Origin: Syncephalis fuscata S228
Lineage: Eukaryota > Fungi > Zoopagomycota
Direction of reading: 5' to 3'
Assembly: GCA_025786725.1 (NCBI GenBank)
Contig: JAHLTZ010000008.1
Coordinates: forward strand, 744,001 to 808,000
Length of the DNA stretch: 64,000 nt
Shown here: positions 1 through 64,000 of the stretch, one piece after another
How positions within the stretch are numbered: position 1 is the first letter of the stretch
Layout: the number at the start of each line of letters is the position of its first letter
Position numbers and translations under genes: made by a program
Notes under the pieces: generated by a model
What the model saw: the letters and a program-made list of their open reading frames with translations, nothing else
What the model was told of the DNA's origin: nothing
Database searches by the model: none

Positions 1-69
1 TATAATATTATAAATAAATAAGTAATAATACAATAATAATGATATCAATAATTGCTATTGCTTATTTAC

Positions 70-1770
70 CTGAGGATTAGGACGCTCAACATGTTTAATA
101 CGCATGCATTGCGTAATAATACCCATCTGCGTCTCTGCCACTTTTTTAATTCTACCATAGAAATCAGTAGTATTTTGAAAGAGGGCAAAAATAACCTGTG
201 GTGGTGCCTTATATTTTGACTTGGCCTTTACAAATGCTTGTTGGAGTATGTGGCCGGGATCTCCTTGTGCATTGCCGTAGATAATAGGCGGGTCTTTTGC
301 AACTACATTCATACCTTTCTGGGTGAACTGAGCTCCCATAAATCCAAAGTAATCTTGTATTTGACGAAGCGGGTAATATTTCTCTGGCACGAATGCAATC
401 ACAGCCCACGAACCAATAGTCACTGGTACGAGTAAGCGTTTACCTTGCAATGACCACTGACCATCATTTGGTGTGACCACGGCATCTCGACCAGTGGCTG
501 GATTGTATGCAATACGTGGTGCTTCTAATTGCCGGCTACGAATCGTGACCATTTTAGGATCGACACGTAGGCCAAAACGCTTCAATGTACTGTCGTTGGC
601 AAAATCCACAATACGATGGCAGTCATTAATCTTATTACGACGTGCATGTGGTTTATCAGCTGCGTATTTTATCATGTCAGCCAACTGCTTCTCATCCAAT
701 TGGCCCCTAACGCGCTGATTGGGTTCAATCACACAAACTTCCATTGGGAATGTTGTTCCTTTGCTTGTAACACTATGAAATAATAAACTGTATTGGCATC
801 AACTATTTAACAATGGCTATATATCTTACATGCATGGCAACTGTGGAAACCTCAATCGATAGTTGTATCGTGTTTGGAAGTAACTTGCTACATTGGTCTT
901 TTCTTTAGTATCGCCAATTGAGAATACCGTGTCCTTTGCTGATTTTCGCGTCAGACTATGGATTCCATAACGTGGCTTAAATCCTTGTCGATGGGTTACA
1001 TGAACCTTTATGTTTTTGAGATGCCGTTCTAAGCCTTTGATTGAGTTATTGTTTAGTCTGCTTGCTATTCTTTCAGGTCCATTGACATAAAGTGCATCGG
1101 CAACAAATTGAATCAGCGGTCCTTGGCGGTAAAAAGCACTAGTTGTCGTATTGATGTTTAACATGAGACCGGTTTCACCTGGCCGCACTGTCATGTAATA
1201 GCCGCGCCACGCTTCTACACCACCTGGTAAAGGTGATGAATCCTCACCCGTATAAAGTGACCGACCAATTGATAGAAACCGACTTGCAGCCATATGGCGG
1301 AATATAACCTCCAAGGCCATAGTGGGTAACAGAAGTGCTTGTGGATCACGTACTTTGCCCGAATAATACGCGTTGATCAATGACATGTTGGCGACGGCCA
1401 CTTTACGAAGCATTACTTTAAAAATACGTGGTTTTCTTTTACCGCTATTATTGCCATCCGATTCGGGTAATAAAACGTCGACGCTTAACGCATCGCCCGC
1501 TGCCATTGGATGTAGTGAAAACGCACTGGCCGCACCATCATACGCCAAGTACGCCTTGCCTAGCTTGTCACGGTGCACTACGTGTAACTGCTCGATAACC
1601 TGTCTTTTTACATCTTTATCTTTACACTCTTTATTGTTGATACTGATCTTGACGTCCAAATGAATAAGATTGCCTGAAGGTATGTTACTCAATTTAAAGT
1701 GATTGGCAACTACATTTCCTGGTTTGCCTATTTTAGCATAGCCAGGACGGCTTAGGAGTTGTACAGACAT
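70..1770 (-). CDS. ago: Argonaute protein (N, L1, PAZ, L2 and MID regions; PIWI lies beyond the window start)
   Basis: Exon 1770-830, GT-AG intron 829-773, exon 772-70, next donor at 69. Spliced junction reads FPQLPCIVTSKGTTFPMEVC (PAZ end). Also RPGYAKIGK..VVANHF, GVEAWRGYYMTVRP, LMLNINTTTSAFY (L1), GQWSLQGK, YGRIKK...GIITQC (MID). Confidence 0.96.
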
Positions 1771-2130
1771 GTTAACTAACGAAAATAAGTCAATATGAAA
1801 GTAAACACTAAGGAATGTGCACTGAATATAACTTCAATAAGAAAAGTAGCGTAGTGACTGTTAGTTAGATTGTGTGCGTGCGTGCTTGCATAAGGAGGAG
1901 GAGCAGAAGAAAGAGAAAGAGAAAACTTGATTGTATTTATATTACATTGTCGCGTTACATCATAGCAATAGCATCATTGCGTAAACCAATGAACATTGAC
2001 ATGTTAAACATCAAACGACGTTCTTTGTGCATCAATGTCAATAAACTAAAAATATCCCCAATAATCATTGTATTTTGCTTTATTTATGCAGCGTCTTCTA
2101 CAGACTGCACAATGGCACAATCAAAGGACA

Positions 2131-2640
2131 CTAGGCGCGTGGTGTAATCTCTCGTAGATTTGCGGTGATTTCCTTAACGTTACGTTCCAAATAGGCTCGC
2201 TTCTTTTCAAGCACTTTAGCTTGTTCTCCCGACTCTTTGCCCCGAGTCGATACTTCTTTCTTCATGGTTGGCAGATCGCTTAGCATGAACCTAATAAACA
2301 CCATTGATATTAGCTGGCAAATAGACGGTTCACCCCTTTGTAGCCTACATTTTGCCTATGCTTTTGTAGACGCGTACGTCATCAGTTAGTGTATCCAGTT
2401 CCCGGCTGACTACTGCAGAGGTGCGCTGTTCACGCTCGCATTTTTGTACCTGGGCTGTTACTTTGGACAGTTCACGCTGGTCATCTTGTAGCTTTATCTG
2501 CATCTGCTGCATAGCTACCAGCACCTAAACAAGCGAGTAATCAGTAAAAAGCAGTATGATTTAGAGATTGCAGTGTCTCTAGGTGAATCGCGCCTAGTGA
2601 AAAGGCTTACCTTGTGAAGTGCTGCATCTGGAAGAGACAT
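2131..2640 (-). CDS. PFDN1: Prefoldin subunit 1 (beta-type)
   Basis: Three exons (2640-2611, 2524-2349, 2290-2131) give MSLPDAALHKVLVAMQQMQIK...ELDTLTDDVRVYKSIGKMFMLSD...LEKKRAYLERNVKEITANLREI. VYKSIGKMF hairpin between two coiled coils. Not in the ORF track. Confidence 0.88.
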
Positions 2641-3520
2641 ACTGATGAATTTAAAGAGTGTAAATTGTAAATGAACAAGGTGAAATAGCAATAATAAAAT
2701 CAACTACACTTTGTTGTACTGGCTATCATCATCGAAAGAGACATGATTCAATGTAGATTGTGTGCTTATTTGATATCCGTTGACTCTATCTGTCCATTTA
2801 TACTGGAAATGCAGTTGTAAGCTAATAAAGAGATATAAATACAGCTGAATAGACAATAAAGTGCGTGAATGTTGAAATAAAGTATGGTATATTGTATATT
2901 AAATGAACCAAATAGAAATTTCAAAGAACATAGCCAACAATAAAATATAATTTTTAATAAAACATAACTAGTTAGTAGAATATAGAATAGCGTAGAACAG
3001 AAAGAATAGACAAATGATTTATATGAATATTAATGTTGAAGCTATAATGTGATTAATAAATGTTATTTAACTTATAAATACACAACAGGGTTCATAAACT
3101 TAAAATAAATTAGACTTTAAATAACACACACATGTGGTGTAATAGCAACAATGTAAATACACAAAGCAATAAACTAAATAAACTACTTATTTATTGTTAA
3201 AGTGTATAATATGGCTGTAGCTGTATCGAGTGTAACTAATTGTAATATGTTCATATGTTAACACAAATCAGGTGACAATGATAATATGTACACAACAAGT
3301 AAATGGTTATCAAACTACTATATAGCAACAATTACTGGTCAATGCAATGAATCTATGGCACATGAGACTTATAACATATAAACAGTACCGTCATTCATTA
3401 AAATATAAGTAAAGCCGTACGGACATCCAAGTGTGAATATTGCGGGATTATTCAACTATTTTTATTTTAGTTTTTAATTCTACACTTCTTGTATTAAATG
3501 CACTCAATGAATCCATCAGC

Positions 3521-6344
3521 ATGTATCGACCAACAACTCTTCATCGTAATCTATTCCAAATCCATATTGTTGCACGATATTCGGAAACTGTGTCTTTAAG
3601 ATTAAGACAGCCAAGCACTCCAAGACAGCGTTGTCGCTATTTATCGGCAGTGTCGGCCACGCAATTAGAACAAAGTGCCCGCAGGTCAGTCAAAAGTATT
3701 AATCGTAAGTATGTTATGCCGAGTATTGAGAAGCTATAGCCTTAAACTTACGTACCTTTAGCTAAGACGCAGAACCTGGCCACGAATTTTAAGCAGAAGA
3801 AAGTTGGTGGAGCAGTAACAAGCATACCAGAGTGGCGACTACCACTGAGCGCTAAACAAAAAATCTAATTAAACAGCTTGAAGAAGCGATACGACACGAC
3901 AATATAACAACAACATGGATGATAGTCCAAATACTGATTAAGGACCGCGTACTTATTCGTATGAAGCCAGATACGCTGGGTGATGTTTTTTGGCACTTAC
4001 GCAAGCACAATTCACCTGTGCTTGAAGATTTTCTCGATCAGATAAAAGAACAGAATTCTCGGTTTCCAACTGCACAACACTACGCTGAGTGGATTCGTTT
4101 CTATAACGAGCTTGGCCGTCCTTTAAAAGCTATTCAAATTTATTTTCAATACCTGCCAGTGACTTTATTTAAAAATGGTAATTTTTTGTAAAGGCCGTGT
4201 TAGATATAATACTCGACAATAAGGCAATGAAAGATAAAAGTAACACAGCTATAACTTTAAACAAAAACTTAGTACATACGCTACTCAAGGATATGCTACG
4301 ATTTCCTAAAGGAACATTTGACAACGAGATCAACGGGCTTTTACGGAAAATAGCCACGAATCGAGTATTATGTGACATTTTACTTATGTATCAATCTACC
4401 CTTGATGCCGGTTATACATTTCCCATAGAGACACAGGAATTAGTATTCAATAACACATTTGTTGATAATGAAAGCGATGCAGAAACGCTACTAACACTTT
4501 ACATGAACATTCGGGCAGCCGGAATAATACCAAACGCAAATGCAGTTTCGCTTATGGTTCATGTAATACTTCTTCGTGAAGATTCGAATGTTGTTAGCAC
4601 TCTCAGCTTAAACGAACGACTGGAATGTGTTTTGGAGATCTTTCACGACTCTATAGCGTGTAATAATCCACTTCGGCCGTTTGCCTTGCGACTGCTATTA
4701 ACAAAGTTGAAATTTGCAGGAAGACTAGCAGATGTGGATCGTATTTACAACATTGCAGTTGATTTAAACGAACATAGTTTAGAATTGGATGGTGGATATA
4801 TTAGTACGTTGGCACAACAAGGGAAGCTTGATGAGGCGTTTAGTCTTTGGAAAAAAATGATCAGCAATACATTCCATCTTCAACCCGATGGCAGCTATGC
4901 TGGTCCGCAAGGAGAAAGGCTGTTTGATATTAAGATGGAGTCCATCTCTGAAGATTACTATAAAATACAAAACTATATGTTGGCTAGGCTGAACGATGAA
5001 TCCAATGATCCGATGCCTACGCCTGCCGATATATTAAAGATAAATACCGATAACGATATCAAGTTACATTACGAATCCACTACAGTTAGAACACCCGATA
5101 CTGCCAGCACTGCATCTGATACTGACTGCAACACTGTTTGTGTTAAATCTAACTCTATTGATATTTATCCAATGACCACAGCAACCGAAGATCTTATTGT
5201 GGCATACCGACAAAAGAAAACTATAAAAAATGTATATATTATCTATGGAATGCTGCATAAGCTGAAATGTGTCAATCACAGGATTATTCCCGGATATATT
5301 CGGATGCTTTTTGAAAGACAAGATTACCAAGCTTGCCTAGAGACAATGAATGACATAATCAAGTTTAAAATACCGTTTAATATACTCACCACTCTAAACT
5401 ATTGCAAGGTCTATATCGTACTGAATGATTTAAAAAAAGCAGAGCGGATACTGGATATGTATATGGCAACTCGCTGCTACACTGCACACTTGGAAAGAAA
5501 TACCGATCTGTATAAGGCCGAACCTATGTATTTAATACTTGCTTATGAATACACCATGGCAGGCCAACTAGAAGATGCAAAGCGTATGTTTTCAAAATGC
5601 GACATCAATGAATTGCGCACGAAAGAAATGACAGCCGGACTACTTATTATGACGTACATTGAACAAAACTCTGTAGAAAAGTTAAAATCATTGCTAAAGT
5701 TTATTGACGAGCATCAAATTGTACTGCATGACAATCACTACACTATGATACTTGCTTTCTTTGGCAAATCCGCACAAATTGACCAAGTATTATATTGGTA
5801 CACGCGTGTCTGTGCTATTGGTTTGGAAAAAGATATCTTCATCATCACCTGCCTAATCCAGGCTTACTCATACTGTAACCGATGCGATATGGCCATTGAG
5901 TTTTATCGAACAGCGCGCAGGAAGTATGGCTACTATGTTAATAACACCATTCTTTCGGTACTATGTGATGTTTCTGGATACCACAAATCTATAGCCGATC
6001 TTGAACAAATATGGCAAGATGGCATTACCGATAAAGTCAAGCCCAACGAGAATAACTATGCCGCTTTTGCGGAAGCTTATTGGAGAATAGGCTTTACTGA
6101 AAAGGCCGTCAATGTATTACTAAAAGAAATGCCACGCGCCGGATTCGCCCCCAACTATATCATGCTACTAACGTTGATTAAAGTAACAAAAAGGAATGGC
6201 CCATCTCAAATGTATCACCGATTACTACAAGCCATGAAGAAGTGGTATCATAACAAACACCAAATTATGAACATTAACGAATGGGTTGACGAAGAAAGTA
6301 GACAAAAAGAATATATTGAAGATATTAAAAAATATGCAATGTAA
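3521..6344 (+). CDS. Pentatricopeptide repeat (PPR) protein, probably mitochondrial; 5' part interrupted by apparent frameshifts
   Basis: PPR-like motifs GYISTLAQQGKLDEAFSLWKKM, HYTMILAFFGKSAQIDQVLYWY, ITCLIQAYSYCNRCDMAIEFY, NYAAFAEAYWRIGFTEKAVNVLLKEMPRAGFAPN. Arg/Ser-rich N-terminus from ATG 3521 resembles a mitochondrial presequence. Frame breaks near 3739, 3870 and 4190. Confidence 0.8.
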
Positions 6345-7836
6345 ACATAAAGTTTTACTCTAATTAAATAAATAAATATAGTTATTACATTAAAACTCCG
6401 CTTGTTAATTAATATTAACTTTTTGGGAATATACAACTATTAGATTAAATCGCTCATTTATTAACATCTGAATGGCCCTTTTGTAAGTTATTACTCGTTA
6501 TCCTTATCTATGCATTTTATCATGCAATCATATAGCTTCTTTGAGTACCAACAACCAAATACAGACTTTACTACTAGCAAAGTCCCATGTACAGCAAGCA
6601 TCGCCCTGTACCTGCGGAGAAATATCTGCCGTATTTGGTGTAACAAGGTGTTATTAGACTTGACCCCAAAAGCTGCATTAACATTGGCCTTTTTAACTGT
6701 GCTCTGTTAAGGCTGCACACATAGTTGTAACAGATAGACTAGACTAGACTACACACACACACACACACGCACAGAGAGTAATGCTACCAAAATGCAGCTT
6801 GCATATGCCCATTCAAATGATACAGCCAATAATGTCGATCATAGATAGTAGACAACTGCAGTTCGTCAGCTGGTCCATTTAGCCAAGTTCATATACCGGT
6901 AGTGATGAACAGCAATGACGATAATTTGCGAAGGCCAAAATTTAAAATATCAGTAAACGATGTTTTATTATTTGTCGTATACATTCATGATGGCAAATAC
7001 TAAGAATGGCATTGCCACACACACACATACACACATACACTTGTTAGACATAATTATCATGGTGTAAAAGTCTACCCATTTGCCACACTATCTATCGACA
7101 TAAACGATAGCGGATAATGGACTCAAACCGGATTATTTTCCTCCAAAGTCTATACACTGTGTTGCTAGTTGTACATTTTCTTTTTTTGGCTCAATTAACC
7201 ACCATCACGATGACCAAATCGCCACCACCACAGTAATTACCACAACACAAGTAATAGTCGTTCGTAACAATGATACTGTTCACACCCTGTCGCCATTATA
7301 CATTTCACCTTTGCGGCCACCATCAATCCATTTCTCTTCTTCCTTCTTCTTCTTGCTTTCTACTCTGGCCTACCTAGGCTATTGTTAATTCTATTTCATT
7401 TTCGTTTGTTATCGTTGGCTTGGTCCAACAACTACTTACAACACAAAAACTCCAGTTACGGTTATTATTGTTGTTGTCGTTGTTGGGTAGTTGTTCACAA
7501 AAATTTGCACTTTTCACTCCATTGCAAGCACAAAAGGACACACGCGGGCGTCATTGCCACCTTGCTTTCCTCAACTTCGCATCTTACTTCATTAGTCACC
7601 GTAATCTTTATTCTATTTCTCTTGTTTTAGTGTCTATTATTCTTATTGCACTTGTGCCTTTTTTAAACATAGCGTAGGCGGAATATTTCTTTTGATTTTC
7701 ATACTCCGCTCAGTCTGGTTTTATTCTTGTTTTTGTACAGTGACGGCAACAGTTGCAGTGCTTACACTTCAGCTGCGGCCCGTCTGGCATTAAAGATATC
7801 TAATTACCTATCTGGTTATACCTTCTGTCCTTGAGC

Positions 7837-10800
7837 ATGCTGGGCGTCCAATGGCCTATTATATCGTCGGTACCAAGTGTTGTTGACGATAACTGCTCGG
7901 ATATCAATTATAAACATCCAGCCTATGGCAAAGATGTCTTGTCAGAGGAAGGTGCCCAAACAGTTATTCATGAAGTGGCTATTCCCGCGGGCATCTATCC
8001 ATCTGAGGCATTAAATACGCCTAAAGACAGCCAAATGCCACTTCAACTGGCCAGTGACCATGATATTGGCCATGTCTTTACGGCCACTCATGCCACTACT
8101 GATTTTGCCCATGAAGTTCATACGGGCCTATTGGCCGTGCCCGTCACCGATCATGACAGCGAAGATCGTGATAGTGGCGTGGAGAGTGGCGTCGATAGCT
8201 CTGACTTTCCTACTATTTGTGCTAAAATGCATGCTTCACCGGCGGCTTATCTATCGGCAAAACTATGCGAAAAGCCATTTTTGGACAGCCGATCTACATT
8301 GGCCGATCTACTTACGGCATCTTTAGCCTCAGCTAGAGCATCAAATAGCAACAACAACAACAACAATAGTTCATCCGCAACCATACCGGCTGTTATGCGT
8401 CGATGGAATGAAACTGTTTTTAATGGCTCTACGCCCAATACAACTACCGCATTGGCTGCACCCAGTGAATCAACACCTTATAGCATGGATCCAACCATCA
8501 ATGAAAGCCATCCAGCAGCCGGTAATATCGTCTATCCAGGCCGTCGTCGTCGTAGTGTCGTGCTAGAACACTTGGAATTACTGGCCCGTGAACGTATGTT
8601 TAATAACAGCAGCAATAACAATAGCAGCAACAGTAACAATGATATGGATATGATGTCAATGAGAACTGGTCGTCGTATGTCGCTGACTCAAGATGCGGTA
8701 TCCTTTCTACCATCGACCATGATGGATCTACCAGCCTCATTCAATACTAGACGGCGACTATCTTTACCTGCTACATCATTCCATACTGGCCCTGAGCCAT
8801 TAACCCCACCTACAGCACCTTGGTCTATGCTAGAAGAGTCTGAACGGCTACAAGCTGTCCCAGAAGCACATATCAGTCCCAAACCTTTACCGATGACCAA
8901 TGAGTTGCCACCGGCAGTTATACCAGCTGCCACTTACCTTGAAAGCAATGCAGATAGATCTGCAGATATGACTAGTACTACAGTTGCATCCAATAGCGAT
9001 CATAGTAATACTAGTCATAACACTCAACAGTCACTGTCCACTCGTGTTACTTGGCAATTACCGTGTGGCAAGTCATCAATGAAGAATACCGCACCACGTA
9101 AACCATCCAAGTTGCGGCACTGTATTACTGCCGATGATCTTATTCAATTGGCCAAGGAAACAGAATCTGAACAAGAAAGTGATAGTCAAACTAGTACTTC
9201 ATTGCCTAGTCTACGTACATTAGGCACTAGTAGAAATGGATCCAATTTGATTAGTAATAGTCATTCATCAAAACATCGTCGCCGTTATCATAAAGCTCGT
9301 CCAGGCCATATGGAATGGCATCCAGATACACTGCCCGAATGCAGTGAATTAGAAGAAGCAGAGTTGGATAGTATTCATTGGTCTAATAACAACAATGGCA
9401 ATAGCAATAGCAACAGTCAACAGACGACGAGTCATGGCATGATCGACACTTCATCCACTACTGAAGTAAGTGATCGTACTCGCCGTAACCGTAATCGTCG
9501 TAACCGTCGTCGACGGGCCACCATTCCCCCTCGTCGTCGCACTTGTCTACGTGACCAGTTACGTGATTGCCAAGATGTCAGTTCTGTACTTGAATCGACC
9601 GATATATCCTTTGGATTATTAGAATGGCAAGGCTTACCGCCACCTATGGCCACCAAGTCCAGTAGTATGAACTTACCCGTGAATAAAACCGAACAAGAAG
9701 TGTTGGCAACCTCTACACCATTAACACCACCATGGCTACGCCATTTAGATGAGCAAGTGCCATTAACCGCATTATCATCGCCGCCTACGCCATCATGGAG
9801 TGAAGGTGAAGAAAAGAGCATTGTAGTAGCCGTAAAGGCCGAAGAAGAAGAACACCATACGAACTATACCAATATAGTCATCAATAGTTCTAATCGTATT
9901 GATGATTATAATGATAATTGTAGTAATATTAGTAATGATGGTAGTCATGATAGTCAACCAGGTTCAGATGAAGGTGACTGGAGTACATCGACGAATAGTA
10001 GTGTCGACTCACAAGAAAGTGCCCGTTCATCCAATAGTGGTGGTAGTCAACGTAGTCGACTCAGTACATTTAGTTGGACTAGTTGGCGATTTAATCATGG
10101 TGAATCTGTACCTGAAGAGATGGAACAACAACAACAACAACAACAACAAGCAGCACCACCTGCACATTATCATAATCCAAGATATAATGTACATGCTAGA
10201 CATAGTCATGGTTTAGCCGATTTGTTACCATTGTCATCATCATCTCAAGCACCTTCAGTGACATCATCAACATCACCACCACCATCTCTATTATCGGCTG
10301 GATCGAACACGCTACGTAAACGTCCATCACTAGCCCGTATGGCCTCATCTGTACTTGGTATGGGTAAACAGTTAGTCAGTGTCTTTGGTGGATCTCGTCA
10401 AACGTCGTCACCGTCATCACCGGCCATGACCACTGCCCCACCACCTGCCCGTTCAGCCATTTCATCACTCACTTTACCGGTCAGTGCTATGAATCGACAT
10501 CAACCATATCGAGGTGATATTGTTCACTCTATGGGTCCATTCTATCCACAAAGTCATCATCATTATCGTCATCGTCGGCATCATCTCAATGGCATCGTTT
10601 ATCTTCTGGTGATAAAATGATTCGTATTGATACATTAGATCATCAAGCGACGCACGATACATTGGCTGATCTAGCTACACTGCCCTCTATTAGTACAACT
10701 GTCCCTACAACTAATACTTCTAATACAAATACGATTACTAATAACAATAATTCGATTGATTTCTCCTCTTCTATGACCACTCACGCTCGTTCTTCTCTAC

Positions 10801-10871
10801 CACATCGTCGAGGTGATGCTCAGATTCTTTTATCATCTGATGCTCGTCTACCCTCTACACTTTGTCGTTAA
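7837..10871 (+). CDS. Large intrinsically disordered Ser/Asn/Pro-rich protein of unknown function
   Basis: Intronless ~930-codon ORF with polyN/polyQ tracts, probably continuing through a frameshift near 10600 into 10617-10871. No recognisable domain. Confidence 0.7.
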
Positions 10872-11249
10872 GCAATTCACCAATTCATTAGTTATTCATT
10901 TACTTGCTACTTTACTTTTACTATGTCATGTCTCATAACTACACCACTGTTTCTATGAGGATGTCTACACGTTTTTGATGTTTCTTTTCCTTGGCCTTTT
11001 TGCCATGTCTGATGAATCTTACTTGTTTTTTGTGTTGTCATGTATTTCATCTTTATTTTCGTCTTTTTTGAACTTACAATTCTCGATGTACATATGCGAC
11101 CGACAAGACGAACTATATTCACCAATATTACTTTTTATTAGTACCATTATAACTACAACTATTGCAGCTATTATATTACTATGATTACTACTATTACTAC
11201 TCTACTACTACCGCTATGATTGTTACCCTATTGCTATTACTATTATGTT

Positions 11250-11250
<1 letters not shown>

Positions 11251-11290
<40 letters not shown>

Positions 11291-11345
11291 ATGGTGGTAG
11301 TCATTGTAACAACAACAGCAACAGCAACAACAATAACAACAACAC
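11251..11345. repeat. (ACT)n followed by imperfect (AAC/AGC)n microsatellite
   Basis: actactacta... for ~40 nt, then aacaacagcaacagcaacaac. Explains the poly-T/poly-L spurious ORFs here. Confidence 0.9.
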
Positions 11346-11563
11346 TAGCAACTCCATTATCATTATTATTAAGATGATAATGACACTTGTTTCTTCTTAC
11401 TACTTATATGAGCGTTATGTTTGTGCGCTTCTTTTTTATTGCGCTATTATGTCGCCATTTATTATGTTAGTGTATTTTGTATAGGTTAACGACACCATAC
11501 ATTATGATAATGTATTTTTTTTAATTCACATGTGTAATTGTCATGACAAATAATGGTTTAAAT

Positions 11564-14062
11564 CTATCGTGTACGAGATCGCTTATTCTTTACCGCGTAG
11601 AATTGATCCAGCGCAGTTGGTTCTTTATCGGCCTGATCTATATTCTGTTGGCGGTTGGCCCGCTCTTCCTTTTCACGACGTAATCGTTCCTCAATATCAA
11701 GCTATATATTATTAATCGTGTTATTATTAATCGTGTTATTATTAATACTGTATTATTAATGTTACTAATACTGTAACTTACACGTCGTTCATCAACGATA
11801 TTCTTCTTTGTACGGCGCATTTGACGTCTTGTGGCTGAATTACGGCCACGTTTGCGATTCTTTACATCCTTTTTATCTTGGTGAGCAGCAAGCTATAATA
11901 GTATATGTACATATATATATATTGTTTTTAGCTATCGTGATTATTAGGTATTAACTATTGTACTTACCAATGATTCAAATCGTTCTTGATCAACCAATGC
12001 TTGCGGTTTCTTGTCTACTCGACCGATAAAGTTGGGCTCTAACATGATAAGATCTGGTTGAATCTATAGATTGTTTAACAGTGAGTGAATAGTTTATACA
12101 CTAGACTATTAATAAACTTACCTTCTCCAATAGACTATGCACTTCTGTTTCTCGTCGTTGTTTTGCGGTCTGGTATGGATTGGCGGTTAAACTATCAAAG
12201 TTGGGTTCGCCTGATCCTGGTACTACTAGACTGGAAATACCATCGGTACTGCCATAACCAAGTACATCATCATAAGGACAGAATTGGATTGCATTAATGA
12301 TTTGACGAGGTGCCTGGTGATTCATATAGGGCGAGGCTTGTTTTGTTTGGAAAGCATCCTTCCATACCTATAGATGTATATATATATATATATGTGTGTG
12401 TATATATGTATAAATAAGTGATATCAATCTACTATTAAATATACATACCGTTACTGTATTGCCATATCCTACTGCTAATAGACCCATTTGGCTAATATCA
12501 AGTGAGTGGGCGGGTTTAGGCGTGTAATAGTCATGAACTGCTTCAAATTTACGAATATCCCATATCTTTAGTTGACCATCTAATCCTGTGGTGGCCATAT
12601 AACTACATTACATGGTTATTACGTGTGTATTTGATATATTATTATGATTTACTTACTGTCCTGAAGACTGGACAGCTATTGCCGTTACTGGTCCTTTATG
12701 GCATTGCATCTTTACCAGGGAGAGGTAGTGTTAGGACTCCATAGTGTTACAGCACCTATATTTAAATTAGAAAGATATTAATGTATACTTACAACTAACG
12801 CTTACCTTGAGCATGTCCCAAATGGATTACGGCATTGTATGGATTCTGGGCCATGACATTACATTGGCCTAATCCAGTATTAATTTCGGCAACCATTTGA
12901 CCAGTAGATGTGTCGTGGTATTTAAGATAGCCAGATTCATTCTACATATCAACAGCAGGTATATTAATAAATAGACAACATTAATTAAATAATAAATGAC
13001 TTACAACGCTTGTAAGTAAAAAGTGATAAGGAAGGAAATCTAACTTGTGAACATTGCCATGTTTCTTTAAACAATGAATTTCTAAGCCTGTATGATCATA
13101 AATATAAACGTGTTTCTTTTGAGCCACAGCAAACATCGTCTCATTATGAAGCCAGCTATGATAGATACGGTTAATAAAGATTTAAAGTAATACAATTGAC
13201 TTACCATACGTCTCGAACAGTTTCACGTAATTGAAGTTCACAGTTTAATTTACCTGCACGCCAGTCAAATGCAGCAACATGACCACGACGACCACCAATC
13301 AATAAATGACTATTATTCAATATTAAAATGAGTATATATAAATATATCTATCTATCTATCTATATGTAACAATACTTACCGTCCATTACGTGCGTAATCC
13401 AAAGTATATGGTCCAGTTGTATCAAATTTCAAATTAAATATCTAAATAATTGGTATCATTTATGTATTTAGCATTGTTAAATAGTGTCAAATATTATATT
13501 ACCTTATTCTGATTAGCCATATCTAAATGTTGGCCAATTTGATCTTGTGTAAATTTAAATGTTTTCTCCATGCCTTCAGCTTCCAAATAACTATTTATAT
13601 TTTATTAATATACCAAATACCATATAATAAATACTATAATTATAGTAACACTTACCCAACTTCCTCTGTAAGAAGCATTTCCGCTCGTGCTGCTGTCTCG
13701 GCTGCCTCCCGTGCAAATTTATCCATCTTGTTCATAGCACTGCGTAGTCGACCACCTTTTACTGGCTAATACATCAATATTCATTATATCAATTAATTAT
13801 TATTATTAATGACTATATCACTTTTATTTACCTTATTACCGGATTTTACTTGGTTAATACGCTCATATTTGGTTATACGTTCTTGTAATTCCGGGTTCAA
13901 TATCGACGGTTCTGCTGTACCAGTAGTAGACGCTTTCATACCACCACGCTTCTTCATACGATGCTTTTGTTTTGCACCCGTAGATGCACCCGCCTCTCCA
14001 GCCCGTGGTTTCAGTTTATTCACGGCATTCTGCATACCTGATGTACCCTTTTCTGCTGCCAT
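11564..14062 (-). CDS. UTP7: U3 snoRNA-associated protein 7 / WDR46 (WD40 plus BING4 C-terminal domain)
   Basis: Multi-exon. Fragments [110 protein letters not shown]. Confidence 0.93.
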
Positions 14063-14445
14063 CTTTACTTAATAAAAGCTAATAAAAAAGTAATAAATAA
14101 TAAAAAAAAGAAAAAAATCCCTTACTCATTAAATGTACAGTTTATAGATTTATCAGTTTTACATTAAGCGTGTGTTTATCAAGGTGAATGTGTGACTTGT
14201 TCTTCACTTCTATAGTCATACCACACACACACACACATATATATATATTATCTACGTGCCATATCCATCCTTGTTGATGACTGTGATAACTAACCATGAC
14301 TGTAACAGCAATAACAACACAGTAACAGCGCTACTTTCCTTTCATCTTTACATTGTTTAACTTTATTGACACACTCCTCCTTTATCCTACACCTGTTATT
14401 ACACAGTACCGCCATCGTCATCTCTAACTCAGACTACTGTCAGCC

Positions 14446-16349
<1,904 letters not shown>

Positions 16350-17417
16350 CTATAAATATTAATAAAGTTTAAATTTGATTAAATACAATAGATAGCTTGA
16401 TAGATTGATTATTATATGATGCGTCGTAATTAATTGTTATTATTCTTATTCATATCTAATAAAAAGCTATATATTTTGAGTGTCAAAGCAATAGCATGTA
16501 GTTGCTGCTATGTGTAAGTAATCAATATAACCATTTGCCTCCCAATATCACAGTATAAATATCATTTTGTTAGCATCTTTCTTATAATGACCACAAGAAT
16601 GCAAAGCAAAAGAAAGCTAATGATAAAATTAGAAATAGAATTGAAAGTCGGAAACTCGATACAATGCCATAATAAGCTATTCTTTAAGCATGGCCATTGC
16701 TATTCTAAGCTTCCAGTTTCAGGCATAATTTTTTGATATGGTGGAGTACAATATATCAAGTGAACATCAATCAATGCCATTAATTCTCCTTACTTTATTG
16801 ATAGGCAGATACTGTTGATTTGTTTTAATAATATAACTTTAAACTCGTATACACATGTTCTATATTTATTGTGATATTCAAACTAAGCGGTGCTTTATTC
16901 CAAGTGCCATCATCTAAAGCTATGAGCTGTCTTAATCGTTTTTATCTTATAGAAACCATACAATTGCTGGTTATTCGTAATGTGAAACATTAAAATTTGT
17001 GTTTAAATTTACAGCATTTGTACGAGACTTCTTTTGATATTGGCATTTAAAAATAACAACCACACAAAGCTAGCATTAGTGCAACAAACCACGTCTTGCC
17101 CGTTTTGCACTATTCATATATATAGAAACAAAATGCAATTCTAAAAAAATTGTTCCTCAAATTCTATGTTGGAATATCGGAGATTTGCTACTTTTGAATT
17201 ATTTCCATGTGCTTTTTTACAATTTCTTGTTCAAAGCGTGCATGCCATATTTGTCCAACCTTTATAGCAAATATATCGATTATCTTATAGCGTATTTCGC
17301 TATAAATGTCTGCATTTTTAGCAGGTCTGCTTGTTTAACCATCACATCCTATTTCCTCACGTACTAGTTTTATAGAAAGCACAGCCTCTTATTCAACAGC
17401 TCACTTTTGACATAGTC

Positions 17418-18539
17418 ATGTTTACAATGAAATCAATTCTTGCTATCACAGCTACTGCGCTTATGCTGGTATCAGCTACTCAAGCCACACCAGTTAATGG
17501 CATGTTTGATTTATTCAAAAATACTGGCAAGTATTTACATTAAATATTCTTGTTTTTAATTAACGGTATTATTCACATAGAACCCAATAAGGGTATAAGC
17601 GATGAATTTAAAAGCACACTTGATATGCATAATATTCAGTTAATAGGCGAAAAAATTATATGGACAATTTATACTATCGTGAAGGAAAACAAAATGGAGA
17701 GCCCATTAGAGTTGCATGTGGAGCAAGGTCAAACGCAGACAATAAGGCTCTTAGATTATACAAGGTAAGTTTATAAGCAATAGATATACAAAACCAATGA
17801 TGCGTATGAACAACAGGATCTAATGGGTAATCATCCATTACATAATGAGGATAGCACTATTTCATTTGCTATACCTAAAACTAGCTTCTTTAACGATAAA
17901 ATCATTTGCTATGTTTTGCCATACTACGATTGTCAAAAGAAATTTGGAGCTATTGCTGAAAAATTTCAAAAAAACAACCACAAGCATAGTAATGCTGATG
18001 AAGACAAAATGTTGCAGTTGTGGAAAAAGATTGCAAAAGGTACGAGCTTCTATTGTTTGTATATATATTATAAACTAAACTGCAATCAGGTTTAAACTAT
18101 TTAAAGAAATTGGGATGGCATGCCCACATGAATATTGATGGTAAATATATCATTGCTTATTAATATTAATATTAATAGTGTTATCAGATATTTGCGTCAA
18201 TCAAGACAAAAGTGGATACAAAATACACTTTCTCCGGTTTAGCCATTCCACTCCAGTAAATAAACGTATAAATGTTCAGAGTGTAAATCGATTTATTATA
18301 AGACACACCATAGAGACTATTGAGCATAATAGGCAACTGGTTTTAATTAGTCTACTTGACGACGGTACGCCAGAGTCAAAAAATATGACTGGAAGTCTAT
18401 TGTACGTTACGCGGTGGCCTGTGGCTTTAATGGCCATCCAATAAATTTCTGTCTCTAACGTTAGAAACAGCTAGACCCGTATAAAACTATAATCGACAGT
18501 ATGCTTCTTGGCCCGATAGCGACGAATAACGTGTCTTAA
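17418..18539 (+). CDS. Secreted protein kinase-fold protein (degenerate, pseudokinase)
   Basis: Signal peptide MFTMKSILAITATALMLVSATQA. LWKKIAKG|LNYLKKLGWHAHMNID|DICV resembles the alphaE/catalytic-loop region. Intron positions match the kinase genes at 36492 and 56988. 3' end uncertain. Confidence 0.6.
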
Positions 18540-19643
18540 AATAATCGACATTTCTTAAATAAAATTGTAATGTGTTTTATTTTAATTATTGCATTTTTCT
18601 AATGGCTTTAATATCTTTATTTACTTGTTAATAATCAGCAATGTGTAAATGTTTGATTATACTAACAAAATTTGGCATGTTTTAAACATGTATATATACA
18701 AAATCAAATTAAGGCAACTGAAAGTAGTTTGGTAAATCGTTTCTAATATTTATTTAAATATTGATGATTTTTTACTATAAATCATACACATAATGTAATA
18801 CTAGTTTTTATGTATAATGATAAACAACACCAGCTAATCACTGGTCCAATACATATTATTGTACATCATTACCACTCGATTTATATTATCGCGTTATCAT
18901 ATATGATGTTTTTTCATAAATAAATAACGCAAGCCTCTTTCTTTCGCAAACATTAAAAAACTACAATTAGATAGATAGATAAATAATAATAGATGGACAA
19001 TAATAGATAGACAATAATAGATAGACAATAATAGCTGGTACCTTTAAGGACGACATCCCAAGAAATGCAGCCATGCCACCATGTTAACTTGGTTCACCAA
19101 TACTAGGCATCGTTTATATGGCAAACTTGTATTTTGCACCGTTGTTTATGTGATGTCTACACACATGACGGACCTGTGCACTACGATTCCATTTCCTTGA
19201 ACTTTACCATGTGCTATCACATTATTCATTGGCACCTTCGTATCACCATGTGTGCATCACTCAGTACGCATGGTAATGTTATGCACGCGGCACTCATTTG
19301 CATGCTGTACGTGCCATTATACAGCAAGAGTCGTTTGCTTGCACCATTTCTTTCTCAATAATAACGCTTTCTTTTCTTCTACTATTGCTTTTTCTTCGAT
19401 TACCACTAATACTACAATTATACTACCTCTACACCATCTATCCCCCCCCTACACTACTTCAAAATAATACTACAACTAAGCCTAATACGACATTTATTTC
19501 CTGTATCCTATCATGTTCATTGTAGCAATTGTATAGTATAAGAGATTTAGCAACAATTGCCCTATCATCCCATAGTTACACATAGTAACGCTCCTTCCAT
19601 ATTCTCCCCCTATTCCTTATACCTTTGTCGATAGTTTGCGACC

Positions 19644-22163
19644 ATGGGGCAGGTACCCAGTCGAGGGCCATACGATTCAAATCGTCTACTAGCGGCCCGC
19701 TCTCGGTCGCGCTCTCGCGGCTCTCTGCTGTCTAGGTCTTCATCGGCAGCTGTTACCGTAACTTCGAGTGGACCAGAGCAGGTACGCTCATTTCTATCGG
19801 TCGACGAAGATTCGGATACTATTTTTGGCCGGCTAGACCGAGAAGAGAAGCGTGGTAACGAAATCTGGACCGAGCAGTCCATTTATGGATCCATGACTGG
19901 TCATTCTGCAGCCACTGTTCCTACATCGCGCAATGGCTGTTGCAGCTACGGTGCACGATGCAGCCTGGCTTCGGCCAATCCAGCTGCAGCCGTAGATGGA
20001 AAAGCTTCAATGCCAGGCTACGAGAAGCCTGAAGGTACTCGATATCTTCAACACTCAAGTTACCATTGTGAGTGCTCTAACACCGACGACCGTCCACGTC
20101 GTTCTACCCTACCAGGACTATCCTCGTCTTCATCTTCATCCTCCGCCAATACAGCGTTACCCGGTCGATGCTTAATGCGTCCACCTGCTGTGACGGCTGA
20201 ACCATATCGAATGGATCTCACAGAAAGCTCAAACCGTAACCCACGCAACCGTCTTCGTAAGATGGCCAGTCTAGCAAGCAGTTTGCGCAGCTTTGCCATG
20301 GGTAAACGATCAACACCCAGTGTACGTAGTGAGCGCAGCATGGATAGTATTACATCAGATTCATGTGAAGGCCACTCTACACCTACAAAGGATCCCTCGT
20401 CTGGGCTTGTAGTAGTAACGACACCGACACCTATCTACTCCGCTAATGGTTCGGCAAGTAGCTTTGTTGTATCGGCAAATCATGTCGATGCTACATGTAC
20501 CAGCGAGCTTTCTACAATGTGTGCTAGTCCCGTTGATTGGCAGTCTTCAAGTCATGTCCGTTCCTCTTCGTCTAATACTGCTACAACTTCGTTTCCGTTT
20601 ACCGATGTGCTTGAATATGTGCCTGTAAGACGGGGTAGTGTTCAGGAAATGCCATTACGCAAAAAGTGTTCAATTATTGGCAGTTTTCAACGACGTTCAC
20701 CAAAAGACAGTCCACAAATGGGCATTGCCACTGATATTGGTGCAATGAAATCATGTCCGCTTGTGGCCAGTGCATCGTATGATCCAACGATGCAGTGTAC
20801 TACTCGACAAAATTCAATATCGACTGATGGTAAAGGCTCCAAATCCAGGCCAAAACTAAATATTATTACTGAACTAAATCCAAATGTGGTGCAGCTCAAA
20901 AGTCCAGTTCACTGGTTCAGTTTCATTGGGTGCAGGGCCGACGGCGCTGTGATTTTGGTCAAGGTGCCTCGGAAATGCTTCCTGGTGATCAGGACGACGT
21001 TGATTAGTAAGTAGTAATTAGTCGCAATGTTGTATAATACTTACATTTATTTAGTGCCGATCATTTACATGACATTATCTGGTTTATTGCACGTCGTAAC
21101 TACTTTGCTCCTTTATTGTATCCAAAGCGTGTTCTAGACATTGGCTGTGGCAGTGGGACGTGGATGCGCGTAAGTAACATTATAATGTATAGGCATTAAA
21201 TAATCAACTGACCTTTATATAACAATAGGAAATGGCTACAAGCTTTCCTAAAAGCCAATTTACCGGCATCGATTTAGTCGATGTATTTGCGCGTGATCGT
21301 GCTCCTAAAAACTGTCGCTTCCAACTGGCCAATATACTTGATGGCATGCCTTCTTTAGCGGCAAACCATTTTGATTATATTCACCAGCGAATGCTTGTAT
21401 TTAATATTCCAACCGATAGCTACTCAAGCGTATTTGCGAATACCATCGTCTATTACGACCCGGAGGCTTCCTTGAGCTGATGGAGTGTGATATGCAACTA
21501 CAGCCTGCCGGTCCAGTGGGCACACGTCTTAACGCTATGTTACAGATGGTGTGCAACTCGCGTGGTATCAATCTAGATCATGCTGCTTCGCTAGATCAGT
21601 CTATTACCTCTGCTGGTCTACACTGTATCGGTAGAGAAGTACTGCATGTGCCGGTTGGCGCATGGGCCGGCGTAACAGGCGAGATTGTGGCACGAGTACT
21701 TCTTGGCCAAATATTTTCTAATTTTGAAGACTCCTTTTTACGTCTGGGTTTACTTGAAGATTCATCAAAGTTATTTAGCACTGATGCTACTTTTAATACT
21801 AACAATAACAAAAGCGATTTTATCTCAACAACCTATAAAGACAGTAGCGATTTTGGCCTAAGTACAGAAAGCTGGGCCATGCCTGATATGATGACAGCGG
21901 CAACACCAGGAACGTGTCCAACGTCATCAACAGACATATGTGCTACAGGGTTGTCCGGAATGACGCTACATACTGTTTCAGAGGAATCATCGTTAACTTC
22001 GGCAAATTCCGAGTCATCTTCACATATGCCTCAACGTATTCGCTGGGATGCCGAATCACGAGCCGCCAATCTTGCCGATTTACTTGCTCGTTTCACCAAA
22101 GAAGTTGACGATCGACAAACTCATTTATTAATGCATGTTTTTGTAGCACAGAAAAAGGCATAG
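19644..22163 (+). CDS. Class I SAM-dependent methyltransferase (LaeA-like) with long disordered N-terminus
   Basis: FHWVQGRR..LPGDQDD, NYFAPLLYPKRVLDIGCGSGTWMR|EMATSFPKSQFTGIDL, FDYIHQRML, LELMECD, VPVGAWAG. Introns ~21007-21054 and 21170-21228. Apparent frameshifts near 20890 and 21430. Confidence 0.85.
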
Positions 22164-23478
22164 TATATTATGTGCTTTTGCAAAGCCCCAACACCTACTT
22201 TTTAGAAAATTGTTTTTTTACACTATTGCTATTGCTATGGATTTTCAAACCTTGTTTAATTTCATATTCATTTATTAACTATTCATACTCGATGACTTAC
22301 TTTTAATGTCGTTCATCTTTTATTGTTATTAATCTCATTTTGAGTATTTGAATTTCGATAGTAGCATTTTACACCGGCTATCATTGTTCATTCTTGTTAT
22401 CATGCTCATGTTAATATTATTACGAGTTGACACAGCCTTTAAGGCCATGCAATTTGTTTAAATAAATATACTCTGCACAATAATTAATATTTTAGGTGCA
22501 TTATAAAACAATTTGAAACTATGTACAAATTACATTGTCTCCCATAGCAGTGGTTCATCAGATTGCAATATCTAATGAAGATTTTTTAAACAAATTTAAT
22601 TTTAATTGATTAGTGTTTATATATAATTTCAATAGAAAGAGGTATCACTACTGATAGTAGAACAAATTCAACAAATAGAATATTGGCAAACATATTTAAA
22701 GCAATCGATTGCTATCGACAATAGTTGGTATACTTGCTATAAAAACGCAAGTAAATGGTTTAATTGTAGCTATAGCAATGCATAATAAATGTATTTGCTT
22801 ATTCCGGAAGTTCTAGAGTAATATCAGCATGCATTATACTGTCAAATATCCGTCTTTTCAAAAATAAATGCAAAAAGATTATAATTAGACACACGAGGAA
22901 AAGTGAATAATTATTGTTTTCACGCTTAAGCTTGACAAGATACTAATCACATTTGACTTATACATCGAAATATAATGTATGTTTTTGACGGCCATTACAT
23001 TGTGAATTCGTATTGTATTATAGCTTGGACACTCAAGTATGGCATGTAGCTTACGCTGTGATTTGATAGCCATTAGATTGACCAATATTTAAATTTACAG
23101 TTGTTATAAATTAGCCAGTATATATAAATTCAATTGAATCACTAAACTTATTAGTCATTTTTTTAAAAAAAACACGTAGTTTTTTTTAATAAAAAAAGTC
23201 GAATTTGCCACCAACAAAAATAGTCGCTGTTTTTCTGTGATGTGTGGCAAGATAAGTTTAAAAGAACAGTTATATATAAATATATAAATATAATATTAAT
23301 ATCTTATTAATAACACGTTTAATAATAACGACTTCTAGTGTTCAATGATTTTACTGTTATTTAACTTTACTACTATACTCATTATTTTTTATAATGATAT
23401 TGTATATGCGTTCACTTGTGTGTGGTATTATAATTGTAGGAATGTGTAAAGTGTAGAAAGTTTTAGACCAACTTTAGT

Positions 23479-24500
23479 ATGCACCATGTCATTGAACATT
23501 ACTTTGTGCAATCCAAATATCAATGCAGCCTTTTCACCAAAATTTCATCTAAATTATTTATTACGGCGTTATACAAAATAATTGCTACTGAATTCATTAC
23601 ACGTATAGCAGCGGGGACATCAAACGGCGCAAGAAATCCCAGGACATCAAATGACGATTATAAACTTAATTTATTTGTTATTGGAAACTTTAAACCGCTT
23701 ATCGATGCAATGAATTCTAGGAAGCCATTTGATTTAGCTAAAATTGACTTTGAATATCGTATTACTATCAGTAGCAAAACTGATGTTAGGATTAAATTTC
23801 TTAAAAAATAAAAAAATTAATGGTGAAAGTGAATTTATATACGATTTCTGGTTATAAACAATCTAACAATAAAGAAAACTTGGCGACATCACAATTGTTC
23901 CTCGCAATAAATCATCACATGATATGAGTGGCACATTGCGAAGAAAAAAGACTTATACCGTCCTTCTAATTTGCTTCATGTTGTTAGCGTTGTTGGCGAA
24001 ATCTTAGCTTTTGTTTTCATCATACACACCTTACTTTTCAGTCAGCGTCGCCTTTGACCTTGGGAAATTATCCAACGGTATTTTGTACGTAACAAAATAC
24101 TTAGTACTATGCCGCAGTTCATGAGAGACATGAAATCTACCAGTCAACCCAAATCTAAGCAAGCTACAACTATAGATATAGAGTTTTATATGCGTTAAAT
24201 CTACAGAAACAGAATACTTATCACGACCACCAAAATTATAGAATTATTACGTCGACAAGTATCATTAAATGGCAGTATAGCACCATATGTACCACCAATG
24301 ATAGTTGATGAGAAGCAGTAAAATTATTTGCCACACTTTTTTTTGAAGATGAAATTCATGAACTTGAGACAATATTGACTACACAAACTATAAAAACACA
24401 AAATTACAAGGCACAAACGGAAACACAAATGAAAGCACAAGTAGAACAACTTGAACTGGCATCACGACGACTTGCAGCATTTAAGGATAAATAATATCCA
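23479..24500 (+). other. Unclassified degenerate coding-like relic (possible transposon fragment)
   Basis: 110-aa ORF followed by broken reading frames of coding-like composition in AT-rich surroundings. No motif recognised. Confidence 0.25.
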
Positions 24501-24926
24501 AACAACTCAATATTACGTTAAATGAACTAATAAGTAATGATAATAACAATGGTAATAATGGTAGTAATTTATTAAATTATTTGATGGCCCAAATAATAAT
24601 TTTTTAAAGCTCGTTTAACTAAGTTGGAAGCATTTCAACATCGATTGGGAGCATTTTACCTGGACCCTGATCTGTTTAAAAATAATTAATTTATATATTT
24701 GAAGTTATTTTACTTTCACATTTTTTATTTACTCATTTCACTTCCTTTTTAAATATTTTTAAATACAATTAAACATCTATTTATCACTATAAAATGTATA
24801 ATATTACATCCAACATTAATTAATTCATGTGTAATTATCAATACAATAATGTAACTAATTAATTATTTTTATTATTGCTTTAATATATATATATTGTTAT
24901 TTATGATATTGATTGTTCAAAATGCC

Positions 24927-25340
24927 ATTTATTTAGTCAGATTGGCTATAAGGGAAATGACTGTTTAATAGACGACATTTATAATAGTTATATTAATCTT
25001 GAGTTTACATTACAAATATGCCCAAAATGCAATACTAGAATATTAGAAAATAGAAGAGACCATTCAGATGTAATAATCCATATTGTACGTAGATGCAACA
25101 ACAACAAATGCGGAATGACATGGAAGCACAATCATATGGCTTCTATTAATATTCAATCAATCTTTTTATACATGGCTAACAACAATAATAGTCGACCTCA
25201 ATGTTTCAATGAAATTAAATAGTATGCTACATTCTTTAAATTAATAACAATGTTTTAATAAAGAGTAATATAACTATATTGTGCATAACAACGACATGAC
25301 TCTGATTGGAACGAATTTTACTTTGGGAATTCAAGATGCA
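24927..25340 (+). mobile_element. Fanzor/TnpB-like nuclease C-terminal relic with conserved downstream tail (copy A)
   Basis: Stop-free frame ending at TAG 25220-25222: LQICPKCNTR..IHIVRRCNNNKCGMTWKHNHMASINIQSIFLYMANNNNSRPQCF. Zinc ribbon CxxC...CxxxxC plus a RuvC-III-like W-N-R-D-x-x-A-x-x-N-I pattern and terminal RPxxF. Confidence 0.75.
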
Positions 25341-25390
25341 GAAGTCATGCTGTTATGTATAACATAGTTATATTACTTTTTATTAAAATA
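25251..25390. repeat. ~50-bp imperfect inverted repeat with ~38-nt spacer
   Basis: ttttaataaagagtaatataactatattgtgcataacaacgacatgactc versus the reverse complement of 25341-25390, tattttaataaaaagtaatataactatgttatacataacagcatgacttc. Confidence 0.85.
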
Positions 25391-25530
25391 TTATACATGC
25401 TATGTATTATTCCATTTTTAGCTTTTAACTTTAGTACTTGTTAATTGAGTTAAATAAAATGCTGCATCATATAAAATATTGTGTGTTATTTAACATTATT
25501 ATACAATTTAATTAAATTTATTAATCAGTA

Positions 25531-25730
25531 TAGTGTAGTGCGGTTATGTCGGTACCTAAGCCCAGTACCTAGGCCTCTGGGATATCACCCATGGCGGTAT
25601 GAGTTCCGTGGACGTTCGCTTCTATTGCTTGATTTGATAAACAAAATCCCTCTACTCAGAAGGGCAAGCACTGTAGGTATTCTCTTACAGATGCTCGAAT
25701 CTGCCTAACTAGAACGCTACGTAACTTTTT
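25531..25730 (+). ncRNA. Candidate structured Pol III-type non-coding RNA, family unassigned
   Basis: GC-rich island in AT-rich DNA. Ends pair (GTAGTG/CGCTAC, GGTTA/TAACT), several internal hairpins, G-U pairs favour the + strand, ends in TTTTT. Confidence 0.5.
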
Positions 25731-26935
25731 AACACTTAATACAAAATAAAATACAATTCAAAAGGCTTTTCCTTCTTTATTCAAAAGTGTGTTTTGAATC
25801 CTCTTATTATGCATCAAAGATACAGCAAACACAACACAGCAATGCCGAGCTACATATATCAATTTTTATTAATAAAAGAGCTGTAACCATACCGACAACG
25901 GTTATAGACAGCGTATAGCCAATATATAATAAAATGATAAACATTATAATGAATACGCAATATTGAACGAGATTAGTAATGTTCAAGTTATTGAGCATAT
26001 ATGTATGTGCATGAGCAAAATAAGTCAATTTTATTAATAATAGTTCTAGAACAAAAATAAAAACAGTTTTGGATAAAGAAAGTCTAGACAAGTATAAGAT
26101 GATATATAAAATGATAAATGTACGGTAAGAAAACATATAAACCGATGTTAAAGGTACAGTGTGTATACATCATCATGTTCAATAGATTGGACGTTATTAA
26201 ATTTAGTCATTTGATCACCAAATCATAATAAATAACTAATAAATTGTTTAATGTAAAAAGATTATCTTTATTTAATTAATAAATAATGTAATATATACAA
26301 TTCATAAATTAAATGGTATTGTACATAAAAAGACTATGAATAAATTGAAATACCAATGAGTGAATTGTTCAAGTGGTGAAATACAAGAAAGAATAAAAAT
26401 CAATAGCATAAAAGCAAATATATTCATAAAACAATGTCATTAGTAAAATAAGAAGAATGGATATCAATGCATAAACAAATGTCATTATCATAGAACATAA
26501 TATTACAGTTGACAACTCTAAACTTTTAAGCATTAGATTCAGTATATAAGCAACAGCTTTTTATTGTAAATGATGATTTAAACACAAATTAATCTAATCA
26601 GCTCGTCAACTATTTAAATCACTACAATCGATTGCGTAAAATAATTTACTACTCTGGGGGATTAAAGTAGATAGTTAACTAAAAACATTTATACATTACA
26701 ATATCGATGTTAATTAACATTGAAATAATCAACCGTTTACATTTCGTGGCAGCTATACTGCAAAGCGATTAACATGAAAAACGCATAGTACATTCTTTAA
26801 ATCTGCCATTATACTGCAAATAGGTGCAAGTATAACAGCATGTTGTTGAAGAAACAAAGGCTATTCGAGCAATGAAATAAAGCAAACATATCTTAGAGTG
26901 AGTAATTAAGTAATTGTGTTGTCAAACATAATCCT

Positions 26936-28403
26936 TTAAGGCTTCTGGCCATAAAAGTAATAAGCATGAACAAGCGTTCTATGCTCATCGCAGTCTTGCC
27001 ATAGCTCGTCGAGAAGCTTGTCGTATTCCTCTTCCGATGAAACGACACCAATAATAGCGGCCAATTTTTTCAGGCTACGTAATGCCTCATCGATATTGTT
27101 GCGCATCATACGACCAGAAATGCCAGCCCATTCGCCCACGGGAAATTCTACAATGCGCGCCTGAATCTCTATGTAGCCAGCTCGTTTCATTAGTTTGTCA
27201 AGACGACGAATAATGGAAAGATCGAGGCCACGATAAGCAAAACACTGCTCGACAATCTTATTTACGCGATAGCCGATATCACCGACATTCTGAAAGCTGA
27301 AGTCGGTATCAGCCAGCTCGAGAAAACCGCCAGACTGTGTAATGCGAAACAGTTCGCCTACATGTGTTGGCCAGAAAGACGCGGGGATGGCACCACTCAT
27401 CAAGCGTTGGTGAACAAAGTCGTAGCGATTCGAAGAGAATGACAATCCTAATATAGCAAATAAAAGGTAAATAATCGAGTATATATCATTTATATTAGTT
27501 GTATTTACCTTCCAGTATATTTCCCAATTCAAAAGCACAATTGTTTGGCATGTCTGTTTGCATAAAAATGTCGGCAATATCAACGCCAATTAGGCTGGCC
27601 TTTGGATAATCGCGCGCCACTTCCTTCATCCACATACCGGTGCCACAGCCCACGTCTAAAATCCGTTTTGGGTCGTTGACTGGCGCGAGGTATGTGCGAC
27701 GAAGTACATAGCGAATAATGTTGTGCTGCGTATTGAGTCTATCCGTTTCATCAAGATCTGTAGGCCATAAATAATTGGCCATATCTTCATTTAGCATACG
27801 GCGGCCATCCTGCCAAATGTATTTAGCTGGCACAATGCTTGTTGAGCTATTGGAACCTGTTGTACTATGGTCATTGTTGTCGGATTTAATCAGCTTAGGA
27901 TAGCAGTTTTCGTGGCCGAAAGAACCGCCTTCGCTATGACTACGCATCATACCATTAGAAAAATCGTTGGCACTGCTGTAACTATTGCTATGCGTGTGCG
28001 GTCCCTTTACTTGACAAGGAACGTAGTTGGTATCAAGTAGTGCATGGGCGACACAATCTGCACATCCACCGCAGTGCACGAAACCATTGGAAAACTTTTG
28101 AATATGTTCGCCAATATTTGCGGTCATTTGGTCCATACTACGATTATTGTGGACGTGTGCGGATGTTAAATCAACACTTAAACCAAGATGCGATTTATTG
28201 CGTCGTATTCCCGGAATACTTTGTAGAAATTTAGAACCTTTCTTGGTTCCAGGATCAGCCGTAGGAAGTACTTCATGCTGCAGCTGTTGCATACACAATG
28301 GTGATGGGCGTCGATGCTGATGAGGCTGTCGACGGCAAGCATGCTTTCGCGCAGCTTTTGAATCGCTTGCCGTGCTTTTACGTGATGATGTAGTGTTGCC
28401 CAT
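26936..28403 (-). CDS. Class I SAM-dependent methyltransferase (LaeA-like)
   Basis: Exons 28403-27509 and 27447-26936, GT-AG intron 27508-27448. YIWQDGRR, YLWPTDLDETDRLNTQH, ILDVGCGTGMW, YDFVHQRLM, GGFLELADTD, FPVGEWAG, YFYGQKP. Confidence 0.92.
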
Positions 28404-31400
28404 GATGTTTGTCGCTCACTTATTAATCTTTTTTTCTCTTTCTCTTGTTTCTTCTATTGCTACACAGCGGGGTCAGAAAAGCGGGGAAAGAACAAGTCGG
28501 ATTGAACTGAGCCGGTAAATAAGCGGGCGATCAATAACACCAGAAATACGCAATTCAAGCCACAGTCGTACACAATAGGAAGCTGACGTCTAGCGCCGAA
28601 CCGGTACTGTTCTTAGCAAAGATTGATATCACGTGCCAAACCAGCTGTATTACGCTGGAACGTAATTGTCTATAGGAATAAAAAGCAGTGCTGCTGTATA
28701 GTGAAGGATAATATTAAACGCCTAATCAAATGTTATACCAAAAATTTAGTATCTATAGACTGTTTATTCAAGCGGACAAGAACGAGGTTGAAATATCAAA
28801 ATCAAAAGTCGTTACTCGATAGGCAAGGCGTAATAATGCTCAACCAGTTTTGGTACCAAAATAAATGTCAGCTGAATTGACCAGCATGCCGACTTTGGTT
28901 TATTGTATCACCATCACGTCCACCACAGACCATGAACGAAGAAATAAACCATCAAAAAGTACTTACCCGTGCGTATCCAAAAGAATATAGTCGGATATTA
29001 TATAGCTATTGTTGCTATTTAAGTAGCGGCTACGTAAAATGAGAACTACAATCTAACGCTTGATTGAGAGCACAGTATTGAGTCGTTATATAGTGTGAGA
29101 GGAGAGTAAACGGGAATAAACGAAAAATAATAGCGTTAAGGCGTGTAACGGTTAGGTTAGGTTCAATAAAAGGCGCCGAGAAAATGAAGTAAGAAGCAGG
29201 CCAAGGAGCGCAACGTTAAGCTTTGGCCGTAAATATCTGAAAAAAAGTTAGTAGGATGATGGAGACGGAATAATACTGGTGTAACAAATATCTTGAAACG
29301 ACGGCAAGTTTCGTGTAGGATATTTGTTTGGAGAATTAGGAAAATAGAAACGAGAAAGATAGAAAGAGTGGGAAATAGAGCGATAGATAGAAGGAGAGGA
29401 AGAAAAGAATACGCAGTATATCAACGTATAGTTGGACAAATAGTGCCAATGCTATTGGTGCCGATAATAATAGCAGTACTAATCGTAATGGTAATAAAAA
29501 TGGAATGATTGGCGATGGCAAAAGAAAACATCCGAATGCAAGACGGCGTCCGCGTGTCTATTTTAACCATGTTCTCGTCCTAAACAACTACAAAATGCCG
29601 CATTGTTCATTCATTGGACCCATTAGGGTAACGAGCTGATACTGATTACGAGGATGGTCGGCGATGGCAGCAATAACAGAAATGGAAATGCATGAGCAGC
29701 AGCAGCATTTGTAGGCCATTTACTATTCAGCTGCACACAGCAGTGTAATGCATGTGCCGTCCATTCGTTGGTCTATTGCTTCTGACATCTTTGATTTCGT
29801 CGTTTGATTTGTACGCAAAAGGCGGAGGCACTAACGTGTGCCAATACGCGTTTCGTATGCATGCGGGCCAGTTTTGCTGAAAAAAATTCCTAGCATGTGC
29901 CCCTTGTGGCCTTGGGTGCGACTGTTTTCCCTCTTCACTTGCTTGCTTGCTACTACTCACTTGCTAGTGTTTTACTGCTTTAGCCGCTAAATGATAATAA
30001 AATGACATGATAGGCCTAAAGGGTCGAGTTAAAAGCTTAGTTGGGACCGCTGAGTGTTTATTTGACGATTTCAGTGAAGTATACACGTGCACATTGCTTT
30101 CATGCAACCAAAAAAACGATGTCTTGCGCGATTGGTAAATTTTATTAGACACGCTTCACGGACGTGCGTGGTTGGTCTTACTCACCCGTGTTTACAGACC
30201 AACGACGTCATTGTCGTAACGGTGCATGAGCGTGCGCAGACAAATAGAAAATACTGGGTCTCAAAAAGCAGTATTTCATGACTACTTTGATCTTAGCAGA
30301 AGGCCTTGTTCGTAAGTTTTTCATTTAATAGTACATTAACCATAAACGACTTTTTACAGAAAATATTTATATTATAGATAATGCTTATTTGTCCACAAGG
30401 GGCTCGTATACAATACATCGATTCTAATCGCGATAACATCGCTTAAAGCATTGTTTAGCAAGTGGTGTACTACCGATAAAGCAATAACAAACTCTTCTGA
30501 GGTTGCACGGTTATACAGTAACCCGTAATGGCAAAAACAGACGCTATAAATTTATGTTAGTACTATTAATCTGCTTTAAAACTGTTGCTATCCTTTTTTC
30601 AATTTTTCATATTGATTAAACCTTTTGTTTTTGTATCGTATTTAAAACACTCTTGCTTGATGTTACACCAGTTGTACCAGTATTTAACTTATGGTCTAAT
30701 AGAAATCACAATGTAATAAATACAATAACACATGGTTACTGTATTTTATTTCATATTAATAATTACATGGGGCACAATGAGTGAAAGAAAAGATTTAAAA
30801 TGTAAGTTTACAATTACATCTTTAGTATAACTGGTCAAATAAAACGAAAAACATATGCTGAGTGCGCAACATCTACGTAAATTAAACGTTATTCAATAGT
30901 TATAGCACAATATAATGATAAACTAATAATAATAAACTGCTTATTGTAAAGCTATGCCATGCTAATAAAGCAGCCACTAATAAAGCTATTGCTATAGTAG
31001 ATATGGTTGTTTTTCACGCCTATTCTAGCCATTACTACGAAACTATTTTATTTTAGGTTTCCAACTTCAAGATGAAAACAAAAAATCTATAACTCAATAA
31101 TAAAACGTCCATCGGTTTTTAACACTGAGAAGTGTCGTTTGTTGAAGCATCACTATGTCAACTCCGTTTGAATTAGTTGAAGTTGAGCCAGTCTGTACTA
31201 TTTTCAATATTCGATATTAGAGTTAATAGATGTTAAATAGCATTTTCATGTTACTTACAATAAAATATAATAAACAGATAAATGTTAATCCATATTATTG
31301 TTGCAGTAAAGTATTCAAAGCATTATAATTTGATATTTAATGTCATTTACTATCCATCATCATGTTCAATAGATTGGATGTTATTAAATAGCCACTTTAA

Positions 31401-31677
31401 CCACAAATCATACTAAATGGCTAACAAATTTAATTAAATTGTATAATAATGTTAAATGATACACTATTTTATACAATAATGCAGTTTATTTAATTCAATT
31501 AGCAAGTACTAAATTAAAAGTTAAAAACGAAATGCTACATAGCATGTATATATTAGTGCAACAACACTAGCACAATCAAATAAAACAATTGACTAAATAA
31601 TTGCTAATATCATTACTAAAATAGCTAATGTGGTTGTAATTGTAGTAAATGTAGCTCATTGTAATATGTTAATATTT

Positions 31678-31890
31678 AGTCAATTTTTCTACACATGACG
31701 AACAATAACAATCAACCTCAAATGTTCCAAAGAAATCAAACAGTATGTTACATTATTTATTTAAATTAATTTATTAATAATATTTTAATAGAAAGTAATA
31801 TAATTATGTTGTGCATAACAATGGCATGACTTCAATTGAAATAAAACTTTGCTTTGGGGACTCAAAATAGGCGGCGCAAAGTAAAATTCA
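31678..31890 (+). mobile_element. Fanzor-like relic, 3' end plus tail only (copy C)
   Basis: Aligns to 25146-25340: aatatttagtcaatttttctacacatgacgaacaataacaatcaacctcaaatgttcc ... gtaatataattatgttgtgcataacaatggcatgact ... ctttggggactcaa ... gcaaagtaaaattca. Confidence 0.7.
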
Positions 31891-31971
31891 TTCACTATCA
31901 TTATGATGATGGTTAAAAATAATAAACTTGTTTGTCGCCTATTTCAATAACTAACCATAGTATTAGCCACC

Positions 31972-33962
31972 ATGACCACTACAAAGCCTATTGAACGACA
32001 GAATAAGCTGCTTTTTATACTGATTGACGGCGTCGGCGACGTGTCGGTCTCTTCTTTGGCGGGAAAAACACCTTTGCAAGCGGCACATTTACCTCACTTG
32101 GACCGAATTGCGCGTATGTACAACTATTTATAAAGCATAAGTAACATAATTATGAACACGTAATATCGTTGCTAGTTAAAGGTGTCAACGGCTTGCTTGA
32201 TCCAGTAGAGCCAGGACTGGCGTGCGGATCGGATACAGCTCATCTATCTTTGTTCGGCTACAATCCAAGGCAGTAAGTTTTATGTTAATAATACCGTTTA
32301 TTTATAAATATTAAAAATCCTACTAATATATATTGGATATTGGTAGATATTACCGCGGACGAGGAGCATTTGAATCGATGGGTGCTGGTCTTTCAATGAT
32401 ACCAGGCGATATTGCTTTCAAGGTTAGTAGACCAACTTTTATATTGGTTTTGTGTAGCGTCGATTCATACTAGGATTAGTCGAATTTTGCTACTCTAGAC
32501 CGTGCATCCGGCATTGTTCTAAAACGTAGAGCGGATCGTAATTTTGAAGGCCTTGGACCACAATTATGTGCCGATTTAAACGGTCTGTAAGTACTTTGAC
32601 TAGACGATAAACAATCATTACTATTATCATTGTTATACTAAATGTATCATTTAATAGCAAACTACCATCATTTCCTAACCATAGTGTTGCTGTTAAATAT
32701 GCAACGGAACATAGGTAAGTGAATTTATTACTTATTGACCTATTACAAATCTAAGTGTTTTATCAATTAGATGTGGCGTTCGTGTTAGAGGTCCAGGTCT
32801 AACCGATATGATTACAGGTACAGATCCATTAAAAGACAAGTCAGTTACTTTAAATAATAATATAATAATACTAATTAATTTAATAGTCTTCCACTTGTCA
32901 AGTGTACACCGACTGATGGTAGTGAAGAGGCCGAACTAACAAGCAAAGTAGGCTAATTATAGCTGATAATGTAGTTTATATTAATAATATAGCAATGGGT
33001 GGCTGTTTAGCTTGTCAATGAGCTTTCCGACTGTATTTATAACATACTTGTCAATCATCCAATTAATGAGCAACGTGTAAAAGCGGGCAAATCTTTGACC
33101 AATTGCGTTTTACTACGTGGATGTGGGTCTCGTATCAAGGTAATAGTTGATATGTTATAGAATTAATACTGAATAATGATATATAGATGCCTACAGTAGA
33201 AGAAATACATGGGTTAAAATCATTTATGGTTGCGCCAACATGTATTATCGCCGGTTTAGGAGAAACCATTGGTATGGGTAAGTAAAGTATTGTGTTGCAA
33301 GTAACCACATTATAAACAATTGTATAGATATTTGTGTGGTTCCGGGTGCTACTGGCGATTACTTTACCAATATTCTGGCTAAAGGAGAGGCGGTCACTGA
33401 TAAATTATTGCATAGTGGTAAATTATTAGTAAATGGTGATGGTAATTGTAATTAATTGTGAATATTAGAATCGCCGTATAATTTTGCCTTTTTACACATT
33501 AAAGCAGTTGATGATGCGGGACATGATAAAAATATTGAATACAAAGCAAGTAAATTGTAATGAATTTTAAATTGTATCATCTAATATTTTACAGATCCGA
33601 TTCTTACAAGAAATTGATCAAATGATCGGTAAAGTTGTGGAGAAACTAGAGGATTATACAAAAGCATCGAGTGAACATAAGGTAGATATTGGCTTGTTTG
33701 CTTATTGGTCTAGCTATTTATTTAATATTTAATTGAATAGGTTACGCTCTGTGTGACGGGTGATCATTCAACGCCCGTGCTCTATGGCGATCATAGTTGT
33801 GAACCCGTTCCATTTACTGCATTACGCGTCGATCAGATGCCATTACCGCCAGACAATGTCGCAACATTCGATGAAATGGCTGCAGCCCACGGTGGGCTGG
33901 GTCGTTTTAGTGGACAAGATGTCATGTCGTTACTGAAAACGCTCATGACCATGTCAAATTAG
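31972..33962 (+). CDS. Cofactor-independent phosphoglycerate mutase, ApgM (archaeal-type) family
   Basis: About 12 exons. [105 protein letters not shown]. Confidence 0.92.
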
Positions 33963-33982
33963 TATTATTGATAGTAGCGTAG

Positions 33983-34957
33983 CTATAGCTTTTTTGTTGG
34001 TTGAAATAATGCAAGGAAGTCATCTTCAGAATAAACCTGGCCAAAATGTTGTGCTGTGGTATTGCGCATATCAATATAAGCATCAAGATTTGTCACACCT
34101 AGTGTAAATAGAAAATATGATAGTTAATTGGCACGTAGATTGATTATAATTAGTTAAACACTTACGTTCAGAATATTCATTACTGATCAGTGGTGGATAA
34201 TCGGGCGGTGGAGCTAGCCATGCTTTTGTTACTTTATCAATCTACAACAGCTTGTCATCAATTTGGTCTTCAGTCGCATTAAAATTCACCAATTACCATG
34301 TGAGATCGATCAGATGAAAAGTGCTTAACATAATCAACTGCAGGCACAACTCGGAACTGCCTTTTTATTTGTTGTTAGTGAGTTCATGAGTTGTAAATAA
34401 TAAAATTAATCCTTACCGCTGATAAATATTTAATAATTGCATGTTTGGTTTGAACGCCGCATCAACATACTTATGAAATAAGCAAGGAAAAGGCAGTAGT
34501 GCATCGAAATCGTAAACTATACAGCTAGTTTGATAGCATTTTAGTTGATATACAAATCTATTATTATTATTATTAATCCATTTACCTGCTTGCTGTCTGG
34601 TTAATCAATATAACATGATAGTCCTAGATATTAAATTATTAAATATCAATATACTTTAACCGTATCAGTTTTCGTAGCAATCATCATTACCCATATCACA
34701 AGTGTACTATCATCTCTAGAAGCCGACTGGGCCCATAGCGGCACCTACAACGCAAGAAAATAAGTATGGGACGGAATTTACAGCTATTGCAAGTCATACA
34801 AGCACTAAGCACTTACCGCGCGACGCTCATTAGAAATAAAAACAACTAGCGCATTGCTGGTCGGGTCAACAGCAAGTAATTGCTTTGATAAAAGATAAAT
34901 ATTTTCTTCGCAGTATTGCTTTGTATATTGAGTTTCACTTCGAGTCAATATTGTCAT
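33983..34957 (-). CDS. NTAQ1: Protein N-terminal glutamine amidohydrolase
   Basis: Multi-exon, absent from the ORF track. YTKQYCEENIYLL, VVFISNE, VPLWAQ, VIW|DYHVIL (WDYHV signature), YDFDALLPFPC, FRVVPAVDYVKHFSSDRSHM, WLAPPPDYPP, NLDAYIDM. Confidence 0.92.
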
Positions 34958-35460
34958 TGTAATGTGTTGTGTGTTAATGATTGTGAGAAGAAAAGGATAT
35001 TTTATTTAGTCAATGAGATTGATAATTACGTGCTATGTTGTTAATAAAGTCAGCGTGATCATTGATGTGTTTAATAACGGTCGTGCTGATATGTGATTTT
35101 CAACCTATGCTCATTTTAATGATGTACACGACATTGTTTTTATGGTTTTGCACACTGAAATGATATATTCTATTATTCAGTTATGCATAACGTATACGTA
35201 TTTAAATAAACTGTACATGGAAAGTATCAGAAATGCGAGTGATGCCATCATCGGCGCACTGTTTACTATCAATTTGATACTGTTCGTATTGTATTATCGG
35301 CCGATTATAGCGATTTAATCAAATTTAGCCAATATTTTATTTCAAACTATAATTTAATGGCTATATTAGATACAATTGACCATGCAGCGATTAAACTTTC
35401 TACACTTATACAGATGATCAGGAAAACTACACTGATTATTAAATATACAAATGTCTTGGT

Positions 35461-35900
35461 TGCATTTTACTTTGCTCCTACATCTGTCCCCAAAGCACAA
35501 TTCGTTTCGATCAGAGTCATGCCGTTATTATGCACAACATAGTTATATTACTTCCTATTAAAATACTGTTAATAAACTGATTTAAATGAAGAATGTAACA
35601 TACTATTTGATTTCATTGAAACATTTAAGGCCGATTATTATTGCTGTTGGCTATGTGTAGAAAGATTGATCGAATATTAATAGAAGCCATATGATTGCAA
35701 TTTCATGTCATTCCGCATTTGTTGTTGTTACATTTATGTACAGTGTGGATTATTGCATCTGAATGGTCTATTCTATTTGCTATTCTTCTATTATTACATT
35801 TTGGATATCTTTGTGCTGTAAAATCAAGATTGCTATAATTAGTATAAAAAGTAGTTTATTAAACAGCCACTTTTCCTATAACCAATCTGACTAAATAAAA
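35461..35900 (-). mobile_element. Fanzor/TnpB-like relic with downstream tail (copy B)
   Basis: Reverse complement aligns along 24927-25340. Reads ..IHTVHKCNNNKCGMT*NCNHMASINIRSIFLHIANSNNNRP*. Tail ends gctttggggacagatgtaggagcaaagtaaaatgca. Confidence 0.75.
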
Positions 35901-36491
35901 AAGTCAAATTACAATAGCCCCAGTGCCTTAAAAAGAAGTAAATTTGTTTTGATATTAATACAAAACGGGCTACGAACTAATCTTCAAAACTATCACGGTT
36001 ACACATATAGATTTAGTTGTCAATTGAAGCAAATAGAATATTCTAATGGTGCGTTATTCTACTATTTTAGTTGAGCTATCATGCTGTGTTGTATTTAGCA
36101 GCAATATAAAATTGAAAATAATAATACCAGAATTCACACATGCTATTTAGATTTCCATAGAAGGACATAGTTAACGACGATATATATTCAAAATAGGTAA
36201 TAGTCATGCTTTAGGCCATACTATTTTAGTCGAATAATCATGTCACATTACAATCAGTAGTCATTGAGGTATAAAAATAAACAAACTTGATGTTTCAAGT
36301 GTGCTATTTTGTATTCTACACTAATGAGCTTGACACATAATTTTGTATCAATGCCTGTTGAGTTCCAATCGGCTTGTGCCTAAATGATTATAAATTCTAC
36401 AATAGTTAGTGTTTTTCTTCAAATTAGCATACAACTTAGCGTTTCAAATTTTACTTAGAAAAAATATATAGACAAAAATTCTGTTTTCAGT

Positions 36492-37777
36492 ATGGTTAAA
36501 ATTGGTATTTTTGCTATTGCTGCTGCTTTTACAGCCATAATACTATCTAGCATACCAGCAAGTAGTTTCATGAACGAAGAATCTAATGGTAAATCACATA
36601 TTATAACCATCATTAATATTAACACATATGCATTACTAATAGATGAAATTCTATCTAATGGAGCTGGTAAAGTATATTTGGATGATCCAAAAAATCGAGA
36701 AAAGCTTGGATTGCCGGTGGATAGGCCAGTCAAATGGAGTTATGCAACTTCTGAAAAAAGCATTGGTTATACACAATGGAATAACAAAAATGCCTTTGTT
36801 AAATGCGTAGAAAGTAGTAATGACGCCATAGAAGAAACTAAAGCTTTTGAGGTAATGATTTTACTGGAGCAGAAATACCATTGACTTACATGATAGTTAG
36901 ATATTGATTAGACTCATAAATCATCCAAAATACAACATACCAGGAAAACACAATATTATGCATCCATTAAAACGATTTAATGTTCCGCATCCTAATTTCC
37001 CCAAAGAAACAAAAGATAACTGCTTTATCTACACGCGTGCTCCTGGTGCAACATTAAAAGAATTCATCATTGATAAAACCTGGCAACAGAAAGCTCAGTA
37101 TCTACCTCAAATATTTTATCAAGTAACGCAAGGTGAGTATTTTATATTCGAGCGATAAATCATTAATTGCTATAATTGAATATAGGCATGCTGTATTTAC
37201 GTCGAGTTGGTATTATACACTATGATATAGATCATGAAAGTAAGTTGCATAGTAATTACAAACAGCATGCTAATTAGTTAATGTAGATGTCATGGTGCAT
37301 GTTAATACTAAAAACAATATGGTTCAGGCAACCATTATTGATTACGACTGTGTAAGTTTTATCTATGGCAGCATCCAAAAAACTTTAGAATTGGCACCAT
37401 ATACAAACCTTGATATGATAAATGGACATGACCAAAAACGGTATTGCAACATCGGCAATTCACTATTTAGTACAACAATTCATTTTGCAATTACCGAGGC
37501 AGTGATTATTGATGAATTCGATGACATAGTTCAAGGGTCATTTGAAATGATAAGCGGCATTTTTGATGCAACAGCAAAAGGTTTATCGGTTTCACCTGAT
37601 AAGCGTTATGGAGTCGTATATGATAGAAAACCTCAATATCCTAGTAAAATGGATGAACCATATGCAAAAGTATTATATCCTCTTGTTAAAGCCATGAAAA
37701 AACTATATGATAGTAGCTATGGCTGTGCAATACCAAATGATGTTTTGGCTTTATTAGGATTTGCTAACATGAAATAA
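36492..37777 (+). CDS. Secreted protein kinase-like protein (copy 1)
   Basis: Signal peptide MVKIGIFAIAAAFTAIILSSIPASS. Introns 36589-36642, 36852-36900, 37133-37185, 37240-37286. AFVKC (beta3 Lys), EETKAFE (alphaC Glu), IFYQVTQGMLYLRRVGIIHYDIDHENVMV (HxD..N), ATIIDYD (DFG equivalent). Confidence 0.85.
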
Positions 37778-38095
37778 ATTGCTTATTGAGCCTGGAATTT
37801 AATTGAATGCATTATGTGTATTTAAACTAACGTTGTTTACATTAAGTATGTATTTAATTTATTTTTCATTTGTACTGAAAATGTAGTTGTAAGCTAAATA
37901 GCCATGACGTTATTATGTACAATTGAAATATTAATATAATAAAATTCAAAGATAAATATGTCATTTATCCATATAGTTGCCGTAATTCACGCATATTTGT
38001 TGTAACAATCTTCTGTGCTTGTTCCTCTATAAACCATTACGCAATTATTATGATGTCCAGACGGAAATGTTACATAAATTGACACATTACAAGAT

Positions 38096-41000
38096 CTATA
38101 ACGCTGATTTATGAGCAAGTGCTAGTAAATTCTCAAATTCTCCCGATCGTTCGCATAAATAACGGAAAAGACTATCCGACTTTTTGATGAGTGCCGATGG
38201 CGTATCAAATTCAATAAGCCGTCCGGAATCTAGATTGTATTAATGTTAGAATTAATGTGTTAGCAATCAATATATTTTACAAACCTAGAACCAGAATACG
38301 ATCATAATCAATGACTGTACGCAAACGATGTGCAATACAAATAATAGTCGAGTGTTCAAATTCTTTGCGAATAGTTTGTTGCACAAGAAGATCGGTATCG
38401 AAATCAATACTGGCCGTAGCCTCATCCATAATAATAATCTAAAAATAATGATCAATATTGTTATTAAAAGCAAACAAAATATCAATCAGTCTACCTTGCT
38501 ATTGCGAAGTAAAGCACGAGCTAATGCTAGTAGTTGGCGCTGCCCTTGGCTTAGATTATCACCATTTTCAGTAACTGGAGCATCTAAATGGCCTAGATTG
38601 ATGGGTCGTGTTGCTTCATCGTTTCTGCTGACTAGGTGACAGCGTCGAAGTGCATTCCAAATAATATGATCATCGTGTTGTGAGAATGGATCGAGATTAG
38701 TACGAATTGTACCGCTAAATAGTACCATATCTTGAGGAATAATAGTCAGTCTTGAGCGTAAATCATGTAGTCCAATTTGACTAATATCAATATTATCAAT
38801 AATAATCTTGCCCGCCATAGGTTCGACAAATCTAAAAAGTGCTGCTGAAAGAGTTGATTTACCCGCACCTATAACTAATATTAATATAATTTATTATATT
38901 TTTATTGGCATAGCCAGCTTACCAGTTCGACCTACAACGCCAACTCGTTCACCGGGATAAATGTTAAATGTAACATCTCGAATAACCGGACTTAAATGTA
39001 AAGCATAACGAACAAACAAATGTTCCACGGACAGATTGCCATGCATTGGCCACTACAGAATTGTTAGGCAAAATTTGCTAATAAATATTTTGTAAATAAT
39101 TTACCTCATCGGGTGGCCTATAACTTTCAATAATTTCCGGTAATTCTTGTTCTACCTGAGAGTACTCAATAACACGTTCAACGGCGTTCATAGTGATCTC
39201 GATTTTACTATAGTTTTGCACGGCATACTGAAATAAAACTTAGTTACTAGTCATGAGATTGCTATATCTGCTTACACTGGCACTCTCTGAGAACATTAGA
39301 GCATAAGTCAGAATAAAACCAGCCGTGCTTGCATCGATGCTGTTATGATAAATTATGATAAATACGCCAACAAGCAATACTACAAACGCTGCAATCCATC
39401 CAATAAGATTAAGCATCCATTGAGTAGACATTGTAAGTAAATAAACTGGGCGATTCATAGTATCAATACACTCGGATATTTGTGACATGAACCATTGTTG
39501 TGTGCCAAAAGCTCGAATCGTAACCACGCCTCTAATAATAATAATGTTATTATTATTATTATTATTACAAATTATTAATACATTTATTTAGTATTCTGTA
39601 GAGTAATAAAGCATACCTTAATGTCTCGGTTATTTTTGAAAGAAATGGAGATCGAGAAACCGATTCAATACGCTTAATACTACGAGATGCTTTTAAATAG
39701 TATTGAGTGGCTAATACATAAATTATACCTAAATAATTATATTGTCATATTAATATGGTGACCTATCTACATTACCACTGTTACTAATAATAACTCACCA
39801 ATAGAGATGCTAATAGGTATAAAATGTGGCAGTACTACAGCTATAATTGCTAATTGAAATATAATATTACCAACAGCTGAAATAAGAAAGAATAAATGGG
39901 TTGGTAAATCTTGGTCAATCGCATTGATGTCACTACTAAATCGATTAATAATACGGCCCACTGGTGTTGTGTCAAAGAATCTAATGGTGGCACGTGTAAT
40001 GCTATTCACTAGATTACCATGTAAACTGTGACTTGCTTTAAGAGCTGCAAAATATGTAAAGAAATGTGGCAGTCCAATAAAAGCAAGTGTTATAAGTGTT
40101 AATGCAAAATAAATTACAAAATGCCAACGACGATTCTGAGCTGTCGTCTGCTCTCTTTCGTCCATATACTAAGCCAGTAGCTTTGTAAAGCAAATGTTAA
40201 TTCATAAAACATATAGATGGAAAATATTGCCGTCCATAGAAGGTAGCCGCCACTTGCATTAAAGTAGGCACGGTAGATTTTAAATGGCACGCTACCTTCG
40301 GCGTATACTTCATCATCGATAAGTCTTCCACCAATAGGCTGGTTATTATATACATTCGTACTGGTAGTATTAGTAGCGGCAGTAATAATCGGACCATTAT
40401 CGTGCTGGTAATCAACCAGTAAATGTGTTGTATTATCTAGATTAGTCGATAAATTCGTTGGTGTACTAATAGTGGTGGTGGCAGTAGTGGGAATAGCCGC
40501 AGTAGACATAGTAGTAGGCGTGGTAACAGTAGGTCGTTGACGTACCGAATTTACAAAAGATGAAGTACGTCCCACAGGTACTGATGCATCATCGTAAAGT
40601 AGCAGTGCCTTTACCAAAACTTCTGAAGCTTGTCCTTGTGACACAATGCATCCATCCTGCATTAGAATGGCTAGAGCTGCGTTATGCATACCCATGTCAA
40701 CATGGTGTGTAACGAGAATACAAGTACGATCACGCATAAGTGGTCCCAGTATGCACTTGTCCATAATATGTTTAGCAGTAGGCATATCAACGGCCGAGAA
40801 GCAATCGTCCATAATAATATGATTTGCTCGACTGTAGACAGCACGGGCAATGGCAATACGTTGACGTAAACCGTTTGACAATGTCACGCCTATTTCGCCA
40901 ATTTGTGTAGCATCGCCCATATCAAGATTTTCAAAATCCTTTTCAAGGGCACAAGCATTGCTTACTTGAAGATAGCGCTGTGCATCATACGATTGACCAA

Positions 41001-43571
41001 ATAAAATATTATCACGTATTGATATATTTTGTAGCCATGCTTGTTGTGCAACATAAGCTATACAGCTACTCAATGTGCCAGTTTCATCTAGAACGCGCTT
41101 TTTACGTGGTAGAAACACTTGGCCGTGAACACATGGCATTTCTAATTTGTAATTATGTAATGCTATTAGTCAATACAAATACATTGATATAAACAATACT
41201 TACCACCTAAAAGCGCCAGTAACAGTGATGTTTTGCCACTACCTGTTGGACCGGCTATAACATTTAGTTGACCCACTTGAAATTCGACATTTATATTCTG
41301 TAATTTAAATCCCGATAAACTACTCGTACTATTGATATCCATAAACAGTGAATCTGGACTGATACTCGACCAACAAAACTCGCCATTAACAATACCGATA
41401 CGATCAGTCTTTCTTTGATGGCCTGAATAGCCAAAACTATCACTACTGGCTGGAACATCGGGTTCGGCAAGAAATTCCTCAATTCGTTTGCCACTTACAC
41501 GACATTGCAACACCCAGAAGAGCATGTCGGGCAATTGTGACATAGCCGATCGTAATGAACTAAATAGCATCATTGTTGTAAAGGCTAGTGATGGAGTAAG
41601 TACGTGATTAAATCCAACGGCATAGGTGCCCAATGAAACACAAGTAACTAGCATAGGACCGCCGTAAACACTAGTGGCTATGTACACAAATAAGATATGT
41701 CGACGCCACAATAGTTGAAGCTCTTTTGATCGTGCTTTAAATACTCTTTTACAGAATTTGTTTTCCCAAGCAAGATATTTAATAATACGCATCGATTGCA
41801 ACATCTAATCAACACTGATTAATCACTACCAGTAAATTATCTACATTCATTGTATACATACCTCACTTATAACCGATAGCCGACGGTCAGTCGCACTATA
41901 CAATACTTCATAGAGACCGGTAAGTCGTGCCATCACCATATTCGATAGTACCAGTAGTAGACCAAAGATAACAAAGCCCACAAGAGTAGCTGGTCCAATC
42001 AAGGCCCAAAGAAATACAACTGTAATGCAGACTTGCAATACACTTCCAATTAGAACATGTAAGTAACTAAGTGCTTCGCCAATATTCTGTACATCAACAT
42101 TTAACAGATTAACAATTGCTCCGGTAGCCCATTCCATAGCATTTTCACTGCTAGATTTCATTGTCTGTTCAGTATACTGTGTATAACTACTATGGGTACT
42201 GGCAGTAGAGGCAATGGTCGGCGGTGTATAGCTAATATTAATCTGTCGAGACAGGCCTTTTTGATATATTTTGTGCGCTAAAATTGCCTTACTGCGCAAC
42301 GATAAATGTAAACCGATCATTGTATTCTGCTGCTGTATATTCGAAGCAATAGATTCACCGAGGAAAAGACCAGCAACACATAGCGATGCATAAAAGTATG
42401 AAAATGATTCTAAAGGCGCTTGGATATGATGCAAGAATAGTTGGAGTGATAGTGGTGTAATGAATACAAAACTACTCCAAAATAATACGTAGAAACATTG
42501 TAGAGTAATTTCTTTACGAAATGTCATTAATAAATTTTGTAATAATGACCGACGACTAAATTACGTAATTCATTTCATTAATACCAATTAAATAATAAAA
42601 GTCTTTTTACTTACTATACATTGTAATATTGATCAAACGCCGTGGCTGAACGATCCTCTGGTGTTAATTCCCACATATCAGCTCGTTAAGAAAGCGTCTA
42701 TTGCCGATCTCCATCAATGGTGTAAGCCAGCCAAATGTTAATGAATCGAGTAAAGTGGCCGATGACTCGAGCGTGGCCATTCGACCTGTCCTAGTGATAC
42801 GAGCTGGATTTCTTATTAATAATATGCCTATAACAGCAATCTGAGCGCCTAACAACATAAATAACATGGGCAAATGCTTTCTATTGGTAAAATGCCATGT
42901 ATCCTGTGCCATTGCCAACCAGCATTAATAGCAAGCTGATATAAGCAATAACTAATAGAACATGCTGATGAACACGTATAAAGGATGTTTCTCTATCCAG
43001 TGTTTGCCATAAAACAATTGTTGATAATATGGCCAGATATATCTAATAACAAATAAGCTATTGTAGATAATACTTTTAGTAACTAAATATTTACCCATAC
43101 TATAGTATCAGTTAGTGATAGCCATAAGTCTTGTATTCCTTCATATTTTATACTTTTCCATATTAATAAAAAACTAGATGATACAGTTAATAGACAGCCT
43201 GCCAATTTCCATATAGCAGCATTTCTATTTCTGCTCTCGATAATAATATTAATTTCAAGCGCATGTTCTATCATTGACGTTGCTTTACTACTGTATAACG
43301 AAGAATGTCGCGTTCGTCGTGTTGCTGCATCATCGTCATGGTTGTCACTGTAATTATTATAATTATTTTCTACTTCTTCTGTAACATCTAACTCGTCGTC
43401 TAGTGCAGCTGGCACGGCTCTTAAATGTTCAATCGATTCAAGGGACTCAGTGGATAGTCGTCGATAGAGACCTTTCTTTGTATCTCCGTGGCAATAGAAC
43501 CAACGGATACATAGTAGTAGTATAGAGATAAATATTGAAACTAATGGAATCAGACTGCTAAGCATCGTCAT
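38096..43571 (-). CDS. ABCC/MRP-family full-length ABC transporter (YBT1/BPT1-like)
   Basis: TMD1; NBD1 ([31 protein letters not shown]); TMD2 ([17 protein letters not shown]); NBD2 ([37 protein letters not shown]). Many introns, apparent frameshifts near 40140 and 42660. Start uncertain; a further exon to ~43727 is possible. Confidence 0.93.
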
Positions 43572-44661
43572 TCTTATATAAATATAAATATACAAGTATA
43601 TAGTATATATATACTACAGCAATTCCTCAACAAAGCTGCTAAGAATGGAATGTGATGACGGCAATTGAATGGTAATAAGCAAGTAAATACAGTAAGTATG
43701 TAGTAAGTACTTTTGTATTATTTTCATATACAGAAACTATTACTATCACTGTTATGACTATTTTAAATGTACGTATAAGCTATGAAAAGAGGAATAAATA
43801 GGCAGGTATACATTAAGTAGTGGATATCTTGTTGCGTCATCAGTTAAGGCGACAATTCATTGAAATATGAAAATGACGATAATAACTGTGCTAATACTTG
43901 CGCTGACGTATACATTTTCAATTAGTCTATTACTATTGCTATAGATAGAATGGCAGTATACAGTCACGTTAACTAGCGAGTATAGTCAGTAATACCAGTT
44001 ATACAGTGTGTTCAATTCAAACGGAGTTTTAAAACCACGCCGCTTTGTGTTAATTCTATTTATTATTACTCTTAAACACACTATAAAATATAGTATAATC
44101 AATTAATTTTAATACTTGGCGTCAACATTCTATTTAAATAAAACTACCAGACACACTGCTACTCTTTGTTTTTAACTTTAACAAGGCCTTGGCATAAATC
44201 GGAGCTACCTTAAAGAACAAAATTATTTCGGCGTTATATTTCGGCGCAAACAGGTTGAATCAATGATTTCTCGGATTTACTTACTGCATGCATATTTATA
44301 TATATAGGAAGAGATAGGGCAAGCAGGCAAACGGACTGGCAGTCATACTTTCATCAGTACACATTCATGTGGCCTATAGCACTCTTACCACTCAGCCACT
44401 CATTCTTATATATTTCTCTTGGTTAATCGATTCTTTCATTTTGATTAGTGCTTTACTCGACTATAAGCAACTACTGCTATTGCCACTCCTCCCTCTTCTT
44501 CTTCTTCTTCGTATTTTCTTCTAAACTTTATTGCTGGTCATTACTGACAAAGCACTGCGTTTTCGTGCTTTTGTCTAGTACGCTGAGCAGCTTACTTTAT
44601 AATTTGATCGAGATTATAGTCTCTGCATAGATTGCCGTTTTATTAACTTGTCTTGCGTGCC

Positions 44662-47361
44662 ATGTCCCAGTCCCTCTCATCGGCAACTGCAGCGTCCGTT
44701 CGGACATCAAAAACTACAACATTCCAGCGATTTGATTATCTAGAACGCTTGCCAACTGAATTGCTGGCAAATCTCTTACAGCTAGCAGGTCCCCGTGCGT
44801 GTGTCCGTGTAGCATGTGCCTCACGCCGTTTATGGCAAATAGGAGCTGCACACCCCGCATTGTGGCGCAATCTATATGTAAACTCGTTTCCACTAGACGA
44901 CAAAGAAATTGAGTGGATAGAATGGTGTAGCGGTATTATAGCGCTAGAAGAAGAAAAAGAAATATCGGCATATGACAATGATACCAGCGATACTTTGTCA
45001 GTTGATTTGCCGACTGCGGATATTCAATCGGGCACAGCATCACCTATTTATGCTCGGACTACGAATGTGGTATCCTCGCCTCCGCCCGTACTACGCGGGC
45101 CACTTGTGCGCTGGTTTTGGCTGTTTCGACGCCGTGTCTACACGGATCGTAATTGGCGACAAGTAAGCTTTGAATTGAATACTTTACAATTTCCGGGTGC
45201 ATTTAGCAAGGCAGCCTGGCGTGAGCTTCATATTTGGAAAAGCTCTTTGTCCAACACCATCTTTTTTCTTGATGCCCACGTGTATAATGGCCATACTACG
45301 GCAAATCGTGCCATCGACACAGCAAATGACGATATAGACAGCAGCCATAATGATATATCCAATATTAATGCGTCAACGCATACTGACATCGATTATTATG
45401 ATAATTTATCTTTCAATGATAATGATAACGAATATTATGACGATTTTTATGACTCTTGCGATTCAGATGAAGATGAGAATGAACATGATTACCGATTGGA
45501 GAGTGGTGAAGACCTACTACTTTCAAACGCTGACAGCACTAATACAGTTATTGGTGGCCAACTATTTATACTTCGACATCAACCAGGTGCTACAGTTCAG
45601 GAGTTAAATTTGGGCCCTGAATATCTACGATTATCGCTACGGCGTGCTCCTATTGTTCGTTCCAATAGTCAATATATTGTTGTAGATGGCGATGCTGTTT
45701 TAAAAAATAGCGAGCTTATTACAACAAAAAACGATTCTATTAATGAAGTGAATGGAAATGAATTTACTTGTTTATCTACAGCGCCCAAATCGCCTATTAA
45801 TCGACCAACAATTCAACGACGTGTTTGGATATGGCGTGTAGGTGAAATGAGCCTATTCTTACTTTGTGTAGTCATACTCCAACAAGAAGACCTTCAATGC
45901 TTACAGTTAATGAACTGATCGACGGCCCTTCATCATCTGCACATATCGAATTGATGTTTGCTGATTTAATGAGTAATTGGCTTTTATGTAGAAGGACAAA
46001 AGGCGTAGCGAATGAACTGAAAACTGATCATATATTATACGATTTATCTCAATACACGGGTAAATCGGCATCTACAGCAGATGAACATATCATTGCGTCT
46101 TTAGCTGAGGATGCAACGGCGGTTCATTTTCAACGAATTTCTCGCAATGCAGCAGCCATCGATAAATACGGCCAAGTAAATAGGACAGGGACACGTAAAA
46201 CGGGCGATTCAACTACAGGTATATTTGTTTACTCGCACAATTACATTAGTGACAATACTGCAACCAGTAAAGCCAATAGTCAAGTGGATAGCAAAGATAA
46301 TGTATCACAACAGTTTAAATCATTAGCATGGCGTGTTGATGCTATTTATCACACGGAAAAGAATACGACAGTTAAATGTGTAGCATCGGGTATTTGCAAA
46401 GACTTACTAACCAATGAAATAACACAAAGTCAACCATTACTCGCCTCGCGTATTGATGATGATCGCGTACTATTCCAGGTACAGTCGCTCATTCTAGATA
46501 CAGTATGGCTGGCTGTACTTTCGTACGTGATGGTGGCAATATACTTTGGCAACAACATGGCAATTTCTATCGTCTTGAATTATACACTGGCTATGGATTC
46601 GTAGCAGTCAACTCGACTATAGACGAAGAAGAAGCCATAGATACACCTAGCACGTCTGCTACCTCTTTAGCTATGCCTATACACGCTATTTCATCTTCAT
46701 CCTCCCCCTCCTCTTCTTCTAACTATGTTAAATCAAATACAACTTACATGGTATCCGATTTAGCTGGTCCTTTTGAAAACTGTTGCGATGACGCTGTTTG
46801 CAGGCGGCTAACTTATGGTAGTGAGTCATTTTATCTGAACAAAATTTAGAATTAATTAATCCGTCCTCAACGACTGCTCATGCACCAATGAACGATGAAG
46901 TACCGGAAATGGCCAGTGTCTCCTCTCGAACTGTCGTATTATCGCCTGATAATGGCAATTCGATAGATGATGGCAAAAAACACGTAGCAGAACACGGCGA
47001 TCTTTCAGACATCAATCAAGAACAGCGACAATCATTTATACAATTACTATGTTTAGCCCATGGCCGTCCACTTCGACAGCCTATGCGTTTTAACGGACTT
47101 TGTCGCGCTACACGGATTATCGGCTCGATTGGTCTTACTACCCCAGCATCCGCGGCAGAATGGTATTTCTGCGTAACAGATATTGCTACGGGCCTTCCCT
47201 TATCACGGTTGGATTTCGTACAACGCGGTCGCAATCCAAAAGGACAAATTTGTTCCACCTATTCGGTTATGGTAGATGAGGATCGTCCGGGCTATTGCTG
47301 GGTTTTCAATTTCAGCGAGTCAAGCTCCAAGCCGATTAGCAACAATAATTTGCCTATTTAA
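44662..47361 (+). CDS. F-box protein with lineage-specific C-terminal region
   Basis: F-box-like LERLPTELLANLLQLAGPRACVRVACASRRLWQI, then LWRNLY..FP..DKEIEW and WFWLFRRRVYTDRNW. Frame breaks near 45870 and 46520, probable intron near 46820. Confidence 0.72.
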
Positions 47362-47632
47362 TTATTCGTATTCGTTTTTAACAGCGTTTGATACTATTTA
47401 ATTTCCATTTTCTTATTACTTGACGAATAACAGTTTATTATCCATTCATTAAAATAAAATAGTTATATGATTATATTAATATTTCAATTGTACATAATAA
47501 CGTCATGGCTATTTAGCTTACAACTGCATTTTCAGTATAAATGAAAAATAAATTGAATACATACTTAATGTAAACAACGTTAGTTTAAATACACATAATG
47601 CATTCAATTAAATTCCAGGCTCAATAAGCAAT

Positions 47633-48917
47633 TTATTTCATGTTAGCAAATCCTAATAAAGCCAAAACATCATTTGGTATCGCACAGCCATAGCTACTAT
47701 CATATAGTTTTTTCATGGCTTTAACAAGAGGATATAATACTTTTGCATATGGTTCATCCATTTTACTAGGATATTGAGGTTTTCTATCATATACGACTCC
47801 ATAACGCTTATCAGGTGAAACCGATAAACCTTTTGCTGTTGCATCAAAAATGCCGCTTATCATTTCAAATGACCCTTGAACTATGTCATCGAATTCATCA
47901 ATAATCACTGCCTCGGTAATTGCAAAATGAATTGTTGTACTAAATAGTGAATTGCCGATGTTGCAATACCGTTTTTGGTCATGTCCATTTATCATATCAA
48001 GGTTTGTATATGGTGCCAATTCTAAAGTTTTTTGGATGCTGCCATAGATAAAACTTACACAGTCGTAATCAATAATGGTTGCCTGAACCATATTGTTTTT
48101 AGCATTAACATACACCATAACATCTACATTAACTAATTAGCATGCTGTTTGTAATCACTATGCAACTTACTTTCATGATCTATATCATAGTGTATAATAC
48201 CAACTCGACGTAAATACAGCATGCCTATATTCAATTATAGCAATTAATGATTTATCGCTCGAATATAAAATACTCACCTTGCGTTACTTGATAAAATATT
48301 TGAGGTAGATACTGAGCTTTCTGTTGCCAGGTTTTATCAATAATGAATTCTTTTAATGTTGCACCAGGAGCACGCGTGTAGATAAAGCAGTTATCTTTTG
48401 TTTCTTTGGGGAAATTAGGATGCGGAACATTAAATCGTTTTAATGGATGCATAATATTGTGTTTTCCTGGTATGTTGTATTTTGGATGATTTATGAGTCT
48501 AATCAATATCTAACTGTCATGTAAGTCAATGGTATTTCTGCTCCAGTAAAATCATTACCTCAAAAGCTTTAGTTTCTTCTATGGCGTCATCACTACTTTC
48601 TACGCATTTAACGAAGGCATTTTTGTTATTCCATTGTGTATAACCAAGGCTTTTTTCAGGAGTTGCATAACTCCATTTGACTGGCCTATCCACCGGCAAT
48701 CCAAGCTTTTCTCAATTTTCTGGATCATTTAAATACTCTTGCCAGCTCCATTAGACAGAATTTTATCTAACAAACACATATTTATGTCAGTACTAATAAT
48801 AACTATAATATGTAGTTTACCATTAGTTTTGCCGCCTATAGCACCACTTATTGGTATGCTGGATAGGGTCACAATTGTACAAGCAGCAGCAATAATAAAA
48901 ACATTAGTCTTGATCAT
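47633..48917 (-). CDS. Secreted protein kinase-like protein (copy 2, inverted paralogue of 36492-37777)
   Basis: Signal peptide MIKTNVFIIAAACTIVTLSSIPISG. Same exon structure; ORF 48252-48506 is identical to 36904-37158 and ORF 47633-48118 differs from 37292-37777 at two residues. Confidence 0.85.
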
Positions 48918-50500
48918 ATTGAAAACTGGATTTTTGCCTATGTATTTTTTTTAAGTAGAATTTGAAGTGTAGAATTGTTTGAAATTTTGAAGATAATTGC
49001 AGATTATTGTAGAATTTATAGTTAGCCGATTGTAACTCAGCTGACATTGATAGAAAGTATGCTGCTTATTAGTATGAAATGCAAAATGACGCACTCTAAG
49101 CATCAATTTTATTTATTTCATTCCACGATGGTTCCTAAATGCAACGTGGCATGATGATTAAACCAGAATGATATATTTCAAAGCATGGCTATTGCCTATT
49201 TTGAATATATATAGTCATTAACATAGTATATGGAAATTCAAAAGGCTTAGCACGTGTAACTTTCGGTACTTTTTAAAAATTTGTTAATCACCATATTTTA
49301 TTGAAGGGAGTTTAGAAAAATAGATTGTTTTTTAATTTATTGTAATAAATTCAATAAATAAAATAGACCGTTTTAAAATTTATTTATTGAAATACACCTT
49401 TTTGAAAATCTATTAAATGTCTACCAAACTAGTTAAAGAAGCTATGTTTAACAGTATCAAAAACTGAGTGTTGTTGTTGACGAGTTTAAGCTTGTTAATG
49501 GTTGCAATTTTAATAGGAAAAATAGTGATTCAAAATTACAATTATCTGTCTTTATAAGATTATTCTAGCAACAAATGTCAGTTTGTTTTGACTGCCAGAA
49601 AGCAAAAAACTAGCTTGTTGTTAAAAATTATTCAATGCAATCTTAAGCATTTTAATGGCTGTCCATATGCTTCTGGTAATGATATTATTAAATTTATTAT
49701 TAAATTATTAAAATACTGCAGTTACATTTTTAGATGTAAAACCAAACTATGTACAAATAAAAGTATTAAGTATGTACATATTTGATTATTTAATATACAC
49801 TAACAATCGTAATAGCTTAATAGGTGTTATTATTTTTTATTACAAAGCTTAGTCTGCCTTTGATACAATAAACAAGAATGACATTTTACTGTTCTATAAT
49901 TCCGGACAGGGTCTTGTGAAAGTGTGACCAAGAGATATACCATGTGATTGGATCACCAGTTAAAGTGCATGTGATTGATTACAAAATAATATACTATCGG
50001 ATATTAGCACCGATTACTAGTAACAAATGCCTATTACGACAATATGACGTGTAGCTACTTGTTAGTTGTAAGCATATGAGCAGTCATCTGAACTAATATG
50101 CTGCGCTAATGATCAAATACTACAAGGCATTCCAGTTCTATTATTAGCTATGTTTACTATATAATAATAGCTTTATTCAATATCAATAAAGAAATAATCA
50201 AGTTTCTAGTCCAACATTATTTCTACTTAGTGTCATACAAGTTATTCAGTTTATTATAGTTAAACTGTGGTAATTAACGACCAATAAGGAATAGTTTTAT
50301 TATAAAAGCAATACAACCAAACAACACATTGTATTCTGAGCGTTAATGTAAGCGTTAATAAGCATCAGAAATTAACGTTATAGGATGGCGACAGGATAAT
50401 GTGTTGCTTGGTCATCTAAGTTGCAATTTTTAAAACTAGAAGCGTAACAATGGTGAAATTTAAAAACGACGTATATTGCTGATTTTTTCTTTATTCAAGC

Positions 50501-51260
50501 AAATTATATAAAAAACAATGATAAATATGTTTAACGGCTAAAGCACCAGGTTGCAGAGTGTGCTAACACCGATGGTATGAGCTGGTGTTAATTTTTGGTG
50601 TTAAAAAGGCGTTTTTAATTAATTAATGTTATCAATAAATGGTGTTGAGTGCGCAATCAAAGTATTATTAAATATTGCTATGTTGCACCCATTTACCCTT
50701 CCACCTATCTTATAATTAAACCATTGGCAATTACCAATTGCCCATGTTTTCTCAAATATGCTGTAGTCATTGGTACGTATTGCCAGCTTTAAGTGACTCT
50801 AGATTTGATTTATAGCTTTACTTTGCCATCTGGCAAACATAGAATAATGGTACCTTTTTCTTATCAGATAATGCCTTGGCGTGTGCCCTGTATATTTGCC
50901 ATATTGCTGACGCCGCAATACTTTGATTTCTAGAATGGATTTGTTCCATACCCACAGTCCATTCAAAACATCCGCCAGCTCTAGCGGTATTGATTGGCAC
51001 GGTGGTGTACAAATCCGGTCCAAAAATTTATCAACCACCCCCAAAAATTCCTAAATGTGTTTACACCCATAAAAGCAGCGTTGTAATGTTTTTGTGTATG
51101 AAAGGCATATTGAACACATTGGTTATTTTGTACTTCATAGCACCAATTGCACAATAGGTTGCCATATACATATATATATGGTTTGTACCATTGTTTGTAA
51201 GTTTGTCTTCAATAGTCATAGTTGATACAAAGCCACGTCTTCATTTAATGGTTCTAATTG
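50501..51260 (-). mobile_element. Non-LTR retrotransposon (L1-like) 3' fragment, ORF2 C-terminus
   Basis: Decayed zf-RVT-type finger MCSICLSYTKTLQRCFYGCKHI*EF, followed by ASAIWQIYRAH and FEKTWAIG, with stops and frameshifts. Confidence 0.7.
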
Positions 51261-51694
51261 CTGATAGTAACAACTAGGCCCATTTTTACTGTCAGTAAAG
51301 ACCAGCGACCCTAATAGAAGCAGCATGTTTCAAATAGCAGCTATAGTTATGTATCAAATTACGTGCAATGACAAGGAGATAAAAGGCGAACAAGCAATAC
51401 CTCACCAGGTAGAATAGACACCTAAGGCGGACCTCAATAAAGCGCTGCTTGTCTAGTCATTATTACATTTTATATCAAGATAGCTAAACAACCATGCTAT
51501 TTGCTAATATTCATCTGATTCATATGACAGTAATTAATATTAAGCATCAATTTTTATTCATGCTAATTTAATTTTAAAATAGACATAATGGGTTGGCTAA
51601 GCCATATACAAACATCATAGTACTTAACTTGTGACACTGTTTTGTGTATTTATAGCATCGCAGCACAATGTATTGGACATTAAATAGGTAAATA

Positions 51695-51875
51695 AGCACT
51701 ACAAAGACATGCACTACGTGTGGTTATTATTGATTCTTTTTTAGAAAGCAGCAATAGAATGATTTGACAACTTGTATTGAACGTTAAATAGATAAACGAG
51801 CACTGTAAAGACGCGCACTGCATGTGGTTTATTATTGGCTATTCTTTAAAAACAGCAATAAAATGATTTGACAAC
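51695..51875. repeat. Diverged tandem duplication, period ~105 bp
   Basis: agcactacaaagacatgcactacgtgtggttattattg..agcagcaatagaatgatttgacaac recurs as agcactgtaaagacgcgcactgcatgtggtttattattg..aacagcaataaaatgatttgacaac. Confidence 0.75.
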
Positions 51876-52265
51876 CGAACTGTTTACTAAATACTATGGA
51901 GTAAAAATAATATATTGCAAACAATAGATTTTAAATATACAAATATAATAAGTGGCACCATTTGATGTTTATACCTGTTAGGTAGCTAATGGCATTTGTA
52001 ACATTCTGCGGTAATATACCTGCAAAGTCTGCTGTCTATCAATCTTCCTAACCTGTTCTTTACAATAAATACTTGTGTACGGTGCATACTCCGTTTGATT
52101 GGAATGTATCAAGTTGCCTATAAAATGGCATCTCATTAGCACAGGATCTCGTTTACAACATTCCACTTGAACAGTCTTTACCAGCCTCTCACTTTTCTAT
52201 ACTCTTACTTTCTGCTTTAAGCACGCCTGATTTTTGTCAACACAACCACCTATACATTTAACAAC

Positions 52266-52757
52266 ATGTTGCACTACTCAAAGATATTGGCCATTGCCAC
52301 CGTTTTAGCCGTTGTTCCATGGGTCAGTGCTGGTAAGTAGTTCTGATTTTATGTTACATTCTACTTACTTGTCAATCTAGATATTGTTGAAATTAACTCA
52401 CCGGCACAATATAGCAGCCAATGTATCGGCAAGCCAATAAAAATTGCATACGATGTCTTATATAGAGATATGGCCATAATGACATCAGTTAAAGTCAACT
52501 TTGTTTCAGTAAACGGTAAAACTCGCTTCCTTAACATAGCCAACAGTAAACGACCATCAGGCGCTGGATCATGGAAATATAGCAAGAGCTGGCCTACATC
52601 CGCAAACCTTACTCCTGGCGACTACAAAATTGAATTCAATGGTAAAGCTGTCATAAGAAAAATACCAAGTCCAGGCGAGAAATATACCGATATTAATAGC
52701 GAGGAATATACCGATATTAATAGCGAGCAATTAATCAAACTGGTTAAATGTCACTAA
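52266..52757 (+). CDS. Small secreted protein (~147 aa), predicted beta-rich
   Basis: Signal peptide MLHYSKILAIATVLAVVPWVSA, intron 52333-52380, mature DIVEINSPAQYSSQCIGKPIKIAYDV...LTPGDYKIEFNG...LVKCH. Two Cys; 24-bp internal tandem duplication (xYTDINSE x2). Confidence 0.8.
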
Positions 52758-52990
52758 TATTAAATGCTGTATTGAAACATTAGCATTAGTATTTTCAAGC
52801 TTTATTTGCGTAATAAATTGCTCTATTAATGACAGACAACTTAATATAATCAAATACGTTATAAATTTTTATAATTATACAGTGTATACTTGCTGATACA
52901 AATGCTGTATTATAAACAATTTACAAACAACGACATGGCGCGGTCATGTATTTTTTTAAAATAGTGTCAATTGCCATATTTTATTTAGAT

Positions 52991-53460
52991 AAAATTTATA
53001 AAAACAATTTAAATATGGTTAACGGCTAAGCACCAGGTTGCAGAGTGTGCTAACACCGATGGTATAGCTGGTGTTAATTTTTGGTGTTAAAAAGGCGTTT
53101 TTAATTAATTAATGTTATCAATAAATGGTGTTGAGTGCGCAATCAAAGTATTATTAAATATTGCTATGCTGCATCCATTTACCCTTCCGCCTATCTTATA
53201 ATTAAACCATTGGCAATTACCAATTGCCCATGTTTTCTCAAATATGCTGTAGTCATTGGTACGTATTGCCAGCTTTAAGTGACTCTAGATTTGATTTATA
53301 GCTTTACTTTGCCATCTGGCAAACATAGGAATAAATGGTACCTTTTTCTTATCAAATAATGCCTTGGCGTGTGCCCTGTATATTTGCCATATTGCTGACG
53401 CCGCAATACTTTGATTTCTAGAATGAATTTGTTCCATGCCCACAGTCCATTCAAAACATT
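52991..53460 (-). mobile_element. Second, more 5'-truncated copy of the L1-like 3' fragment
   Basis: Near-identical direct repeat of ~50501-50970 (aacggctaagcaccaggttgcagagtgtgctaacacc ... cacagtccattcaaaacat). Confidence 0.8.
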
Positions 53461-53822
53461 TGCCCGTGTAAATTTCGGTATTATTTACTCTGAGTTTAAG
53501 TATTTACTAAATACGGCTTAACATAAAAATCCCATAAATTAGCACGTTAGAACATCAATATTCCAATGCACCTTCCAAAAATCATAACAACTGTTTTATT
53601 ACTGTAATTTCTATTCGTTTTACAGCTGTATTTATAGTATAACCAGCAAATAAATAGACTAGTATTAAGCGTTACATCCAATTCATATTGGATTATATCT
53701 TTGGTAATAATTGTATTGGAAGATAATAATTTTAAAAGTTACTATTTATAGCTTATAATTAAATTACAAATTATACATTTATATTAAACATAGAGCTAGT
53801 TATACCTTCAATTATATACTAC

Positions 53823-54486
53823 TGTTACTAATTTACCTGTATAACTATGGTGTAAATTGCGCTATTTACTAAATGTGGTAAATAACTTAATTAGCAATAA
53901 TTACATCACGTGATTGTTCCCATTTCTGGTAATCGTCAGGGTCCTTACAAAGATAGTCGTGCTTTCAGCCAAGATACGACGATCATACTATTATAATTGC
54001 TTCTAATTCGTAGCAGGAAACACAGCGCCTATAAATATTTGCGATCCACGGCCCCATATTACTTATTAAAGTAACACTGGCCCCATATCGCTTGAAGAAG
54101 AAATTGAACAGACAAGCCGTTCAAGTTCTTCCTTCGCAGTATTCAAGACCATTTACTATAAAATGGCAACTATGTTTCTTAATCTTAATAAACATTATCT
54201 TATCTTGGTTTAAATTCTTTTTTATTTTATTTGAATTTTGAACCTTTTGATCATTTCAGTCTTGCAGTGATTGCTAGACTGAACTGATCTTTTTATCTGA
54301 GTTAACAATATTCTAGTCATTTATTCTACTTCTGTGGAAATTATTAATTAAAGGTTAATAATCTTTATTAATAAAAACAATTAAGTAAGTCTTATATAAC
54401 ACTAATTACTAACATTATAGGTCACTCAAGACCAAGCATAATATTAGTAATCTGTTTATTATTCTACTCTTAGTGGAATAGTAACA
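53823..54486 (+). repeat. 5' LTR
   Basis: TG...CA ends, TATAAAT at ~54030, AATAAA at ~54188. No difference from the 3' LTR seen by eye. Confidence 0.95.
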
Positions 54487-54488
54487 TT

Positions 54489-54506
54489 TGGCGAGCACAC
54501 CAGGAC
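54489..54506 (+). promoter_or_regulatory. Primer-binding site complementary to a tRNA 3' end (Arg-like)
   Basis: TGGCGAGCACACCAGGAC begins 2 nt after the LTR. Its complement GUCCUGGUGUGCUCG-CCA resembles tRNA-Arg(ACG) 3' ends. Confidence 0.75.
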
Positions 54507-54568
54507 CTGGTAAAACAGGTCCACCGGCCCCGAAAGATCTCCTGTGCAAATAAATAAAGCATTATGCT

Positions 54569-55900
54569 ATGGACGGCCCGGAAAACTCAAGAGTAAGAAG
54601 AACTCCATTATGGACAACAGGCTACACCACAGATACAAGATACAAGTACAATGATTATTATCTGCCCCATAAAACAATGGACTACCACGCAAAAATTGAT
54701 GATAGCATTCCGTTATTCAACAGTTTAATTAAAGACGAAGATCCAATTCTGTGGCTGGAACTATTTGAGCAAGGTGCTAGACGGAATGGATGGCTAGAGT
54801 ACGAAAAACTAGCGAAAGTATCATTGTATCTGGAAGGACGTGCAGCGCTGTGGTTTTACGATGTAGAAGATTGGATCCAAACATGGAGAGAAAGCGATGA
54901 TTTTGGTCATTATTCAACCAATTCATTCTATGGAAAATTCTACGCAAAGTTTATTACTCCAAGTATAGAACGTCTTTGGCTAGAACAATTTCGATATTGC
55001 ACATTTGTAAAGAATGATAGTGTTACAACATTTGCTAAACGGTTAAGCGAAATACACAAACGTTGTACGCTATATCTAAATGTTAGTGACGCTGAACTGA
55101 TCGATCAATTTAAGCAAAATTTATCTGTTGTAATACGGGAAAAATTGTTAAGACATTTAGATTTTATGGAACGCGAATATCAAATTCGACAATACAGCTT
55201 TGATACAATCGTTAAAATCACTCAAAGAGTGGAGTTAAACCACATTAATGAATATGGTAGCCTACCATATGACTATTCATGTGAACAAATTGATCACGAG
55301 CCGTATCATTGCCATTACGCAAAATCAATTTATATGCGAGAATGGATATATACGTCTGTTCACCAAATTCGTCACAAAGTACAACCAAAGTCAACAGCGT
55401 GTCAGCCGACAGTACATATTGTCAACAAATGTCCGCCGAATCAAACTGCCTCAGACAAAGTAATTGATACTAAGCAACAAGAAGATATAGTTGAATATGA
55501 AGGCACTAATAATATCAATTCAAGTACTACGTCATATGATTTGCAAGTTGATTCAACAATTGTCGATAAAATACAACAAAGGTTAATATCATGCAACAAC
55601 TACATCGAGCTAGTAAACAACAATGTAGACAAGTTCGATGAGATAAAATTGAATGCTACTAAATTGGTTCGGCTTAAACGCAATGCCGAGAATATAAATA
55701 TAAATTATATATTGCATTCGAATAACTTGCCATTATTGTCAGCTTTCGACAACTACAATTATGGCATCTTTATGTTGGATAACAGAGGTAAAGGAAGCGC
55801 TAAACCATACGAAGAATTATCTTTGTCCAACTTAAAACATTCTTTGTGTTATGGACAATGCGAGGACGCATTTTCGTGTGGTGCAGGGGAATGTTACTAA
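54569..55900 (+). CDS. gag: Retrotransposon Gag (capsid) protein, 443 aa
   Basis: DPILWLELFEQGARRNGW..EKLAKVSLYLEGRAALWF and DSVTTFAKRL..LIDQFKQNL are Ty3/Gypsy capsid-type motifs. Stop codon lies inside the 3' LTR. Confidence 0.88.
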   Translation: MDGPENSRVRRTPLWTTGYTTDTRYKYNDYYLPHKTMDYHAKIDDSIPLFNSLIKDEDPILWLELFEQGARRNGWLEYEKLAKVSLYLEGRAALWFYDVEDWIQTWRESDDFGHYSTNSFYGKFYAKFITPSIERLWLEQFRYCTFVKNDSVTTFAKRLSEIHKRCTLYLNVSDAELIDQFKQNLSVVIREKLLRHLDFMEREYQIRQYSFDTIVKITQRVELNHINEYGSLPYDYSCEQIDHEPYHCHYAKSIYMREWIYTSVHQIRHKVQPKSTACQPTVHIVNKCPPNQTASDKVIDTKQQEDIVEYEGTNNINSSTTSYDLQVDSTIVDKIQQRLISCNNYIELVNNNVDKFDEIKLNATKLVRLKRNAENININYILHSNNLPLLSAFDNYNYGIFMLDNRGKGSAKPYEELSLSNLKHSLCYGQCEDAFSCGAGECY

Positions 55901-56555
55901 TTTACCTGTATAACTATGGTGTAAATTGCGCTATTTACTAAATGTGGTAAATAACTTAATTAGCAATAATTACATCACGTGATTGTTCCCATTTCTGGTA
56001 ATCGTCAGGGTCCTTACAAAGATAGTCGTGCTTTCAGCCAAGATACGACGATCATACTATTATAATTGCTTCTAATTCGTAGCAGGAAACACAGCGCCTA
56101 TAAATATTTGCGATCCACGGCCCCATATTACTTATTAAAGTAACACTGGCCCCATATCGCTTGAAGAAGAAATTGAACAGACAAGCCGTTCAAGTTCTTC
56201 CTTCGCAGTATTCAAGACCATTTACTATAAAATGGCAACTATGTTTCTTAATCTTAATAAACATTATCTTATCTTGGTTTAAATTCTTTTTTATTTTATT
56301 TGAATTTTGAACCTTTTGATCATTTCAGTCTTGCAGTGATTGCTAGACTGAACTGATCTTTTTATCTGAGTTAACAATATTCTAGTCATTTATTCTACTT
56401 CTGTGGAAATTATTAATTAAAGGTTAATAATCTTTATTAATAAAAACAATTAAGTAAGTCTTATATAACACTAATTACTAACATTATAGGTCACTCAAGA
56501 CCAAGCATAATATTAGTAATCTGTTTATTATTCTACTCTTAGTGGAATAGTAACA
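55892..56555 (+). repeat. 3' LTR
   Basis: Direct repeat of 53823-54486, followed by TSD CTAC. Confidence 0.95.
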
Positions 56556-56987
56556 CTACTTTTATTTAAACATTGATAAAAAAACCAGATTTAATAAATT
56601 GTCGCAATTAATTCATCGGGGGTTTTTCTTGTTTTTTTCCTAATCCATTTGATGCGATAAGAATACGTAACATTTATCTAGCATTTAAAGATTAAATCTT
56701 ATCAAAATTGCTTTTATTCCAGTTTTGTTCTATAAAAGTAAAATTTATCATTCTATTTTTATAAAGTGCTGTTTTAAATGGTATTTGGAAATATCATGCG
56801 GCGCATACTCAATTTAGCAAGTCCCAACTAACGAGTACCCGTAGGACTTTTAAAAAATTGAATAAATATTAGCAGCAGTATTACTACGCGCATCGCTTTT
56901 AGTTCTTCCTTTTTACGACTCACAGGCTCTTGCCATTGTTATTACTTTCCAGCCAATTATTTGACTTTAACGAACAATTTTGTTATA

Positions 56988-58537
56988 ATGATACTTATGA
57001 AAAATAGTCAGCTTACTAAGTGGGCCAGTGCTTTGGCATTTATTTTATCTGCACATCTTGCTTTAGCCACAGCGCATAATATTAGCCAGCTCAAAAGTAT
57101 AACTATTACTAATGCTCAGTTTTATAATTTGTGGCTAATAGCAAATTTTAGATGTTTTAATGAATCGTAAAAGAGGCCCTCCCGATGGAATCGGTGTTCC
57201 TGATAATCTTAATCCAACGAACCAAGAATACTCATGGACACAGAAATATAACTTTCAACGTGTTCTTGTGAAATGCCGAGCTCCTACTGCTTTTAATAAT
57301 CAGTTTCAATTTTATCAGGTAATAACTACAAATATTTGGTTGCAAAGTTTGTCATCCTTTAATGCTTATTTTAGGATTTTATAAATAAAGCATCTACGCT
57401 ACGTGGTGTCGCAGGAAACGAATACATTACAGCACCTCTTTTCGACTTTGACATACACGAAAAGCGCTGTTTTGTTCTATTAGACAATTGTCCCTTGTCA
57501 TTGACCGTTTACTCAGGATATATATCACCGGCTAAAAAAACAGAATTATTTCCTCGTTTATTTAAGCAGTTGATACAAGGTAGCTATCTATTGTTAATAG
57601 TTTGCTATGCATGTCATTATTAATTAACTACGTTTATTTAGGTGTTAACTATGTACATCAACTTGGATGGGCCAATTTAAACTTTGATTTAAACAGTAAG
57701 TTATTACTGTTTAACTAATGTTTATCGGTACACTAAGCAACAACAATAGGCATTTGTATTAAATTAAACCCAGAACCAACAATGATGATTTATCTTGATC
57801 GTATAAAAAGCTTGAAGCCACTTCAATATAACACCGACCAAACAGTTATACCTAAGCCAGCGTATGATCCCTTTCTACTCTACCCAAACGAATGGGTCTC
57901 TCAAAATCTTGTAGATCCACGTAAAGCTGACTTATGGAACATTGGTGAAATATTCTACTATGCATTTTTTTCCAACATTAAATATTACGAAGGATTAGAA
58001 GAGGCAAAGCAAATGGTTGATCACACATTCTCCTCGATTAAAATGCCACGACCAACATCTTCGGTCAATCTACAAGAAGCGTTTAAAACATTTTTGCCCA
58101 AGTTTAAGTATTTCATAAAACATCAATTAAATGATAGCTTAAATTCTTTAAATAGTAACAGTAAAAGCAGCAGTGATCTAGCTATTTTGCTTAATTTACA
58201 TGGCGGTTTCCCTCAACAGCTTATTACAACACGACCACAGACGCCGTTTAACGAGATAGTGCTATCGCAAAGTATAATCAACCTGTTAAAAACCAGTTTG
58301 GGTATTATCTACCATGACGACCATTTTAAACATTATACGCAGTTTATACTTAACGGATTTTATCGTTTGGGCATTATAGGTGCTGTAACATTGGATTACA
58401 CTCAGCATTCTAAAATGTACGCTCCTGCACTCAAAATGATCTCTCAACTCTTGGTTTGGTATCCGCAACAACGACCCACACCAGAAGATTATATCAAACA
58501 ATGGATTAGTAGAGAAACTGCTCAAGCTACGTCATAA
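56988..58537 (+). CDS. Secreted pseudokinase
   Basis: Signal peptide (KWASALAFILSAHLALATA). VLVKC, LFKQLIQG|VNYVHQLGWANLNFDLN (HRD lost), IYLDRI, KADLWNIGEIFY (subdomain IX), MISQLLVWYPQQRPTPEDYI (subdomain XI). Four introns. Confidence 0.8.
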
Positions 58538-58825
58538 TTAGTCTAATGGTTATTTGGATTGGTTGTCATGTTCAAAAGCACATTATCAATAGTATGGTTA
58601 TCAAATAGCTGCTTCATTTTACATATTTTACAATTGACTAATAATCATTTTAAACTTTAATACAAAATGCAAGTAAAATATAAACGTAACATTATTATTA
58701 TTGTTGTTGTTATTGTTATTATTACTATTTTAGCGATGGGCACTGAAAGACGCTATAAATGTATAGAATTGGATGGCAAAAGAGAAAGAAAGAAAGAAGA
58801 AAGGAGAATAAAATAAAGTGTGTTA

Positions 58826-61108
58826 TTATTCGCGGAAAGAAACGGTTCGTTTACGTAACGGCGTGGCATCTTCCTTTGTTTGACCACGACGTGGACGACG
58901 TGTATAGTCGAGAATAAGGAAACGACCGCCATACCGATCAATTCGGCCAGTAAATGAAGGTGTAACACATAATTCATCGTCACGAGCATGTGATCGACTA
59001 GAAATTTGTGTAGTGGAGGGAAGTGCTAAATTGCTGAATGGTGAACCTGATCTAAAGGCAGCATCTAACGCATTAAATTGCGGCGATGATGTTGTTTGAG
59101 GAGCAATTAATGGCGATAAACGCGGTGAAACAGAACGGCTATGTGGTGCATGCGAATGTGGTGTAGGTGCACAAAGATGCTGAGTACGCGTTTTTGGGCT
59201 TTCGCCCGATGATAGCTCATTATCGGTCGTATTATCAACAGGTTGACATTCCTCCCACTCTGTTGGCCATAGCCAGCGTAAAGCTAGACCCGTTGTTACA
59301 TCTACAAGACAACGACGGCCTTCCTCGTTGCTTACTACAGCTACCGAACCAAGGACATGAGCTGGACGCGGTGTAGCCCATGGCCAATGGCACTGATAGC
59401 GTGGAAGGCCATTTGACAACGAAAGAGCTAGACAACGGGGTGGAGCAAGCGCGTCTACGTCCAACGAGGCTGCATTGGCTGCTGACAAGTTATTGCCAAC
59501 ATCAGCGTCAGGATGTAAAAAGAACTGTGCTATACCAGCCTCGGCAAATACTTCAACCGAGTGTAGATCACGATGACGTGCCAATTCGCGATCCCACAAC
59601 AAACAGTTTAAACGTGTAGAATGCAAAGCAACACGAGAGCGACGCTGACTATGCGCCACTGTAGCGCCGGATGGGTCTCTACACTGTGTGTATACCACAA
59701 GTACACGATCTGCATCAACGGCATAGACACGTAGCGTATCACGGTCAACACCTTCGATTGGCAACATACCCGCACGCGATGCACGACGTTGTCCATTGTG
59801 TTTAATAGGCGATGGATCGTTATTGGCACTGTTACGCGACCGAACCGACCATTGCTCCCAAAGCATCTGTAGACGATGGCCTACAACACCGCAGGCATAG
59901 ACGAGGAGCGATCGATCGTCGGATGCTTGTACACAGCCATGACCAAGACTGCTGCCGAAATTACCAACTTCGGTGGCATTTCGAGCCAGATCGTAGACTG
60001 TATACCCGTTGACTGCAGCACCAGATAAAGGTGATCCACAAGTGCTGGTCGAATTGGCCGATCCAGTGCCTTGTGATGAGCGTGGCGTCACTAGCCAACG
60101 ACCACGTAATTCAGTCAATCTAGATGCATCAAATCCATCAACTCGATATGCCATATGTTGATGGCCAGTCTTCCATACACAAAGTGTGTGACGGGGTGTA
60201 ACAAACATTGAGCCGCTATTGTTGGGCACAGGCAAATTGACACCATCCGTAACAGCAGCGGCAATGGAATCAGCGACCAACACCACAACAAATCGATCAT
60301 TAATACGTGCATCTGCCACGCCGGGAATGCGGGCCACGCCCAACGCAGAACGACGAGCGCCTCGGCCACGTAGAACACGAGGTGGTGGCGTAGTTAAAAC
60401 ACCAGGTATACCTTGCATACCTTTGTCGGATAATTCGTAGAATCGTGGTGAATAATCTCCCCGATGCTCAACAATGATAACTCGACCTTCACGGGCCACT
60501 CGTAAAATTGTACCGGCTGCACCACTGGCGAGTACATTGACACGCTCACCTTTCTCGACGGGCAAAATCACTTCACGTAGACGTGCACGCAGCGGTGCCA
60601 TTTCTGATGTTTTCTTTTTCAATCTACTCGCTCTACTCCCTTCACTTGATTCATCTTGTAAGCCGCCGTTACGCCAGGCCGTTTCTAATTGTCGCCGAGC
60701 CAGAAACACTTGATTCCAGCTGATTTCTATGGTATCGTTGGATGCGCCACCAAAGGTAGACACACTATCTTTAAGCCACGAACGTAGCCAGTCGCGCTCC
60801 TCGTGAGCACTTAATAAATAAGCCGCGCGGTATAAACGACGGCCAAAGCCTGGGTCCGCCATTACGGCACGGTGTAGTTGCCACGAACATGCAGCCAAAC
60901 GAACAGCTGTACGTAAGTCATCAGGGCTAATAAACCGAACAATACGTTGTAATACTGCGTCTGGAATGCCCAGTGGCGCATTTAATTTCTCTATGCTTCG
61001 TTGATGTCGATGGCCCGATATTTTTACCTTTTCGCTGTAGCGGGTAAGTGTGGATTTACGTGCCGGATTACGAGCGGGCTTTGTCCAGGGAATCACGTCG
61101 GGAGACAT
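58826..61108 (-). CDS. F-box-like protein, 760 aa, related to 44662-47361
   Basis: LGIPDAVLQRIVRFISPDDLRTAVRLAACSWQLHRAV, then RRLYRAAY..EERDWL and SWNQVFLARRQLETAWRNG; beta-rich C-terminal region. Intronless. Confidence 0.72.
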   Translation of the reverse strand: MSPDVIPWTKPARNPARKSTLTRYSEKVKISGHRHQRSIEKLNAPLGIPDAVLQRIVRFISPDDLRTAVRLAACSWQLHRAVMADPGFGRRLYRAAYLLSAHEERDWLRSWLKDSVSTFGGASNDTIEISWNQVFLARRQLETAWRNGGLQDESSEGSRASRLKKKTSEMAPLRARLREVILPVEKGERVNVLASGAAGTILRVAREGRVIIVEHRGDYSPRFYELSDKGMQGIPGVLTTPPPRVLRGRGARRSALGVARIPGVADARINDRFVVVLVADSIAAAVTDGVNLPVPNNSGSMFVTPRHTLCVWKTGHQHMAYRVDGFDASRLTELRGRWLVTPRSSQGTGSANSTSTCGSPLSGAAVNGYTVYDLARNATEVGNFGSSLGHGCVQASDDRSLLVYACGVVGHRLQMLWEQWSVRSRNSANNDPSPIKHNGQRRASRAGMLPIEGVDRDTLRVYAVDADRVLVVYTQCRDPSGATVAHSQRRSRVALHSTRLNCLLWDRELARHRDLHSVEVFAEAGIAQFFLHPDADVGNNLSAANAASLDVDALAPPRCLALSLSNGLPRYQCHWPWATPRPAHVLGSVAVVSNEEGRRCLVDVTTGLALRWLWPTEWEECQPVDNTTDNELSSGESPKTRTQHLCAPTPHSHAPHSRSVSPRLSPLIAPQTTSSPQFNALDAAFRSGSPFSNLALPSTTQISSRSHARDDELCVTPSFTGRIDRYGGRFLILDYTRRPRRGQTKEDATPLRKRTVSFRE

Positions 61109-63521
61109 GCTACGGTCACTACTACCACTAATACTACTAATATGGTTAGAAAAAGATACTAATAAAATATAAACGCAGTCTATTAAAGAACCAACGACTC
61201 GTCAAAGTGTAGAATAAAAGTCGTGTGTGTGTGTGTGTGTGCGAGTGTGTAAGACAATAGTGCTTGTAAGAAGAAAGAATAGGAATGAGAGTGGAAAGTT
61301 AGGCCGTGCTCTGGTCGGCGAGAGAAAGGACGGAATATAACAACGAGATTCAGAGAACGCAATAGAGTGGCTAAAGATAAGAATATAGCTAAGCCACGAG
61401 ATGAACGTCGTGGAGTCTGGACAAGTCGGTGGAGTCTGACTAAAAAAGGACAAGGCGGTAGAAGCGAAGGAGGTGCAAATAGATGGCAACCACTCTATTT
61501 GGTTGGCCGGTAAAAGATGGCCAAGGTCTAGTATGGAATGCACTCTCTGGTTAATAATATTGACCCGTAAGAATATTAACCTGCAAGGACACGCACGTAG
61601 ATATGCACGCACGTACTGGTACACTCGCGCTCGCTATTACTCACGATACTTACAATGAAAGCAAGTAAAAATAGAATAATAGAAAAGTGTGTGATATATT
61701 GGTTTAATAAATGATCAAAATACTAAGTAATTGAATGAATCGATAGCGAGTGACAGATAAAATGCAAAGATCTAATAAACGTAGAATAAAGCGTGCGTGC
61801 GTGTGTGTGTGTGCGTGCGTGTGTGTGTGTGTGGAATGGTTTTACGAAGTTAGAAGAGTCAACTAAAGTACTTTTAATAAAGTAAAGTGTTATAAAGACT
61901 AATAATAATGCTACTATTAGAACTAGAACTATTAATGAGGCGATGACGGATGATGCTGATAAATGTGCTATTCCTGGCGTGATATCATGCCAAGAGGGTT
62001 TATTTATGTCTCTGGACAAAGGCGAATTGGCCAGCAATAAGCTAAACATGCCCCGCATCACAGTCGTCGGTGATAGGCGGGTACGGCTACACGGCTATGA
62101 TTATTATAATACGCCGACAAATAATGTACATTATCACAGGTATTGTTGTTGTTATTGCTATTATTGTTATTATTATGGTTATTTTCCGTGACTGTTCCGG
62201 AAATCGGTTTCGTATCCTTCCTTCCTTCCTTTGATAGAGAAAACGTCTGCCACTTGTCGCCTTGACTCTTCTTTTTGCTTGTTTCTTCTTCCTTGATTCT
62301 CCTTTATCTTCGGTAAGAGAGTGGCAACAGCGTAGGTGAGAATGCGTTGCGTTTGAATAGTGCTTCAGCCATGAAAGGCCTTCTCCTTGTACAATACTAC
62401 TCATATTTACCAACTTTTAATCTAGTACCCTTTCCACGTGCGACTAAACTATTTTGAAATGCCAGGGCCGTGGCTTGTTCTGTTAAAGTTGCCTTTATTT
62501 TTTATTACCACAAGTCTATTGTCGTCGTTGTTGCTGCTGCTATTACTAATAGTACTTATTCAACGTGTGTCGTACATAATTGTCTGGATTCAACGCAATC
62601 CTGATAGCCAAGCAATGATTCGATGTTTCAATCCACCCTTTGACCTGCAGCTCTTGCTGATCCATCTTTTTTTAGCAATTCATTGTAAAAATAAACATAT
62701 TATTTAGTTAGTTCTAGGATTAGTCAACAGCTTGGGCCCACTGCGTTGAATTAGACCATTGCTGTTGTGTGACAAGCATTAGTGTATTGTTCTTAATCTA
62801 TTTATATTGTCCTTGATCTATGAACATTGTCTGTACTAGTATTATTTAATAGTAACTGACTGCATCAATGATAGATAACAATAACAAATGGGCAAATCAT
62901 ACACACAAAACAACGCAGTGTATCCAACCAAATAACCAGTCTCCATTTGCATCGTTATTTCGTTGTCTACACTGGTACAATGGTTATTTCCATTATATCT
63001 ATCGATCATTGTCATAAGCGGCCACTAGGATGGGCCATTTACAGCAATTGCTTAATTTAGTATAGGTCGTGTTTTCAATTTATCCTTTTCCGGTCAGTTT
63101 TCCCCCAATCCTTGAGATTCGTCAACGACCATCGAGCCATTTCACGTGTTGTTTAGTAATACCGCCGTTCTCTCTTGGCATATTTGCTTTACGACAAGCA
63201 CGCGTGGATTTGAACGCACTGCTCCGACAAAACCTCGTTAGTACTGTTCTCTTTTTACTCAATTAACACTCCGTGCTGTATCGTCGCTATTCTTATTATT
63301 GCTGCTGTTGTCGCTGTTATTAATATTCTGTCTCTTTATTCTCTTTATCACATCCCGTGCTTACCTATCTGTTTAACCAACCAACCATTTATATCGCTGG
63401 TATTACGCAGCTATTACATCTATACAGCTATATGAGCGCGTGAATACCAAGCTTTGCTTTCGTTTGAAAATACCTTTGTCTTAGATACATTCTATTACCT
63501 TTCTTTCTTTGTTCTAACCAA

Positions 63522-63557
63522 CACTACTACCACTACTACCACTACTACCACTACTAC
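63522..63557. repeat. (CACTACTAC)4 minisatellite
   Basis: Four perfect 9-bp units. Confidence 0.85.
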
Positions 63558-64000
63558 CTGTGCTCGTTTATTCTAGTAAGTAATCTCGCAATGGACTATT
63601 CATACCAGACAGTATTGCTATGATAAGGGGATGTAATTATTTGTAATAATAGCCATATTTTGGTAAATGGTTTATTATTGTTTGTATCGTCTGTAAAGTC
63701 TATAGAATATGAATAATAGACACATGCCATCCAACTCACAAGGAACTATGGCTACTCAAAACACCATTCGTAACTGCAGCACATGCCATGCCTTTAATGC
63801 ATAAGAATGCATGTTATCACGCAGGGAATATTGCATTTAAAGGATTAACGCCATATGGCTCCTTATTTTATGTTTTTTGCCTTTCCTCAGCTATTTTATC
63901 TTTGTATGGTAAAAGTAGTAATTATTTATTTAATTTTACATGTGATCATTTATATTGTATTGCATATTAACTTAATTTACAGCGTATTTAAAACACAACA

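Follow-up and report, generated by a model that had tools for sequence, protein, structure and literature searches.

Decayed mini-elements carrying the tail of a Fanzor1 protein in the genome of Syncephalis fuscata

The window analysed here, a stretch of 64,000 nucleotides from Syncephalis fuscata (positions 744001-808000 of contig C350), contains an Argonaute gene (55-1770, minus strand; 63% to a protein labelled eIF2C), an intron-split ABC transporter gene and F-box genes, together with several repeats. The repeats that concern us most are three pieces of a single family, copies A, B and C, whose features are collected in Table 1. Elsewhere in the window, an inverted 1.77-kb duplication (36170-37940 and 47470-49222, 91%) carries ORFs of 130 and 161 amino acids, neither of which matches Pfam, the 161-aa protein being nearly identical between the copies, and a direct repeat of about 480 bp (96%) lies at 50490-50971 and 52980-53459. 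More repeat pieces, which often adjoin the mini-elements described below, are found at 25860-26680 and 31351-31554, and 25387-25523 matches 31422-31554 in inverted orientation.

Table 1. Features of the Fanzor-derived repeats in the window
Feature	Position	Strand	Remarks
Copy A, non-autonomous mini-element, subfamily 1a	24701..25347	+	89% to family consensus over consensus 14-661
Remains of the Fanzor1 coding region of copy A, with TS(L)Q, a CxxC..CxxC zinc finger, a decayed RuvC-III and RP	25004..25219	+	PF07282 E 3e-4; 46% over 76 aa to Thamnidium P0153
RuvC-III motif codons of copy A, reading WKHN	25121..25132	+	Ancestral WNRD
Putative omegaRNA scaffold relic in copy A	25249..25347	+	Two hairpins in family consensus; last uses TIR as one arm
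Inverted copy of right-end region, fold-back rearrangement	25341..25392	-	Private to A and its haplotype twin
Isolated right end, R2 type (subfamily 1c)	26560..26680	+	
Family 2 3' end, second Fanzor lineage, without zinc finger	31039..31373	-	78-80% to L063; worn TIR near 31039
Copy C, only right end of family 1, begins past RuvC-III motif	31669..31893	+	86% to consensus 450-671
Right 8-bp target duplication of B	35450..35457	-	6/8 identical to left one; two transitions
Copy B, complete 464-bp mini-element, both TIRs	35458..35921	-	
Copy B motif codons	35694-35705	-	Read stop-N-C-N
Left 8-bp target duplication of B	35922..35929	-	

The unannotated stop-free frame that had drawn attention to copy A is real and contains the residues quoted for it (QICPKC, RCNNNKCGMTWKHNHMASINIQSIF and RPQCF), but it occupies 24929-25219 on the plus strand, so that its true start lies two bases from the 24927 first given. 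Nor does it stop at RPQCF, as had been claimed, but continues to RPQCFNEIK, and the ending of copy A after RP is due to a 1-nt deletion in this copy. The frame is the zinc-finger and RuvC-III end of a Fanzor1 protein. Before about 25004 the sequence does not code for Fanzor; comparison with subfamily 1b places here a deletion junction that took the RuvC-II Glu codon. The left terminal inverted repeat (TIR) of copy A is worn and the right one lacks its last 15 nt. BLAST with the copy A segment recovered both homologues proposed within the window: the match to copy B extends over 411 nt at 83% (E 7e-117), that to copy C over 203 nt at 76% (E 3e-32). Copy C, though, aligns only from the equivalent of 25146, past the RuvC-III motif, and two window copies rather than the claimed three bear on WNRD.

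A family of three copies had been described, while the count across the 29.4-Mb, 371-contig assembly runs to hundreds. Searching the genome with the peptide gave 819 candidates, the best 150 of which were scored, all with E below 1e-20, and the left TIR has 121 genome matches at 0-1 mismatch against none for the control. Many copies are paired at 95% or more, with common flanks and on short contigs, as L001 (C350) is with L002 (C47). Such pairs with common flanks indicate haplotype duplicates in the assembly, which inflate the copy counts. The elements are non-autonomous, measure 460-860 bp and end in imperfect GG..CC terminal inverted repeats, both beginning with GG and having a common TACTTTGAC core. 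Similarity among 60 loci, which span 650-700 bp, drops sharply at these ends. Target duplications of 8 bp flank 5 of 14 pairs of ends, against 0.08 expected, and none was seen at 6, 7, 9 or 10 bp; TA, 9-bp and other duplication lengths are rejected, and the other nine pairs, among them composites and worn copies, show no duplication. Short, bounded by TIRs, duplicating their target, present in high copy number and devoid of a transposase, these elements are MITE-like. At least three deletion types make up family 1. Subfamily 1b (about 750-860 bp) is common, the best 40 of its 265 candidates having been scored, and keeps a GxA-like motif and the RuvC-II Glu; subfamily 1a (about 670 bp), which includes copy A, has the Glu deleted; and the 464-bp form is represented by copy B, a complete element with its 8-bp duplication. 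The hundreds of TIR-bounded mini-elements in the genome bear out the proposed spread of short Fanzor derivatives.

The assignment to Fanzor is supported, specifically as Fanzor1, by the PF07282 domain, by homologues from Mucorales and by matches to structure profiles. Copy A reaches only 21.4 bits with PF07282, below the curated cut-off of 26.3 bits, and its match to the Guillardia Fanzor1 is weak; L069 scores 34.6 bits, 26 places in the genome exceed the cut-off, and all 14 stop-free family pieces match the domain. A profile search of 1.84 billion representative proteins returned 307 proteins, the best named of which come from Thamnidium, Cunninghamella, Rhizomucor and Parasitella. The closest relatives are Mucorales Fanzor1 proteins reading WNRDHMASINIRS, and several homologues read WNRDHMASINIRSVFLHMA..RP, almost identical to the family consensus. 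The best Mucorales homologues carry DPG, TDG, DE-x-TS and WNRD, with TDG and DPG in the long ones. Compared with Fanzor1 and TnpB structures, as the original prediction had proposed, the homologue profile finds SpuFz1 (E 2.5e-19), PpFz1 (1.8e-13) and GtFz1 (8.4e-12) at the top, before any Fanzor2 or TnpB, the mimivirus Fanzor2 ranking behind these three, and the profile-profile alignment of the homologues with the family itself stands at 99.95%. Fanzor and TnpB proteins are recognized by a C-terminal [TS][TS]xx-C4 zinc finger-x(5,50)-RD arrangement (PMC3627910); the family has the finger and TS(Q), and RD is found in L050, L068, L074 and L078 as well as in the 1b consensus. In Fanzors the rearranged RuvC-II Glu lies six residues ahead of the first CxxC (PMC10711439). 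As for Fanzor1 versus Fanzor2/IS607, the TDG in the WED domain is seen in the nearest homologues, the relic itself lacking that region. Because the family shows the features set out in these two studies, we consider it a Fanzor1 remnant.

The motif codons of copies A and B are exactly those first reported, but the expectation that a consensus would restore WNRD failed: the majority of 49 subfamily 1a copies in the genome reads TGG AAT TGC AAT (WNCN), and a derivation of WNRD from the window copies is rejected, given this majority and the absence of the motif from copy C. At the Arg codon, CG stands in 6 copies, TG in 27, CA in 10 and TA in 4, which is the CpG pattern that had been proposed. 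The Asp codon does not follow it, since it is AAT in 45/49 copies and GAT in 3/49, and the alternative TG outcome is absent from all 49; neither are TGG to TGA and AAT to AAG, which were among the listed changes, CpG transitions. Given the near-uniform AAT and the missing TG outcome, the D to N change was most likely fixed already in the founder of subfamily 1a. That WNRD is ancestral nevertheless holds, as it stands in the four natural copies named above, in the homologues and in the 1b consensus, the latter built from five copies under a rule that favours C or G once 30% of them show it. Upstream of LTSQ, subfamily 1a departs from 1b, which reads IDEYLTSQ, and has no RuvC-II Glu; this residue is present in 1b (IDEYLTSQIC) and in families 2 and 3. 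The RuvC-I DPG, and with it a complete D-E-D triad, occurs in no mini-element, while the homologues have it. Thus, with D to N in the 1a founder, the Glu deleted and no RuvC-I, none of the three catalytic residues is left in copy A or copy B. By their sequence, the remnants of the protein cannot act as nucleases, since RuvC-I, WED and REC domains are all missing.

The 39 independent copies share 90% identity with the consensus and 84% among themselves, their divergence is flat by codon position (0.093, 0.115 and 0.081), and they are decaying neutrally. In every context the prevailing changes are C to T, at 14%, and G to A, at 16%. With 1b as outgroup, CpG sites have changed at 0.30 versus 0.16 for other C or G sites (p 6e-4), and CpG observed/expected is 0.62 in the copies versus 1.01 in the window. 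The CpG decay of the original prediction survives as a component of about twofold, but the view that decay is mostly CpG finds no support. A purely CpG process is rejected, as all contexts mutate, and so is a CpA-biased one like RIP, CpA being the lowest of the contexts. The CpG excess could plausibly be due to cytosine methylation, as a contributor to the decay rather than the main cause shown for it. A single locus of the genome, C268:178621-179883 (minus strand), matches C5 cytosine methylases, with family 1 copies about 1.5 kb off (L028, L037). The Argonaute gene in the window indicates that the host has RNA silencing, and this could act on the Fanzor repeats.

At the right end, the terminal 95 nt of the consensus give a folding z of -4.2, compared with +0.6 for the left end. 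Single copies have no fold signal (copy B +0.3, L068 +0.4, L076 +0.1), and an Rfam search of the right end returned nothing above noise. The right ends of R2 and of family 2 differ in sequence, yet in these, too, an inner arm pairs with the TIR. In Fanzor1 RNA the TIR forms part of the scaffold (PMC10711439), and the modelled consensus fold matches the omegaRNA described there, which makes the right end a putative scaffold.

Our searches give no backing to the idea of a working Fanzor persisting in the genome, as RuvC-I profiles match one broken locus only. The profile built from the RuvC-I region of seven relatives has its single match at C317:733825-734273, split between two frames and including a stop, and a second query led to the same place. 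It belongs to the one long relic, at about 733800-735600 of C317, which has a frame break and a stop around RuvC-I; the N-terminal part (L029) is frameshifted and weakly matches a region of an Absidia Fanzor (E 2e-4). An N-terminal profile gave two 58-codon matches on C46, close to 518400 and 582600, with no RuvC-I nearby. The RuvC-I and N-terminal searches thus found no intact Fanzor, a result to be read as a lower bound, since they scored the best candidates only, exon by exon, and a divergent, intron-rich intact gene could escape them.

Two further Fanzor tails, families 2 and 3, are present in the genome, and family 2 ends in the same type of TIR as family 1. L061, L063, L065, L072 and L073 are two-tailed composites in which family 2 continues, at an identical point, into a family 1 piece in reverse orientation, and from its arrangement the segment 31039-31893, a family 2 end plus copy C, is probably a reduced composite of this kind. 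In a tree of Fanzor tails, a quick version on 130 columns with weak support and most rows without a taxon, families 1, 2 and 3 fall in three separate clades that each adjoin Mucorales (Rhizomucor and Thamnidium; Rhizopus and Absidia; Parasitella).

We hold with good confidence that a Mucorales-type Fanzor1 transposon gave rise to tail-keeping mini-elements, which were mobilized in trans to hundreds of sites and then decayed neutrally. A cut-and-paste DNA transposon carrying Fanzor1 would formerly have resided in the fungus. Internal deletions would have reduced it to the mini-elements observed, with both TIRs and the Fanzor 3' tail with its omegaRNA region, an order of events that we infer; the tail would have been kept because it abuts the right end. 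The Fanzor tail has hitch-hiked with the end of the transposon. The mini-elements would have been copied to hundreds of sites by a DDE transposase working in trans, most probably one of MULE-like type, the catalytic Asp codon having presumably changed already in the 1a founder. Once the burst was over, all copies would have entered the neutral decay seen today, with its C to T and G to A bias and its CpG excess.

Could the peptide instead belong to some other, unrelated zinc-ribbon family, or come from a frame that is open by chance because the DNA is AT-rich? Weak Pfam matches to other zinc fingers (E 0.02-0.5) and the sub-threshold PF07282 score of copy A alone might suggest so, but the homologues align through the finger, the motif and the RP tail, and the longer copies have the upstream Fanzor motifs; together with the domain matches of all stop-free pieces, the structure profiles and the profile-profile result, this rules the reading out, and we give it practically no weight. 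A second possibility is that the mini-elements form a working bank of ghost omegaRNA donors that guide an intact Fanzor elsewhere in the genome. Each right end with its flank would supply a different guide, as proposed for the ghost Spu-1 loci, whose omegaRNAs function with SpuFz1 (PMC10432273), and the folding consensus right end, with the similar pairing in R2 and family 2, speaks for it. Nevertheless, this is very unlikely: the genome searches, in which the best candidates were scored, found no intact Fanzor, single copies no longer fold, and copies about 84% alike pairwise have no selection signal.

The nature of the mobilizer is less clear-cut, and we give a MULE-like DDE transposase about an even chance. 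There are 15 MULE matches in the genome, including C90:23312, C351:15327, C336:21728 and C339:307853, none of them near any of the first 100 of the 121 TIR matches, so that no transposase with these TIRs was found. A serious contender, somewhat short of even, is a DDE transposase from one of the other families that make 8-bp duplications (hAT, Merlin, IS4-like or P). Merlin elements combine 8-bp target duplications with short GG..CC TIRs, and the ends described here fit them; the genome has no match to the Merlin transposase PF12762 (its control was detected in 1/14) or to the hAT dimerization domain PF05699 (whose control was silent as well). hAT is the commonest Fanzor partner (PMC10530073), and an IS4-type Fanzor element has an 8-bp duplication, while the MuDr-type Fanzor elements of Mucorales, which are the precedent for a MULE partner, have 9-bp ones (PMC3627910). 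Against this, MULE duplications span 8-11 bp (PMC6446971), and the 8-bp duplication falls within the MULE/MuDR range. Eight loci of Mucorales or metagenome relatives have no transposase gene beside the Fanzor, and among them clear TIRs occur only in Thamnidium, with TIR-like repeats in L083. A further possibility, compatible with the MITE-like history preferred here, is that the three Fanzor lineages were gained horizontally from mucoralean hosts of this mycoparasite and not by descent. The three clades beside Mucorales, with 41-56% identity despite decay, and the resemblance of the Thamnidium element's TIR core to the left TIR of family 1 argue for it; old paralogous lineages would give the same picture, no other Zoopagomycota stands among the 20 named homologue clusters, and, because the tree is short and quick as well as weakly supported, we offer host transfer as a suggestion that we find doubtful. 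Still less probable is the fuller scenario in which the mycoparasite took three Fanzor1 lineages from its hosts, their tails riding on an undescribed family with short TIRs and 8-bp duplications, sometimes two back to back. If true, the genome would preserve in datable form how Fanzor was captured, passed between phyla and died out, and some of its right ends might even now be transcribed as guides.

The relic, though real, is dead, and other fungi are already known to have this arrangement. The closest precedent is ghost Spu-1 of Spizellomyces punctatus, about 550 nt between 30-nt inverted repeats at more than 100 loci (Saito et al. 2023, PMC10432273). Similarly, the elements described here are fungal, short, TIR-bounded and non-autonomous, with an omegaRNA region (putative in our case) at the right end and no internal transposase. 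In contrast, ghost Spu-1 has no ORF, occurs beside 19 full-length genes, produces functional omegaRNAs and makes TA duplications (PMC10432273), whereas our elements retain about 70-130 Fanzor tail codons and 8-bp duplications, are old, and have no intact gene that we could find. [quoted passage not shown] Their TIRs of 31-42 bp start with G in 2/3, although the sequences are unlike those of family 1, and they differ in being 4.5-5.2 kb long, with 6-9 copies, whole proteins of 1165-1245 aa and 9-bp duplications (PMC3627910). At the protein level, Mucorales Fanzor1 proteins (Thamnidium elegans KAG2230328.1, Rhizomucor pusillus KAL1926167.1 and Cunninghamella CAO3609169.1; structural relative PpFz1, PDB 9CF0) are 41-55% identical to the family 1 read-through. 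Both have the C-terminal run FGxA/G, APTK, DEYLTSQICP, zinc finger, WNRDHMASxNIRS and RP, while the N-terminal, WED and RuvC-I regions of the Mucorales proteins are all missing from the window copies.

Searchable papers hold no record of a Fanzor in Syncephalis, and our results extend the range of Fanzor1 to a new host, S. fuscata. They also present an end state of a Fanzor invasion, with hundreds of tail-only mini-elements and no working gene found. No new nuclease is gained, as the greater part of the protein has been lost; of use, as by-products, are a right-end scaffold that can be reconstructed, an 8-bp duplication type, and nearly whole relatives in public data. One of these, L083:2932-6327 (ENA ERZ26273096), encodes almost all of a Mucorales-type Fanzor1 in about 1000 codons, interrupted by one TAG ahead of the RuvC-II Glu, and is surrounded by TIR-like repeats; by its sequence, it should be far better suited than the S. 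fuscata genome for obtaining a working enzyme. The other, L084:4785-8098 (JGI 3300046454), is a long Fanzor1 with several stops and is 56% identical to family 2 in the tail.

Two other features of the window deserve mention. At 53823-56555, two identical 664-bp direct repeats flank a 443-aa ORF with a faint match to retrotransposon gag, the organization of a very recent LTR element without pol. Lastly, a GC-rich island of about 200 nt (25531-25730), 190 bp from copy A, ends in a T run, folds with a z of -1.9 and matches nothing in Rfam; the haplotype twin L002 has the same sequence in the middle of the island, with flanks at about 95%, and the island is possibly a small RNA gene that does not belong to the Fanzor repeat family.
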